IMG/VR virus record: IMGVR_UViG_3300032285_003395
Coordinates: 1 to 64,000 of that record
Reading direction: 5' to 3' (one strand)
Length of the DNA: 64,000 nucleotides
DNA from: a virus
Position numbers and translations under genes: made by a program. Of this stretch, positions 1-64,000 are shown piece by piece; within the stretch, counting starts at the first letter, position 1, and every line of letters starts with the position of its first letter. The notes beneath the pieces were generated by a model. The model saw nothing but the letters and a program-made list of their open reading frames with translations, did not search any database and was not told the DNA's origin.

Positions 1-87
1 ACATATCAAGGTCAATGTTTTTATACAACAGGATATTTCTTTACTTGTGTTTCTGATGATGTATGGATTAGATTAAAAAGACAATAA
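1..87 (+). CDS. 3' end of an upstream gene, probably a tail/fibre protein (partial)
   Basis: Frame 1 is open from the window edge (TYQGQCFYTTGYFFTCVSDDVWIRLKRQ*); its TAA overlaps the next ATG (TAATG). Confidence 0.6.
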   Translation, partial: TYQGQCFYTTGYFFTCVSDDVWIRLKRQ

Positions 88-1802
88 TGGTGCCTAGTAC
101 AACTGCTAATATTTTAAGATATACTAAAACCAATCCAAGCAAAGTATATACAGCATGGACAAGACCTTCTGATTGGTTAACTATACCTAGTATAGCAACA
201 GGTGAACAAGTAATATATCTTTTATATGGTGTATTAGATAACGATTCAAACTATATGGCTTTACTTTGTCAAGGTAACTATACGGTAGATTGGGGGGATG
301 GTACTATTGAAAATATCTCAACAAACGTTAAAGCTCAACATCAGTATACATTTAGCTCTATCCCGTCAAGTACAACTACAAGTGAGGGATATAGACAAGT
401 ATTGATTAAGATAACACCACAATCAGGACAAAATTTAACAGTTGTCAATTTAAACCAAAGACATTCTTTCTATTCAGCTACAAATATAGCTACTGTTTTA
501 GATATGGTGTTAAATATACCAAATGTTTCAGGAGCAAATTTAACAATATCTAGTAGTTCCCCAGTTGTATTATATGCACGTTGTAAAAGATTTTGGGTAA
601 ACCAAATTGGAGCTATAAACACTACAAACTATTTGTTAAATGGTTTTAGAGATTTAGAAAGTATTCCATTGTTTGACACTAGTAGTGTAACAAACTTTGC
701 ATATATGTTTTATAACTGTTATTCATTACAAACAATTCCTTTGTTTAATACTGCAGCAGCTATTTCATTTTCAAATATGTTTAATAGTTGTTTAAGTTTA
801 TTAACTATACCATTGTTAAATAGTGCTAATGTAACAACAATGGATAGTATGTTTGTTTCATGTTATTCTCTACAATCTGTTCCTTTGTTAAACACATCAA
901 AGGTAACTAGTATGGCTAATATGTTTTTAAATTGTGGTTCATTACAATCTGTTCCATTATTTGATACATCTAATGTAACAGGAATGAATACAATGTTTTA
1001 TAATTGTAGTGCATTACAATCTGTACCTAATTTTAATACAACAAAGGTTACAGTAATGAATAATATGTTTTTAAACTGTAGTTCATTAATAACAGCCCCA
1101 ACATTAACCACATCAAATGTAACCAATATAGGTGGTATGTTTCAAGGATGTGGATTTTTAATATCTATACCTTATATGGATACATCTAAAGCAACTTTAA
1201 TGGGAAATATGTTTAATGGATGTAAATCTCTTCAATATTTACCAAACTTAAATACTTCAGCATCGACAGATTTAAGTGGTATATTTAATGGTTGTAATTG
1301 TTTAAAATCCATACCAACTTTTGACTTTAGTAAAGCAGCATCATTAAATAGTTCATTTTTTGGTTGTAGTAATATACAAAGTGTAGATATATCAGCACCT
1401 CTAGTTACAGGTTCAAATTCAGGTAATAATACATTTTATGGGTGTTCTAATATTAAAAAAATAAAAGTTTATACGCCTTTACTAACAGATGCACCTGGGT
1501 TTATTATAGGATGTTCAAATTTAACAGATTTAGAAATAGAATCTAGTTCATGGGCTACCAATGGTCTAAATACTGTTTCTGCTGGAGTAACAACACTCAC
1601 AAGAGTCATATTAACCAATATGAAAATATCTTTTAACGTGAGTAACAATAAACTATCTGCAAAGGCCATAAACGATTTAGGTAATTCTGTAGCTAATAGA
1701 GTAGGATTTACTTCGCCAACAGTTACTTTAACAGGAAATCCAGGTACAGCAACAATGACAACATCAATATGGACAGCTAAAAACTGGACAGTAGTTATAT
1801 AA
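87..1802 (+). CDS. DUF285/BspA-like leucine-rich repeat protein, putative receptor-binding/adhesion protein
   Basis: About ten ~24-aa repeats of the type LFDTSxVTxMxxMFxNCxSLxxVP, and an N-terminal PKD-like TVDWGDGT motif. Confidence 0.8.
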   Translation: MVPSTTANILRYTKTNPSKVYTAWTRPSDWLTIPSIATGEQVIYLLYGVLDNDSNYMALLCQGNYTVDWGDGTIENISTNVKAQHQYTFSSIPSSTTTSEGYRQVLIKITPQSGQNLTVVNLNQRHSFYSATNIATVLDMVLNIPNVSGANLTISSSSPVVLYARCKRFWVNQIGAINTTNYLLNGFRDLESIPLFDTSSVTNFAYMFYNCYSLQTIPLFNTAAAISFSNMFNSCLSLLTIPLLNSANVTTMDSMFVSCYSLQSVPLLNTSKVTSMANMFLNCGSLQSVPLFDTSNVTGMNTMFYNCSALQSVPNFNTTKVTVMNNMFLNCSSLITAPTLTTSNVTNIGGMFQGCGFLISIPYMDTSKATLMGNMFNGCKSLQYLPNLNTSASTDLSGIFNGCNCLKSIPTFDFSKAASLNSSFFGCSNIQSVDISAPLVTGSNSGNNTFYGCSNIKKIKVYTPLLTDAPGFIIGCSNLTDLEIESSSWATNGLNTVSAGVTTLTRVILTNMKISFNVSNNKLSAKAINDLGNSVANRVGFTSPTVTLTGNPGTATMTTSIWTAKNWTVVI

Positions 1803-1818
1803 TTAAAATGTTATTAAT

Positions 1819-2025
1819 ATGGATAAACAACCAGGATTTTACAAAAATGAAAATGGAGATTGGATATATGCTTCAACAAAAGTTATATTCCCAGATACTT
1901 CTGAAATACTAGTAGAAAACTATCAGGATTATGAATATCCAATAAATGGATGGGAATACTATGAGTATCCTCCTCAAGAATATATTGATTATATTAATAA
2001 GTTAAATCTAGAATTAATTAGTTAA
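1819..2025 (+). CDS. small protein accompanying the tail fibre (hypothetical)
   Basis: 68-aa ORF with GFYK...YEYPINGWEYY directly after the repeat protein. Confidence 0.55.
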   Translation: MDKQPGFYKNENGDWIYASTKVIFPDTSEILVENYQDYEYPINGWEYYEYPPQEYIDYINKLNLELIS

Positions 2026-2055
2026 AAAATATTTAATAATAAAAAAATTTTTATT

Positions 2056-2063
2056 TATATTTG
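2056..2063 (+). promoter_or_regulatory. Bacteroidota-type -7 promoter element (TATATTTG)
   Basis: Matches the TAnnTTTG consensus in intergenic DNA. Confidence 0.4.
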
Positions 2064-2119
2064 TATCATTTATGTACACCTTAAAATAAAATAATTTTAT
2101 GTATTTGTAAAAAAACATT

Positions 2120-2129
2120 TACTTTTGCA
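2120..2129 (+). promoter_or_regulatory. Bacteroidota-type -7 promoter element (TACTTTTGCA)
   Basis: TAnnTTTG plus CA just upstream of ATG 2146; the same extended TAnnTTTGCA form occurs at three other intergenic sites. Confidence 0.6.
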
Positions 2130-2145
2130 TAAAAAATATAAATAT

Positions 2146-3414
2146 ATGGTATCAAATGACACTTTAAATAGATACATTGCTTGGAAAGAACAAAATAAAA
2201 TGTACCTTAATTTAGGTAGACCAAGCAAAAAAACTTTATTAAGAAAATTAAATAAAAGTGGTTTTAATTTAACTTTTGATGAGTTAAATTATTTAATACA
2301 ACAATCTGGCAGAAGTGTTAGAAAAAATACTGAAATTAGTCAAGGAACTAATATTTGGGTTCCTGCTGAAATGGTAGATACAGTTAAGGAGTTAAATGCC
2401 ATATATAGAGAAAGTAAAAATATTGGATTACCTGTAGAAGATGTAAAGCATGGTTGGTTAAAAACACAAGATGCTTCTATGTTTTTTACTAATCCTTTGT
2501 ATAAAGGAGAAGAAGCTTTTGATATTAATTCTATTGATTTTAAAAACTTATTTAATAATTTAATAGAAAATATAGATATACCTGTTAAAGAAAATAATTT
2601 TTCAGGAGAATTTGATAAGCTTGTGATTAGTGATATTCATATTGGTATGGATGCATCTAATGGAGGGGAGTCTTTATATGATGTCAATTGGAATAAAGAA
2701 GAATTATTTAAAAACTTAGAAATATGTATTAAACATGTTGTTGAGTTTCAAAAATCTAAGATTCTTTATATTGCAGAACTAGGAGATTTTGCAGATGGTT
2801 GGGATGGTTATACTACAAGAGGTGGTCATAAGTTACCTCAAAATATGAGTAATAATGAAGTTTTTGAAAATGGTTTGTTATTTAAAATAAATCTAGTTCA
2901 AAACTTATTAAAGTATTATGATAAAATAATATTTAGATCTGTAGTAAATAATAACCATGGGGGTGCATTTGATGAGATTATTAGTACAGCTTTTTATCAT
3001 TATTGTAAAGTATCTTTTAATGATAGAGTTGAAGTAATAACTCAAAAAAAATTTTTAGACTATGAAATTATAAATAATAGATTATTTATTTATTGTCATG
3101 GTAAAGATAAACAACACATGAAGTTTGGATTTAAAGTTAAGATTAATTCACAACAAATAAATAAAATTTTAGGATATTTAAATGCAAATAATTTGTTAAA
3201 TAAAGGTTATGATATTTTTTTTTTTAAAGGAGATTCTCACCAAATGTTATTTGACTATTCAAGTTCAGATGTATTTAAATATTTTAACTTTCCTAGCTTT
3301 GCTCCTCAATCTGACTGGGTTGCACATAATTTTCAAAGAGGAACTAATGGTTTTGTATTCTTTAATTATAGAAAAGATGGAGTTAGTATAAATGATAAAT
3401 TTTTTACTAATTAA
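2146..3414 (+). CDS. calcineurin-like metallophosphoesterase
   Basis: Motifs SDIHIG, LGDFADG, NNNH, HGKD and GDSH. Start moved from TTG 2125 to ATG 2146 because 2125 lies inside the promoter box. Confidence 0.8.
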   Translation: MVSNDTLNRYIAWKEQNKMYLNLGRPSKKTLLRKLNKSGFNLTFDELNYLIQQSGRSVRKNTEISQGTNIWVPAEMVDTVKELNAIYRESKNIGLPVEDVKHGWLKTQDASMFFTNPLYKGEEAFDINSIDFKNLFNNLIENIDIPVKENNFSGEFDKLVISDIHIGMDASNGGESLYDVNWNKEELFKNLEICIKHVVEFQKSKILYIAELGDFADGWDGYTTRGGHKLPQNMSNNEVFENGLLFKINLVQNLLKYYDKIIFRSVVNNNHGGAFDEIISTAFYHYCKVSFNDRVEVITQKKFLDYEIINNRLFIYCHGKDKQHMKFGFKVKINSQQINKILGYLNANNLLNKGYDIFFFKGDSHQMLFDYSSSDVFKYFNFPSFAPQSDWVAHNFQRGTNGFVFFNYRKDGVSINDKFFTN

Positions 3415-3431
3415 AAAATAATATTTAATAA

Positions 3432-3656
3432 ATGAATTTTTATTATACTAATGGTGGACAAATAAATAATGATCAATTTCAAACTGATCAACCATATCAT
3501 TTATTTGATGAAAATAATAATAAACAAGAAAGAGTAATTGATTTAAAACAATTATATGTATATTTTATGAATCACCCACTTTGTAAAGTACAAAACTTTC
3601 CTTATAATTTATTTAAGGAATATTATACCAAGTGGATTGAAGAACAATATAAATAA
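3432..3656 (+). CDS. hypothetical protein
   Basis: 74-aa ORF that tiles between neighbouring genes. Confidence 0.6.
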   Translation: MNFYYTNGGQINNDQFQTDQPYHLFDENNNKQERVIDLKQLYVYFMNHPLCKVQNFPYNLFKEYYTKWIEEQYK

Positions 3657-3667
3657 ATTAAAATACT

Positions 3668-4348
3668 ATGACAATAAGAGAAATTATTAATGGTTTTAGG
3701 GTACCAATAGATAAAGGTTTTCCAACTGATGATAGTGGTTTTTCTAATGCTTATATTTATCATTTAATGAAAATTTGTAGAGGAGTTTTGTTATATGAAA
3801 AATTAAAAGATCCAGATTATAACTATAGTTTAAATTTACAAACTTTAGAGTGTGTAGAATTAGAATTAGCTGATACTAATGAATGTTGTGAAAAACTTCC
3901 TTCAGGATGTAAATGGTTAAAATCTAAACATAAAATACCTAACACTATTAATAATATTATTACTACTGTTTACAATGACAGAGGTGATACTTATTCAAGA
4001 ATTGTATTTGAGTCTTCTAAATCTTTTAGAAGATATAATAATTTAGGAATTACAGAAAATCATTTTAAATTTTTAATTAAAAATAATCATTTATTTGTAC
4101 CTGATTTAAATAGTCCACAATGGGTTAAAGTTCAAGCTTTATTTTATGATGACTATGAGGTAAAAAATATTTGTGGGGAAGTTTGTAATTTTTTAGACAC
4201 AGAGTTTCCTATTGATGAAAGATTATTAGATAAGATGTATAGTATGATGGCAGATAAGATCTTAAAAACTTATCTATACTTTAGTAGAGATACTATTAAT
4301 AATGCCTTAAATGATGATGGTAATGACAATGCGAAAGCAGGTAAATAA
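3668..4348 (+). CDS. crAss-like structural (ring/neck) protein
   Basis: Lies before the IHF-like, tail tubular and stabilisation genes; has QTLECVEL and EFPID motifs resembling crAss ring proteins. Confidence 0.6.
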   Translation: MTIREIINGFRVPIDKGFPTDDSGFSNAYIYHLMKICRGVLLYEKLKDPDYNYSLNLQTLECVELELADTNECCEKLPSGCKWLKSKHKIPNTINNIITTVYNDRGDTYSRIVFESSKSFRRYNNLGITENHFKFLIKNNHLFVPDLNSPQWVKVQALFYDDYEVKNICGEVCNFLDTEFPIDERLLDKMYSMMADKILKTYLYFSRDTINNALNDDGNDNAKAGK

Positions 4349-4712
4349 ACCTTTAAAATATTTTTCTATATATGATGCAGCTAAGAAATCATCTTATAAA
4401 GATAAAATATTGTATTTAAAAGTTATTACAGAAATTTTTAAAGTTGCCATAGAAATATTATTAATAAAACATAGATTACAATTACTTAATATAGGTTCAT
4501 TTAAAATAATAGGATACAAATCAAATAAAAAATTAGTTGATTTTGGCTTAACAAAAAAATTAGGAAAGACAGTATTTTTTACTAATTTTCATACTAATAG
4601 ATTTAGATATAAGTTAAGTTATTTTCATAGTATGATTAATACTTATTATAAATTTGTTCCTTATAGAAAATTAAATAGAGACTTAGCTAAAACATTAAAA
4701 GAAGATGAATAA
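4311..4712 (+). CDS. IHF/HU-like DNA-binding protein (start probably 4323 or 4329)
   Basis: Basic protein with LQLLNIGSFKI and KFVPYRKL HU-like strands, at the typical crAss position before the tail tubular gene. Confidence 0.65.
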   Translation: MMMVMTMRKQVNKPLKYFSIYDAAKKSSYKDKILYLKVITEIFKVAIEILLIKHRLQLLNIGSFKIIGYKSNKKLVDFGLTKKLGKTVFFTNFHTNRFRYKLSYFHSMINTYYKFVPYRKLNRDLAKTLKEDE

Positions 4713-5655
4713 TTTACAATTTACAAGTATTTCTACAGTTATTGAAAACTGGAAACAAATAGCTCCAAATGAACTTAATTTTAATGAAGAATTAATGACA
4801 GAGTGGATTATAGATGCTTATTATGAAATAGGTACTTATAAACAATATAAAGAAAAAGTTCAACATTTAACTGTAAAAGATTTTAAAGTTGAATTACCTT
4901 GTGGTTTTAAAGAAAGTTTATATGTATTAGCTAAACCTAGAAATGAGGCACAAGAACAATTCTTTTTAACAGAATTAATTAAACAAGACTTTAATAATCC
5001 TGACTGTACTTGGACTTATAAAAAAACTTGTAAATGTGGAGATTCTTGTTCTTGTGATAAAAGTTATATAGAAACTAATGGATGGTTATATATTACTAAC
5101 CTAGAAAAAGCTAAAGCATTACAATTTGCTAGTGTTAAAGACTTTACTCCTTGGTTTGAAAAAAATAGAAATGAATGGTTAATATTACAACCAAAGAAAA
5201 ATGAAATGTCTTTACTTAGACATGTTAATAAACAATTTGAGCAAGATTTAAGACCTCAAAGTACTTTTACAATTGATAATGGTTATTTAATATGTGATTA
5301 TAAAGAAGCTCAAATATTAATAGGTTATTTAGCTTTACCATTAGATGATAATGATTTACCTTTAATTCCTAACACTAAAAATTATATATCTGCATTAATT
5401 GCAGCTATAGAGGAAAAACTAGCTTATATACAATATAGAAAAAGTAAATCTAATGCTGATTTAAATTTCTTTCAAATAGCTCAAAAAGAATATATTAAAT
5501 ATAGAATTAAAGCTAGAGAAGATATGAATAATCAAACATTTGATGAAATGTGGGCTATGGGTGAAGCTACTAATCAATTCTTAGTTCCTAATTCATATCA
5601 TGGTTTAGATCAAAGAAAGTCACAAACAATATATAATGGATTTACAAAATACTAA
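4705..5655 (+). CDS. tail tubular/ring protein (P22 gp4-like, crAss Ttub)
   Basis: Synteny plus FTSISTV, VELPCGF and YLALPLDDNDLPLIP motifs. Confidence 0.7.
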   Translation: MNNLQFTSISTVIENWKQIAPNELNFNEELMTEWIIDAYYEIGTYKQYKEKVQHLTVKDFKVELPCGFKESLYVLAKPRNEAQEQFFLTELIKQDFNNPDCTWTYKKTCKCGDSCSCDKSYIETNGWLYITNLEKAKALQFASVKDFTPWFEKNRNEWLILQPKKNEMSLLRHVNKQFEQDLRPQSTFTIDNGYLICDYKEAQILIGYLALPLDDNDLPLIPNTKNYISALIAAIEEKLAYIQYRKSKSNADLNFFQIAQKEYIKYRIKAREDMNNQTFDEMWAMGEATNQFLVPNSYHGLDQRKSQTIYNGFTKY

Positions 5656-5657
5656 TT

Positions 5658-8600
5658 ATGCCTAATAAAAATGATATAGAAGATTTATTAAGGAATGTTA
5701 ATAAAACTAGAACTCTTCAAGATTCAACAAATTATAGCTTTAATAAAGGTATGAATCAGGATACTCCTATAGATTCACAACCTAAAGATACTTATAGAGC
5801 TGCATTAAATATGGTAAGAGAGTCTTCTGAAGGAGATGAAAATTATCTTACTTCTGAATATTCTAATACATTTAGAATAACTCTTCCAGGTAAAGTATTA
5901 CATTCTAATTTAATAAAATCTATTGATAAAGTAGTTTTATTTTTAGATACTAATGAAATTGGTATTTATGATCCTAATGCAAATACTTATACTAAATTAT
6001 ATGCTTCTCCAGATTTAAATTTTACTATTTATTTAGAGTCTGTATCATTTACTAAAACAGAGTGTGAAGATATTGTATTAATATTCTGGGATAATTTAAA
6101 TAGAGTTAGAAATATAAATGTTTCTAAGTTTTTAAAAAATGGTCCTGGCTCTGGTCCTGTAGAAGAACTAGAGTTATTTAAAACAGCAGATACTTGTATT
6201 AAATTAAGTAATGTTAGTTTTACTGAAAATGCTGCTTATAATGTAGATGCAGGAGTTTATAGACCTTTTATTCAATATGAAGATGAAGATGGTAATACTA
6301 CTAATTATTACATTATTAATGAAAATATTCCACTAATAGAAGATTATATTACAGGATCTTTTCAATATATAGATGGTAATGAACCTAAAAAATTAAATAA
6401 AAGTATTGTATTACATTTTGATAGTATAGATACTAAATATCCTTATATTAATATAGGGTTTATAAAAACTGTAGGAGGTGTTTCTACAGCATTTAAATTT
6501 AAAAGTAGACAACCTGTTAAACCTTCTTTAACAATTAATTATGAAGGTGATACAATTTTTGACACAACTATAGATTTACAGGAAGTTTTAAATAAAAGAG
6601 CTTTTTATTTATCTGCAAATAGTGGATTAATTTATAATAATAGATTATTACTTGGTGGAGTAAAAGGAATTAAAAATGTTGACTATCAACATTATGCAAA
6701 TAATATAACTGTTAAATATGTAACAGGAAAAATTAATTTAACTTCTACTAAAGGATATAAAAACCCAGAGCATGTTATCCATCATAAGTCTTGGATGAGA
6801 GATGAAAATTATATGCTAGGTATTGTATTGGAATTTGAAGATATGTCAGAGTCTGCAGTATTTCCTTTAGTTAATACAAAATATCCTGACTTTCCAGAGT
6901 TTACAGGTCCTGAGGGAGAAAGACCTGAGACTAATGATACTAATTTATGTTGTAATACTGAAAGAAAATATTGGAAAGAAGTTAATACTGCTAAAAGAAC
7001 TTATTATAACCCAAATGCAGTTGATTTAAGTGTATTAGATTATTGTTCTGGATCAATAGATAATAATGAAAATACTATTAGATCTGAAGGATATTTAGGT
7101 TATTTTGAATCAGAAGAAAGATACCCTGTAATACCAAGATGTAATGTAACTCCTGGATCTTTAAATCCTAATGATTATATGTATCCTACAGAAGTTATAA
7201 ATGGTGTAGTTGTTGGTAAGAATATTACATTATTTAAAATGCCAGATTCTACTATAGAACCATTTCATAATAATTTATTAGAAAATTATTCTGTTAATAG
7301 TTACATAAATACATATAAAAGTAGATATGAAGATTTAGAAATTTATCCCTTAGGTTTAAAATTGGATAATGTAATAATGCCTACATTAACAGAAACTGGT
7401 GGAGTTAAAGTTACAGGTTATAGATTAGTATATGTTAGAAGAGATTCATATAATAAATCAATTCAAGATAAAGGTTGGTTTGTTGAAATGTTTAAAAATA
7501 ATTTAAATGGTCAAGATTTTATTTATCCTAAACATAATGTAAACTCAGCAGCTAAATGGGATTATTTTAGTAACATTAGAAATAGAGATATTGAAGGATC
7601 TAATCCTATACATGACTTTGTTAGTAATTGTGGATATGGAACTCACTATAATAAAGGTATGATGTTTTATGGTGGTAATACTTTATCTTATCAACAAGGA
7701 TTAAATATTAACCACGTTAAAATAGAGCAACAATATAATACTTTAGGATTTTATATAGATTCTATAAGACATCAAAATTCTGATAGATATTCTACATGGG
7801 GAGATGATACTTATGATCCTTCAACTTTCTTGGATAAAGATGGAAGATTTAGAGCTAGTGCTATACAAATTTATAATTTATATAATTATGGATATAATCA
7901 ATTAACAAATGGAAGTATAGATAAAAGTCAAGGTTATTTTAATAGAACAGAAAATATTTATCAATTTAAAAATATTTGTATAGATAATTATTCTTATGTA
8001 AAAGATAATGTAATATTAAATAAAATATTAGGAGCTGAATATTCATTAGTAAATTATTATAGAGAAAGTGGCTTATTTTTAGATTTTAAAAATACAACAG
8101 ATTTATCTTTTAATAAAGCTTATAAAAATTATACTTTTGAATGTACTATAAATTCTACTACAATTGTTAATATTCCTAATACTACATTACCTCCAGGAAC
8201 AATTATTACTCTTACTGATTTTGGATATGGTTGTTTACCTGAGGATAGTGCTGTATTTGGACCTATTGGTAGACAATATACTGTTATAAATAGTACTACC
8301 TTAGAAGTTATAGGTACACCTTTTGATCCTTCTAAAATAGGAACTATTTGTGATTACTTAACTTTTAGTGCACCATCTAATAGGGAATATTTTAACTCAG
8401 ATACAAGTTCTAAAAAATGTACTTGTGTTTTAACTCCTGAATATTATTATGATCATTATTTAGATAATGCTTCTACTACTCGTATATTAGATCAATGTAA
8501 TGAAGGATACATTTATTATGGATCTATAAAAAATAATTTACCTAGTCAATATGGAAGTATTAATGATATGTTTTTTATTGATACAGGATTAAAAGCTTGT

Positions 8601-10388
8601 GCTAACCAAACTAGTGTTACAGGATTTTATGGAGATAGTTATATTAATACTTTTTCTTTTATTAGAACAGGTGTTACAGGAATGTTAGAAGACTCTGCTA
8701 TTAATGATAGTAATACTGTTTGGGCAGATAAATATGAACCTAAATATACTATTACTAATATTATTGGAAGAGGTAACAGTTCTTATCTATTAAATTTATT
8801 TTTACCACAAAAAGCAAATGTTACTTTATTAAATACTATTATAGAATCTGATGTTAATTTAGATTTAAGATATGAAGGCCCAACATATAATGAACTATAT
8901 TATCCTAAATTAGCTAATGGTAAATATAAACTATATTCTACTAGAAAATATGAGTATGCAGAAGATTGTTTCTTAAATACTTATTTTTATGAATTATATT
9001 GTAATAATGCTCAAGATAATTGTACTTCTACAAGTTATGAATTTGTTGAATATAATGATTCTTATAAAAACTTTCATAACAATGTTATTCATTTAAATAC
9101 TGATTATAATGAATTAAATGGTATGAGATACTATTTAATGAAACCTATTAATAGTACTTATAAAGTTTGTGATTGTAATAATGAATATGATAATAGAATT
9201 ATTATATCTTCTGCAGATAATCAATCAGTTGGTAGATTAAACTATAGTAAATTCTTGAAAAATGATTTTATTACTTTACCTCATAAAGAAGGTAAACTTA
9301 CAAAACTTTTAAAAGAGAGTCAAATATTATATGCACATACTACAGATAATATTTGGAAACTACTAACTTTAGAGTCTAAATTACAAGCTAATAATAACTT
9401 AGTATACTTAGGTACTAATGACTTTTTATCTGCTCAGCAATTAGAGTTATTTGCTTCTAGTGAGGGTTATGCAGGATTACAAGATAAAAGATTTTCATTT
9501 CAAAACAATGTAGGATATTTTTTCATAGATTTAAAAAATCAAACTATGAATTTATTTTCTAATAACCAATTAGATTCTATATCTACTTATGGAATGAATT
9601 CTTTTTTTAAAACTTACTTAAAACCTTATTATAATTCTTATAGTCAAAAATTACCTTTATCTAATATACAATTAAGATTTAGTTATGATTATAGACATAA
9701 AAGATTATTATTTACAGATGTATTAAATGAGTATACTATATCTTATTATCCAGAATATAAAGCTTTTTATTCTTACCATTCTTATTTACCAGCTGCTTAT
9801 ATTCAAAATAGAGATACTTTCTTTAGTCAAGATAATAATAATGATTTATACATACATGAAGATAATTTTAATTCATATAGAAAATTTTATGGGCAACATT
9901 ATCCAAGTATAGTAGATTCTGTATTTACTTATTTTCCAATGAATTATACTACATTACAAAACATTGGAATTAAGATGGATGTTTATAACAATGTAAATGA
10001 TCAATTAATATTAGTTGATGAGCCACCAACAAGTGTATCTGTTTGGACAAATAGACAACATTCTGGAGAAGTATTCTTAAAAACTCCTGTAAATATAGAT
10101 TATATGTCTAATGTAGTGTTAGATAACCAACCACATAATATTATTAATGGAATGGTATTTTGTAATAATTTAATGAATTATGTAGTAGATAGTAGTCAAA
10201 ACTTTTTACAAGGAAGTATCTTTAAATATCCTAATACTAATGTTTCTTTTGCAAAAGATTGGACAAAAGTTGATAGACTAGAAAATGGATTTTTTAATTA
10301 CAGAATTAACATTAATAACAAAGATTTAGAAAATTTAAAATTTATACTTAAATTTACACTTCTTAATTACAATATATCCATGCGTTAA
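5658..10388 (+). CDS. tail stabilisation/muzzle protein (P22 gp10-like, crAss Tstab)
   Basis: N-terminal FNKGMNQD...YRAALN, FWDNLNRVRNIN, NNRLLLG and SWMRDENYMLGIV motifs; C-terminal SYHSYLP; 1576 aa; synteny. Confidence 0.8.
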   Translation: MPNKNDIEDLLRNVNKTRTLQDSTNYSFNKGMNQDTPIDSQPKDTYRAALNMVRESSEGDENYLTSEYSNTFRITLPGKVLHSNLIKSIDKVVLFLDTNEIGIYDPNANTYTKLYASPDLNFTIYLESVSFTKTECEDIVLIFWDNLNRVRNINVSKFLKNGPGSGPVEELELFKTADTCIKLSNVSFTENAAYNVDAGVYRPFIQYEDEDGNTTNYYIINENIPLIEDYITGSFQYIDGNEPKKLNKSIVLHFDSIDTKYPYINIGFIKTVGGVSTAFKFKSRQPVKPSLTINYEGDTIFDTTIDLQEVLNKRAFYLSANSGLIYNNRLLLGGVKGIKNVDYQHYANNITVKYVTGKINLTSTKGYKNPEHVIHHKSWMRDENYMLGIVLEFEDMSESAVFPLVNTKYPDFPEFTGPEGERPETNDTNLCCNTERKYWKEVNTAKRTYYNPNAVDLSVLDYCSGSIDNNENTIRSEGYLGYFESEERYPVIPRCNVTPGSLNPNDYMYPTEVINGVVVGKNITLFKMPDSTIEPFHNNLLENYSVNSYINTYKSRYEDLEIYPLGLKLDNVIMPTLTETGGVKVTGYRLVYVRRDSYNKSIQDKGWFVEMFKNNLNGQDFIYPKHNVNSAAKWDYFSNIRNRDIEGSNPIHDFVSNCGYGTHYNKGMMFYGGNTLSYQQGLNINHVKIEQQYNTLGFYIDSIRHQNSDRYSTWGDDTYDPSTFLDKDGRFRASAIQIYNLYNYGYNQLTNGSIDKSQGYFNRTENIYQFKNICIDNYSYVKDNVILNKILGAEYSLVNYYRESGLFLDFKNTTDLSFNKAYKNYTFECTINSTTIVNIPNTTLPPGTIITLTDFGYGCLPEDSAVFGPIGRQYTVINSTTLEVIGTPFDPSKIGTICDYLTFSAPSNREYFNSDTSSKKCTCVLTPEYYYDHYLDNASTTRILDQCNEGYIYYGSIKNNLPSQYGSINDMFFIDTGLKACANQTSVTGFYGDSYINTFSFIRTGVTGMLEDSAINDSNTVWADKYEPKYTITNIIGRGNSSYLLNLFLPQKANVTLLNTIIESDVNLDLRYEGPTYNELYYPKLANGKYKLYSTRKYEYAEDCFLNTYFYELYCNNAQDNCTSTSYEFVEYNDSYKNFHNNVIHLNTDYNELNGMRYYLMKPINSTYKVCDCNNEYDNRIIISSADNQSVGRLNYSKFLKNDFITLPHKEGKLTKLLKESQILYAHTTDNIWKLLTLESKLQANNNLVYLGTNDFLSAQQLELFASSEGYAGLQDKRFSFQNNVGYFFIDLKNQTMNLFSNNQLDSISTYGMNSFFKTYLKPYYNSYSQKLPLSNIQLRFSYDYRHKRLLFTDVLNEYTISYYPEYKAFYSYHSYLPAAYIQNRDTFFSQDNNNDLYIHEDNFNSYRKFYGQHYPSIVDSVFTYFPMNYTTLQNIGIKMDVYNNVNDQLILVDEPPTSVSVWTNRQHSGEVFLKTPVNIDYMSNVVLDNQPHNIINGMVFCNNLMNYVVDSSQNFLQGSIFKYPNTNVSFAKDWTKVDRLENGFFNYRININNKDLENLKFILKFTLLNYNISMR

Positions 10389-11935
10389 TGGTTAAAAATA
10401 AAATTAAACTTAATAAACATAATTCTTCAGGATGGTTAGATGACTATTCTGAAGAATTTTTTATTAATACAAACCCTTCTTTAAATGTTAAAGAAAATAA
10501 TGGTATGAAACAAAAAAATGGTGGGTATTTAAAAAATAAAAATACTTATGTTACTAAAGATGGAAGAGAGACTAAAAGAGGTCTTTGGGCAAATGTATAT
10601 TTAAAAAACCATAAGTATCCTGCTGGAGGATATTTAGGTTATCAAGATGAATATAAAGGATTTGGTATTGGTCCAAAATTATATCAAGATAATAGTTATT
10701 TTAGATCAATAATGCCTGATTATGTTGAAAATATGCAAGCACAAATTAATCAACCAAGCATATTTTCTGGTATTAATAATGTTTTAGGTGGAGTTAATGA
10801 AGGTTTGGGTCAAGTAAATAGTTTACTAAGTAATTTTACTGCAGCAAATATGCCTGCAAAAAAATATGTTCAAGATAATATAGGTGGTGTAGAAGGTGTT
10901 ACAACTTCTCAAGGAATGACAAAAATGACTGAAAATATACCTGATGCTTCATATCATTCTATGATGTGGGGAAGTACTAAGCCACAATACTTAGCCCCTA
11001 CTCAACAAAATGGAGGATATATAAATCATTATGCAGGAGGAGGAGATTTATCTTTACAAGGTTATATTAATTATATAAATAACCAAAATCAAAATCAAAT
11101 TCCTTCAAATGCTTTTAATACTAACTCAAATAGAATGGGATTAGATGCATTACAAAGTGCTACTGCAAATGATTTTTTACATACTAAAGTAGCTCATGAT
11201 AGATTACAAAAAGAAGATGATAAAGTTAATTGGGGATTTGCAGATTTTCTTAAAGCTCCTACAGAAGCATTAGTAGGAGGAATATCTTCTATTCCTATAG
11301 TTGGAGATGCAGTTGGAAATGCTTTAGGAGATTCTTATTTTACAAGATCTGGAGCATATAAAGCTGGTAAAAATATTGGTAAATCTGTTGTAGGTGCAGG
11401 TAAAGTAATTGGTGGTGCATTAACTGGTAATGTAGGTTTAGTAGGTAGTGGTATTGGTGATGTAGGTTCTGGAGTGGGTAGTACTATTGGAGAGTTAAAT
11501 GCTGAATCTGGTATAGAAGATTACAATAAAGCTGGATATGTTTCTGGTAAAAGAATGGTAAATGCTTCACAAGACTTTGGTAGTCTGATGAATAATGCTG
11601 CTGGAATTTATGGTAATATTTCTGGAGGTATTAGTAATATTAATAATTTTGGAGGATTTGATCAATTTACCAAACCTTTAATGGGTGGAAAAACTGGTGC
11701 AAAAGGAGTAGGAAATTTAATTGGTAATTTAACAGGGTTTTCAATGGAAGATGGAGGAGTTGTAGACAATGATTATTTAGCTTTACAACAATTTTTAAAT
11801 GGTGGTTTAACTCCTAATAAAGCTGAAACTATGCTACACGACAAAAATTTTAAATCAGATAAACAAAGAAAATACTTTGGTTATATTGCATCACAAAAGA
11901 AAAAAACTAATAATGGGTGGTTAGACACTCTATAA
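10388..11935 (+). CDS. virion cargo/ejection protein with glycine-rich hydrophobic segments
   Basis: Gly-zipper-like stretches (VVGAGKVIGGALTGNVGLVGSGIGDVGSGVG), repeated xxxGG motifs and GWLD at both ends. Confidence 0.6.
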   Translation: MVKNKIKLNKHNSSGWLDDYSEEFFINTNPSLNVKENNGMKQKNGGYLKNKNTYVTKDGRETKRGLWANVYLKNHKYPAGGYLGYQDEYKGFGIGPKLYQDNSYFRSIMPDYVENMQAQINQPSIFSGINNVLGGVNEGLGQVNSLLSNFTAANMPAKKYVQDNIGGVEGVTTSQGMTKMTENIPDASYHSMMWGSTKPQYLAPTQQNGGYINHYAGGGDLSLQGYINYINNQNQNQIPSNAFNTNSNRMGLDALQSATANDFLHTKVAHDRLQKEDDKVNWGFADFLKAPTEALVGGISSIPIVGDAVGNALGDSYFTRSGAYKAGKNIGKSVVGAGKVIGGALTGNVGLVGSGIGDVGSGVGSTIGELNAESGIEDYNKAGYVSGKRMVNASQDFGSLMNNAAGIYGNISGGISNINNFGGFDQFTKPLMGGKTGAKGVGNLIGNLTGFSMEDGGVVDNDYLALQQFLNGGLTPNKAETMLHDKNFKSDKQRKYFGYIASQKKKTNNGWLDTL

Positions 11936-11946
11936 AAAATAATAAT

Positions 11947-14922
11947 ATGAAAGAATTACTTTTAAAACTTGCTAAAGTTAAGTCAGAGTCAGAATTTTAT
12001 AAGAAATTTCCAACCAAAGCTTCTTTTTTTAAAGCTCATCCAGAAGCTAAAGCAATTTTAGCACAATATGAAAAAGAACAGCAAAATAATTCTGTAGAAA
12101 CTCCACAAGAACAAATGACAGGTGGTCCAGAGGAAACTATGGAACAAATGGCAAATGGAGGTGGAATTGACAATCCTGGTTTTAAAGCTTTACCAAAGTC
12201 TGTACAAGAAAATATTATTTCTAATATGGCTATGGGAGGAGAAGTTGAAAAAATGGGAGAAGGTGGTATTCCACAAAGATATAAGAATATGGGTTTTACT
12301 CATGTTGGACAAAAGAAGCAAGGAGATGGTATTCACAAGTGGAAAGTTTTAGCTAAAAAAGGTGATAAATATAAAGTAGTTCAAGGTGGTTGGAGAGGAA
12401 TGCAAGATTTTAAACAACATCACTCAGAAAAAAGAAGAGATAGATTTTGGTCTAGAATGGGAGGCAAAGATTCTGCTAAAGCACATGATCCATTTTCACC
12501 ATTATACTGGCATAAAAGATTAGGTACTTGGGCAGATGGAGGTATTCTTCCTGATATGCAAGATTTAATTATGGCTAGTCAACAATATGATATGGGTGGA
12601 TTAGTTCAATATCCTACTTATTTAGAAATGGGTGGGATGATTGGTGGTCCAGATATGGGTTATGAAGATAATTATGTAAAACATGCTATGGGTGGTCCAG
12701 TATATGCTTATGGTATGGGAGGAAATATTGAAATTAATCCTGAACATAAAGGTATGTTTACTGCCTGGGCAAAGAAACATAATATGTCAGTTCAAGAAGC
12801 TGCAAGTCATGTTTTAGCAAATAAAGATAAGTATGATACCCATACTATTAAAATGGCAGCTTTTGCACATAATTTTGGTGGACACAAACACGCAATGGGT
12901 GGAGATGTTTATGCAATGGGTGGAGGAATACATTTAAATCCAGAGCATAAAGGAATGTTTACAAAATGGGCTAATAGACATGATATGAGTGTTTCTGAGG
13001 CAGCTAATCATGTAATGGCTAATAAAGATAAATATGATGCACATACAGTTCAAATGGCTAATTTTGCTAAAAATGCTGCTAAATGGAAGCATGCTATGGG
13101 AGGTATGGTATATGATGAAGGAGGTATAGTACCTAATTTAGCAAATCAAATTCCTGTACAAACAGAAAAATATGAAGGACAACCTGAGCAAGTTGTATAT
13201 CCAGATAATACTATTAAATCTGTAGATGCTACTACTTCACATGAAAATATGTCTGATGATAAAATTACAGATGTATTACCAGCTGGATCACATATTCAAA
13301 GTTCTAGAAATAAATTAACACCTGGTCAATATCAACAATTAATTGATATGTTTACTCCAGAAGTAGCTAAGGAAAGAATGAAACAAATTGAGCAAATTAC
13401 AAGAGGTAAAGATAAAAAAATATCTCCAGCTGAAATATCTGAATATGGTAAGAATAAATACCAAAATAAATCTACACCAAATTCTTTTGATACTGATAAA
13501 TTAAAAGAAGGTAATAAACAATCTTATATTGATTTAAGTATTGGTATGAATGATTTAATTAAAGCTGGTAAAGAATTAGCTCAAGGTATTTTACCTCAAC
13601 AAGAACCTATGATGGCTTGGGGAGGAATGGTAAATAAATACTTAGATGGTACTCCAAATTATGGTATACCTTCAATTAGTAATAAATTTACTACTGCTGA
13701 TGATTGGGATATTTTAAAAAATTATATTACATTAAATCCTAATGGTAAAGCTAGCCTTCTTTTTCCTTCTAACTTACCTTTAGATACTAAATTACAAATT
13801 GAAAAAGCAGCAGAAAACTATGATTTAACTAATCTTATACAAAAATATACTCCTAATACAAGTGGAAGATTTGCAGCAGGATTAACTGGTAAAGATTTTG
13901 AAGATAAACTTGCTCTAACTAGTTTAGGCCAAGAAGAATATGATAAAATTAAAAATGATCCAAATAAAGTAAGAGAAGTAGCTTATAAAATTATTGGTTT
14001 TAATCCTACAGGTAATGTAGATTATAATAATCCAGAATTTTATAGTAAATTTAAAAAAGCTTTTGAAACTAAACTTCCTGAAAATATGAGACCATTTTTT
14101 GGAAATACTGGACCAATGGGATTAGATTATTGGAATGCTTTAAAAATGAGTCAACCTACACCTACTCCTGTAGCACAAACTCCTTTACAAAAAGCTGCAC
14201 AAGAGCAATTAGGTGCAGTTAATTTAGTAGAGCCTGCAGCTCAAATTCCAATGAAAAATAAATATAATTATGGTTTATTAAATAAACAACTTAATTATGG
14301 ACTAAATGCAAATGAATTAGCTACTAATACTTTATTAGGTATTAATCCTATATATCAAATGGAAACTCCTGATACATATATAAGAAGTCAAAAAACTGAA
14401 GTTCCTGTAGGTAATATACTTTATAATATTGAAAAAGCACAAAGAAATGCTGCTAATCAATTATCTAATGAAACAGGAGATTGGAGTACACTAGCAGGTA
14501 ATATTGCTAATCTTGGTGCAACAGCTATGAATCAAGTGGGTAGTACTCTTAGTACTTTAAATGAAAAAAATCTTGATTTGTATAATAAACAACAAGAGGA
14601 AGAACAAAAACTTCTTGGTAATAATATGGTTGTTAAAAATGCTAATTTAGCTGATATGCAAGATGTTCTTAATAAGAAAAAGAACTTATTAGCTAAAAAA
14701 TATGTTTCTAATGCTAGTTTAATGAGTAATTATTACAAATCTATGATGGAAAATCAACAAGAAGAAAGAAATCAAAAACTTAATTTACTTAATACAATAG
14801 CTTCTAAACCTGATATGTTTAAAGGTGTACAAGGTCAAAATTATGTTAATCAAATATTTGGTACTACAGGTTCTTATGATAATCCTTTTGTAGGCACTCC
14901 TTTAGATTTATTTAATCAATAA
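11947..14922 (+). CDS. modular virion cargo protein
   Basis: About 14 xxxGG motifs, a tandem 67-aa domain and a C-terminal coiled coil. Start likely MKELL at 11947 rather than 11917. Confidence 0.6.
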   Translation: MKELLLKLAKVKSESEFYKKFPTKASFFKAHPEAKAILAQYEKEQQNNSVETPQEQMTGGPEETMEQMANGGGIDNPGFKALPKSVQENIISNMAMGGEVEKMGEGGIPQRYKNMGFTHVGQKKQGDGIHKWKVLAKKGDKYKVVQGGWRGMQDFKQHHSEKRRDRFWSRMGGKDSAKAHDPFSPLYWHKRLGTWADGGILPDMQDLIMASQQYDMGGLVQYPTYLEMGGMIGGPDMGYEDNYVKHAMGGPVYAYGMGGNIEINPEHKGMFTAWAKKHNMSVQEAASHVLANKDKYDTHTIKMAAFAHNFGGHKHAMGGDVYAMGGGIHLNPEHKGMFTKWANRHDMSVSEAANHVMANKDKYDAHTVQMANFAKNAAKWKHAMGGMVYDEGGIVPNLANQIPVQTEKYEGQPEQVVYPDNTIKSVDATTSHENMSDDKITDVLPAGSHIQSSRNKLTPGQYQQLIDMFTPEVAKERMKQIEQITRGKDKKISPAEISEYGKNKYQNKSTPNSFDTDKLKEGNKQSYIDLSIGMNDLIKAGKELAQGILPQQEPMMAWGGMVNKYLDGTPNYGIPSISNKFTTADDWDILKNYITLNPNGKASLLFPSNLPLDTKLQIEKAAENYDLTNLIQKYTPNTSGRFAAGLTGKDFEDKLALTSLGQEEYDKIKNDPNKVREVAYKIIGFNPTGNVDYNNPEFYSKFKKAFETKLPENMRPFFGNTGPMGLDYWNALKMSQPTPTPVAQTPLQKAAQEQLGAVNLVEPAAQIPMKNKYNYGLLNKQLNYGLNANELATNTLLGINPIYQMETPDTYIRSQKTEVPVGNILYNIEKAQRNAANQLSNETGDWSTLAGNIANLGATAMNQVGSTLSTLNEKNLDLYNKQQEEEQKLLGNNMVVKNANLADMQDVLNKKKNLLAKKYVSNASLMSNYYKSMMENQQEERNQKLNLLNTIASKPDMFKGVQGQNYVNQIFGTTGSYDNPFVGTPLDLFNQ
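12727..13104 (+). repeat. tandem intragenic duplication of a 67-aa (201-nt period) domain
   Basis: IEINPEHKGMFTAWAKKHNMSVQEAASHVLANKDKYD versus IHLNPEHKGMFTKWANRHDMSVSEAANHVMANKDKYD. Confidence 0.9.
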
Positions 14923-14936
14923 ATAAAAAAAAACTT

Positions 14937-16214
14937 ATGGCAAATCAGTATAAACCTTATTATGGTAATAATGATAATTTTGATATAGATTTTTCAAATA
15001 TAGATTTTGCAGACTTTAAACCAGTAGATATGAATCTATTGGCAAATAATGCAACATTTGCTCAAGAAGTTGCTAATAAAAGATTAGATGCTTTAAATGA
15101 GGAAAGAAAAAAACTATTGGAAGATGTAAAATTACATAAAAGGTTTGATAATATTCAACAAGATTTAGTTTCTAAAATAGATTCTGTTTTACAAAATGCA
15201 GGTAATATACAACTATCTGATAATGCAAATTATAATAGATTAAATAGTAGTTTAACAAAATTACAAACAGATCCTGTTTTAAAAAGAAATATTTATACTT
15301 CTGAACAAGCAAAAAAATATTCAGAAATTTTAGATAAAAATCCTAATTTAGCAAATCAACCTTGGAATGATCCTAACTATGATTCTTACAAAAAATTTAT
15401 AGATGGATACTCTAATGATTTTGAATTAAAACCTATTTATAAAGAAGTGGATTTAATTCCTGTTTGGGATGATTTTTTTAGTAAATTACCTAAATCAGAA
15501 CAAAATGCTATTGTTAAATATGGTATTAATGGTATTGCACAAGCTAAAAAAGAAGGTTTAGATGTAGATCAATTAGTTGGAAAAATACAAAATTATAAAA
15601 ATTTTATAGTTAAAAATAATCCAGAAGTTAATTCCAACCTTGAAAGAAGAAAAAATTATGCTAAATCTCAAGGATTAAATGGTGATGAATTTATTAATAA
15701 TTATATAGATGATAGTATTAATGCATCTGCTAGTAAATTTGCAGGAGTTAATGAATCTATTACAAATCCTCAAGAAGATATAGATAAAGCTTTTGGTTTA
15801 AAACAAGCTCAAGAAAATAGAATGGCTGCTGCACAAAAAATTCGTGATGATTTTTCTAGTCCTTATCAATTAAAAGGAACTTTATTATATAAAGGAAGTA
15901 AATTGATTAAATCTCCATTAGAAAATAGTGCTTTATTAAATAATATTATTACTTCCACATTTCCTACTGGTCAAATTAAATTACCTGGTAAAACAATTCC
16001 AATTAATATAAAACCTTCTTCAATACAATTATCTTATAATAACAATACTCAACAATATTATTTAACAGGACAAGCTGAAGGACCTCTTCAAAATGAACCT
16101 TGGAAATTAACGTTAGATAATAATTTAGTATTAAATAGTGTAAATAGTTTAAATGCAGGTAACGTTTTAAATCCATCTACCAATAATGCAACAGATAGTG
16201 GCACTCCTTGGTAA
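14937..16214 (+). CDS. putative virion cargo protein
   Basis: 425-aa helical ORF between the cargo genes and the giant genes. Confidence 0.55.
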   Translation: MANQYKPYYGNNDNFDIDFSNIDFADFKPVDMNLLANNATFAQEVANKRLDALNEERKKLLEDVKLHKRFDNIQQDLVSKIDSVLQNAGNIQLSDNANYNRLNSSLTKLQTDPVLKRNIYTSEQAKKYSEILDKNPNLANQPWNDPNYDSYKKFIDGYSNDFELKPIYKEVDLIPVWDDFFSKLPKSEQNAIVKYGINGIAQAKKEGLDVDQLVGKIQNYKNFIVKNNPEVNSNLERRKNYAKSQGLNGDEFINNYIDDSINASASKFAGVNESITNPQEDIDKAFGLKQAQENRMAAAQKIRDDFSSPYQLKGTLLYKGSKLIKSPLENSALLNNIITSTFPTGQIKLPGKTIPINIKPSSIQLSYNNNTQQYYLTGQAEGPLQNEPWKLTLDNNLVLNSVNSLNAGNVLNPSTNNATDSGTPW

Positions 16215-16229
16215 AATAAATTAATAAAC

Positions 16230-19200
16230 ATGAACGAAACTTTATTATTAAATTTATATAATAAATATAATTTATCTTCAAAAGGAGATTTTAATACATT
16301 TAAAAGTGATATGTCTAATCCTATTGTTAGGCAAAACTTTTTTAATAAATACAATCTTGCTTCAAAAGGAAATTATCAAACTTTTGAATCTGATTTATTA
16401 GGTGCAAATAAAAATTTAACTCAAACTCCTGTTCAACAACAATCAGTAGCTCCTAAACCTACTCCAAAACCTCAAGAAGAAGAAACTTTTTTAGGAGGAC
16501 TTGCTAACTCAATTCTTTCAAGATTTAAAAATAATGATGAAGAAAAACCTGAAGAACAAAAAGTTAATCCTGTAGTTAAACAACCTGTAGTTCAACAACC
16601 TGTATTAAATAATTATGTAGTTAATAAAGCAGAGTTACCAGTAGAACCAAATTTAAAAACTGCACCATCTGAATTTGCTAAAAAAGGTTATAATCCTAAT
16701 AAAACTTTAGAACAACAATTAGCAGAAATTAATGATTTATATGATCCTGAAAAAATAAAAAAAACTAATCAAGAAAGTATTAAAATTTTATCTGATAATA
16801 GAGCTAATAATGGTCTTAATATAGATAAAATTAATTTTTTAATTCAAGATTTACCTAATAAGTTAAGAAAAAATGAAATATTAAAACAAAGTAAAATAAA
16901 TACTGTTTTAGCACAAAAAAATAATCAAGTAGGTGTAGTTCAAGATCCTGAAGAAAAACAAACTTATTTAAATCAGTATAAACAAGGTATCAATTTAAAA
17001 CAAAAAGAATTAGATGGATTAAATAATCAAAATATATTTGATGATATTACTAAAACAAGAAATGCTAATACTGATGTTTTAACTAGTGCAATAAATAATG
17101 ATACAGGATCTCTTTTAGCAAATGTTGCAAATGCAGCAAATTTTGCAAAAAATGTATTTACTAATTACATGGATAGAAAAAATAAAATTGATGATTTACA
17201 GTCTACTATTAATCAAGCTAAAAAATCTCAAGAATATTTATCTAAATATAGTATATTATTAAATAAAACAAAAGAAGATATTAATTCTGAAGATTTACCA
17301 CAATTAGCATCTGCTTATGATCCAAGTATAAAAGGACATTTAAAATCATCTAATAAATATCAAAATAAAGAAGATATTACTAATTATTTTGATTTAAGTA
17401 AAGGAGGGTTTAATTCTAAAGAAGTTGCATTAAAAAATATAGCTTCTGATAATCAAGTTAAACAAGCATTAGAAAAAACTTATTTAGTATTTAAAAAAGA
17501 TAATGAAATATTAAATGCTGCTAATAAAGATAATTTGCAAAATTTAGTGGCAAAAAATAAATGGCAACAAAATATTAATGTTTATGATAATAAGTTTAAC
17601 AGTTTAATTGAAAATTATTATGAATTTCAAAATAATCCAGAATTAAAACAAACTTATTTAAAACAATATTATTCTGATCCAAAAGACCAAGAAAGAGTAT
17701 CATACCTTATGAATACTCCTGACTTTAAAAATATTATTAAAAATGAAGTTAATTTAGCTAAAATTGGAAAAGATGCTATTAATCAAAATTTAAAAAGTTG
17801 GAAAGATCAAAATATTAATAATTTACAAGCTTTAAATGCTCAAAAAGTTTTAAATGAAAGACAACAATTATCTCAAGATTATATAGAACAACAAGCTAAA
17901 GATAAAGGATTACTTAGTCGTGAAAATGTTTATTATACTTTACAACAATTAAGTAAAGCAGGTGGTCATATTGGAGAATATGTAAAGAAAAATACAGGAG
18001 CTGTTCTTTCAACTATATTACCTGATTCAGAAACTGCAAGACAATTAGAATATAGTAAAGATCTTTGGGATGCTATTAATTACTCTCAAGATGATGAAAA
18101 TTTATCAGTTTTTGATAAAGGTGTAAAATGGATTTCTTTACCTGCAAAAAATAAAGGTAATTATCAATTAGGTATTGATAAAGATAATAATTTAGTTGAT
18201 ATTAGAGCAAATGATTTATCTTTACCTGTAAAAGGAGAACAAAAAAAAGTTATTGAAAATTATTATTATAATAATATTGATAATTTAAAAACACAAGCAA
18301 AAGATTTATCTCAAATTCCTGGAGGTAAATATGAAGCTTTAAAAAATTTAGCAAAAACTGTTGGTGTAGGTGTTGCTGAGGAAGTACCTGAACTTGCTGT
18401 AGAAGCTGGACTTACAGCAGCTACAGAGGGTGTTGCAGCACCATTATTAGAATCTGGTTTATTAAAACTTGGAATGAAAATAAATGATGTTCAAAAAGTA
18501 ATGAAAAATTATAATAAAGTTTCTGGTCATACTATAGATGTACTTACTAGTTATGCTGAAATAAAACATGATGTACAAAAAGATTATGAGGATAGAGGAT
18601 TAGATCCTAGTTTACTTAATACTGTAATAACTTCTCAAGGTTTGGCAGGAGTTGGACAATTAAGTAATAGAGTTGAAAGAGGTTATAGAAAATTTGGATC
18701 AGAATTATTAAATAAAAATTTAAAAGAACAACCTCAAAAAGTATTTGTAGAAGATATACCTAAAGTAATAAAAACTTTAAGAGATGATGTAGCAGATATT
18801 AAAAATCCTGTTTTTAAAGAATATTTATTTAATAAAAATTTAAGAAATTATGCAGTTGCTAAATATACAGAAAGAGCTGCAAAAGTAGCTAAAGAATTTG
18901 GACTATCTGGTTTACAAGAAGCTTCTGAAGAAACTATTTTAGAACCTCTTGCACAAGTTATACTTAATCAAGCTAATGCTAATTTAACAGGTAATCAAGA
19001 ATATAATAATCAAAGTTTACAAGAATTAGGATTTTTAGATCCTGAAACTGCATTAATAGCTGGATTAACTGGAGGAGTTATGTCTAGTGCTGTAGATGTA
19101 GCACCTGATTTATTAAATAAAGTTTTAAAAAGAGATAATGGATTAAGTTCTATTGATGCATTACATGCAGCTGTAAATGATCCAAATAAATTTAAAAGTT

Positions 19201-22200
19201 TATTAAGTCAATTTGTAGAAACTCCTAATTCACAAGGTAAATCTTTAACTCAAGAACAATTTCAAGATTTATCTAATTCTTTAGATAAGTTAAAGACTAA
19301 TTATGAAAATACAAAAAATAATTTTAAATTAGATGAAGACTTTATTTCAAAATTAAATTTTGATAATGTAGCTCACAAATCTATATTAGAAAGTTTAGGA
19401 ATTAACTTAAAAAATATTGAAAATTTTAAAGGTAGTAAAACTTTTGAAAATATTCTTTTAAACTCAGAAGTAAATAAACTTAATAAAGAAAAAGTTACTG
19501 ATAAATTAGCACAGTTATTAGGTGTTCCAAATAATAATGGATATGATTTAACTCCTTATTTAGATGATACAGGTTTATTTAACTATAATAAATTTAATAA
19601 AATAGTTGGTAAAGATACTCTTGATAATGATACTATAAATACTATACAAGATTATAATCAATTAGTTGCTAAAGAAAAAAATGTTAATAATTTAGTTAAT
19701 TTATTTAATACTAATTTAGGTCCTGTACAAAAAGAATTTCAACAACAATACCAAAATGCTATTGAGACAAATACAGAGTTATTAAATCCTAAAGCACAAA
19801 TAATTAATACCCTATATCAAGATAACTTATTTAATAAAATTTTAAATCAACAAAGAATTGATAGAATTAATGAGTTATTATCTATAGGTCAAGGTAAAGA
19901 AAAAGAAAGACAATTAAATGAAGAATTAGCCCAATTAACAGATGAAAATAACAGATTAGATAAAATGTTAACTCATGTTGACAAAACTTATAAGAATGGT
20001 TATTTTGAAGCCCAGGAGAATATTAAACAATTAGATGAAGAGTATAATACTTTACATAATGATTTAAAGACTAAATTAAGTGATTATTTATCTTTAAATC
20101 CAATAGAAGAATTGTCTGATGAAAAAGAAAAAGAATTAAATAGTTTAATAGGACAAAAAAATACAAAATTAAAAGAATTAAAAAAGGCTCATAAAGATTT
20201 TAATGCTACATATAATAATAATATTAAATCAAGTGTTTTAGATAAAAATAAAACAGTTATAAATACTAATGATAAAGTTAATGTAGAGGAAGATTCTAAT
20301 GTTGATAAAAGTTTAACTGAAGAAATACAAAAAGATAAAGAAACTTTAGGTAAAGTAAAAGAATATAGAGAAATTTTTAATAAATTAAAAGAAGGTACTG
20401 TTACCAAAGAAGATTTATCTAAATTAAAATCTAATAATAGATTATATACTAAAGATGTTTTAAAAGAAACAGCATTACCTTATTATGTAGCATTTTCTAA
20501 AGAAGAATTACTACAAGCATTTAATAATGATCCAGATTTATTATTAGGTATGTATTCTATATTAGAAGATTTAGGGTATGCTTTAGATTTTAAAAATTAT
20601 AAAAATATTAATGTAGATACATTAACAGGTATTGTTACTGATGCTATTATTAAATTAAATTATAATATTAGTTTAATTAATAATAATAAACAAGATGAAA
20701 TAAAAAATATTGATGAATTAAATGGAGCTTTATTAATTAATAATTATATTACTGCATTACAAGAAAAAGCAAAAGAAATTAATCCGGATAGTGCTCCTGA
20801 AACTATTGATAATTTAGGATCTGATGCACAAAATAATACAATTAAATTAATAGAACAAAATAGTAAATTAAAATCTGATTTTAATGAAGAGGATATAACT
20901 TCAACTTCTTATTTTATAGATGATAAAGAGTATAAAACAGTTTCTGCTATAGGTAAAGCTGCTTTAGAAGATAATGAAGAATTAACTGCAGCATCAAATG
21001 TAGATAATTTAGTTATATCTTTAGGTAGAGTAATTTTTGGTAATAATAACATAACTAAAGAAAATATTGATAATTTATTACTTTCTCAAATGTCAATATT
21101 TGCTAAACTAGGTATTGAATTTAATGTTGATAAAGAAAGTTATATTACTCTGTGTAAAACATTAATAAATCAAAGAGATAGTTTAATTAAACAAGGTTTT
21201 AAATTTGTTACAGAAGAAAGAGTATTATTTCATAATTATGATGGTATTAATTTTACTCAAAATAATAATGTTATAAAAGATAATACTGTAGGTATAGCTA
21301 CTACTATGGATATTATTGCCATTGACAAAAATGGTAAAATAGATATTATCAATTTAAGAGTTAGTAAAAATAATGAAGATAAACAAAATGTTTGGGCAGA
21401 ACAACTAGCTTTTGATAAAACTATTTTAGAAAAAATACCTTCTATTAAAATTAATAATGTAAAAGTATTTTCAACTAAAGCAACTTATGATATTCATAAT
21501 TTAGGTAATAAAATAGATTTTTTACATTTTAAAAATTATAATTTTAAATCAATAAATATTTCTAATACAATACTAAAGTTAGTTAATACTTATTTAAGTA
21601 TACCTAATTTACCTGTAGAAGTTATTAATACTGAAGAAATTAATACTGAAGAAACTTCTCAGCAAGAAATGCCTGATTATATTTTAGAACAACAACAATT
21701 ATTAGCTGAGCAAGAGGAAGGATTTGATATTAGTACTGTTGATATGGGTCCTAGTTTGGAAGATTTAGGTATTGAGGAAAACCTTGAACCTGAAGAAATA
21801 GGACCTTCTGAATTTGAATTAATTGCAGATATTTCACCTGTTGTTACTCCTGTAAATTTAGAAGAAAATATTACTACTAATGAATCTAATTTAAAAAATA
21901 ATTCTACATCTTTAGAAGAAAATCAACTAGATCCTAATACACAATTAATTACTGGTCAAGCTGATAAAGAAGAGTTTGAAAAAAATACAGAAGTAACATT
22001 AGGTGAATTTACAGATGAACCTAATAGTAATATTGTTTCTTTACAAAGAGTTTCTTATGTTAAATTTAATGTTACTTATAATAATAATGGAGAAGAACAA
22101 TATACTGTAAGTATTATTAATAACAATGCTTTAAATAATAAATTTAATAAAGTATTAAATAAAGAAGAACTTAAAAAAGCATTTAAAGAAAATAATTTAT

Positions 22201-23306
22201 TTTTTTCTGATAAATTAACACCTAATACTATTTACATATTAAAAAATACAGATAAAACACCCGTACCTTCTTTTCAACAAGAAAATATTTTAAGTCAACA
22301 AAGTTATCCTGAATCAAGTATTTTAAATAGTGTTTATGCAGATGATTTAACTAATCAAGAAGGAGAAATAGTAGTATTAGATACTAATGATAAATTTAAT
22401 GATACTTTAAAAACTGAAGAAGATTTTAGAAATAAAGCTACTCTAGGAGTAATTGTTAATAATGCATTAGTAGCAATAATACCTGCAAATAAAGGTACTA
22501 CTAAAAATGCTCAAGTTAGAAATAGTTTAACTATTACTAAAGAAGGTGGTAAGTTTAAAGTAAAACCCTTTAAAGTTAAAATTAATAAAGTTAAAAAAGA
22601 AAGATTTTTATTTAATAATAATCCTATAAAAATTCAAAACTTTTTAAATAAATTAAATGGCTTTAAATCCACTATAGCTTTTGTTGCAGAAATAGGTAAG
22701 AATAAAAAATTAATTAATCCTTTTACTTCTAAAGAAAATTCTCAATTAAATATACCTGCAACTGGTTTAACTACTAATGGTGTATTTCTTATATTAGAAA
22801 GAAGTAATAATTCACCTATTATTATTCCTTTAAAAACTCCTACTTTACAAGAATTTTTTGAAGGAAGTAATGAAGAATTAAATATGGTAAAAGAAATATT
22901 AAATAATGTATTGTCTAATAGTTTTACTAGTAAAGATTTAAAAGTTAATTATAATACATTTTTAAATAGATTAAAAGAAGCTTCTAGTAAAAATAGTACT
23001 ATAGAACAATTATATGCTGTTATTCCAAAAACAATTAATGAAACTTCTTCTAATATTAAGCAAAAAATAAAATTAGAAAATTTAAAATTAAATTTTACTT
23101 TAGACAATGTTACAGATTATTTGTGGGATACATTGATTAATCTAAATGAAACTACAAAAAATTTCTATTCAGTAGACTTAGATCCTGAAAACTTTTATGT
23201 AGATAATTATGTTATTTTAGATTATAAACCAAATACTCCCCTTAATACTACAAATACTACAACAACAGAAAGATTTAGCTCTGATGTTGATAGTTTTTGT
23301 TCCTAA
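16230..23306 (+). CDS. giant virion protein 1 (2358 aa) with a degenerate PD-(D/E)xK-like domain
   Basis: First of three giant genes typical of crAss-like phages; hydrophobic segments; nuclease-like stretch GIATTMDIIAIDKNGKIDIINLR...EQL. Confidence 0.65.
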   Translation: MNETLLLNLYNKYNLSSKGDFNTFKSDMSNPIVRQNFFNKYNLASKGNYQTFESDLLGANKNLTQTPVQQQSVAPKPTPKPQEEETFLGGLANSILSRFKNNDEEKPEEQKVNPVVKQPVVQQPVLNNYVVNKAELPVEPNLKTAPSEFAKKGYNPNKTLEQQLAEINDLYDPEKIKKTNQESIKILSDNRANNGLNIDKINFLIQDLPNKLRKNEILKQSKINTVLAQKNNQVGVVQDPEEKQTYLNQYKQGINLKQKELDGLNNQNIFDDITKTRNANTDVLTSAINNDTGSLLANVANAANFAKNVFTNYMDRKNKIDDLQSTINQAKKSQEYLSKYSILLNKTKEDINSEDLPQLASAYDPSIKGHLKSSNKYQNKEDITNYFDLSKGGFNSKEVALKNIASDNQVKQALEKTYLVFKKDNEILNAANKDNLQNLVAKNKWQQNINVYDNKFNSLIENYYEFQNNPELKQTYLKQYYSDPKDQERVSYLMNTPDFKNIIKNEVNLAKIGKDAINQNLKSWKDQNINNLQALNAQKVLNERQQLSQDYIEQQAKDKGLLSRENVYYTLQQLSKAGGHIGEYVKKNTGAVLSTILPDSETARQLEYSKDLWDAINYSQDDENLSVFDKGVKWISLPAKNKGNYQLGIDKDNNLVDIRANDLSLPVKGEQKKVIENYYYNNIDNLKTQAKDLSQIPGGKYEALKNLAKTVGVGVAEEVPELAVEAGLTAATEGVAAPLLESGLLKLGMKINDVQKVMKNYNKVSGHTIDVLTSYAEIKHDVQKDYEDRGLDPSLLNTVITSQGLAGVGQLSNRVERGYRKFGSELLNKNLKEQPQKVFVEDIPKVIKTLRDDVADIKNPVFKEYLFNKNLRNYAVAKYTERAAKVAKEFGLSGLQEASEETILEPLAQVILNQANANLTGNQEYNNQSLQELGFLDPETALIAGLTGGVMSSAVDVAPDLLNKVLKRDNGLSSIDALHAAVNDPNKFKSLLSQFVETPNSQGKSLTQEQFQDLSNSLDKLKTNYENTKNNFKLDEDFISKLNFDNVAHKSILESLGINLKNIENFKGSKTFENILLNSEVNKLNKEKVTDKLAQLLGVPNNNGYDLTPYLDDTGLFNYNKFNKIVGKDTLDNDTINTIQDYNQLVAKEKNVNNLVNLFNTNLGPVQKEFQQQYQNAIETNTELLNPKAQIINTLYQDNLFNKILNQQRIDRINELLSIGQGKEKERQLNEELAQLTDENNRLDKMLTHVDKTYKNGYFEAQENIKQLDEEYNTLHNDLKTKLSDYLSLNPIEELSDEKEKELNSLIGQKNTKLKELKKAHKDFNATYNNNIKSSVLDKNKTVINTNDKVNVEEDSNVDKSLTEEIQKDKETLGKVKEYREIFNKLKEGTVTKEDLSKLKSNNRLYTKDVLKETALPYYVAFSKEELLQAFNNDPDLLLGMYSILEDLGYALDFKNYKNINVDTLTGIVTDAIIKLNYNISLINNNKQDEIKNIDELNGALLINNYITALQEKAKEINPDSAPETIDNLGSDAQNNTIKLIEQNSKLKSDFNEEDITSTSYFIDDKEYKTVSAIGKAALEDNEELTAASNVDNLVISLGRVIFGNNNITKENIDNLLLSQMSIFAKLGIEFNVDKESYITLCKTLINQRDSLIKQGFKFVTEERVLFHNYDGINFTQNNNVIKDNTVGIATTMDIIAIDKNGKIDIINLRVSKNNEDKQNVWAEQLAFDKTILEKIPSIKINNVKVFSTKATYDIHNLGNKIDFLHFKNYNFKSINISNTILKLVNTYLSIPNLPVEVINTEEINTEETSQQEMPDYILEQQQLLAEQEEGFDISTVDMGPSLEDLGIEENLEPEEIGPSEFELIADISPVVTPVNLEENITTNESNLKNNSTSLEENQLDPNTQLITGQADKEEFEKNTEVTLGEFTDEPNSNIVSLQRVSYVKFNVTYNNNGEEQYTVSIINNNALNNKFNKVLNKEELKKAFKENNLFFSDKLTPNTIYILKNTDKTPVPSFQQENILSQQSYPESSILNSVYADDLTNQEGEIVVLDTNDKFNDTLKTEEDFRNKATLGVIVNNALVAIIPANKGTTKNAQVRNSLTITKEGGKFKVKPFKVKINKVKKERFLFNNNPIKIQNFLNKLNGFKSTIAFVAEIGKNKKLINPFTSKENSQLNIPATGLTTNGVFLILERSNNSPIIIPLKTPTLQEFFEGSNEELNMVKEILNNVLSNSFTSKDLKVNYNTFLNRLKEASSKNSTIEQLYAVIPKTINETSSNIKQKIKLENLKLNFTLDNVTDYLWDTLINLNETTKNFYSVDLDPENFYVDNYVILDYKPNTPLNTTNTTTTERFSSDVDSFCS

Positions 23307-23325
23307 AAATAAAAAATATTAATTT

Positions 23326-26300
23326 ATGGCTTGTTATATTAATCCACACCCCACTGAAGTTTCAAAAGATGAATTTTTATTAATTTTAAATAGTAATAAT
23401 CTTTATGATAATTATTTAAATATTATTAATAATAATGAAGAAGGGTTGTTAAATTTTTTTAAAACTAATGAAAATATTATAAATGAAGGTATTAAAGAAG
23501 TTAAACAATTAAGAGATTTTAAAGCAGGTAAATTAAATAATTTAAATGATATTGCAAATAATAAAGTAATTAATTATTTTATAAATAACAATATAAATTC
23601 TAGTATACTTCAAACTTTAGATAAAGCTTTTACTGATATATTTTACAGATTAACTAGTGAATCTACAAGTCCTGTAGATAGTTTTATTAATTTAAATGAT
23701 GTATTTAAATTGTCTATTTTAGAAGGTAGAAATACTGATAATGTCATTATAAGATTTTTAGCTGCTGTAAATGAATATAAAAAAGTTTTAATAAATAATT
23801 TAGAGTCTGTTACTGCAAATAGTAAAGTATTAACAGATTTTGATAAACTTAATATACAACAAACTATTAATTATATTAACAGTTTAGGATTATCAACAGA
23901 TTTAACTTACCCAATTACTACATTAGATAATTTTAAAAATAATTTAAGGTTAAAAGAACTAATTAATTATTTAGGTAGAGATGGTTTATTTAAATTAGAT
24001 ACGAAATTAATAGAAGATTTAGATAATGAAAAAGAAGATTTAGAAAATAATGTTCAAATTTATGAAAAAGATCCACTAACAGAAAACCCTGTTAATAAAA
24101 TATCTGCAAGATTAAAGTTAATGCTTCGTGGTATTAATATGTATGATAGTCTAGGTAATAAAATAGTTAAAAATAATGTACAATTATTTTGGAAACCTTC
24201 TGATTTAATACAAAAAATGTTAACAGCAGTTTCAAATAATAATGTACATAATTTATCTATAGATCAAATAATAGATAAATTAACTGTATTATCTAATCAA
24301 AAAAATTATTTTTTAGCAGAACCATTACGTATATTTTTACAAAGATTAAATGCTTTAAAAAATAATAATGATCAATTTAAAACATCTGTACCAGATATTT
24401 ATACTGATTTATTTTTATATTTTCAACAATATCCTGTAGGTATTAAAGTATTAGAAACAAAGAAAAGTATTGTTAATGACTCTGAAGTTACAAATCTTGT
24501 AATTCAAAATAAAACTGATTATGTTAATGCAGGATTATATAGAGTACGTCAAGATATATTTGAGTCTTTATTAAATTCTAAAGAATTAGAAGGTAATTTT
24601 AATACTTTAAATGAATTAATACTTAAACCTAATCAAAGTGTTGCACAGTTAGCTGAAATACTTGCAAATCTTTTATCTCCTAATGTTGCAATAAATAAAG
24701 ATCAACTTAAAGCAGATATATTTAATCAATTAAAAAATACTAATTTAACTACTGGAGTTAATTTATTATCTGTATTAAGTAATATTATTAATGGAGATAA
24801 TATATTAAATTCAACTATTATTAATAAAGTCTATAATATTAATAATGATAATATATTTCCAGTATTAAATCCTTCTGAATTAAGTGAACAAGTAAGTATT
24901 ATTAACTCAAGTATTAATGCTATTAAAAATGGTGTTCCTTTTGAAGAGACAGATTTTTACAAAAAGTTTAAAGATGACATTATTGGAATGTCTTTATGGT
25001 CAGACTATGTAAAAAATTTAGGAAATGAATTAAAAATTTCTATTTTTCTTGGCTATAATTTAAATAATGATAATAAAAAAGAATACGAAAATTTTACTGA
25101 AAAAGAATTATTAGCAAATTTATTTAATATAGTAATGTCTGGTAGTATACCAACTCCTATATTATCAGATAAGTCTAATATTTATTTATTAGATAATTAT
25201 AATTATAGAACAACTCAAGTTAATAAATTAAGTTTTCAAGAAGAACCAATATCTTATTTTAAATACTTTATTAATTTTTTAAAGATAGATTCTAATTTAA
25301 ATGAAAAAATTAATGATGGTGGATCTATTGGTAAAAACATGGATAAAGCTATTGCTAAACAAAAATTAGTTTTATTTAATCCAGAGTTTTATGAAATTGC
25401 AAAAAATAGTAAAGTATTAGAATTATATGATAAATATAATAATGGAAGTAAAGAAGATAAAGAATTTGCTAAAAAAGAATTAATTAATATTATTGCTCAA
25501 TTTCAAAATATTTTAGGAGATCAGTTATTAAAAAAATTTACTAGTACAGGTTTAATTAAATATGATGATGAATTAGGTGGATATATTAGTACAGATCCTT
25601 TATTATCAGGTAAAGTTTATTATGGTAATCAAGATGCTTCTGAAGAATTAATAAATGATATAAAAACAGTAGCTGTTAAATATTTTGTATTTAATACACA
25701 TTTAAAATTATTGACTACTGGACACCCAGGATTTTTTAAAGAAAATGATGAGCAAAAAAGGGTTAAAGCTATTGTAGCTGATACTAAAAAACCTAATATA
25801 AATGCTACTTATAAAGGTACATTAGCAATTAAAGAAAATAAAGGTAGAAGAATTATTTTAAAAGATGTAGAAGTTGCTCTAATTAATAAAAGTATTCAAG
25901 AATTTTTTCTAAGTAATTTAAAAGCAAATAAAAATTCTAAACAACAATTATTAGAAAAAATGGCTAACCTATTTTCTAATTATACTTTGTTAGATGGTAC
26001 TCCTGTTTATTCATTAGAGTCTAATAAATTAGATAAAATAAAACAAGATTTTGAGGAAGAAACAAAAGAATTACAAGAACAAATAAAAACTTTAAAAGAG
26101 CAAAATAATACTAAAGAATTAGAAGAGGCTCAAAATAAATATAATAAAATTTTAAAAACTTACTCTGATTTAGAAAAAACAATTGAGTATTTACCTACTA
26201 AAAAAAGTAATACTACAGATGCATCTTCTTTAAGTTCTTTAGATTTTTCTAAACAATATCATATTGGATTAAATATGTATTCAGATGATCAAGAAAGTTT

Positions 26301-29300
26301 TTATGATGCAGAAACAAAAGGTAGATTTTTAGATAAATTTACTAAAAATAATTTTAGAACTATTAAAAATTTAGTTTTTACAAAAATTAAAGGAGTAAAA
26401 GCTTCAGCTAATGAAGAGGAAGGTATTTTAAAACCTTATATGGAAAAAACTTCTACAGATAACTTTACTGCACAAAGAGTATTTTTAGGAAAAAGTCCTA
26501 ATATTTACCAAGCTATGATAGGTAAAATGTTTGGTTATACTTTTGATGAAAAAAATAAATCTTGGACATATAATCCTGACAATGCTATTATAGATAAAAT
26601 AGTTTATGAAAGTGCTGTTAAAGCTGAAGTACCTGTTAATGCAGTAGGAAATGTAGCTATATTTGATTTATTAAAAGAAATTAATGATAAAAATATTACT
26701 ACTTTAGATGATGTAAATAATTGGAAACCTGAAGAAAACTTTGCAAATAATTATGTAATAGATATACCTATTACGGAAGATAGAATGCAAGTAGAAACTC
26801 CAGAACACTTAGAAGGACAATCTGATATAGGTACTCAAATAGAAAATTTGATTAATAATGGTATTGATCCAAATGTAGAGTATAGTATTAATAATAAAAC
26901 ATTTAATGGTTTAGATTTAACTAATTTATTAAATGAGTTAAAAATAACTTATGTAGAAAGTGGTAAAGAAAGATTATTTAATGATTTTTTTCAACAAGAT
27001 AAAGTTTATGATCTAATTGCATCATTGTATGATCAAAGAGAAAATTTAAATTTAGAAACTTTAACACCTGAAAAATTACCAGAATTATTAAATAACCCTC
27101 AATTTGGTTTAGCATTAGTATCTAAAATACAATCTTTAATTAAAAAAGATATAGTTAAAACAAAAATTAATGGAGTACAATTTTTTAATGGTGTAACTGC
27201 TAATGATACAAATTTAAATATTTTAGTAGAAGATGTAACTGATAGTGAAGGTAAAGTAATTAAAAAATTAGTTTTTGAAGTTGCAGTACCAGCTTTTAGT
27301 GAAGAAATGTTTAATGCAGCTTTAAACCCTGAAACAAAAGAATTAGACATTAATTTAATACCACAAGAATTAAGAGAATTTGTAGTATATAGAATCCCTA
27401 CAGAAGCTATGTACTCTATGTTTGCTGTAAGAATTAAAAAATTATTACATCCTGCAGCTGGACCAATTATTTATATGCCAGATGGTTCTACCAATATAGC
27501 TGGTTTTGATATGGATATTGATAAATTATTTGGTATTGTTAAAAATTATTATTCTAAAAATAATAAATTAGTACCTATTGAATATTCTTTAGAAAAAGAT
27601 AGTAATATTAATTTTAAAGAATGGATAAAAGATAATATTACTAATAGTGATAAAATTACTTTAGATGAATTATATAGACAAAAAAGTGATTTAATAGAGC
27701 AATATCCTGAATTTTATGAAGATAATAAAGAGATAAAAAATTTATTAAAAGCTAAGAATAAAATAATAGAGGACACTAAAAAACAATTAGAAGAGGAATT
27801 TAAATTAACAGGTTCTACTTTATCAAGAGCTATATCTGATGAATTAAATAGAGATGCTAGATATTTAGTTATTAAATCATCTTTAGAGTTATTTTATGAT
27901 AGTATTAAAGTTGAAAATAAAGAAGAATTAAAAAATAATATTAAAGACATAAATAAACAAATTAATGATATTTATAGTAACTATAAAGAGTACTGGAAAA
28001 AATTAAATATTACTGGACAACTAAGTAAATTACAATCTCAAAATTTATATTTAGATATTATTAGTGGAGTTATTACTAATCAAAAAAGTCTTAATGAATA
28101 TATTACAGGTAATAACTTTACAAGGTTAGAACAACAAGCTGAAGAATTAGATAATAAAAAATCTACTCAAAAAGAAAATAAGTCTAAAAAATTAACAAAA
28201 TTATTTCCTTATAAAGATTCTAATTTGTTAAATGCTATTAATACATTTAAAGCTATTATGTCAGGTGCTCAAAATATTGGACCTGCAGCTATATTTAACC
28301 AGTTTGTAGCAGTTAATAAATTTTTAAAGAATTTAGATCCTACAGAAGAAAATGGGTTTAAAGTTAAGACTATTAATTTATTAAGTAATAATCAAAAAAA
28401 TGCTGAATCTTTTGATATTTTTAAAGGATTAAATAATTATATTACTAAGTCTGGATTAGAGCCTAATATGGCAGTTGCTACACTATTAGCACAAGCTGTG
28501 GATAATATTAAAAAAGATTTATCTGTACCTTTAAATTTACAAAAAGAATTAATTTCATTAAGAGCTTTACTTTATTTAATTGGTTTAGATGAAAATGTAG
28601 TAGACAGAATATTTACAGATTATCCTAAAATAGATCAAATTATAAAAGAAGCTATTGCATCTAATAAAATAAATGAATTTAAAAATAATATTTTTAAAAA
28701 TAATCTTTATAATTTAAATGAAAAACCAAGTAAATTTATTTATTTAGATGAAAATAAAAAAGTAAATATTAATTTAAATTATTTAAATAAAGCTTTTAAA
28801 CCAGATTCTACATTATCAGATTTGTTTGGAAATAATGTATCAGAAGATGAAATAATTTATTTTTTACATGAAATGTTAGATTTATCTTTTGATTTATTTA
28901 ATGTTATAACAACTATAAATTATGTTCAAAATGGATTTGGTAAAAACTTTTCAAGTTTAGTTTATTCTTATAACAATGCTAAAAAATTATTAAATAATAA
29001 TTTAACAGATAAATTTAACATTAATTTAACAAATTCTTTTATTGAATTTAAATTAAAACAATTAATTAATGTTAGTGATAATATTTATAAATTATTTAAT
29101 ATAAATTTAGAAAACTCTAATTTTAATTTCTTTAAAAATTACTTTAAAGTATTTAATAACCCTAAGTATGCAGGTTATTTATTTAGAGCTAATTTAAGTT
29201 TAAATATTTATTTAAATTTAATTACAGAATTTGGATCTTCTGATAATATTAAAAAAGCTTATTTTAAAGAAATTAATGATTTAAAATTAATACTTGGTCA

Positions 29301-30843
29301 AAATAGTATAGTAGAAAAAACACCTGAAGGATATGTTAAATCAAAAAATCAAAATTTAAATTTAAGTACTTTAAATAATATAGTTAGATTTATTGACAAC
29401 AATATATATTTTCAAGATAATATACAAAACATTACAGAATTAAAACAACTATATCCTTTTGATGTACAATTTTTAGGACAAAATGAAGAATTTAATAATT
29501 CTTTTAATCCTAAAAATATTATAGATGTAATGTCTACAGATACTAAAACTTTATATTTTGGAGGTAATACAGATTTAATTGATGATAGTAATGTATTTAC
29601 AGCACAAGAAGTTGCTCAAAAATTATTTTTTATAAATATGATTCAGTCTGCTATTTTTAGTGGAAAAAATAATAAAGGTAGAAGTAATGTATTTGATTTG
29701 TTATTTTTAGATAATATTATTTTACAAAATTTTATATTATATTTAAATAACCCTTACTCTTATTATGTAAATAATTCATTATTTAATGATGATGTAATTA
29801 AAAATGATAATACTATTTTAAATAGTTTAAGTAATTTTATTATATTAAATAACCCAGATATAATGTCAAAATATAATAAAGATTTATCAAATACTTTTTT
29901 ATTATCAAGAGCTAATAAGCAAATTATTTCTAATAGTTTATTAAAAACAGAACCTGTAACTTTAAATAATTCTTTAGTAAATGTACAAATTATTAATATA
30001 AATAATTTAATTGATACAGATAATAAAGTAATAAAAAATAAAATAGATAAATTTTTATCAAGTAATTATATTACAGTTAATGATAAAGGTGTACAATATA
30101 TATTTCAAAAAATTGATACTTTAAATGAAAATCAAGTAATTTATAAAAATTTAGGAATTTTAAATAGTAGATTAGTAAAAAACAGTTTTAATGCTAAAAT
30201 TAATCCTATTGAATTTAAATTTTTAGATGACGTTGTTACTGAACTAGGTATTACAACTTCTAATATTGATATTCAAGAATTTAATAGTGATTTATTTATC
30301 CAACAATCTCCTAATTTTAAAAATTATGGATTACCAAAATATGTTAACTTTAAAACTGGTTTAGAAACTGATCAAATTTTATTGCAAAAAGCTGATGGTG
30401 TTATTACAGAAGTTGATAAAAAATTAAAAGATTATGCTTATAATAACTTTGAAAGTTTTAGTAAAGATATTGATATTACTAAAAATGATGAATTAATTAA
30501 AGCTAAATATAAAAAAGAAGATAATCAAACTATTTTATTATCAAGAACTAATAATGCTTCTGATGTGTTATCAGATGAGTTAAAAGATTTAATTAATTTA
30601 CATATTAAATTTAAAAACAAATTTATCTTTAATAATAATATGTCAAATAAACCATTATTAGATTATTTAATTTCAAAAAATTATAATAATTTTGAAGTTT
30701 ACGGAATAAATGGAAATAATACATTTAATAATGATGATGTAAAAATTGCCTTAACAAATATTAAAGAAAGTAATGAACCTGAAATAACTCCAGTTATTGA
30801 TGAAGAAGAATTTACTAATGTACCTCCTTGTATAAAAGAATAA
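23326..30843 (+). CDS. virion-packaged two-barrel RNA polymerase (phi14:2 gp66-like)
   Basis: YRIPT...AGFDMDIDKLF (DxDxD at 27508-27522); 2505 aa; middle gene of the giant triplet. Confidence 0.85.
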   Translation: MACYINPHPTEVSKDEFLLILNSNNLYDNYLNIINNNEEGLLNFFKTNENIINEGIKEVKQLRDFKAGKLNNLNDIANNKVINYFINNNINSSILQTLDKAFTDIFYRLTSESTSPVDSFINLNDVFKLSILEGRNTDNVIIRFLAAVNEYKKVLINNLESVTANSKVLTDFDKLNIQQTINYINSLGLSTDLTYPITTLDNFKNNLRLKELINYLGRDGLFKLDTKLIEDLDNEKEDLENNVQIYEKDPLTENPVNKISARLKLMLRGINMYDSLGNKIVKNNVQLFWKPSDLIQKMLTAVSNNNVHNLSIDQIIDKLTVLSNQKNYFLAEPLRIFLQRLNALKNNNDQFKTSVPDIYTDLFLYFQQYPVGIKVLETKKSIVNDSEVTNLVIQNKTDYVNAGLYRVRQDIFESLLNSKELEGNFNTLNELILKPNQSVAQLAEILANLLSPNVAINKDQLKADIFNQLKNTNLTTGVNLLSVLSNIINGDNILNSTIINKVYNINNDNIFPVLNPSELSEQVSIINSSINAIKNGVPFEETDFYKKFKDDIIGMSLWSDYVKNLGNELKISIFLGYNLNNDNKKEYENFTEKELLANLFNIVMSGSIPTPILSDKSNIYLLDNYNYRTTQVNKLSFQEEPISYFKYFINFLKIDSNLNEKINDGGSIGKNMDKAIAKQKLVLFNPEFYEIAKNSKVLELYDKYNNGSKEDKEFAKKELINIIAQFQNILGDQLLKKFTSTGLIKYDDELGGYISTDPLLSGKVYYGNQDASEELINDIKTVAVKYFVFNTHLKLLTTGHPGFFKENDEQKRVKAIVADTKKPNINATYKGTLAIKENKGRRIILKDVEVALINKSIQEFFLSNLKANKNSKQQLLEKMANLFSNYTLLDGTPVYSLESNKLDKIKQDFEEETKELQEQIKTLKEQNNTKELEEAQNKYNKILKTYSDLEKTIEYLPTKKSNTTDASSLSSLDFSKQYHIGLNMYSDDQESFYDAETKGRFLDKFTKNNFRTIKNLVFTKIKGVKASANEEEGILKPYMEKTSTDNFTAQRVFLGKSPNIYQAMIGKMFGYTFDEKNKSWTYNPDNAIIDKIVYESAVKAEVPVNAVGNVAIFDLLKEINDKNITTLDDVNNWKPEENFANNYVIDIPITEDRMQVETPEHLEGQSDIGTQIENLINNGIDPNVEYSINNKTFNGLDLTNLLNELKITYVESGKERLFNDFFQQDKVYDLIASLYDQRENLNLETLTPEKLPELLNNPQFGLALVSKIQSLIKKDIVKTKINGVQFFNGVTANDTNLNILVEDVTDSEGKVIKKLVFEVAVPAFSEEMFNAALNPETKELDINLIPQELREFVVYRIPTEAMYSMFAVRIKKLLHPAAGPIIYMPDGSTNIAGFDMDIDKLFGIVKNYYSKNNKLVPIEYSLEKDSNINFKEWIKDNITNSDKITLDELYRQKSDLIEQYPEFYEDNKEIKNLLKAKNKIIEDTKKQLEEEFKLTGSTLSRAISDELNRDARYLVIKSSLELFYDSIKVENKEELKNNIKDINKQINDIYSNYKEYWKKLNITGQLSKLQSQNLYLDIISGVITNQKSLNEYITGNNFTRLEQQAEELDNKKSTQKENKSKKLTKLFPYKDSNLLNAINTFKAIMSGAQNIGPAAIFNQFVAVNKFLKNLDPTEENGFKVKTINLLSNNQKNAESFDIFKGLNNYITKSGLEPNMAVATLLAQAVDNIKKDLSVPLNLQKELISLRALLYLIGLDENVVDRIFTDYPKIDQIIKEAIASNKINEFKNNIFKNNLYNLNEKPSKFIYLDENKKVNINLNYLNKAFKPDSTLSDLFGNNVSEDEIIYFLHEMLDLSFDLFNVITTINYVQNGFGKNFSSLVYSYNNAKKLLNNNLTDKFNINLTNSFIEFKLKQLINVSDNIYKLFNINLENSNFNFFKNYFKVFNNPKYAGYLFRANLSLNIYLNLITEFGSSDNIKKAYFKEINDLKLILGQNSIVEKTPEGYVKSKNQNLNLSTLNNIVRFIDNNIYFQDNIQNITELKQLYPFDVQFLGQNEEFNNSFNPKNIIDVMSTDTKTLYFGGNTDLIDDSNVFTAQEVAQKLFFINMIQSAIFSGKNNKGRSNVFDLLFLDNIILQNFILYLNNPYSYYVNNSLFNDDVIKNDNTILNSLSNFIILNNPDIMSKYNKDLSNTFLLSRANKQIISNSLLKTEPVTLNNSLVNVQIININNLIDTDNKVIKNKIDKFLSSNYITVNDKGVQYIFQKIDTLNENQVIYKNLGILNSRLVKNSFNAKINPIEFKFLDDVVTELGITTSNIDIQEFNSDLFIQQSPNFKNYGLPKYVNFKTGLETDQILLQKADGVITEVDKKLKDYAYNNFESFSKDIDITKNDELIKAKYKKEDNQTILLSRTNNASDVLSDELKDLINLHIKFKNKFIFNNNMSNKPLLDYLISKNYNNFEVYGINGNNTFNNDDVKIALTNIKESNEPEITPVIDEEEFTNVPPCIKE

Positions 30844-30875
30844 AAAAAAATAATTAAATAATAAAATAATTAAAT

Positions 30876-31367
30876 ATGGAATTAATATCACAAAAAACTA
30901 TAGATTTATTAAACTATAGAATACAACAAGAGTTAACTAATTCAAAAAGATATGAACAAATGTATCTTTGGTTACAAAACAAATCTTATATTAATGCTGC
31001 TCAAATATGGAAAGTAAATTATGAAGATGAAATTAAACATTCTAATTGGGCAAAAGATTACCTTATGTCATTTAATGTAATGCCTGAATTAACTGCTATT
31101 GAAGAACCCGCAAATATGTATGAATCTTTTGAAGAAATAGTTCAAAAAACTTTTGAATTTGAAGTAGAGACTACAAAACAATGTAGAGAATTAGCTAAAC
31201 ATGCTTTAGAAGAAGGTGATTATAATTTATTAATACTAGCTAATAAATATAATGAGGAGCAAATTGAAGAAATGGATACAGCTTATGCATTCTTAGATTT
31301 AGTAAAAATGACAAATGATAAACTAGTTTTAGAAAATTATATTCAAGAAAACTTTTTAGAAAATTAA
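30876..31367 (+). CDS. non-haem ferritin-like protein
   Basis: LNYRIQQELTNSKRYEQM, EDEIKH, FEFEVETT and EEQIEE ferroxidase-pattern residues; 163 aa. Confidence 0.85.
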   Translation: MELISQKTIDLLNYRIQQELTNSKRYEQMYLWLQNKSYINAAQIWKVNYEDEIKHSNWAKDYLMSFNVMPELTAIEEPANMYESFEEIVQKTFEFEVETTKQCRELAKHALEEGDYNLLILANKYNEEQIEEMDTAYAFLDLVKMTNDKLVLENYIQENFLEN

Positions 31368-31409
31368 TAATTTTTGTTTATATTTATCTTTTTTATATTA
31401 AACTAATAT

Positions 31410-34400
31410 ATGAGTAATTGTCAAATACCTTACATTGAACAAAGGTTTAGAGAGTCTGATCCTGAAAAAGCTGATTATTTTAATAATTTAGTAAATACTT
31501 TATGGAATAAAGTTGATAATTCTTTATTGTTTACATATCAAAGTAATAATTCTTACAATAAGTTTATTGCTAATGTTAAAAAAACTTTAAAAAGAAAAAA
31601 ACAAGATGAATTTATTAATTCAATTAATAGTGAATTTAATCAAAATATTATCAAAATTACAAATGATAATTTTGTAAATATTAATTTAACTCCTTTATTT
31701 GAAGAAGATACTACATCTTATGAAGATAAACTTAATAATATTCCAAATACTGAAATAGATATAAACAAATACTTATATCAAGGATATGATGTTAAAAATG
31801 CTATTTTACAATATATTCAAGATAAATACCTTGATAGGCCTACTTATGTTCAAACTAGAGATGAATTTCTTAGATTAGAACCAGGTTCTTTTATAATTAG
31901 TCCAAAAAGTGAAAAAGTTACAAGATCTAAAAATCCTAGAGCTGCTGCTAGAGCTATAGCTAGTTCTTTAGAAAATAAAATTGAAGGTGAAGTTCCTGGT
32001 GTAAAAGTTATTGTAAATTTAGACTCAAATCCAGTTAGATTAAAAATAGTTCCAAGTATAAAATTAATTAACAAATATGCAGATGTAAATTTTAATGAAC
32101 AAACACAAGGTTTACAAGATAAAAATTTAAGAGAAAAATATTTTAATGATAATAATATTACAACTGATAAAGAAATTTTAACTAAAATATCTCAATCAAA
32201 TCATCCGTTAAATAAAGTTGCTGAACAATTAATTCCTTTTAGTAAAAATGTTAAAGTAGAATTAATACCTGTAAAAGATTTTAATTTAAAAAATCAAATT
32301 GCAAATGGAGTATATACAACTTTTGGATTAGGCCAAGATGAAAAAATTGAAATTGCAGAGTTTGCAAATTTTAGAAAGGCAAACTCAGAAGATGTAATTA
32401 TACATGAAATAGTTCATGCTTTAACTGTAAATTGGTTAGAAAATGTAGATAAAAAAGATCCGTTATATGTAGAGTTTAAAAAATTATATGATGAATCAGT
32501 TTTAAAATTAGGTAAAGAAAATTTTTATGCTTTAAGTAATATTAAAGAATTTGCAACTGCTTTATTTTCAGATGCAAAATTTATAAAAGAATTAAGAAGT
32601 TTACCTTCAGAAAATTTAACAAAATATTCTAATTTATTAGAAAATATTTTTAATCATATTTTAAAATTATTTAAAGTTACAGATCCTGAATCTACTTTAT
32701 ATAATGATGCTTTTGCAGTAGTATCTAATATTATTAATGTTCAAAAAGAATTAGAAAATTCTTTAATAACTAATATTAATGAATTTGAAAATTTACAAGA
32801 TGATTTAGAAAATTATTATATTGATAATTATTCTCAATATACTAATGTTCCTCAAAATTTATTTGAAGAAGAAATTATTAATCCAGAGACTAATATTAAA
32901 CAAAGTTTAGAAATTAAAACTGATATAATTCCTAATAATTTAACAGAACAATTTGATGAATATGAGTCTTTAAAAAATAAAGATGCAGAAACTACTGAAG
33001 AATTAGAAAAACAAGTTTTATATACTCTTACTTTACCAAATCTTAGTAAAGATAAATTTTTTAAAGTTTTTTCTCAATTAGATCCAGAAGAATTTGATAA
33101 TTACAGACAAAGAGAAGTTAATAGAATTATTAATACTTTTGCAGAAAAATTTGGAATTACTATAGAACAAATACAAGCATATCAAGATAGATATGTTTTA
33201 GCTAATAATAAAAGCTTAAGTTATAATGGAGTAGCTAATTTAGCTAATAAAACTATTAAATATTTAGAAGGAGATAATAAAGCTTTAACAGAAGAAGTAG
33301 CTCACTTTATGGTAGCTATGTTACCTAAAAATAGTCCTGAATATTTAAGTTTAAAAAATTATATTAGTAAAACACCAGAGTATCAATTATATTATAAAAC
33401 ATATTTAAAAGTTTATAATGGAGATGTAGATAAAACTGAAGAAGAAATAATGGGTAAAGTAGTAGCTAATAATTTATTAGGTATTACAGAAAACATACCT
33501 TTATCTTTAAAAAGTATTATTATATCTATATTAAATTATATACATGATTTATTTAATCCAGATTATAGAAGAGAATTTAAAATAAGTGTAGATAATATTA
33601 ATCATTTATTTTTTACAGAAAATTTTGACACTATTTTTTCTGAAGCTAATATTTCTTTTGATCAATTTTATAGTTTAAATTTTGTTGAAGCTAATGATGA
33701 AAAAGTATTTAACCAGTCAACTGATAAAATGTTAGATACTATTTTATTAAATCTTAAAAATCAAAGACAAAAATTTATTGAAAATAAACAAACTAATTTA
33801 GTTGAAACTATTAATACTTTAATAGATATAATTACAGACCAAGATAGTACAATTAGTAATGAAGATAGAATTTCTAACTATATAAATATGTCTTTAATTG
33901 AAATACAAAAAGTTAATAAAGCTTTTAATGATTTTAAAAACAGCCAAGTTATACAAGACTTAGAAAGTAAAGATTTTAAAAATTTAAGTAGAGCAGAGCA
34001 AGAAGCACAAACACAACAAGATAGACAAAATCATTTAAATTATATAGCAGCTGCTATTACTACTGTACAAAACTTAAAATCATTTGTTGATTTAATTGAG
34101 TGGAATTTTAAAGGTTTCAATAAATCATTTAGCTCTTTGTCTAAATATAATGAAATTATTAAAAATTTACCTGATACTTATGAAAATAATGTATTTAAAC
34201 AACTATTAGAAATAACTAAAGACTCCTCAGAAATAAGTAAAATGAAAGGAGTTTATGTTGAAATTAGTAAAGAATTATTAGATGTTTGTTTTAAAAGTTT
34301 AAATACTACCGAACAAAAAAACTTTTTAGAAATAACTCAAACAAATTTAACACCAAATGTTAAAGTTCAAGAAGATATAAATAATGATATTTCTGTGTTA

Positions 34401-37400
34401 TCTACTACAAAAGATATATTAACAGGTAAATTTAGTATAACAAGTGTAGGGTCAACTGTAAAAGAAAATATAATGCCTACTAACTTTCAAAGTGACATTT
34501 TTTTAAAAGCAGTTGATAATGCTAATGCAGCTTTAAGACAATATGCTTTAATGGCATCTGCAAAAGAAAGTTTTGAATATTCTTTATTACAAGAAAAATT
34601 AAATCAATTAGGAGTTTTTGATGAAACTTGGATTTCTTCTAAAGATGATAAAGGTCAATTAAGTCATAAATTATTACAAAAATATAATTTTAAATTATTT
34701 AAAAAATCTTTAGTTCAAAAAATTATACAAGAACATTTATCTAAAATTATTGATCTTGATAATGTATTAAAAGAAGTAAAAGATAATAACCCTGAAATAT
34801 TAAAACAAGTAGTTGATAAAACATATAAATCACCTAATGAATTAAAAGATGTAATAAACAAATTATTTGATGATGGTGTAATAAGTAAAAAACTATTTTT
34901 ATTTTTAAATAACTATGTTAATGGTTATGAAACTTTATATACTTTAAAATTAAGTGAAGGTAATAAAAACTTAACAACTATTAATCAAAATAATTTACAA
35001 AAATTTAAAGATAAATATATTACTCAATTAGAGTCTAATTTAAATAATTTAAATTTTAATAAAAAAGGTTTACCTTACTTTAATCCTAGTTTTAGTTTTA
35101 ATGATACAACAATTAGTACAGATCAATTATCTGGTATTCTTAGAAATGTTATATATAATAGAAGGGAGTTTTTAATTAAAAAATATGTTACAGTTCCAAG
35201 AATTATTAATGGAGAATTAAATCCTATTTATGATAATCAATTAGCTTATGTAGAAGGATTGTTAAATTATTTTAAAAACAATATTTCTTTTTTAGAAGAT
35301 GAAGAGGGTAATGTTAAATTAAACTATATAAATTATTTGTTATTAGGAGATGACTATATGTTTAATTTATCAGATAAATTTTCTGTTCCAAGTATTAATT
35401 TTATAGATCAAGATTATGTTAACTTAGAAAAAGATTTACAATCTAGTGATCCTAAGAAAAAACAAATTGCTGAATTAAAATTACAAGTAATAGAAAAAAT
35501 TAGATTAGAAAATATTTCTCACAATGCACCTTCTAATTCATTAGAATATATACCTAAAAATAATAACGCAGCTTTTTTAAGCAATTCTAAAGAATATAGA
35601 CATTTATATAATTTAATATTTAGAGTAGCTTTACCGGGAGTTTTAGCAACTTCAACAACTGTAAATCCTTTAGCAGGAGTTATGTTATATTTTCTTTATC
35701 AAGGAGGTCTTGATAATTTAATATATAAACCTCTTTATTTTTTTAAACATGATAAAACAGAATCTAATACTTTTTCTAAAGCATATAAAGCTTTATTAAT
35801 GAGTTTAAAAGAAGGTTATAATAAAAATCTAAGAGAAAATACTATTATTAAAAATAATGAAAGTTTACAAAATGAAGTTGTTACAGGTTATAAAAAAATA
35901 TTTAACAATATTATAGAAAAAATAAAAACTAGTTTAAATAAAGATAGATATAAAAATAATATATTATTATTAGGAGAATATAAAATACCTAAATTATTTG
36001 GTGCAGATAAAACTAATAAAGTATTTTTATCAACAGATTTTCTTTCTAACCAAAAAACTATTGTACAAGCAAGATTTAATTATGAACAAAATATAAGATT
36101 TGAATCTTGGATAAGAATGGTTGGTGATTTTAATGAAAGTAGAGAAGGTGTAAATAACTCTAATGTTATTAATGTAATAAAAGATAGATATTGGTTTAAT
36201 AAATTTTATAAACCAAGTGCTATGTTAAATGCATATAGATCTTATTTAGGATTTTTATCAGGTAAATTATTAAGAGGAAATATTCAAAGTGCTATTAATA
36301 ACTTAACTGTTGGACAATTTAACGTATTTTTATTTACTAATCCAAAAACTTTACCTAAAACTTTTATAGATTTATTAAAACATAATATGAATATGTTAGC
36401 TATGGGTACTAACATAGACAATGTAGTAGATAATTTTATTACTACAGTAGGTAATCCTAATAATGCAGAATCTAGACAAGCATTTTTTGATGCTTTAAAA
36501 AATATTTTTTTACTTAGATCTACTAATCAAAATAAATATAATACTAATTTAATAAATCACATTAGTATGAATTTAAGAAAAAATAGAGGCACTGGTTATA
36601 TAAATTATGATGAAAGTGAGTCTATTTTAATAAAAGAATTAAATTTAACTAATACTCAAGCATTACAAAATCTTGGTGAAAAACTTATTGAACAAAATAT
36701 TATATTTCAATTATTAAATAGTAAAATTTTTATTGATGAAGATGGTAAACCTGTTAAAAATTTAAAAAAATATTTAAAAGTTGAAAATGGTATTATTGTT
36801 ATTGATAAAACTAAATTACCAAAAAATTTATATTTAAAAACTACAGTTGATTTAGCTTATAAAAATTATTATAATATTGATATAAATTCAGGAATAAATA
36901 TTACTAAAATAACTCCAAAAGAATTAGGGTTATTACCATTAACTAATGTAGAATTACAAAATTATTTAAATGTAACAATGTCTAATGACATAAATAATTT
37001 AATAGAAAAATCTCAAGGTTCTTATAATATATTTAATAGAAGTTACTGGAGAAATACTTTTGTAGGATTAACATTTTTACAATTTAAAGACTATGCATTA
37101 CCTGCATTAACCTCTACTTGGAACTCTAAAAAAATATATAATAATTTTACTAATTATGAATCAGGAGTTTTAAATTCTATAGGAAAAGCATTTGATAGAG
37201 TTGCTGTATCAGGATTAAGAGTAGTAAATAAAAATATTGATTTTAATAAAGATTCAGATCATAATTTATTAATTATTAATAATATATCTAAAGCAGAATT
37301 TTTAAAAGAATTAGCTGTTATAAAATATTTTTTACCAAAAGCTAATAAAAAAATTAATGAAAATTTAAAAACTCTTGCTTCTGATAATAAAAAATTTAGA

Positions 37401-38441
37401 AAAGATACAAAAAGAATAACAAGTATTGATAAATTAGAATCTTTAAGTCTTAGTTGGTATTTAAAAAATATTAATCTTAAAAGTCAAGATGAAATTAATA
37501 AAAAAATAGAATTTGATTTTAATTTAAATAGAAATAATCCAAAATTTAAAGAACAGTTAGATTATATTAAAAATTTAATTAATAAAAAATATAAAAGTAA
37601 AAATAATTTAACAAATGCTGATATAGATCAATTAAATAAATATGATGTTGATCAAAATTATTTTGATTTAGTCCAAGCTTATTTAAAACTTAAAATAGAT
37701 TTAAGAGCAGATAAAGATTCTATTAATAAATTAATTAATTTTGTTGGTTTAAGTGTTGGTGTAGTAGCAATATTAAGTGTATTAAAAGCTTTAGAGTGGC
37801 CTAAAAATGAATTAGATGAAGAAGGTAAAAAAATATTAAATTTTAAAGATTGGTTAATAGCTACTGTAGAATTTAGTACATCTAATTTATTTCTTAGTTA
37901 TGTTCCTTCAGATGTTAATGATGCTTATGGTATTGATTATAAAAACTTTGCATTACAACTTTATAAATTAGCACCTGCAATTTCTGAAATAAAAAGAGTT
38001 ACTGATAAAATAAAAACTAATTATGCAGATGTTAACCCAAATAATATTACTACAGAAAAAGCAAAAGAATTATTGCGTATTCAACAATTAAATGGGGGTA
38101 AACTTCCTTTATTACAACCTAAATTAATTATTAATGAAAAAACAAATAGTTATGAATTAATAAAAGGGGAAACTTTGGTTGCTAATGCATTAACACAAAC
38201 TCTTGTTAATAAAGAATTATTAAATAATTTTGAATTTTCAGCACTTGATAAAAATAAATTTAATAGATTAAAAAATAAAAGTTTTATTTCTTCATTAGCA
38301 GAAAAAGCTAATATTAATAGATCTTATAAATTTGGAGATAGACCTACTGATGATACTCAAGAAGAAAAACAACAAAAAATTGATCTATTTAATGCATATA
38401 AAGCAGAACTTGAAAGTGGAAGTAACCCATCAAATAAATAA
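31410..38441 (+). CDS. giant virion protein 3 (2343 aa) with zincin-like protease domain(s)
   Basis: HEIVH at 32403-32417 with downstream KEF; a second EEVAH...EEE motif near 33291; C-terminal hydrophobic segments. Confidence 0.7.
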   Translation: MSNCQIPYIEQRFRESDPEKADYFNNLVNTLWNKVDNSLLFTYQSNNSYNKFIANVKKTLKRKKQDEFINSINSEFNQNIIKITNDNFVNINLTPLFEEDTTSYEDKLNNIPNTEIDINKYLYQGYDVKNAILQYIQDKYLDRPTYVQTRDEFLRLEPGSFIISPKSEKVTRSKNPRAAARAIASSLENKIEGEVPGVKVIVNLDSNPVRLKIVPSIKLINKYADVNFNEQTQGLQDKNLREKYFNDNNITTDKEILTKISQSNHPLNKVAEQLIPFSKNVKVELIPVKDFNLKNQIANGVYTTFGLGQDEKIEIAEFANFRKANSEDVIIHEIVHALTVNWLENVDKKDPLYVEFKKLYDESVLKLGKENFYALSNIKEFATALFSDAKFIKELRSLPSENLTKYSNLLENIFNHILKLFKVTDPESTLYNDAFAVVSNIINVQKELENSLITNINEFENLQDDLENYYIDNYSQYTNVPQNLFEEEIINPETNIKQSLEIKTDIIPNNLTEQFDEYESLKNKDAETTEELEKQVLYTLTLPNLSKDKFFKVFSQLDPEEFDNYRQREVNRIINTFAEKFGITIEQIQAYQDRYVLANNKSLSYNGVANLANKTIKYLEGDNKALTEEVAHFMVAMLPKNSPEYLSLKNYISKTPEYQLYYKTYLKVYNGDVDKTEEEIMGKVVANNLLGITENIPLSLKSIIISILNYIHDLFNPDYRREFKISVDNINHLFFTENFDTIFSEANISFDQFYSLNFVEANDEKVFNQSTDKMLDTILLNLKNQRQKFIENKQTNLVETINTLIDIITDQDSTISNEDRISNYINMSLIEIQKVNKAFNDFKNSQVIQDLESKDFKNLSRAEQEAQTQQDRQNHLNYIAAAITTVQNLKSFVDLIEWNFKGFNKSFSSLSKYNEIIKNLPDTYENNVFKQLLEITKDSSEISKMKGVYVEISKELLDVCFKSLNTTEQKNFLEITQTNLTPNVKVQEDINNDISVLSTTKDILTGKFSITSVGSTVKENIMPTNFQSDIFLKAVDNANAALRQYALMASAKESFEYSLLQEKLNQLGVFDETWISSKDDKGQLSHKLLQKYNFKLFKKSLVQKIIQEHLSKIIDLDNVLKEVKDNNPEILKQVVDKTYKSPNELKDVINKLFDDGVISKKLFLFLNNYVNGYETLYTLKLSEGNKNLTTINQNNLQKFKDKYITQLESNLNNLNFNKKGLPYFNPSFSFNDTTISTDQLSGILRNVIYNRREFLIKKYVTVPRIINGELNPIYDNQLAYVEGLLNYFKNNISFLEDEEGNVKLNYINYLLLGDDYMFNLSDKFSVPSINFIDQDYVNLEKDLQSSDPKKKQIAELKLQVIEKIRLENISHNAPSNSLEYIPKNNNAAFLSNSKEYRHLYNLIFRVALPGVLATSTTVNPLAGVMLYFLYQGGLDNLIYKPLYFFKHDKTESNTFSKAYKALLMSLKEGYNKNLRENTIIKNNESLQNEVVTGYKKIFNNIIEKIKTSLNKDRYKNNILLLGEYKIPKLFGADKTNKVFLSTDFLSNQKTIVQARFNYEQNIRFESWIRMVGDFNESREGVNNSNVINVIKDRYWFNKFYKPSAMLNAYRSYLGFLSGKLLRGNIQSAINNLTVGQFNVFLFTNPKTLPKTFIDLLKHNMNMLAMGTNIDNVVDNFITTVGNPNNAESRQAFFDALKNIFLLRSTNQNKYNTNLINHISMNLRKNRGTGYINYDESESILIKELNLTNTQALQNLGEKLIEQNIIFQLLNSKIFIDEDGKPVKNLKKYLKVENGIIVIDKTKLPKNLYLKTTVDLAYKNYYNIDINSGINITKITPKELGLLPLTNVELQNYLNVTMSNDINNLIEKSQGSYNIFNRSYWRNTFVGLTFLQFKDYALPALTSTWNSKKIYNNFTNYESGVLNSIGKAFDRVAVSGLRVVNKNIDFNKDSDHNLLIINNISKAEFLKELAVIKYFLPKANKKINENLKTLASDNKKFRKDTKRITSIDKLESLSLSWYLKNINLKSQDEINKKIEFDFNLNRNNPKFKEQLDYIKNLINKKYKSKNNLTNADIDQLNKYDVDQNYFDLVQAYLKLKIDLRADKDSINKLINFVGLSVGVVAILSVLKALEWPKNELDEEGKKILNFKDWLIATVEFSTSNLFLSYVPSDVNDAYGIDYKNFALQLYKLAPAISEIKRVTDKIKTNYADVNPNNITTEKAKELLRIQQLNGGKLPLLQPKLIINEKTNSYELIKGETLVANALTQTLVNKELLNNFEFSALDKNKFNRLKNKSFISSLAEKANINRSYKFGDRPTDDTQEEKQQKIDLFNAYKAELESGSNPSNK

Positions 38442-38444
38442 AAT

Positions 38445-38473
38445 AAAAGCCACTCAATTTAGGGTGGCTTTTT
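38445..38473. terminator. intrinsic terminator, likely bidirectional, at the convergence of the two arms
   Basis: AAAAGCCACTC-AATTTA-GGGTGGCTTTTT hairpin flanked by A and T tracts between convergent stop codons. Confidence 0.85.
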
Positions 38474-38478
38474 AATTT

Positions 38479-38802
38479 TTATTTATTACTTTCAATTTCA
38501 CAACAATAAGCTAATTTAAGATAATTTATTGCATCTTCATAGGAATCAAGAAGAGATTCATTCATAATGTCTTTTCCTTCTTTTTTGAGATTCCAAATAC
38601 GCACAAATTTTAATATAACCATTAATGTAGCATAACCTTCTGGTTTAGAAACGTCTACACCTATCATTTTTGTTACATTACTTACTATTTTAAAGTTAGA
38701 AAGAACATCTTCTGATGCATAATCATTTGTTTTTAATTTAATAATATCTAATGTTTTAGCATCTAGTCTTTCTAATAATTTTATTTGTTCTTGTGAGGTC
38801 AT
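38479..38802 (-). CDS. DUF1599/Nmad1-like (MazG-like helical) protein
   Basis: KTNDYA...NF, KFVRIWNL and ESLLDSYEDAINY pattern. Confidence 0.65.
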   Translation of the reverse strand: MTSQEQIKLLERLDAKTLDIIKLKTNDYASEDVLSNFKIVSNVTKMIGVDVSKPEGYATLMVILKFVRIWNLKKEGKDIMNESLLDSYEDAINYLKLAYCCEIESNK

Positions 38803-38813
38803 ATTTATTTATT

Positions 38814-39029
38814 TTATAATTTTTCTAATTCTTGTCTAACGTTTAAATAATAATCAAAAATTTCATTATTTGCATAAAATGCTACTCTTGTAGCCTCAAC
38901 TACACATATTTTTGCGTGTTTAATGGCAATACTTGTACATAATATTTCATTTCCACAATCAGTATCTTCATTCATTAGAATAATTTTAAATTTATCTACT
39001 AAATCTTCTGCTTTTTCTTTTGGTGTCAT
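38814..39029 (-). CDS. hypothetical phage protein (MTPKEKA family)
   Basis: MTPKEKAEDLVDKF...VRQELEKL. Confidence 0.65.
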   Translation of the reverse strand: MTPKEKAEDLVDKFKIILMNEDTDCGNEILCTSIAIKHAKICVVEATRVAFYANNEIFDYYLNVRQELEKL

Positions 39030-39044
39030 ATTATTTATTTTTTT

Positions 39045-39368
39045 TTATTGATTTTTAATTAATTCTAATAAAAATACAGATATTTTATAACCTGTAAATG
39101 CCCCTAATGCAGAGCTAGTAGGGAATATAACAATTTTTCCTAACTGAGTGACATATTTAGGTCTATTAATAATTTTACCTACATACAGATAATAAATTAC
39201 TTGTGAAAATAAAACAGCAACATCTATCTTTAATGATATTGTAACCATTATCATAGCTCCTAAAAACCCATATAAAAAATTATCTGTAATTGCTTGTGCA
39301 ATTTCTCTAGGAGTAGCAGCTTTCCACTCTTTTACTATTTGTCTATGTTTAACTTGTATTCTTTTCAT
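39045..39368 (-). CDS. small membrane protein
   Basis: Two to three hydrophobic segments. Confidence 0.6.
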   Translation of the reverse strand: MKRIQVKHRQIVKEWKAATPREIAQAITDNFLYGFLGAMIMVTISLKIDVAVLFSQVIYYLYVGKIINRPKYVTQLGKIVIFPTSSALGAFTGYKISVFLLELIKNQ

Positions 39369-39376
39369 ATTATTTT

Positions 39377-39604
39377 TTAATCTTCTATATCAAAATTTCT
39401 TTGTCTATATTCATCTCCTTCAGATAAATCAGCAAATGGACAATTTAAACAATTGTTATAACAGCATCTCCCTCTTTTTATATGATATTCTCTAGTAAAA
39501 ATCATTTTTCCATTTTCCCAATAAAAATCTTCTGGAGATAGTTTTGTTTTTTCTTGAAGCAATCTTTTAGCTTCTAGTTCTAATATAAAATCTTTTTGTA
39601 TCAT
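39377..39604 (-). CDS. DUF5522-like Cys-rich protein
   Basis: FTREYHIKRGRCCYNNCLNCPF. Confidence 0.7.
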   Translation of the reverse strand: MIQKDFILELEAKRLLQEKTKLSPEDFYWENGKMIFTREYHIKRGRCCYNNCLNCPFADLSEGDEYRQRNFDIED

Positions 39605-39615
39605 AAATTATTTAT

Positions 39616-40233
39616 TTAATAATTAAAAGCTTTTAAAGTGTATTCAAAAGGATTACCTTCAATGTTTTTTAATAAAATCATCATTTCCTCTGCAATATCA
39701 GAAATTTCTTTTTGTGCTTTGTCTGAATGCCTTAATTTATAAAAATTTGCAAAACAACTCATATTCATTATACAATCTGTAGTAATTACAGAATTATAAG
39801 TTTTAAAATACCTAGCACTTTCTTTAGCTCTTTTTCTACCAAGGATAGGTGTTAAATTATCCAACCATGTATGATATAAATGATTAGAATGTAAAGTAAA
39901 AGCTTCTAATTGTTTTATTGCATCTTGAGGCCAATCTTCAGGTAAATAATACTTATCTTCTTTTAATTCTTTGTATCTAGCACTTTCTCCATTTGTTCCC
40001 ATGTGTCTATGTTTTAACAAATGTATATGACTTGCAATATCAGCTTCTACTAAAAAATGAACTATACCTCTTTCAAAAGGAGTTTTGTGTCCTTCTGAAT
40101 AAAGAGTTTCAATCATTTTGGGTATTCTTTTAATCTTATCTTCTGTCAATTCTCTAGACGTAGATGTCCAAGCTGCTAAAGCTATTTGTTCATCAGAACC
40201 ATAATAACCTACTAGTTTTACTCTATTATTCAT
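39616..40233 (-). CDS. thyX: FAD-dependent thymidylate synthase
   Basis: GHKTPFE, KHR-X7-S-ARY (RHRX7S variant), KESARY and LRHSDKAQKEI. Confidence 0.9.
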   Translation of the reverse strand: MNNRVKLVGYYGSDEQIALAAWTSTSRELTEDKIKRIPKMIETLYSEGHKTPFERGIVHFLVEADIASHIHLLKHRHMGTNGESARYKELKEDKYYLPEDWPQDAIKQLEAFTLHSNHLYHTWLDNLTPILGRKRAKESARYFKTYNSVITTDCIMNMSCFANFYKLRHSDKAQKEISDIAEEMMILLKNIEGNPFEYTLKAFNY

Positions 40234-40651
40234 AATCTTTAATTTTTAAATTTATTATTGGATGTATTTCTGTTATACTATGTGTTTTATCAAAAACATA
40301 AGGACCTTGTATTTGAATTATATCATCTTTTTGTGGTATAATAATTTTATTTTTATAAAACCAACAAATAGGAAATATAGAAGGTGCTGCACATACAATT
40401 TCTCCTACCATACATCCTTCTTCATCTACATAATTATTTTTAACTAATAAAGATGTATCTTTTATTTTTAATCTAATATGTACATCTCCATCTAAATCTG
40501 ATTCTACTTTAATAACTTTACCTGATAAAGTTTTAAAAGAATCTAAAATAACTAATCTACCAGGATGGTGTATTCTATTGCAAGGACAATCTTCCGTAGA
40601 TATAAAACTTAGTAATATAACTATTGTAATTAGTGTTAAAGTTAATTTCAT
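40226..40651 (-). CDS. putative exported protein
   Basis: N-terminal signal-like hydrophobic stretch; DGDVH and GPYVFD...H...EIHP motifs. Confidence 0.6.
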   Translation of the reverse strand: MKLTLTLITIVILLSFISTEDCPCNRIHHPGRLVILDSFKTLSGKVIKVESDLDGDVHIRLKIKDTSLLVKNNYVDEEGCMVGEIVCAAPSIFPICWFYKNKIIIPQKDDIIQIQGPYVFDKTHSITEIHPIINLKIKDYE

Positions 40652-40666
40652 TTTTATTAATTATAG

Positions 40667-40676
40667 TGCAAAAATA
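40667..40676 (-). promoter_or_regulatory. Bacteroidota-type -7 promoter element (TATTTTTGCA)
   Basis: TAnnTTTGCA about 16 nt upstream of ATG 40651 and just downstream of a terminator. Confidence 0.65.
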
Positions 40677-40714
40677 GTAAAAAAAATAAATACCCTTAAT
40701 TTTTTATTAAATAT

Positions 40715-40759
40715 AAAAAAAAATGCCTACATTACTATCTGCGCAAATAATAATGTAGG
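40715..40759 (-). terminator. intrinsic terminator hairpin with U-tract
   Basis: Minus strand CCTACATTATTAT-TTGCGCAG-ATAGTAATGTAGG followed by CATTTTTTTTT. Confidence 0.7.
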
Positions 40760-40864
40760 ACTTAATGCCCAGAGATAAAGCTTACAGTTTATTCGGGGGC
40801 TTTAATATTGTAAAAAATTATTTAATAATACTTTTTTATTTTAAATTTATATTATTTAATTTGT

Positions 40865-41098
40865 TTAACTAATAATTTCTATTTTATTTTGAGTTTCAAT
40901 CCATACTTTTGCTCCACAAGATAAAGGATTATTAGGACTATATTTTATGGTAGCTACTATATTACCTTCTTTATCCAAAATATTTACATTATTAGCATAG
41001 TTATTTGACTTATAATTTTTACAAGTTATAACAGGTAAATTAGCACCTTTAGCATTTGCTTTTATGTTATGTTGATTAACATGAATAATACTTTTCAT
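40865..41098 (-). CDS. hypothetical phage protein
   Basis: IHVNQHNIKAN...LSCGAKVWIET; tiles after the RNR gene. Confidence 0.65.
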   Translation of the reverse strand: MKSIIHVNQHNIKANAKGANLPVITCKNYKSNNYANNVNILDKEGNIVATIKYSPNNPLSCGAKVWIETQNKIEIIS

Positions 41099-41107
41099 TT
41101 TTTATAT

Positions 41108-43303
41108 TTAAAAATTAATTTCGCATGATCCTCCTGAACAAGCTATACCACTCAACTCATCAGCACTAAGATATTTTTCTGTATAATCTATTTTAGAAAA
41201 ATCTATAGATTTGTTTTTTAACACTCTATTTATTTTAACCCATTTATGATAAAGATGAATATCTTTTAAACAATCAGAAGCTTTAAATAAATCTCCTTTA
41301 AAGTAGTTTTTAGCAAACTTTTTAATTCTACTAACAATATCTTTTTTAACCATAACAGTTATTCTATCTCCTGAAAGTATAAAATTTCTATCTGTTACAG
41401 CAGAACATACATCCCAAAGGTCATTATTAAAACAATGTAAGGCATCTACAATAAGTCCTGATGCAAATAAAGCTGCATCTCCATATTTATCCATTAATTC
41501 TTTTTGAGTAAATACTTCTGTAAAAGGTGCTTGCTTGTATATTTTATCCCCTGAATTAGGTAGAAAAGATAACCCACAAAAGTCTTCTTTATTGTCAAAT
41601 ATATAATCAAAAGCTTTATCCCAATCATTTACACTCACGGTATTAGATACATTATGAGTGATTGTCTCACTATATCCTAATTCTTTATTAGTACCAGGTA
41701 AAACCCAATGCTTATAAACTAATTGAACTGCTTTTAGAAATTCTATTTCATCTACTTGAGATTTTACAATAGTTTCAGGTGTTTCTTTCATAGGAATAAA
41801 ACAAGCATAATCACTATTAGTTGGACTCCATACACCTTCTTCTAGTAATTCAGGATAATTTTCATTTAAAAACTTAGCCATTGGCGTGTCTTTATTTAGT
41901 TGAATAGTTCTAAAATAATTATGAGCATGAGCAGGATGAATACCACTTGCAGTCATAGCTAACACAGAAGCATTTCCAGAAGGTTTGACACAGGTAGTTC
42001 TAGCAGCTTGATTAATACCAATTAATTCAGCCACTATTTTATTTGTTTCTTTAACTATTTCTGCACCTTTTTCTAACACTTCAGGATTTAATAATACAGA
42101 TGGATTATTCATAATACCTGTAATAGAAACTCCTAATAATGCTTCCCAATTAATAAGTTCTTCTGTTTCTTTACCTAAAAAAGGCATATTAGTGTAAGAT
42201 GCTTGGAATGTTCCTAATATAGCAGCTGCCTTACATGCTTCATAAAACTTTTTAGGAGTGGTACACTTAGAACCAATAATTTCATTTAGATTACAAAAAG
42301 ACCAACAAGATTTTCCTGAAAATGGATTGATTGGTTTAAATCCTATTTCAACACATGGATTTACCATCATATCAATATCATCCACTAAAACAACTCCAGG
42401 TTCACCAAATTGTTTTATAAATTCTTTATAACCATCTAGCTCTTCTTTTGTAATAGATGATTTTAATATTTTAGCAGAATTGTTTGCTCTAGCTCTCCAA
42501 GGAGTATCCATCCACCAATTACCTGTTTTACAACTAAGCATATTTTGGTCATCTTTATCAAATAAAGAAATTAAAGCACTTCTTCTCACTCCTCCAGATA
42601 AAACTGCATCTGATAAAATACAAACAATATCATGGCAATCTATAGATGAAAGTTTAAACTCTTCTTTGCTTAATTTAGTGTCTAAAATCTTCTCTATTAA
42701 GTCCAAAGATTTTTTTAATCCATCAGGGCCAGGAGCTATAAATTCTCCTGCTATAAGCTCACCTTTTGCTCTAATTTTTGAATAATCAAATAACACCTTT
42801 TCAGTTCCATTAAAATAAGAACTAATTAATATATCTATTGCATTTGCCCAACCTTCAATAGAATCTTCAATAACATGAACTGCATGAGAATCTAAAATTC
42901 TATTTTTTATAGAAGGCAATTTTTCTATAAATCTTTTTTCTACAGAAAACCCAACTCCAGCTCCACATAAAAGTACATACATAATTTCTTTAAATACTTC
43001 TACTCTGTCTATAAAAGTAACTGAACAATTGTACAATTTAACATTATGGGAATTAATGTGTTTCTCTCTAAATTGTAAATTTCTTTGAGAGGCCAAAATT
43101 TCCATATTTGTATAAGCTTGTTTAGCTATGTCAAAATAAGGAGCTATTTCATTCCAATTACTTCTTGTTGAAAATTTATTATAATGCATTTGCATTACAT
43201 CATCAACAGATTCTTCCCAGGTTTCTAACCTGTTTTTATGCTTTAAAAACTTAGCATAAGATTCATTAAATTTTAGCTGTGAAGCTATTTCTTTACCATT
43301 CAT
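41108..43303 (-). CDS. nrdJ: class II (adenosylcobalamin-dependent, RTPR-type) ribonucleotide reductase
   Basis: YNCS, GGVRRSA, NPCVEI, CNLNEI, TCVKPSGNAS and C-terminal CSGGSC; no beta-subunit gene adjacent. Confidence 0.85.
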   Translation of the reverse strand: MNGKEIASQLKFNESYAKFLKHKNRLETWEESVDDVMQMHYNKFSTRSNWNEIAPYFDIAKQAYTNMEILASQRNLQFREKHINSHNVKLYNCSVTFIDRVEVFKEIMYVLLCGAGVGFSVEKRFIEKLPSIKNRILDSHAVHVIEDSIEGWANAIDILISSYFNGTEKVLFDYSKIRAKGELIAGEFIAPGPDGLKKSLDLIEKILDTKLSKEEFKLSSIDCHDIVCILSDAVLSGGVRRSALISLFDKDDQNMLSCKTGNWWMDTPWRARANNSAKILKSSITKEELDGYKEFIKQFGEPGVVLVDDIDMMVNPCVEIGFKPINPFSGKSCWSFCNLNEIIGSKCTTPKKFYEACKAAAILGTFQASYTNMPFLGKETEELINWEALLGVSITGIMNNPSVLLNPEVLEKGAEIVKETNKIVAELIGINQAARTTCVKPSGNASVLAMTASGIHPAHAHNYFRTIQLNKDTPMAKFLNENYPELLEEGVWSPTNSDYACFIPMKETPETIVKSQVDEIEFLKAVQLVYKHWVLPGTNKELGYSETITHNVSNTVSVNDWDKAFDYIFDNKEDFCGLSFLPNSGDKIYKQAPFTEVFTQKELMDKYGDAALFASGLIVDALHCFNNDLWDVCSAVTDRNFILSGDRITVMVKKDIVSRIKKFAKNYFKGDLFKASDCLKDIHLYHKWVKINRVLKNKSIDFSKIDYTEKYLSADELSGIACSGGSCEINF

Positions 43304-43334
43304 TTATTATTTTTTTTTTAAAGTGAAAAAGGGT

Positions 43335-43344
43335 TGCAAATATA
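43335..43344 (-). promoter_or_regulatory. Bacteroidota-type -7 promoter element (TATATTTGCA) upstream of nrdJ
   Basis: Exact TAnnTTTG match in the short intergenic gap. Confidence 0.7.
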
Positions 43345-43354
43345 TGAATAAATT

Positions 43355-43930
43355 TTAATTTTCTTTATCATTATAATACAATAATATTATACTATTTTTA
43401 TTAATAATACATTGATAATATTCTTTTTGATTAATCATAAATTGTTTAGTATTAAAAGGTTTAGTAATTAAATGAATAACATTTAAACCCTCAATATTAG
43501 CAACAGTATGATTACCATTAGGATTACAATCATTAATTAATGTTTTTATTCTAAGAAAATTATTATGTGAAATATTAGAATTTATTTCTATGTTCCAATA
43601 TTGTTGTTCTGAAGATAAATTTTTAGTTGATTCTTTTATTAAATCTTTAAATAAATAATTTTTATTTTTTAATTTATTTAATATTACTTCAGATATGCTA
43701 AACCCTAATTTTTCTAAAGAGTATTGTTGAAGATTAATATAAATTTTAGCATCAAATAAATCAGCTATTTTTTTCATATCTTCATAAGTATTTAATAACT
43801 CTTCTTCATTATGAATTAAATAGTAATTTAAAATATTTAAGGTATCTTGATTTTTAATAATAAAAATTTCATATACCCAACCTTGTTTAAATTCTAATAA
43901 AGAAGTTATTTTTTGTATATTATCTATCAT
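43355..43930 (-). CDS. hypothetical phage protein
   Basis: 191-aa ORF with HLITKPFN near the C-terminus. Confidence 0.65.
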   Translation of the reverse strand: MIDNIQKITSLLEFKQGWVYEIFIIKNQDTLNILNYYLIHNEEELLNTYEDMKKIADLFDAKIYINLQQYSLEKLGFSISEVILNKLKNKNYLFKDLIKESTKNLSSEQQYWNIEINSNISHNNFLRIKTLINDCNPNGNHTVANIEGLNVIHLITKPFNTKQFMINQKEYYQCIINKNSIILLYYNDKEN

Positions 43931-43931
43931 T

Positions 43932-44147
43932 TTAAAAATTATTATGTAAGATATTTTCTAAATCTTTTTTAATTAAAAATAATTCATCAAAGATAGCTAT
44001 ACTTATAGGATTATTACAAGGTAATAATTTTTTTTCTAAAGATTTGGTATTATTTATATCTATAAGTGCAGCTTTTATAGCCTGTTCTTTATTTAATCCA
44101 ATATTAATATATTTATTTATTAATTGTTCTGAATTATATTCTATCAT
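43932..44147 (-). CDS. hypothetical protein
   Basis: 71-aa ORF that weakly resembles 38814..39029. Confidence 0.55.
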   Translation of the reverse strand: MIEYNSEQLINKYINIGLNKEQAIKAALIDINNTKSLEKKLLPCNNPISIAIFDELFLIKKDLENILHNNF

Positions 44148-44163
44148 TTTTAATTATTTTTTA

Positions 44164-44215
44164 GAAAAAAAAAGTTTGTAAACTTAAAAATATAAATCTT
44201 TAAATTTACAAACTT
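44164..44215 (-). terminator. AT-rich intrinsic terminator
   Basis: Inverted repeat AAGTTTGTAAA (44172-44182) / TTTACAAACTT (44205-44215) followed by a T-run on the minus strand. Confidence 0.65.
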
Positions 44216-44248
44216 AGTTTTTAAAATTATTTATTTTATTATAAAATT

Positions 44249-44527
44249 TTAATTTTTAATAACTGGTTTTTTTCTAGGTTTATTAGATTTTTTAATTGGT
44301 TTTTCCTCAATTGCAGGAACAGTTTTATTTTTAACATTACTGCTAATATCAATAGGATTCTTTTTCTTTTCTACAATTAAACTATGATATGCTTGGGTTA
44401 GTACATCAAGGTTTTTTTGTAATTCAGATTTTTCTTCTTTAAGTTTATTTATTAGTTTCCAAAATTGCCAATTAGCTATTGCAGAAATAATAAAATAAAA
44501 ACAAAAAATAATAATTTTAATTTCCAT
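44249..44527 (-). CDS. membrane-anchored coiled-coil protein with a basic tail
   Basis: N-terminal TM segment, coiled coil and Lys-rich C-terminus. Confidence 0.6.
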   Translation of the reverse strand: MEIKIIIFCFYFIISAIANWQFWKLINKLKEEKSELQKNLDVLTQAYHSLIVEKKKNPIDISSNVKNKTVPAIEEKPIKKSNKPRKKPVIKN

Positions 44528-44569
44528 AAGTTTAAATTTTTAATTTTATTTTTTAATTAATTTTTAAGG

Positions 44570-44579
44570 TGCAAATATA
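44570..44579 (-). promoter_or_regulatory. Bacteroidota-type -7 promoter element (TATATTTGCA)
   Basis: Identical decamer to the one upstream of nrdJ; intergenic. Confidence 0.7.
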
Positions 44580-44604
44580 ATAAAAATATTTTAAAATAAA
44601 TTTT

Positions 44605-45054
44605 TTAATTACCTGTACTTCCATAACCACCCCAACCTCTTATTGAATCAGATAATTCATTTACTTCTTCCCAGTCTACTTCAGGATAAGGTAAAATAAT
44701 TAATTGACCAACTCTATCTCCAAGTTCATATAAATTACCAGGAATAGCATCATCTTTTTTAACAAAATATTGGTAATTAGGTTTATACTTAAACATAATT
44801 TCCCCTCTATATCCGCTGTCCAAAATTCCAACGGAGTTTGTCAACATTAAATCTTTTTTACAATTAGAAGATCTAGGAAATAATAATCCTACAAATCCTT
44901 TAGGAATTTCCATAGCTAAGCCTGTTTTATAAACATAGTTACCATTAGTATCTAATTCTATTTCAGTACAGGTTAGATCCATTCCACCATCTCCAGGATT
45001 TGCATAAGAGGGTGTTACTGCATTTTTATTTAATTTTTTTATTCTTACTATCAT
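44605..45054 (-). CDS. dut: trimeric dUTPase
   Basis: GMDL, PRSS, GILDSGYRGEI, GDRVGQL and RGWGGYGSTG motifs I-V. Confidence 0.95.
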   Translation of the reverse strand: MIVRIKKLNKNAVTPSYANPGDGGMDLTCTEIELDTNGNYVYKTGLAMEIPKGFVGLLFPRSSNCKKDLMLTNSVGILDSGYRGEIMFKYKPNYQYFVKKDDAIPGNLYELGDRVGQLIILPYPEVDWEEVNELSDSIRGWGGYGSTGN

Positions 45055-45055
45055 A

Positions 45056-45367
45056 TTAAATATCTTTAATTATATAAGTTTCATTTTTAGAACTACATGG
45101 TTCTTTAGTAATTAAATAACCTAATCTATTAACAATATGTAAACCTGATACAATATAAAGTTCATCTTCTTCATCTATAATAGTCCACACATTTTCTTTA
45201 GGTTGGTTTTTTACATAATCAAATTCTTCATCAAAAGTTTCATACATACAACCACCAAAAGAACACATATCTTCTGGTTTATAGATAGTATTATTAATTA
45301 AAATTTGATTATATTCTGGAGTGTATTTTTCATAAAAATCATCATCCGTTAATTCTATGTTACTCAT
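45056..45367 (-). CDS. hypothetical phage protein
   Basis: Acidic 103-aa ORF (VWTIID...GLHIVNRLGYLIT). Confidence 0.6.
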   Translation of the reverse strand: MSNIELTDDDFYEKYTPEYNQILINNTIYKPEDMCSFGGCMYETFDEEFDYVKNQPKENVWTIIDEEDELYIVSGLHIVNRLGYLITKEPCSSKNETYIIKDI

Positions 45368-45369
45368 AA

Positions 45370-46365
45370 TTATTTGATTTTTAAAGTTATTTGATCTCTT
45401 AATAATCTTTCATTAATTATTTCTAATAACCTATTAGATCCTAAAAATTTAATAACATCTGAAGGGTCTTTTTCTTGCATAAAAGATGGATTATTAATAT
45501 ATTTTAATCTAGTATCAATTTCTAATGTTAATAATCTAGAGAATTTTTTACCAGCTTCATCATTATTTAAGTAAACATAAATTGCTTCAAATTTACTAAA
45601 TAAATCTTCTATAACAGGTAAGAAAATTTTATAACTATTTTCACTAGGTAAATTAAAAGCATCATAACCTAATGCAGTTAAACACATAGTATCTTTTAAA
45701 GAAGATGTAATAAAACAAATATTAGTTTTATATTCTAACTTAGAATATCCTTCTAATATAGCTTTAATAGTTCTCCATTTTTGAAAAGATTTACCTATAG
45801 GATTATAAATTTTAAATAACTCATTATTTTCATAATACCCAAAAATAGGATTAAAGTTACTAGCTGAATAATTAATAATATTATTTTTTAATACATATTG
45901 TATAGGTTTAATTTCAAACTTGTTTAATATATCTAAATTAATTTGAAATTGATTCCAATAATTTAATTCAATATTATTAAAAGATTTGGTAATTACACTA
46001 TAATTAGATTTTTCTAATGTATTAGTTACTTTATCCAAAGTTAAAAGAGGAGCTTTTTGGAGCTCCCCTTGAACTTGAGATAAAAAATTACCTTTAACTT
46101 TATTACTATACTTTAAATCTAAATTAATTTTATTTATACTAGATTTTCTATCATTTAAATTATATTGTTTATTTACAAACTCAATACAATCTAAATGGGT
46201 GGGCATAAAAGCCCAGTCCATAAAGAATAATGTATCATTTCTTTCTGTAAAATAACATTTTGGAGTTTTATCATTCCTTAAAGGATTTTTAAAACTTTTT
46301 TTAAGTTCAACAGGTCCAAAATAATAATTAAATATTTCATATTGTTGATCTAAAGTATATATCAT
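45370..46365 (-). CDS. DNA primase (crAss-type TOPRIM)
   Basis: NPLRNDKTP, ITSSLKD, NNDEAG and KDPSD motifs; replication context. Confidence 0.75.
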   Translation of the reverse strand: MIYTLDQQYEIFNYYFGPVELKKSFKNPLRNDKTPKCYFTERNDTLFFMDWAFMPTHLDCIEFVNKQYNLNDRKSSINKINLDLKYSNKVKGNFLSQVQGELQKAPLLTLDKVTNTLEKSNYSVITKSFNNIELNYWNQFQINLDILNKFEIKPIQYVLKNNIINYSASNFNPIFGYYENNELFKIYNPIGKSFQKWRTIKAILEGYSKLEYKTNICFITSSLKDTMCLTALGYDAFNLPSENSYKIFLPVIEDLFSKFEAIYVYLNNDEAGKKFSRLLTLEIDTRLKYINNPSFMQEKDPSDVIKFLGSNRLLEIINERLLRDQITLKIK

Positions 46366-46377
46366 AAATTGGTTTTA

Positions 46378-47208
46378 TTAAAATGCAAACGGATTATCTT
46401 CAGATAAAGTTTCAGCTTTTTGAGAAATTTCAGCTTTTACTGCTTCAATATTAAATTCTTCCAAAGTTTCAGAAATAGGTGCAATATTACCTGAGAAAGA
46501 ACTATATTCTCCCATTAGTGCATCTATAATTTCTTTTGCTCCTTTTTTATTAGGATTATCTTTCATAAATGCTTTAGAATATATTTCCATATCATAATAA
46601 GTATTGTTATCTACTTGTCTAGATTTAATACCTGCATAAACTTTAATAGTTTTATTTTCCAAAACTAATTTTTGCAAATCAGAAAAATCTCCTTTAAACA
46701 AATTTTCTACTGGTAGAAATATTTGAGGAGTATCTCCATCTTTCAAAGTAAATTTAGATAATTCAGTTTCCCAATTCATTAGTTTAACAAAAAAGTCAAC
46801 AACAATATCTTCTCCTTTAATACATTTTCTTGCATTATCAGTATAATACCAATTTTTATTTTTATTTAAAATTGATAAATCTTCTACATAAGTAGCAAAA
46901 CCTTGACCATTAATCATTTTAGTTTTACCAGAACGTGATACATCATATCTACCTTCTAACCAAAATGTAATTTTAGTTTTAACATCTACTTTTGGAAGTA
47001 TACCCCAAATATCAATTCTTAAAGATTTTACATCTTTACCATCAATATTTTTTGTAGTCAAATATTGAGGCTCTGTATTAATTTGTCTATTTAAAAATGT
47101 TCCCAAATCTTTACTATTTGGGTTAATCATTAATGGTTGAAAAGATCCTACACCATAATATTTTTTAAATGTAGTTGTATTACTTGCTGTTTTTACGTTA
47201 TTATTCAT
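46378..47208 (-). CDS. putative single-stranded DNA-binding protein
   Basis: Lies between the ATPase and primase genes; acidic/aromatic tail SEDNPFAF. Confidence 0.5.
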   Translation of the reverse strand: MNNNVKTASNTTTFKKYYGVGSFQPLMINPNSKDLGTFLNRQINTEPQYLTTKNIDGKDVKSLRIDIWGILPKVDVKTKITFWLEGRYDVSRSGKTKMINGQGFATYVEDLSILNKNKNWYYTDNARKCIKGEDIVVDFFVKLMNWETELSKFTLKDGDTPQIFLPVENLFKGDFSDLQKLVLENKTIKVYAGIKSRQVDNNTYYDMEIYSKAFMKDNPNKKGAKEIIDALMGEYSSFSGNIAPISETLEEFNIEAVKAEISQKAETLSEDNPFAF

Positions 47209-47252
47209 ATTTATATTAAATTTAAAGTTGTTAATTTGTTAAAAATTGTTAA

Positions 47253-47990
47253 TTAGATAAATACCTGATCCCAAAAAGTTACTAACTCTTCATCTTGATC
47301 AAGTTCTGAAATTTTAAATTCTTTATTTCTTAAATGTTTACTTCTTGAGCCACCTATTACATCATCTGTATGTGCAAAAGAAAGAATATTTGTATTTTTA
47401 TTTTCAGGATCTCTATACATATAACCTATAGCATCCACTCTTAAAGCTAGTAAATCTTTTAATTTACCTTCCAAATTTAATTCTTTAATAGTTTGACCAG
47501 TTGCACTAACAGATTTATCTGCAACGTGACCTACAACAATTAAAGTTTTACAGAATTTAGTAAAAAATTCCATAATTTTAAATAGAGCTTCTCTTTTGTA
47601 AACTTGACCCTTACCATAAGCCAGTTTATCTACATCAAAATCTAGAGATTCATTTTTATTTTCTTCTCTATTATAAGATCTAACTGCCAATTGATTCAAA
47701 ACTTTCTCTTTTAAAGAAGTTACAGTATCAATAATAATATAATTATATTGAGGTTTTTGTTCTGAAAATGCTTGAATGATTGTATCAAACTCTGTAATAT
47801 TTGTCATATTAACTTTTGTACACTCATAAAAATCAGCACCACCTTCCATATCTAATATTAAAGAATTTGGTAGTTTAGAAAGAGCATGGGTTTTACCAGT
47901 TTTCTTTTGACTGAAAATTACCATAGTTCTTGGATTTACTACACTTGGTTTTTGAGGTGTAGTAGGTAATAAAAAATTTGCTTTACTCAT
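47253..47990 (-). CDS. AAA_24/Sak4-like ATPase
   Basis: SQKKTGKT, LDMEGG, IIIDTVT and GH motifs. Confidence 0.8.
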   Translation of the reverse strand: MSKANFLLPTTPQKPSVVNPRTMVIFSQKKTGKTHALSKLPNSLILDMEGGADFYECTKVNMTNITEFDTIIQAFSEQKPQYNYIIIDTVTSLKEKVLNQLAVRSYNREENKNESLDFDVDKLAYGKGQVYKREALFKIMEFFTKFCKTLIVVGHVADKSVSATGQTIKELNLEGKLKDLLALRVDAIGYMYRDPENKNTNILSFAHTDDVIGGSRSKHLRNKEFKISELDQDEELVTFWDQVFI

Positions 47991-49101
47991 TTAAAATTGA
48001 ATTTTTTTTATTAATAAATTGAGAAATAGCTAAACTATCACTAGGTTTAGGCAAAGATTCAAATGAAAATCCTTTTGGATTAAAAAAAATAGGTTCTGCA
48101 ACTCCAGTTCTGCCAAATCTATTTTTACACATGTGAATTGATCTAAAACAATCTTCTAACCCATTAGATTTATCAGATTCTAAAATTTGATAACCATAAT
48201 AATTATTTAGCTTATGTTTGTAAGGAGAAAATAATCCTAAAATAACTTGATAAGATCTAGCTACTTTAATATTGTCTCCTAACTTTTGTGGCTCTGGCTC
48301 TAATCTACCTGCTTTAAAATGGTTTAAGTCACCAGCTGCCATTTGTTGTTGTTGAACACAACATACATGCCAATTCCAATGTTTAGACATTTGTTTTCTG
48401 GCATAAGAATTTACCATTCTGTCAATACTTCCAGACAAATCCAAAGCAATTCCTAAATCATTTTTCTCTGGTTCTAAGATATTAACATTATCTATAACCA
48501 CAGCAACAATTTCATTAGGATTATTAGGTTCATAATGACTATAAACTTCCATTGGACCATCTTTTGTATCAATAGTTTTATGTATGTGTTTGCCTCTAGA
48601 ATAAGATAAATTCCTACATTGTTTATAAATACCTGTAGGATTTGATGTATGATCATCAAATATTATAAATTTTTTTACTAAATTAAAATAATTTTGTATT
48701 ATATCAGACTCAATTAATTTAATTGTAGTATCATCTAGTTGATTTACCCTAGATAATAATTCATCTTGGGTTTTATTGACATTGTAATATTTAGCTAAAG
48801 CATACTGAATAATACTAATGTCAAATTCTTCCACTGATTCTTCAAGACCAAACCAATAACATACATAATCTAAATCAGATTGGTTGTTTAAAGATAACAT
48901 ATAGTCTGCAACACTAAATACATATAAATACTTAGCTAAAGAAGTTTTACCAACAGAAGTTTCTGCAGTAACACAAACCAAAGCTCCTGGAAAAATACCA
49001 CTAAAGTATTTTTTCATACCATTAAATGGATTAGGTATACAATTAATATATCCATCTATTAGTTGTTGTTTGTTTTGTTTAATTACATTTAATACTTCCA
49101 T
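47983..49101 (-). CDS. DnaB-like replicative helicase
   Basis: AETSVGKT, GLEE, VVIDN, QQQ and KNRFG motifs. Confidence 0.8.
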   Translation of the reverse strand: MEVLNVIKQNKQQLIDGYINCIPNPFNGMKKYFSGIFPGALVCVTAETSVGKTSLAKYLYVFSVADYMLSLNNQSDLDYVCYWFGLEESVEEFDISIIQYALAKYYNVNKTQDELLSRVNQLDDTTIKLIESDIIQNYFNLVKKFIIFDDHTSNPTGIYKQCRNLSYSRGKHIHKTIDTKDGPMEVYSHYEPNNPNEIVAVVIDNVNILEPEKNDLGIALDLSGSIDRMVNSYARKQMSKHWNWHVCCVQQQQMAAGDLNHFKAGRLEPEPQKLGDNIKVARSYQVILGLFSPYKHKLNNYYGYQILESDKSNGLEDCFRSIHMCKNRFGRTGVAEPIFFNPKGFSFESLPKPSDSLAISQFINKKNSILNE

Positions 49102-49601
49102 TAGAATACTAATTTATCGTTTTTAATAAAAACTCCTTTACGCATTTCTAAAATATTATCTAACAATAAACTTCCACCATTTTTTTCTATAAAATATTGG
49201 GCATCTAGGGAGAAGACTAAATTACCATTATTTCTACAGTTTTCATGATAAAAATCTACTGCTTTTAAAATTTCCTCAGAAGATGTTTTATATTTATTAA
49301 TAAATACTTCTAGTTTTTTCTTAATTAAAGATTTTGGACTAAAAGATATTTTACTAATACCTAAAATATTTTGAGTAAATTTTTCATAATAATTTTCTAC
49401 AAAATCATCTGTAACATTAGTTACATATTTTGTACCATTAAGTACAGAGCTACCTAAATTTGTTAATTCAAAGTTAGATAACTCTGTGTTAGACTCATTC
49501 CCATCTATAAATCTAATTAACCCATTTCTTAATAATGGATTAGGAAATTTACATTTAGGATAATTGATTAATAATTTTCCTATTTCCTCAACTGTAATCA
49601 T
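49101..49601 (-). CDS. hypothetical protein, possibly helicase-associated
   Basis: Translationally coupled to the DnaB-like gene. Confidence 0.55.
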   Translation of the reverse strand: MITVEEIGKLLINYPKCKFPNPLLRNGLIRFIDGNESNTELSNFELTNLGSSVLNGTKYVTNVTDDFVENYYEKFTQNILGISKISFSPKSLIKKKLEVFINKYKTSSEEILKAVDFYHENCRNNGNLVFSLDAQYFIEKNGGSLLLDNILEMRKGVFIKNDKLVF

Positions 49602-49652
49602 TTAATATTTAATCAATTTTTATTTAATAATTATAATTTTTAAATTATAAAA

Positions 49653-49994
49653 TTAAAAGAAACCATTATTTTCTTCTTCTTCATTAGTAGGAAATATACC
49701 TGGAAAAAAATATTCTTCTTCCTCTTTTGTATCTATAGACATCTGATAAGATAGTTCTTCTAAAATTTTATTTAATGAAATATTTGAAGAATCCAAAACT
49801 ACTAATCTATTAGATTCACTATGAAAATTGTCAGTATCTTTTTTTAAGAATTTTGTTATTTCATTTTTAATACTAGATAATGGCATATAATCATCATTAA
49901 AAAATATTGTAAAATTTGATACTAATTCTTCATCTTTATAATTTAAATTATTATTTGACATAAATAATAAAATCTCATTAATTGTTTTTGCCAT
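49653..49994 (-). CDS. hypothetical protein
   Basis: 113-aa ORF with an acidic tail. Confidence 0.55.
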   Translation of the reverse strand: MAKTINEILLFMSNNNLNYKDEELVSNFTIFFNDDYMPLSSIKNEITKFLKKDTDNFHSESNRLVVLDSSNISLNKILEELSYQMSIDTKEEEEYFFPGIFPTNEEEENNGFF

Positions 49995-50217
49995 GATAAT
50001 TATTTAATTCATTAAAAATTTGTTGGTATTGCTGTTGTTCTAAATAATCATTGTACAAAGATACAAAAATTTCATGATTATTTAGTATTAAATTTACATT
50101 TTCATTATTATTTTTTTTATCTATAATTATTAATTCAGTTAATATTTTAGAATTATTAATTTCAATCTCAGATAATTTATTGATAACCTGAGAATTGTTC
50201 TGGATTATTTTTAACAT
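49978..50217 (-). CDS. hypothetical protein
   Basis: 79-aa ORF overlapping both neighbours. Confidence 0.45.
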   Translation of the reverse strand: MLKIIQNNSQVINKLSEIEINNSKILTELIIIDKKNNNENVNLILNNHEIFVSLYNDYLEQQQYQQIFNELNNYHGKNN

Positions 50218-50563
50218 AATATTTATAAATTTCTAAAAAGAATTTCCAATCCATAGAAGCAATATCTACTCTACCCATCTTATGTCTTAAAATATAAGGA
50301 TGTTTATGAATTGGATCATTTTTGGGATAATGTTGTTCTAAAAGTTGTTTACTTTCATCTCTTAATACATCCCACTTGGGTCTATTATTTATATAACCCA
50401 TTTTACATTGTATATTAAGTGGCAAAAAAGCCAAATCAATTTTACAACTATCTAATAAATGAGAAGCATTTCTTGAAGTTTTAGTTTTAGGAAATACATC
50501 TCTAAGGTCTTTTACAGTTAATTGCTCTAATAGGTGACCTTTTCTTCTATATTTATTACTCAT
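50177..50563 (-). CDS. Holliday junction resolvase-like PD-(D/E)xK nuclease
   Basis: RRKGHLLE...IDL...IQCK pattern. Confidence 0.65.
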   Translation of the reverse strand: MSNKYRRKGHLLEQLTVKDLRDVFPKTKTSRNASHLLDSCKIDLAFLPLNIQCKMGYINNRPKWDVLRDESKQLLEQHYPKNDPIHKHPYILRHKMGRVDIASMDWKFFLEIYKYYVKNNPEQFSGYQ

Positions 50564-50613
50564 TATTTAATCATATTTTATATGTTTTAATTAAGAAATA
50601 TTTTTTACATAAT

Positions 50614-52644
50614 TTATTTTGCTTCATACCAAGAGTTTCCTATATTGGCATCTGCATTCATTTTTAAAATAGGATTTTTTAAGAAAAAATTACCTCCTTT
50701 TCTCATACTATCTTGTACAACATGTTTATAAGTTTCTACTAAAGAATCTTCTACTTCTAACAATATTTCATCATGAATTACATTAGCAATTCTAGCTTTC
50801 CAATAGTGATTATGTTCTTCTATATAATTAAAAATTAATATAGTAGCAAATTTAGTTTGATGTGCTGATGTACCTTGAGTAGGAGCATTTAAACAAAGTC
50901 TAAAATATTGAGATTTTAAACTAAAATATTCACTTATTTCATGTTTATTATTTAAAAATAAATTATATGCTGTAGTATTTTGAATAACATATTCTTCATT
51001 TTTTAATTTAGCTTCTTTATTATTTTTATACTCTTGTTTACCTTCTCTATAAATGGTCCAAAAGTCATTATCAAGTTTAGAAATATAATTATGTAATTTA
51101 GTAAATCTATCAAATTTAGGTAATCTTAATTTAAAACCAAGAGCATATTCAATATATCCTAATTCAATAGATTCTTTTAATTTTTTATTACCATATTCAT
51201 AAACTCCAGAATGTAATTCTTTAAATAAATTTTCTAATCTCATACCTTCTTCAAGTGGTATACCTTCATTCATAGCTACAGTATAACCTGTACCACCATA
51301 AGTAAAAGCAAACCTAGGTGCTTTGGCAGAGTTTCTTTTATTTTTGTGTTCTTTTTTAATTATATCATCAGGTAAATCTTTAATTTCTGGATATAATAAT
51401 TTAGCAAAAGCACAATGAAGATCTAATCCATCTGTAATAGATTTAATTAATGCTATATCTCCTGTTAAATCTGCACCAACAACATTTTCTTGACCTTCAT
51501 AATCACAACAAATCATTTTAAATCCTGGATTAGCAGTAAAACAATCTCTTGTTTCTGAATTAGCTGGAAAATTTAAAAAGTTTATTTCACCTTTTCTTGA
51601 TGCAATTCTAGCAGTATCTAATATAGGTTTAAATCTAGTATATATTCTATTATTTTGAATTTTAGAATAAATACTATCTCCAAAAGTAGTTACATTATGT
51701 TCTGTTTCTTTAAAGTTTAACCAAAGTTTTACAAATGGATGTTTACTTTTAGAAATAACAGATTTTTCTAAACTTTCTTTAATAACATTTTTTTCATTAA
51801 TTTCAACATTAATACCAAAGTCTTTAAACACTGGTATCATTTGTTGAGGAGAAGATAATAAACAAGTAATTTTATTTTCAGTAGAAAACAAATTTAATTG
51901 CAAATTTCTATATTTAGGTAAATAATTAAAAATATAATCTGTAACTAATTGTTCACATTCTTTATATTTTTTATAATCATTATCCATTTTATTTTTCCAT
52001 TTTTCTACAGATATAGGTAACCCACATAGTTCCATATAAGTTAATGCTCTTATATGTTGACAATGTAAATTATAACTTTCTATAGCTTTGTATTCTTCTA
52101 ATTTTTTTACATAAACTGAATGTAATTCAAGTAATTTATCTACATCATTAAAACAATATTCAATAACAGATGATTTACTTAATTTAACATTATAAATGTT
52201 AGCTTGTTCTGTTTTATCATAATTAATATTTAATTCTCTTAACATACATTCTTTAAATGAATGTCTTATAAAAGAATTTCCATTATAATAAATCATAGAA
52301 GCTAACATAGTATCTTTTACTTTTTTTAAAAAGTAATTTTTAACAAAAAAGAAAGATAAATCAAATGCAGCATTATGAAATACTAAAGTTTTATCTTTTA
52401 TAAAAGGAATTACTTCTGATAAATAAATAGATTTATTTTCTTTATAAATTTGTAAATCTATAAGATAATTATTAAATCCAGTACCTATTTGAATAGAAAA
52501 TATTTCATCTATTTTTGGATCTAAACCTGTAGTTTCTGTATCCATAGCTATTATATCAGGTAAAACCATATCTTCTAATGAACAATAATTATAATTACCA
52601 ATTTTTGTAAAAAAATCTTTATTTTTGGTTATAATATAATTCAT
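50614..52644 (-). CDS. family A DNA polymerase with 3'-5' exonuclease
   Basis: DTETTG, HNAAFD and YCFND exonuclease motifs; DYEGQE (motif A), RNSAKAPRFAFTYGG (B) and HDEI (C). Confidence 0.93.
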   Translation of the reverse strand: MNYIITKNKDFFTKIGNYNYCSLEDMVLPDIIAMDTETTGLDPKIDEIFSIQIGTGFNNYLIDLQIYKENKSIYLSEVIPFIKDKTLVFHNAAFDLSFFFVKNYFLKKVKDTMLASMIYYNGNSFIRHSFKECMLRELNINYDKTEQANIYNVKLSKSSVIEYCFNDVDKLLELHSVYVKKLEEYKAIESYNLHCQHIRALTYMELCGLPISVEKWKNKMDNDYKKYKECEQLVTDYIFNYLPKYRNLQLNLFSTENKITCLLSSPQQMIPVFKDFGINVEINEKNVIKESLEKSVISKSKHPFVKLWLNFKETEHNVTTFGDSIYSKIQNNRIYTRFKPILDTARIASRKGEINFLNFPANSETRDCFTANPGFKMICCDYEGQENVVGADLTGDIALIKSITDGLDLHCAFAKLLYPEIKDLPDDIIKKEHKNKRNSAKAPRFAFTYGGTGYTVAMNEGIPLEEGMRLENLFKELHSGVYEYGNKKLKESIELGYIEYALGFKLRLPKFDRFTKLHNYISKLDNDFWTIYREGKQEYKNNKEAKLKNEEYVIQNTTAYNLFLNNKHEISEYFSLKSQYFRLCLNAPTQGTSAHQTKFATILIFNYIEEHNHYWKARIANVIHDEILLEVEDSLVETYKHVVQDSMRKGGNFFLKNPILKMNADANIGNSWYEAK

Positions 52645-53300
52645 TATGTATATTTTTTTAATAGTTGAAAATCTTTAAAAGTAATAGGATTAAAATTTTC
52701 AGGATCATAAGTTTCTTTATCTATAGATAATTTTAAAAATGGATGAGGAATATTTTTAATATGTAATTCAGATTGAATTATTTTATATAAACCTTCTTTT
52801 TTAATTAAATTATTTATAAAATTACTTACTATATCAGAAGAATGTAAAGGTTTCATACTTTTATACAATCCTTTTAATAATAAATTTACATGAATATTAA
52901 ATATTTCATTATCTGGTTTTATTGCAAATACATGATGTAAATCATTTTCATAATAATCTAATGTTTGTGGTATTTCTTCTAATACTTCTAATATAGTTAC
53001 ATTGTTCTTATTAAAATTAACATTAGGTAAATACTTAACATCTTTTTTAAATACTAAATAAATAACATCACTTGCATAATTATATTCAACTTCTTTATTA
53101 AATAAATAAGAATTAATTAAATTTTCATTATGCAAGTATGTTAAAGTGGATAAATTGTTAGAAATATTTTTAAAAATATTTATATGATTTAACAAAAACA
53201 AAGAAGTTTGAGTTATCTTTAAATCTTCTAATTCTTTAAAAAAATATGTCTGATGTGGATTCTTCAAGGTCATTCCAATCATTTTTAATGTATTTTTCAA
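52644..53300 (-). CDS. hypothetical protein (true start may be slightly downstream)
   Basis: 218-aa ORF coupled to the polymerase start. Confidence 0.55.
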   Translation of the reverse strand: MKNTLKMIGMTLKNPHQTYFFKELEDLKITQTSLFLLNHINIFKNISNNLSTLTYLHNENLINSYLFNKEVEYNYASDVIYLVFKKDVKYLPNVNFNKNNVTILEVLEEIPQTLDYYENDLHHVFAIKPDNEIFNIHVNLLLKGLYKSMKPLHSSDIVSNFINNLIKKEGLYKIIQSELHIKNIPHPFLKLSIDKETYDPENFNPITFKDFQLLKKYT

Positions 53301-54111
53301 TTAAATCTAATGCATCGTCTATTAATACTTTACCTTGAATTTCATCTTTATATGATAGAGGATATATTAGTGGTTCATCTATTTTTACAGAGTTACAAAC
53401 TACCCAATGAAATGGGCGTAAAGTATAATCACCATAACCATTCTTTTCCATAAAATCTTCTATTCCCATTAAATATAACTTACCTTGTAAATGATAATAA
53501 TATTTTTTAACTGACTCAGGAAATTGTGGAGGATAACTGCTAGATTTTAAATCTGTTACAATTATTTCTTTATTTGCTTTATCAATTTTTAAATAATCTA
53601 ATTTAACTAAAAAATTAAAATCTCTATATTTAAATTCCCATTTAAATTGTGCTTCACCTTCAGAAAATAAAAAATTAACTTTTTCATCTTTCTTTAAGTA
53701 AGTACCTATTTCTTTTCCTAAATCAAAATTATCTTTTAATATTTTATTTTTAGGATCTTTAAAATAGCTAATATAATCTGGATAACTTAATACAGTATTT
53801 AATATTTTTTCATAATTCTTAGATTTTACATTTAATGAAGTAGCAGCTTCTTCAACTGATTCTAAATTAAATTCTTTTTGATTGTTAATAATAAATTCTA
53901 TAATAAATTTTATTTGTGGTTTAGGAAGCTCAATATCTAATATTTCTTCCGTAAACTCTTCATTAAATACTACTTTATCAATTACAGTTCCTTTTTCCAA
54001 AAAAGAAGATTTTTTATAAACTGGGTTTAAAAAAGAATCTTTACCTTCTTTTAATAATCTACTCAAGGAACTGTAACTTAATCTTAGTGTTTCTTTATTA
54101 GGTGTTTGCAT
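53236..54111 (-). CDS. PD-(D/E)xK exonuclease (RecE/exonuclease VIII-like)
   Basis: LSYSSLS, KGT, KLDY, DLKSS and YHLQGKLY; likely start MQTPNK at 54111. Confidence 0.75.
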   Translation of the reverse strand: MQTPNKETLRLSYSSLSRLLKEGKDSFLNPVYKKSSFLEKGTVIDKVVFNEEFTEEILDIELPKPQIKFIIEFIINNQKEFNLESVEEAATSLNVKSKNYEKILNTVLSYPDYISYFKDPKNKILKDNFDLGKEIGTYLKKDEKVNFLFSEGEAQFKWEFKYRDFNFLVKLDYLKIDKANKEIIVTDLKSSSYPPQFPESVKKYYYHLQGKLYLMGIEDFMEKNGYGDYTLRPFHWVVCNSVKIDEPLIYPLSYKDEIQGKVLIDDALDLIEKYIKNDWNDLEESTSDIFF

Positions 54112-55552
54112 AATGATTATTTGTATAAGATGCAAAAGTACTCAATTTATCTGTAAAAAACAAATTTTTTCTATTATTATAATAATAAATTAATTCTTTT
54201 TTAACTTCATCTTTAAAATAATAATTAATTACATCCATAACAGTAAATACATGTCCTTCTAAGCATTCTTTTATGTGATCTTGCACAAACTCAAAGATAG
54301 CAATAGAAAGTAAAATTTGATTAATAACTCTGTTAGAGTTAAAAGTATTTTCATGAATTCTAAATTCTATAGTATTTCTACTAGAAAATAATAAATTCAT
54401 AAAATTAAATACATAATACCTGTTTACTCTATCCCATTTATTTTTTAAAGGATGTTTCTTATTCTTTTTGTTAAAGTTTTTACAAGAAGCAATTCCATCT
54501 GTTAAAAATAAAAATATATTTTTGTTATTATAATTAACAAGATATTCAAATTCTTTTTTATCTATCTTATTAAATGATATATTTTTACATAAAGGAGGTA
54601 AAGGTTTAGTATAATGTTTTCTTTTATTTAATACATTTTCTTTTTTATAATAAGGAAAATAACTAAAATAATCATGTTGAAAATAATATAAAAAATTATA
54701 CAATGCATTGATAAAAACTTTATCATTTCTAATATTACCAATATGAACATGCAAACTACAGTTTATATCAGTATTAACATTATTAGCATTTAAATTCATA
54801 AATTTTTTAATACTCTCAATACCTTTTAATCCTGACATAGGTACAGAAACATACTCTGCATTATCAATAGAACCATCTCTACAAATAGAAAATCCATATT
54901 TTTTTAAACTATGACGATATACAGAACCTTCAGAAGTTTCTAACTCTATACCAAAAGTATAATTTTTTAAATATTTTTTATATTTATAAGTAGTTTTTTC
55001 TATTTCAATATTAGATTTATTATATAAAAGAACAGATTCTTGATAATCTGAATTATCTTCTATATTATAAGCTCTATGAGTTGCAATAGAAGATGAAGTT
55101 TCTTCTTTTATTTGTTCAATAAAACTTTCTTGATCTGTAATATTTCCAATATAATAAAATTTAGAATTAGCTTTATTAAAAATAAAATCTGAATCATATA
55201 AAATTTCTTTAACATCTTTTATATAAACTATAGCTGTATCATATTGAAAAATTTTACCCTTATTAATAAAAACAAGATCTTTGGTACATTTAAAATAAAT
55301 TTGTTCCATCTTAGTAGGATCTTTAAGAAAGAATCCTAGTGTAAATGTTTTATTATTTTTATCATAAGAAATTACACCAAAATCAAAACTATTATCTCTA
55401 ATTAATTTACTAAAATGATAATGTTTATTTAAATCTTCTATAAAATATACATCAGGATGATTTATATGATAATAATTTTTTCTATAAATAATACATTCTT
55501 TTCTAGGTACTTCGTTACCAAGAATGTCAATAACTTTTTTATAAGTTTTCAT
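54098..55552 (-). CDS. putative amidoligase (COOH-NH2 ligase, glutamine-synthetase-like fold)
   Basis: TFGIELET, DGSI...EYVS, CSLHVHIG and TIEFR, preceded by an extra ~190-aa N-terminal region. Confidence 0.85.
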   Translation of the reverse strand: MKTYKKVIDILGNEVPRKECIIYRKNYYHINHPDVYFIEDLNKHYHFSKLIRDNSFDFGVISYDKNNKTFTLGFFLKDPTKMEQIYFKCTKDLVFINKGKIFQYDTAIVYIKDVKEILYDSDFIFNKANSKFYYIGNITDQESFIEQIKEETSSSIATHRAYNIEDNSDYQESVLLYNKSNIEIEKTTYKYKKYLKNYTFGIELETSEGSVYRHSLKKYGFSICRDGSIDNAEYVSVPMSGLKGIESIKKFMNLNANNVNTDINCSLHVHIGNIRNDKVFINALYNFLYYFQHDYFSYFPYYKKENVLNKRKHYTKPLPPLCKNISFNKIDKKEFEYLVNYNNKNIFLFLTDGIASCKNFNKKNKKHPLKNKWDRVNRYYVFNFMNLLFSSRNTIEFRIHENTFNSNRVINQILLSIAIFEFVQDHIKECLEGHVFTVMDVINYYFKDEVKKELIYYYNNRKNLFFTDKLSTFASYTNNHYANT

Positions 55553-55562
55553 AATTTTATTT

Positions 55563-57263
55563 TTAATAACCTCTTAAATATTCTTGTTCATTAAAATTAT
55601 AACTTGAAAATTCGTCTTCATCTTCATCTTCAACAGGTTCATTGTGAGCAATATAAAATTCTAATACATGATTATTAATAGCTTCACAAAAAGAACCATA
55701 TTCTTTAACCATATCATTCCAATAAACATTAAATAATACAGTAGAAAATTCTGTAAATTTAGAGTTAGCAACAACAGATGAAGTATCTATCATTAGATCA
55801 AACATTTCTAGTTTATATAAAGGATTTTGTTCTATAAAGTTTAATATAGTTTGTTTAGAAAGATTAGGTTGTAAAATAAATTTTAATAAATGATAACTAA
55901 AGAAATATTGTTCACAATAAAATTTTTCTATTACTTCTTTTTCATCTAAGAAATCTGTATCAATTTCTAAACTAGATTTACTAGGAATAGATAATAACAT
56001 ATTATTTCTATTACTATCTATTTCTTCTATTTTTACAATATTAAAACTTTCAAAAAACAAATGTTTGTTAATAAATATTTTAGGTAATGGAAAATAAACA
56101 TTACTTTTTTTATTAATAGGTTTATACCAAGTGCTATTATATTTTATAGGAACCATACTAATACTTTCCAAATCATGGTTTGGAACTTCATAACTTAAAA
56201 TATTATTAATATTAAATTCAAGATTTTTACTTAAAATTTTTGCTCTTATTAATTCTAAATTTACCCAAATACCTTTATTAAAAACATAAATATATTCTTC
56301 ATCTAATATACTATCTAATGGTTTATTTATTAAATTAAATATAGTATTATCTTTATTAGATCTATATACACCATGTAATAATTTATTTTTAGATTTAGTT
56401 TTAAATAAACCTTTTTCAAATAAAATTTTAAATTTATCAGATTGATGTTCATCAAAACTATTTGTAGTATTAGAAAATAAATTATAATTACTATGTGTAT
56501 AAAAAGAAGATTTACTAACAAAAACTTCATCTTGAAAACATTCAGTTCTATCTATTTCAACAGTACTTATAACTTTATTATTTTTAAATTCAAAAATACA
56601 ATTAGTATTAATATCAAATATATTTTTATTTTCTTCTGAAGTACAAATAAAATTTAAACCTTTTTTAACAGAAGATAAATATAAACCTTCATTAAGATAA
56701 ACACCAAATAAAGGTCTTTCTTCAGTTAAAATGTTATTATTAGTTTTAGATTCACCTTTAAATACTTTAAGAGTTTGACCTCCATTATCAGTCCATACTA
56801 AAGTTGCTTTACCTCTATATTCTTTTAAAACATCATAACCATATTTATAAATAATATTAGCTAATAAAAAAGAATCTACTTTATCATTTGTATCAATATC
56901 TATAGGATATTTTTTAACTAAATCTTCTATATTATAAATAGTACCATTATGACAAAATACAAAGTTATCATCAATAATAAAAGGATGCAAATTTTCATCT
57001 GTTTTACTTCCTTTAGTAGCATATCTAGTATGGCTAATTACACAAGTAGCTTTAGTTGTTTTTTTAGTAAAGTGAAGGTTTGTATACAATTCTGAAAAAT
57101 TAGCTTTAGTAGCATCTTTATAAGAATAATTACTTGGGGCAGGGTTAGCCCAAATGCCAACCCCATGTCCTCCTCTAGAATCATTTGCAATACTTGCTAA
57201 CTTTAACTTTAATATATTTGGATTTTTATAGTTATTGCCTATAAATGCAGTTATTCCACACAT
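55563..57263 (-). CDS. class II (Ntn) glutamine amidotransferase with a long C-terminal extension
   Basis: MCGI start, RGGHGVG, HTRYAT, HPF, HNGTI, VDS and ERPL. Confidence 0.9.
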   Translation of the reverse strand: MCGITAFIGNNYKNPNILKLKLASIANDSRGGHGVGIWANPAPSNYSYKDATKANFSELYTNLHFTKKTTKATCVISHTRYATKGSKTDENLHPFIIDDNFVFCHNGTIYNIEDLVKKYPIDIDTNDKVDSFLLANIIYKYGYDVLKEYRGKATLVWTDNGGQTLKVFKGESKTNNNILTEERPLFGVYLNEGLYLSSVKKGLNFICTSEENKNIFDINTNCIFEFKNNKVISTVEIDRTECFQDEVFVSKSSFYTHSNYNLFSNTTNSFDEHQSDKFKILFEKGLFKTKSKNKLLHGVYRSNKDNTIFNLINKPLDSILDEEYIYVFNKGIWVNLELIRAKILSKNLEFNINNILSYEVPNHDLESISMVPIKYNSTWYKPINKKSNVYFPLPKIFINKHLFFESFNIVKIEEIDSNRNNMLLSIPSKSSLEIDTDFLDEKEVIEKFYCEQYFFSYHLLKFILQPNLSKQTILNFIEQNPLYKLEMFDLMIDTSSVVANSKFTEFSTVLFNVYWNDMVKEYGSFCEAINNHVLEFYIAHNEPVEDEDEDEFSSYNFNEQEYLRGY

Positions 57264-57274
57264 ATATTTTTTAT

Positions 57275-57664
57275 TTAGTTGTTAGTAATAGGTCTATAAT
57301 CATTATAATCACCAGATGTAATAATTGTAGAACCTGAGTTTTCCATAAAATAAAGCCAAGCTTTTATTACTTGACCCTTTAATTCAACATTAATTTCTTC
57401 TCTACAATACCATTCAGGATGTCCTTCTAGTCTATCTACTGATGGCAAATGTAAGTCTCTGTTAATTTCCCAAACATCTACAACAATTTGTGTATCTGGA
57501 GTTTTATTAACAAAAGGAATACCACTAGCTCTCATTTGATATTTATCTACAGTTTTACCTGTACCTAACCATTTAGTCTGACCAGGAATATCTACAAGTC
57601 TAGAATTACCATAACCTTTACGTAAAGTGCCATAGCTTGCAATTAAAATATTATTTTTTATCAT
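57275..57664 (-). CDS. gamma-glutamylcyclotransferase (AIG2-like)
   Basis: YGTLRKG, DRLEGHP..Y.R and AWLY motifs. Confidence 0.9.
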   Translation of the reverse strand: MIKNNILIASYGTLRKGYGNSRLVDIPGQTKWLGTGKTVDKYQMRASGIPFVNKTPDTQIVVDVWEINRDLHLPSVDRLEGHPEWYCREEINVELKGQVIKAWLYFMENSGSTIITSGDYNDYRPITNN

Positions 57665-57779
57665 CTTCACTTAATGTTTTTAAATCTTTAATAATTTCTT
57701 TTATTTCATGTATTTCAAAAGAACCTAGCCTATCAGACCATAATAATAATTCTGTTAATCTTTTAATTATCTCTATCAT
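57651..57779 (-). CDS. 42-aa ORF absent from the ORF track
   Basis: MIEIIKRLTELLLWSDRLGSFEIHEIKEIIKDLKTLSEDDKK*; fills the gap and overlaps both neighbours. Confidence 0.65.
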   Translation of the reverse strand: MIEIIKRLTELLLWSDRLGSFEIHEIKEIIKDLKTLSEDDKK

Positions 57780-58713
57780 TTTGATTAATTATATTAATGT
57801 CTGAATCTAATTGAAAGTTTTTCCAAGCTAATGATTTAGAATTTTTAAATTTTTTAAAATCCCAATGTTCTAACTTACTTGTTTTAGTATGTCTATGAAT
57901 ATAATCAAATAGTTTAGCATATCTTTGAACAGTATAATCATTAGATATTAAAGTTGGACTAGAATTAATTTCTAATACATAATATTTATCTTCAAATCTA
58001 ATAATATCTACTGCACCAAAATCAGCTCCAACTGCTTCCATTGCTTTTAAAGCTGTTATACACATATCATAATTATATTCAGACCAAGGAATATAAATAA
58101 ATGGATCTCCATTTAAAGATCTATTCCAAGCTTTTTGACTAGGATTACTAGGCTTTGGTTTTTCTAATACAGAAATTACTTTACCTAAACCACAATGTAC
58201 TCTAAACTCTGCATCTTTTTCTAAATAAGGTGCAAAATAAAAATTAGTCATTTCATTTAAATCTAAAAAATGATTTAATTCATTACTATTATTTAGTACA
58301 ATAAAATTTCTACCTTTTGCGTGTTGCAAAGGTCTACAAATTATAGGATATTCTAAATTAGAATCTTCAGAAATTTTTTCATAGGTATAATAGGGAGTTA
58401 ATATATTATTATTTTTTAATATTTGTCTAGTTAATCCTTTGTTATTAATTTTTTCTAGAGCTTTAATATTATTATAAACAATACTATTATTATTAACTGG
58501 TAAAGGTATTCTATTACCCCATCTAATAATTACATTTTCATTAAAAGGAGCATTAATAGATTTTTTAATAAAATAATCAGAAACATTATAATTAAATGAT
58601 CTAAACCATTCTTTATTTTTAATTTTTCTTCTGATTCTTAATTCACAATTAAATTTCATGTGTTGATAGACAGCTTTCATTGAAGGTCTACCATCTTTAC
58701 CTACTAGTATCAT
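57763..58713 (-). CDS. RimK-like ATP-grasp ligase
   Basis: IIRWG, NKG, PIICRP..HAKG, EFRVH, DFGAVDI and VLEINSSP. Confidence 0.88.
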   Translation of the reverse strand: MILVGKDGRPSMKAVYQHMKFNCELRIRRKIKNKEWFRSFNYNVSDYFIKKSINAPFNENVIIRWGNRIPLPVNNNSIVYNNIKALEKINNKGLTRQILKNNNILTPYYTYEKISEDSNLEYPIICRPLQHAKGRNFIVLNNSNELNHFLDLNEMTNFYFAPYLEKDAEFRVHCGLGKVISVLEKPKPSNPSQKAWNRSLNGDPFIYIPWSEYNYDMCITALKAMEAVGADFGAVDIIRFEDKYYVLEINSSPTLISNDYTVQRYAKLFDYIHRHTKTSKLEHWDFKKFKNSKSLAWKNFQLDSDINIINQNDRDN

Positions 58714-59036
58714 ATTTTTTTAGGATTTTTTAAGTTATGTAATTTTAAAACATACATATCTAATGTTTGTTTTTTGCCATCTATGTTAGAAACTTCTCTT
58801 CTATTAAATTCTAGTGTTTTTCTAAAACCTAGTTTTTTAAGATTTCTTCTTAAAGTAATTTCTTCTTTTTTGACTATACATTGAATAGTAGTTTCACCTC
58901 TTCCATAACCATGCCAATTAATTTGATCTAGTTGATTATATTTTTTTAAAAGTTTTTTATACATTATATCAACGTTATCATAATTTTTAGCTTGTAAAAA
59001 TAATAATGCACAACAAGGTGTTCTCTTTATGGTCAT
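58710..59036 (-). CDS. basic hypothetical protein
   Basis: ATGA overlaps on both sides; PCC and LKKLGFRK. Confidence 0.6.
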   Translation of the reverse strand: MTIKRTPCCALLFLQAKNYDNVDIMYKKLLKKYNQLDQINWHGYGRGETTIQCIVKKEEITLRRNLKKLGFRKTLEFNRREVSNIDGKKQTLDMYVLKLHNLKNPKKI

Positions 59037-59779
59037 AATAAATTATATTTTTTAATTAATAATTCTGCTTTACTTTTATCATTATTTTTTATAATATTTT
59101 TAATATTATATTTTTCATGATCTTTAAAGTTAGATTCTAATAAATTTAAAGCTAGTTCTGAATTATTCCAAACAAAATCTAAATATCTTTCTTGTTGAAA
59201 CCAAGAACTTAATACTCTATATTCTACCCATTTATTATTATCTCTATAAGAACCTGCATTACCATATAATTTTTTACGATCATTATCAGGCTCTAGTAAT
59301 AAACTTGGAATAGCTAAAGTAAAATCTAGTAATTTAACTAAATCTTTTTGAAGATTATGTTTTACATCTATATGAAGATGAAATCCTGCAGACCTACCTT
59401 TAAACTTCATAGGATTAACTTTTACTACATTATATTTACCTGTATAAGCATTTAAATCTGGTTCACAACCAAATGTAATACTTTCTACAGTATATAATTC
59501 TTCTTCATCTACTTCATAAAAAGGAAATGGAGATAATTGTAAATCACTTTCTAATAAAGATTTTAAATAATCTTGACTTTCCAAGATTTGTTTTTTAAAT
59601 ACTTTTTTATTGTCTGTAATTGGAGTATTATATTCCATCATAATACAGTCTAAAGAAGTTAAAAATCCTCCTTCTTTCCATTGGTAAGGAAAAGTTTTAG
59701 TACCTTCTACAATACCACAAGCATTAATTGCTTTGTTATTTCTTGTAACAAAAATTTCTATATCTGTTCCTAAAATCAT
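59033..59779 (-). CDS. phiEco32-like COOH-NH2 ligase (type 2)
   Basis: LGTDIEIF, GTK, EYN, FGCEPDLNAY, RSAGFHLH, RKKLYG.AG.YR and VEYRVLS. Confidence 0.88.
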   Translation of the reverse strand: MILGTDIEIFVTRNNKAINACGIVEGTKTFPYQWKEGGFLTSLDCIMMEYNTPITDNKKVFKKQILESQDYLKSLLESDLQLSPFPFYEVDEEELYTVESITFGCEPDLNAYTGKYNVVKVNPMKFKGRSAGFHLHIDVKHNLQKDLVKLLDFTLAIPSLLLEPDNDRKKLYGNAGSYRDNNKWVEYRVLSSWFQQERYLDFVWNNSELALNLLESNFKDHEKYNIKNIIKNNDKSKAELLIKKYNLL

Positions 59780-60495
59780 AATTCATTTTCTTTTTTTAAT
59801 TTAACATAACATTCATAACCTTCTTTAAATAATCCACTTTTAAATAAAGTAAATATTTTTTCTTTTATTTCTAAATTTTCAACATAAACATTATAATCTT
59901 CATGAGGATAAAAATAATCATTAAAAACAAATCTATTGTCAGTAATTAATGGTCTTATGAATTTAATAATTATTTTAGGATCTCCTACAGTAAATTTATC
60001 ATCATATACTGAACTTTTAAATCCATTATGTATACCATAATATGCAACATGAGGAAATGTAAAAGGTGCTAAATATAAAATTTCTTCTATACTATCTGTA
60101 TATTTTTGTAATTCCATAATAGCTATTGGAAATATATAATAGTATTTAATTATTAATAATCTAACTAATACCATAGCTCTATATACACTAGAAGAAGATG
60201 AAGGTTCTTTTAATTTATCAATTTTAATAACAAAAGTTATTTCATTTTTTATTATCTTATATTCAATAATAGTATTGGTAGCTTTTTGTACAAAATTTAT
60301 ATAATTAGTTAAAAACTCATTATTTTTAATATAAATTAAGTTAGCATTATATAAAGATGTTGTAAAAACAAAATAATTTTTACTTTTTGAAGACATTAAA
60401 CAAGTTCCTTTAATAAATTTAGAAAATAAAGAATAAGAATATTCACTTTTTATATGTCTATTATAAGATTTTCTTAAATCTGTAACATTTACCAT
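59776..60495 (-). CDS. hypothetical protein
   Basis: 239-aa ORF coupled by ATGA to the ligase gene. Confidence 0.6.
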   Translation of the reverse strand: MVNVTDLRKSYNRHIKSEYSYSLFSKFIKGTCLMSSKSKNYFVFTTSLYNANLIYIKNNEFLTNYINFVQKATNTIIEYKIIKNEITFVIKIDKLKEPSSSSSVYRAMVLVRLLIIKYYYIFPIAIMELQKYTDSIEEILYLAPFTFPHVAYYGIHNGFKSSVYDDKFTVGDPKIIIKFIRPLITDNRFVFNDYFYPHEDYNVYVENLEIKEKIFTLFKSGLFKEGYECYVKLKKENEL

Positions 60496-60505
60496 ATTAA
60501 TTTAT

Positions 60506-60877
60506 TTATTTATTTAAAAATATAAAAGCTTTACCATACTTAGTTTGTAACTGATGTATATCACTTTTTGAATGAACATAAAAACAATTCATACCATAAT
60601 AAGATATTAAAAAAGACATTATAGATTTATCTATAATATATAAATTTAACTTTAAATTAAACTTAGCTTCTTTATTAATTTCTTTTTTAACTATTATATT
60701 GTTACTAAATAATTCTTGATATACATTATAGTGTTCAAAATTTTCATCAATTTCTATAGTATCAATAAATTTAGAAGTAGAAAATAAAAAGTTTAATGGT
60801 GTTTTATTTAAATTGTCATATATTGCTACCAAAAATTTACTTTTAGGTATTTTTAAAATTTTGACTTGTTTTTTCAT
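60506..60877 (-). CDS. hypothetical protein
   Basis: 123-aa ORF. Confidence 0.55.
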   Translation of the reverse strand: MKKQVKILKIPKSKFLVAIYDNLNKTPLNFLFSTSKFIDTIEIDENFEHYNVYQELFSNNIIVKKEINKEAKFNLKLNLYIIDKSIMSFLISYYGMNCFYVHSKSDIHQLQTKYGKAFIFLNK

Positions 60878-60879
60878 AA

Positions 60880-61920
60880 TTATAAATTTATAATCTTTAT
60901 TTGTTTAAAATTCTCCATGCCATTTAATACCCATTTTTCTTCTATTGTATCTTTTGCTACAATAAAATAAATTTTTGATAAATCATTTATAGTTAATCTT
61001 AAAAATCTACCTATTAATTGATGTTTTGAAGATGTTGAACTATCAATACCTAAAACAAATCCACATTTTAAATTTGGAATACTAACAGATTCTTTTAAAA
61101 TACCAACATTAACTAACTTACCATCAATTGAATTATAAAAATTATCATAGATTAAATCTTTTTTATCTTTAGTTAAAGAAGAGTTAAATACAGGTAAATC
61201 AAATAATTTACTTTGTTCAATAGAACCTGCATAAATTAATATTTTATGATCTTTTAAATTTTTATTTATTAGATTATTAGTTATATCAACTTTACTAGAT
61301 AAATTATTTAAAAATATTTTTAATCTATTTAATTCTGGGCAATAATGTTTTACCATTGGAGCATTAAAATATCTTTTATAATAATAATCATATAATGCTT
61401 TTTCATCATCTGGTAAATTATATTTTAAAATATACATTTCAAAATTATTTAACATTTTTTCTTCAATAGCATCTTGCATTAAATATTTATAAGAGATGGG
61501 TAAAATACTGTAAATAGGATGATTAGAAAGAGGTGTTCCTGTTAAACCAATAATTTCTATTTTTGGATTAATTTTTATTAGTTTTAATAACTCAGTATAC
61601 ACTCTGTCTGTCTCCTTATGAGCTTCATCATAAATAACTAAATCATAATGTTTAATATAATTATGTAATGATTTATTACAAATCATATCAATATTATTAT
61701 CACTACAATTCCATTTATTTAATTCTGACCTGAAGTTTCTTGAATAAACTTCTCTAGCACCTGTAAATAAAATTTTAGCTGAGGGATTTAACTCCCTCAA
61801 ACTAAAAATTCTATCTATTGCTATTTTGGTTTTGCCCATACCTACTGATAATCCAATAATAGATTTACAGTTATGCTCAATATGAGCTTTAATTGCTTCA
61901 GATTGTATTTTACTTTTCAT
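60880..61920 (-). CDS. superfamily 2 (DEAH) helicase
   Basis: VGMGKT, DEAH, LTGT and QLIGRFLR. Confidence 0.88.
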   Translation of the reverse strand: MKSKIQSEAIKAHIEHNCKSIIGLSVGMGKTKIAIDRIFSLRELNPSAKILFTGAREVYSRNFRSELNKWNCSDNNIDMICNKSLHNYIKHYDLVIYDEAHKETDRVYTELLKLIKINPKIEIIGLTGTPLSNHPIYSILPISYKYLMQDAIEEKMLNNFEMYILKYNLPDDEKALYDYYYKRYFNAPMVKHYCPELNRLKIFLNNLSSKVDITNNLINKNLKDHKILIYAGSIEQSKLFDLPVFNSSLTKDKKDLIYDNFYNSIDGKLVNVGILKESVSIPNLKCGFVLGIDSSTSSKHQLIGRFLRLTINDLSKIYFIVAKDTIEEKWVLNGMENFKQIKIINL

Positions 61921-62152
61921 TAGAAATAAAATAATTACAATCTTGTTCTGGAGTACTTGTTAAATTTCCACAAAAAGGTACATATAATGTATCTTGAAGT
62001 GGTGCATCTTTTTCTAGTAAATAAGCTATTAGTCTTTTACACTTACTAGCTGCAGGACATTCTACACAAGTACATCTTGAAATAGTATTAAATAGTATTG
62101 AAGAGATTACTTCTCCTTCACCTCCCTCAGGACATTTGTCAATTGTTTTCAT
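61910..62152 (-). CDS. small Cys-rich protein
   Basis: ISRCTCVECPAASKCKR...C...CNYF. Confidence 0.55.
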   Translation of the reverse strand: MKTIDKCPEGGEGEVISSILFNTISRCTCVECPAASKCKRLIAYLLEKDAPLQDTLYVPFCGNLTSTPEQDCNYFISNEK

Positions 62153-62444
62153 TTTCTATAACTTTTAAAATTAATGATCTGTGAACAAATTTTAATTGAT
62201 TAAATAATACACTTAAAGGCATCTCTTCAAACTCTAAATTAAGTTCTAATAGTTTAACTAAAGAATAAGCTTGACTTAATTTTTTTGTTAAAATAAATGT
62301 ATCAAATAATTTAGGTGGAGTTTGATTTGATAAAATTAAAATATGAGCATTATTGTTTTCATATTTTAATAATTCAGCATCAGATTTAATCTCTATAATA
62401 TTTAATTTATTTGCATTAAAGTATAGTTCTACTAAAAAATACAT
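62139..62444 (-). CDS. hypothetical protein
   Basis: 101-aa ORF. Confidence 0.5.
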   Translation of the reverse strand: MYFLVELYFNANKLNIIEIKSDAELLKYENNNAHILILSNQTPPKLFDTFILTKKLSQAYSLVKLLELNLEFEEMPLSVLFNQLKFVHRSLILKVIENENN

Positions 62445-62446
62445 AA

Positions 62447-62665
62447 TTATAGTTTTAAACCTAGATTAACTATTCCATAAACTGCTAAAAATTTTATATC
62501 ATTATTAGAAATATTTCTAAAATGTTTTTTAGGTGCAGGTGTTGGTATTTCTGTAATTTGTAATTCACATCTAGCTTTTACATAGTTAATTTTACGAGTA
62601 TCAGCATAACTTAGTATTTCTTTTGGGGTAATGTCTTTGTTTAATTTTTTTGAAAAGTAATTCAT
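62447..62665 (-). CDS. hypothetical protein
   Basis: 72-aa ORF. Confidence 0.55.
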   Translation of the reverse strand: MNYFSKKLNKDITPKEILSYADTRKINYVKARCELQITEIPTPAPKKHFRNISNNDIKFLAVYGIVNLGLKL

Positions 62666-62703
62666 GTTAATTAATTTTAATTGTTAGTAATAATTTTTAA
62701 TAA

Positions 62704-62973
62704 TTAGTTTTCTGATAAACAAACAAAATGTTTTTTATGGATTGTGTTAAACAATAAAATACATTTGTCTTTAGGTTTTACCATAGATGTTAAAGCATCA
62801 TATAATACTTTTGCATAAATTTTAGATTCTTTACTAGAGGAAAATAAATAGTTAATTTTACCACCAGGATTTTGTATAACTCCTGTACTAAATACTATCC
62901 ATTCTTCACCAGTCAAAGTTTCTTTTTCTGTTAAGGTAAACAAATCTTTACCTATTTCTTCAATAACATACAT
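62704..62973 (-). CDS. hypothetical protein (start likely MYVIEE at 62973)
   Basis: The shorter start avoids overlap with the transglycosylase gene. Confidence 0.5.
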   Translation of the reverse strand: MYVIEEIGKDLFTLTEKETLTGEEWIVFSTGVIQNPGGKINYLFSSSKESKIYAKVLYDALTSMVKPKDKCILLFNTIHKKHFVCLSEN

Positions 62974-62995
62974 AGTTAAATGGTTTAAGTTAAAA

Positions 62996-63631
62996 TTATT
63001 TATAATAAGGTAATGTGTAATTAATAACTCCTCCACAATATTCTTCATGGACTTTTTTCCAGTCATGGTATTTATCAAATAAATAATCTAAATAAATACA
63101 CATTACTTTGACTTGTTTATCTTCGTGGTTTCTACCAGAAGTATTTAGTCCACCTCTTTTACACATATTATTCCAGGTTAAATCTATAAATTGAAACATA
63201 CCTTTTGCAGAAGAGTTATTATTTTGTACTGTAGTTTTAAAGTTTGATTCTTTAAATGCAATATACCATACTAAGTTAGCAGGAACATGATGTAATTCAA
63301 TTACATGTTTATATTTAAAATATAAATAATGTAATCTTTTTTCTTGATCTTGAGTTAGTGTGATAGGTAAAGATTTTCTAAAGTCTGAGTATTCAGTAGC
63401 ACTATTTTGAGATTTAGTTTCTAAATAAAAAACATTAGTTTTTAACGTAGAGATTTCTTTTAGTTGTGAGTCAATGATATTATCTTGTTGTTGAGCATCT
63501 AATTTGTAATGGGTTATTAATATAATAATTAATATAATAGATCCTATAGTAGCTCTAAAAAATAAATTATATTTTTCTTGCTTTACTATATCTAATTCCC
63601 ATTCTAATTTTTCATGATTAAAAGTATACAT
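62996..63631 (-). CDS. membrane-anchored lytic transglycosylase (SLT domain)
   Basis: TM segment (TIGSIILIIILIT), coiled coil, IAFKESNF (catalytic Glu) and SSAKGMFQFI..TW. Confidence 0.8.
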   Translation of the reverse strand: MYTFNHEKLEWELDIVKQEKYNLFFRATIGSIILIIILITHYKLDAQQQDNIIDSQLKEISTLKTNVFYLETKSQNSATEYSDFRKSLPITLTQDQEKRLHYLYFKYKHVIELHHVPANLVWYIAFKESNFKTTVQNNNSSAKGMFQFIDLTWNNMCKRGGLNTSGRNHEDKQVKVMCIYLDYLFDKYHDWKKVHEEYCGGVINYTLPYYK

Positions 63632-63635
63632 AACT

Positions 63636-64000
63636 TTATTTTTTATTTTTTACAATTTCAATTAATTTTTTAAGACATTCAAATTCTGCTTCTTCATAGG
63701 ATTTATAAACTTGATACCCTATAGGTGGTAATTCATCATTCAACACTATAAAATTTTCTTGATTAATTTTATTACCATTAATCCCTCTAAAATGAACATA
63801 ATATCCATTATAAAATTCTGAACTTCTACTTATCCAATCAATACTGTAGGATATATTATACTTCTTTCTAAACCATCTAAATGCTTGTTGGTAGAGTGGA
63901 GAAATAACAAAATTTTTATTAGTTACAATAGTTCCAATTTCATTTCTCCCTTCAATAGTAAAAATCAATTTATTATTTTCAAATCTATCGTAAAATGCAA
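63636..64000 (-). CDS. hypothetical phage protein, 5' end outside the window
   Basis: Frame is open to the window edge; PLYQQAFRWFR and YEEAEFECLKKLIEI. Confidence 0.65.
   Translation of the reverse strand, partial: AFYDRFENNKLIFTIEGRNEIGTIVTNKNFVISPLYQQAFRWFRKKYNISYSIDWISRSSEFYNGYYVHFRGINGNKINQENFIVLNDELPPIGYQVYKSYEEAEFECLKKLIEIVKNKK

Follow-up and report, generated by a model that had tools for sequence, protein, structure and literature searches.

A predicted five-enzyme copy of the known gamma-glutamyl amide cassette in a crAss-like phage genome

A phage cassette of ligases and associated enzymes, which would form and trim glutamate-type amide bonds and is referred to here as the "gamma-glutamyl amide" cassette, was predicted from sequence by Iyer et al. 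2009, according to the account in PMC10580990, and is found in podophages of the phiEco32, LUZ24-PaP3 and RIO-1 types (Iyer et al. 2009; Hardies et al. 2013, 2016). Versions of it occur in phages of Proteobacteria, Bacteroidota, a cyanobacterium and a planctomycete. Nor is it a new system, since it is already annotated in PaP3 and in Cellulophaga phage phi14:2 (Crassvirales, Steigviridae; g037-g041). Its product is as yet uncharacterised: a literature search found no biochemistry for any cassette member, in line with what a first-pass annotation of the DNA studied here had stated.

We analysed a stretch of 64,000 nucleotides (positions 1 to 64,000 of IMG/VR record IMGVR_UViG_3300032285_003395; hereafter the window). 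Judging from family matches and conserved residues, positions 54098-59779 of its minus strand very probably hold an intact five-enzyme copy of the phiEco32 / LUZ24-PaP3 / RIO-1 / phi14:2 cassette. The link to the phiEco32-type system drawn in the first-pass annotation was correct, the enzyme families being the same and including PF14395, which takes its name from phiEco32. That this known cassette serves a gamma-glutamyl pathway acting on small molecules is, taken as a whole, the explanation we consider fairly probable.

Gene layout and genomic setting

The phage genome is complete (97,665 bp, with terminal repeats). Its PolA has crAss-like phages as best matches, and the cassette is syntenic with that of phi14:2 and of about 80 contigs, many of them about 100 kb long, which together support the earlier assignment to a crAss-like phage. 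All seven open reading frames of the region were verified at their positions on the minus strand. Five of them encode enzymes, namely a COOH-NH2 ligase (C), a RimK-like ATP-grasp ligase (A), a GGACT cyclotransferase (Y), an Ntn class II GATase-like protein (G) and a GS-fold amidoligase (L), transcribed in the order C-(108 aa)-A-(42 aa)-Y-G-L. Pfam and PHROG matches, together with the fold of L, bear out the gene calls of the first-pass annotation, and its description of the genes as tightly coupled agrees with the coordinates: 4-nt overlaps join the 108-aa ORF to C and to A, the 42-aa ORF overlaps its two neighbours by 17 and 20 nt, and G and L are separated from the gene before them by 11 and 10 nt, respectively.

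Eighty-two related loci, mostly crAss-like contigs from IMG/VR, were collected via the amidoligase. The complete five-gene set is present in 70 of them, and most of the 12 incomplete loci are interrupted by a contig end. In each of the 80 loci holding both G and L, L comes directly after G (median gap 2 nt, range -80 to +26); no G-L fusion of at least 1160 aa was found, which speaks weakly against the mechanism put forward below. The association of the five genes is far from chance, and the claim that they form a cluster stood up to this comparison. One or two Peptidase_C26 gamma-glutamyl hydrolases are added in 62 of the 70 complete relatives and a second GGCT in about 14, additions that reinforce the gamma-glutamyl theme. 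None of the 82 loci has the gene order of the window, and Peptidase_C26 is absent from the entire genome of the phage that carries it.

The first-pass annotation had also counted the two small ORFs as cluster members. Neither the basic 108-aa ORF (58710..59036, minus strand) nor the 42-aa ORF (57651..57779, minus strand) matches a Pfam or PHROG family. The former fills the slot held by Peptidase_C26 in most relatives, yet is unrelated to C26, and its sole homologue among the 82 loci (L035, 810-1109) lies far upstream of the cassette of that locus. The latter, a real and mobile small gene, matches 29 Flavobacterium phages at 77% nucleotide identity along a stretch of 90 nt, where its counterpart is an unannotated in-frame 53-aa ORF directly before a UvrD-type helicase; its homologue is positioned as in the window in locus L005 and adjoins a helicase gene in L035 and L040. 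The 42-aa family further occurs in Flavobacterium phage FPSV-S29, which is cassette-free, having neither COOH-NH2 ligase nor class II GATase. Because both ORFs occur outside the cassette in other phages, and one family even in a phage devoid of it, they were rejected as cassette components or dedicated substrates; they are probably unrelated small mobile genes inserted among the cassette genes.

Downstream of L lies the gene of a PD-(D/E)XK recombination exonuclease (53236..54135, minus strand; PF12705, E 7e-5; phrog_412, E 7e-11). Found at this place in 77 of the 82 loci and not beside the cassette in Lbo-JY46 or PaP3, it is a conserved downstream neighbour from the replication module whose membership in the cassette is unsupported. 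The cassette very probably lies in the replication-gene arm, on one transcript with the genes for helicase, exonuclease and DNA polymerase. Such a setting could suggest that the enzymes modify DNA or nucleotides, or act on DNA or nucleotide precursors at the replication fork, the more so as the cassette keeps a fixed place in crAss-like phages, with the primase on one side and the UDG/RusA/exonuclease genes on the other, L carries an SSB-type tail in one subclade, and homing-endonuclease inserts, which are typical of core replication genes, are located within cassette genes. However, no domain of a DNA-binding protein, glycosylase, base transferase or nucleotide kinase turned up in the cassette, and the phage encodes ThyX and dUTPase, indicative of ordinary dTMP synthesis; to our knowledge, the amino-acid-bearing base modifications described so far rely on other enzyme families. 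We consider a role of this kind very unlikely.

Predicted enzymes and their active sites

Three of the five proteins are predicted ATP-dependent carboxylate-amine ligases, two of the GS fold (C and L) and one of the ATP-grasp type (A). C (59033..59779, minus strand; 248 aa) is a phiEco32-type COOH-NH2 ligase, i.e. a GS-fold carboxylate-amine ligase (PF14395 COOH-NH2_lig, E 1.6e-9; phrog_3815, E 5e-43), with homologues in 76 of the 82 loci. It retains the GxDxE motif, Arg129, His134, Glu186 and Arg188, and residues G4, D6, E8, K28, D44, E49, R129, H134, R168, R179, E186 and R188 are invariant across 30 relatives. A (57763..58713, minus strand; 316 aa; PF08443 RimK, E 1.3e-6; phrog_2599, E 4e-22) is a RimK/cyanophycin-synthetase-like ligase whose family profile matches PurD-like, cyanophycin synthetase, alpha-L-glutamate ligase and RimK structures (E 2e-11 to 8e-8). 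Its catalytic residues Lys92, Glu169, Arg171, Asp236, Glu248 and Asn250 are kept; K92, E169, R171, H173, K185, D236 and E248 are invariant among relatives and N250 nearly so.

L (54098..55552, minus strand; 484 aa) is an Amidoligase_2-type GS-fold ligase whose match to PF12224 Amidoligase_2 (E 4e-4, 20.7 bits) falls slightly below the 22-bit cut-off; it was kept as an amidoligase because its relatives carry PF12224 and its fold fits GS, GCL and YbdK (Z 8-10.6). Its structure model (pLDDT 87.8, pTM 0.88) comprises an N-terminal beta domain (~1-135), a linker and a catalytic domain (~180-484), and each of its 19 best structural matches is a GS, GCL, YbdK, PafA or Dop protein (Z 5.9-10.6). The GxExE, RDGS, CSxHxH and EFRxH motifs are intact, and E203, E205, R225, D226, G227, S228, E233, C265, S266, H268, H270, E396, R398 and H400 are invariant among relatives.

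By fold, the ligases of both the ATP-grasp and the GS type are similar to enzymes of the glutathione pathway, which would fit genes that boost the glutamine, glutamate or glutathione-type metabolism of the host during infection, a metabolic role suggested for Poriferisphaera phage ZRK32 on growth correlations only, without enzymology (PMC10945688). Yet the proteins are distant from the housekeeping enzymes, C and L matching no solved structure by sequence, and a fixed, co-adapted cassette in lytic phages would be unexpected for a general booster, making auxiliary nitrogen or amino-acid metabolism highly improbable.

Y (57275..57670, minus strand; 131 aa; PF06094 GGACT, E 3.5e-18; phrog_2520, E 4e-28) is a GGACT/AIG2-type gamma-glutamyl(amine) cyclotransferase with the motifs YGTLR (Y13, R17) and LEGHPxWYxR (with Glu82), both conserved in relatives. 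G (55563..57263, minus strand; 566 aa) is an Ntn class II GATase-like protein in which the match to PF13522 GATase_6 (E 1.7e-15) is confined to the N-terminal ~270 aa. In its AlphaFold model (mean pLDDT 80.5), the glutaminase domain (1-247) is followed by a disordered linker, then by a beta-rich middle domain (272-418), a helical domain (439-545) and an acidic tail, the N-terminal domain matching the folds of GlmS (Z 23.2), PurF (Z 23.1) and EgtC (Z 22.6). All 26 relatives compared share Cys2, R30, H78, R80, N106, G107 and D130, and these conserved residues align with the glutamine-site motifs of GFAT. The C-terminal half has no family match in any of the 26 + 6 relatives. The first-pass annotation took G for an ammonia donor; the intact glutamine/gamma-glutamyl pocket agrees with this, but no synthase domain is recognisable and, because the fold fits EgtC as well as GlmS and PurF, G may equally be a gamma-glutamyl amidohydrolase, i.e. 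a second "eraser".

The retention of family motifs claimed earlier holds for all five enzymes, whose catalytic residues are kept and conserved in relatives; the active sites are not degenerate. The large extensions reported on the amidotransferase and amidoligase also exist and, as modelled, the C-terminal one of G and the N-terminal one of L, for which no match was found, are likely real folded domains.

Candidate substrates of the pathway

The pockets of G and Y are predicted to recognise the L-gamma-glutamyl group, G being an Ntn Cys1 enzyme with an Arg/Asn-Gly/Asp glutamine site. Pockets of the GGACT and class II GATase types require a gamma-glutamyl group with free alpha-amino and alpha-carboxylate groups, and our small-molecule reading derives solely from what is generally known of the specificity of the enzyme classes GGACT, class II GATase and C26. 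The version of it that we infer throughout, and put forward tentatively as one that may well be wrong, is a cytoplasmic pathway whose substrate would be a small amine- or carboxylate-bearing molecule or a short peptide. A GS-fold ligase would join glutamate via its gamma-carboxyl and A would then add one or more residues. G and L would act as a fixed pair, either with G yielding ammonia from glutamine and L amidating an ATP-activated carboxylate, or with G hydrolysing a gamma-glutamyl amide made by L. Lastly, Y would release the gamma-glutamyl group as 5-oxoproline, a type of release with precedents in butirosin synthesis (BtrJ/BtrG) and the Puu pathway. The reversible write/erase use of the cassette proposed earlier is a plausible candidate reading. 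The targets suggested with it in the first-pass annotation, among them envelope or receptor components, a signal and an anti-defence metabolite, are speculative.

Alternatively, the ligases could put glutamate or short peptide tags on carboxylates or lysines of host or phage proteins (cf. RimK, tubulin ligases, PafA), with Y and G, and C26 in other phages, recycling or removing the tags and the extra domains of G and L binding the target. A is closest to RimK, alpha-L-glutamate ligases and cyanophycin synthetase, and the fold of L also fits PafA and Dop (Z 7.6-9.0). The extra folded sequence of G (~300 aa) and L (~135 aa) could bind a macromolecule, in which case protein tagging would be favoured. 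Of 83 relatives, 13 have an L with a bacterial-SSB-type C-terminal tip (e.g. DDLPF/Y), which suggests that L docks on replication proteins in that subclade, but the L of the window lacks such a tail. The need of GGACT and GATase pockets for a free gamma-glutamyl group would moreover restrict Y and G to small molecules or, where a tag is concerned, to its outermost residue. Among the genes that travel with the cassette, no conserved substrate candidate was found, the small ORFs being non-specific and the accessory small families having no common tail. On balance we hold tagging to be rather unlikely.

Peptidoglycan stem peptides have gamma-linked glutamate, which is amidated in some bacteria. 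This would be consistent with the cell-wall proposal for which PMC10580990 cites Iyer et al. 2009, whereby peptidoglycan precursors or an envelope peptide are altered to block superinfection or aid lysis. However, the cassette lies among early/middle replication genes, beside the primase or helicase, in crAss-like phages and PaP3, no signal peptide or membrane segment was seen by eye in the five proteins of the window, and the hosts named above differ widely in their envelopes. Action of a GGACT-type enzyme on peptidoglycan would also be precluded on enzymological grounds, because the alpha-amino group of the glutamate is blocked there. Envelope modification therefore seems quite unlikely, and we favour the small-molecule gamma-glutamyl pathway.

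Comparison with known systems

The phi14:2 cassette has the identical five families, annotated as GGCT, S6 glutaminyl transferase, COOH.NH2 ligase, aminotransferase and amidoligase, likewise without Peptidase_C26, and like that of the window it has all its genes in one direction, within the replication module. Its order is Y-A-C-G-L, as opposed to C-(108 aa)-A-(42 aa)-Y-G-L, and UDG and RusA stand between L and the PD-(D/E)XK exonuclease, which in the window directly follows L. The amidoligases of the two are homologous over 87% of their length at just 24% identity, and G is shorter in the window (566 versus 638 aa). Between the window and the podophage-type cassettes, C is ~31-38% identical; tblastn with the crAss-type L found no match in phiEco32/PaP3/RIO-1-type phages, the sequences being too diverged. 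In PaP3, whose cassette adjoins a primase/helicase gene and is interleaved with other unknown ORFs, G and L are adjacent but in the opposite order (L-G), and both are shorter than in the window (L 398 aa, G 517 aa).

The canonical crAss-like order in IMG/VR runs primase, Y, C26, A, C26, C, G, L, UDG, RusA, exonuclease. It agrees with the window in the five core genes, in having G joined to L and in its place within the replication module, but usually includes one or two C26 genes; particular to the window copy are its permuted order, the absence of Peptidase_C26 and the insertion of the 108-aa and 42-aa ORFs. In the butirosin (BtrJ/BtrG), Puu (PuuA/PuuD) and ergothioneine (EgtA/EgtC) routes, glutamate is likewise attached by an ATP-dependent ligase, and a GGCT-fold, C26 or Ntn enzyme takes the gamma-glutamyl group off again at a later step. 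Their likeness to the cassette is one of working principle, not of orthology, and extends to fold in that EgtC resembles G of the window (Z 22.6) and the gamma-glutamyl-amine synthetases resemble its L.

Enzyme families and domain architecture of the cassette

The seven ORFs that a first-pass annotation had grouped into a peptide/amide-bond cluster are all open on the minus strand at 54098-59779, and neighbouring genes overlap or lie no more than 11 nt apart. The first in transcription order encodes a 248-aa COOH-NH2 ligase of the phiEco32 type (59033-59779, minus strand; PF14395, E 1.6e-9, 37.9 bits, cut-off 25; phrog_3815, E 5e-43), in which GxDxE, Arg129, His134, Glu186 and Arg188 are intact and conserved across relatives. 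The ATP-grasp protein (57763-58713, minus strand, 316 aa; PF08443, RimK-like ATP-grasp, E 1.3e-6; phrog_2599, E 4e-22) likewise retains the conserved ATP-grasp motif residues Lys92, Glu169, Arg171, Asp236, Glu248 and Asn250. Its nearest solved structures are mixed (PurD-like, cyanophycin synthetase, RimK, LysX), and by its family match it is a putative RimK-like ligase not assigned as RimK proper. The GGACT-type gamma-glutamyl cyclotransferase (57275-57670, minus strand, 131 aa; PF06094, E 3.5e-18, 66.7 bits, 117 of 120 profile positions aligned) carries YGTLR, an instance of the YGxL substrate motif, and LE82GHP..Y.R, both conserved across relatives; Glu82 is presumably the catalytic residue.

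The amidoligase that ends the cassette (54098-55552, minus strand, 484 aa; Amidoligase_2, PF12224, E 4e-4) scores 20.7 bits, just below the 22-bit Pfam cut-off. Its place among the GS-fold ligases is nevertheless secure, because PF12224 is carried by relatives at 60-74% identity, because the metal- and ATP-site motifs GxExE, RDGS, CSxHxH and EFRxH are invariant in the relatives' alignment, and because the 19 best structural matches of its confident model (pLDDT 87.8, pTM 0.88) are all glutamine synthetases, glutamate-cysteine ligases, YbdK, PafA or Dop (Z 5.9-10.6 for these 19 and 8-10.6 in the top 18, falling to 4.4 thereafter). Immediately upstream, the class II GATase-like protein (55563-57263, minus strand, 566 aa) matches PF13522 (E 1.7e-15) over its N-terminal ~270 aa only; Cys2, R80, N106-G107 and D130 do not vary among 26 relatives, and its catalytic and glutamine-site residues align with the GFAT motifs HTRWAT, HNG and TDT. 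The degenerate active sites that would have spoken against the first-pass reading were thus not found, the catalytic residues being intact and conserved across relatives. Judged by family and motif content, the cassette combines three predicted ATP-dependent carboxylate-amine ligases of two folds with two enzymes built for L-gamma-glutamyl recognition. Upstream of the COOH-NH2 ligase gene lie two further ORFs (239 and 123 aa) that match no family and lack homologues both in the 82 comparison loci described below and among the accessory families.

Both the GATase-like protein and the amidoligase were said to bear large extensions, and these are real and folded in the models. In that of the GATase-like protein (mean pLDDT 80.5), an Ntn domain (residues 1-247) leads through a disordered linker (248-271) into a beta-rich middle domain (272-418, pLDDT ~80-89); another linker joins this to a helical domain (439-545, pLDDT ~88-95), after which comes a disordered acidic tail. 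In structure the Ntn domain matches EgtC, the ergothioneine amidohydrolase (Z 22.6), as well as it does the glutaminase domain of GlmS (23.2) or PurF (23.1). Family and structure searches revealed no recognisable synthase domain in residues 272-566, nor any Pfam family in the C-terminal half of 26 + 6 relatives, a region poorly conserved in sequence in a protein whose length ranges from 493 to 868 aa. The N-terminal beta domain of the amidoligase (~1-135) is kept across its family and found no match, with no Pfam family in three relatives. An ESM Atlas search with the extensions, using a poor model, returned only TM scores <0.45, and the VIA-align match lists obtained with the whole models were filled by the catalytic domains. 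We therefore describe the extensions as folded in the models and without a family match, and make no claim of new folds or target selection.

We note that seven of the 26 aligned GATase homologues (L013, L022, L024, L056, L058, L063 and L075) start with a hydrophobic stretch of ~25 residues that precedes the catalytic Cys, with no Met right before it. This implies either a propeptide needing cleavage or an ORF call wrongly extended.

Phage lineage and conservation of the cassette

The virus record is complete (97,665 bp with direct terminal repeats), and the window is its first 64 kb. At a G+C content of ~22%, the window is divided near 38.4 kb by a change of coding strand into two opposed gene arms: a plus-strand arm with three ORFs of 2343-2505 aa, and a minus-strand arm (~38.5 to 64 kb) of replication and nucleotide-metabolism genes encoding ThyX, dUTPase, ribonucleotide reductase, primase, a Sak4-like annealing protein and a DnaB-like helicase. 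Among deposited phages, the best matches of its family A DNA polymerase are the crAss-like IAS virus, cr108_1 and crAss001, and the gene order around the cassette is syntenic with Cellulophaga phage phi14:2. The earlier assignment to the crAss-like phages (Crassvirales) is justified by the ~100-kb genome, the opposed arms, the giant proteins, the polymerase matches and the phi14:2 synteny; the lineage is a distant one, since tblastn found almost no match among deposited phages for two giant virion proteins. A promoter and terminator scan of this AT-rich DNA performed no better than on shuffled sequence.

As a single query, the amidoligase retrieved nothing from viral contigs; an alignment-based scan yielded 80 viral contigs, many of them 90-105 kb long. 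Together with phi14:2 and Leptolyngbya phage Lbo-JY46 these make up 82 loci with an amidoligase gene, whose ORFs were searched iteratively with each window protein. The GATase-like gene is present in 80 of these, the COOH-NH2 ligase in 76, and the ATP-grasp ligase and the cyclotransferase in 74 each. That the genes co-occur in relatives, on which the first-pass reading depended, is borne out by the presence of the complete five-gene set in 70 of the 82 loci; most of the 12 incomplete loci end at a contig boundary. The GATase-like gene is followed by the amidoligase gene in all 80 loci holding both (median gap 2 nt, range -80 to +26 nt), and the two are also adjacent, in reverse order, in Pseudomonas phage PaP3. 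The five-enzyme core and the junction of these two genes form a conserved unit in crAss-like phages, and their invariant adjacency suggests the amidoligase as candidate partner of the GATase-like protein. No fusion of the two scored among proteins of 1160-3310 aa, which is weak evidence. The usual crAss-like layout runs primase, cyclotransferase, Peptidase_C26, ATP-grasp ligase, Peptidase_C26, COOH-NH2 ligase, GATase-like protein, amidoligase, UDG, RusA and exonuclease.

In one canonical crAss-like cassette, the second GGCT and Peptidase_C26 are separated by a gene of the RNA-ligase family (L020:2848-3846; PF09414, E 2e-11). Inserts split cassette genes in several loci. The COOH-NH2 ligase gene is split in L073, L078 and L079, the amidoligase gene in L079 and L082, and Peptidase_C26 in L019, L024, L026, L037, L048 and L050, there by an inserted family on the opposite strand. 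The inserts of L078 and L079 measure 1.0-1.1 kb and hold an ORF of one family (LAGLIDADG in L079). We read them as probable homing-endonuclease or intron insertions, of the kind found in core phage replication genes.

The order of the window cassette, with a 108-aa ORF (58710-59036, minus strand) between the COOH-NH2 and ATP-grasp ligases and a 42-aa ORF (57651-57779, minus strand) between the latter and the cyclotransferase, recurs in none of the 82 loci. Peptidase_C26 (PF07722) was found nowhere in the complete genome, and the relatives' C26 profile matches no window ORF. One or two copies occur in 62 of the 70 complete relatives; its absence from the other eight, phi14:2 included, marks it as accessory and the five-enzyme core as standing alone.

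Both small ORFs had been counted as members of the cluster, a view that their homologues do not bear out. Over 90 nt (window 57690-57779), the 42-aa ORF is 77% identical at the nucleotide level to 29 Flavobacterium psychrophilum phages. Its counterpart there, a 53-aa ORF without annotation (L001:5929-6090 in phage FPSV-S29), is conserved in frame and is flanked by a zinc-ribbon gene and a UvrD-type helicase. The complete genome of FPSV-S29 (91.7 kb) has neither the COOH-NH2 ligase nor the class II GATase. Further homologues lie just before a helicase gene, far from the cassette, in L035 and L040, and only in L005 is the placement that of the window; L005 and L004, the two among the closest metagenomic relatives (P0004-P0012) whose gene context was covered, are both cut upstream of the cyclotransferase gene. 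In the locus set, the 108-aa ORF has a single homologue, in L035, on the upstream side of the Sak4 gene. Since homologues of both are found outside the cassette, neither is a dedicated substrate or partner; we regard the two ORFs as passengers, not worth chasing as substrates. The 42-aa ORF was also considered as an RNA element, and had no Rfam match and in-frame conservation; the 108-aa ORF, considered as a degenerate Peptidase_C26, is not matched by the relatives' C26 profile. The shared 42-aa family is a hint that this very AT-rich phage has exchanged genes with Flavobacterium phages and infects a flavobacterium.

Candidate reactions and substrates

The gene content is suggestive of a cytoplasmic pathway, expressed alongside the replication genes and centred on gamma-glutamyl amides, in which the GATase-like protein and the amidoligase would act as a fixed functional unit. 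Ammonia released from glutamine by the former may go to an acyl-phosphate that the latter has formed, resulting in amidation. Alternatively, the GATase-like protein may take off what the amidoligase attaches, in the manner of EgtC. Most relatives add gamma-glutamyl hydrolases, namely C26 and a second GGCT. By analogy with butirosin biosynthesis (BtrJ/BtrG) and the Puu pathway, which are precedents for a route that attaches glutamate, builds on it and releases it, we tentatively favour such a small-molecule route, as a possible rather than a probable function. The preference stems from the pockets of GGACT, class II GATase and C26 enzymes, which require a free glutamyl alpha-amine and alpha-carboxylate. 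Protein tagging by the same ligases, of which the amidoligase matches PafA and Dop in fold, is set against this pocket requirement and appears unlikely. The first-pass observation is upheld and its interpretation supported in part: the gene identities, the phiEco32-type link, the co-occurrence and the intact sites stand, and the small ORFs as components fall away.

Other proposed roles look less probable still. A proposed role in the cell wall or in superinfection is credited to Iyer et al. 2009 in later papers (PMC10580990); modification of envelope precursors seems to us improbable. An eLife paper (PMC10945688) gives the cassette genes a helper part in nitrogen metabolism and offers no enzymology; we consider this function very improbable. 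The place of the cassette among replication genes could also point to DNA or nucleotide modification; the phage encodes ThyX and dUTPase, which argues against the known thymidine hypermodification routes, and we hold DNA or nucleotide modification to be equally far-fetched.

A role at the replication fork, as opposed to the envelope or bulk metabolism, is suggested by the position of the cassette between primase and the UDG/RusA/exonuclease genes, which is fixed across crAss-like phages, the repeated homing-endonuclease inserts, and the C-terminal tips of certain proteins. In a sizeable subclade, 13 of the 83 amidoligase homologues, the protein terminates in an SSB tip of the bacterial type (..DDLPY, ..NDLPF, ..DDNLPF or ..SDNPF); among these homologues are those of L033, L037, L038, L039, L042, L049, L052, L060 and L070, where the C-terminus of the gene lies at ~10.2-10.8 kb in the locus. 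The tip is absent from the other four cassette enzymes and from the window's own amidoligase. A 276-aa protein encoded between the primase and the Sak4-like annealing protein (46378-47208, minus strand) ends in ..EDNPFAF, has no Pfam or PHROG family, and belongs to a family (E 2e-75) ending in DDDLPF in several other loci; by position and tail only, it is probably the SSB-like protein of this phage. The PD-(D/E)XK exonuclease directly after the amidoligase (window 53236-54135, minus strand; L004:3682-4554; L005:4765-5646) has an acidic-aromatic tip, ..SDIFF, ..ENIFF or ..ESIFF, in the window's clade only, that of the main crAss-like clade being ..NDDFIEVN. No shared acidic tail was seen in the small accessory proteins. 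Under this proposal, the ligases might act on the acidic C-termini of SSB or further proteins of the replisome, amidating or lengthening them, which, if true, would rewire SSB-binding partners during infection. We consider it very doubtful, and retain the small-molecule route as our tentative preference.

Comparison with known phage systems

The link to the phiEco32-type system drawn in the first-pass annotation is upheld by the occurrence of PF14395, a GS-fold amidoligase, an ATP-grasp ligase, a class II GATase and a GGCT in one co-directional block. Our literature search, in which Iyer et al. 2009 was known through citing papers, found no biochemistry for the cassette, in agreement with the earlier description of its product as uncharacterised. 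The window cassette is a further copy of a known, uncharacterised phage system and adds little alone. Its interest lies in the system as a whole: few phage enzyme sets without a known product are as widespread as this one, which extends to hundreds of podophages and at least 80 viral contigs, many of crAss-like size (~100 kb), in a nearly constant arrangement. Knowing the product would account for one conserved step of infection by crAss-like phages.

phiEco32 is the source of the PF14395 name, and a tblastn search with the COOH-NH2 ligase by itself matches 304 deposited phages. The cassette gene set is present in PaP3 and Lbo-JY46. In the latter (L002, 16.5-29.3 kb of the record), it comes with three C26-like genes and a 536-aa ATP-grasp protein and directly follows the genes for PncB (nicotinate phosphoribosyltransferase) and PrsA (PRPP synthetase), which serve NAD/PRPP supply. 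In phi14:2 the five cassette genes are already annotated as g037-g041, and this phage and Cellulophaga baltica, a cultured pair with the same minimal set as the window, provide a tractable model.
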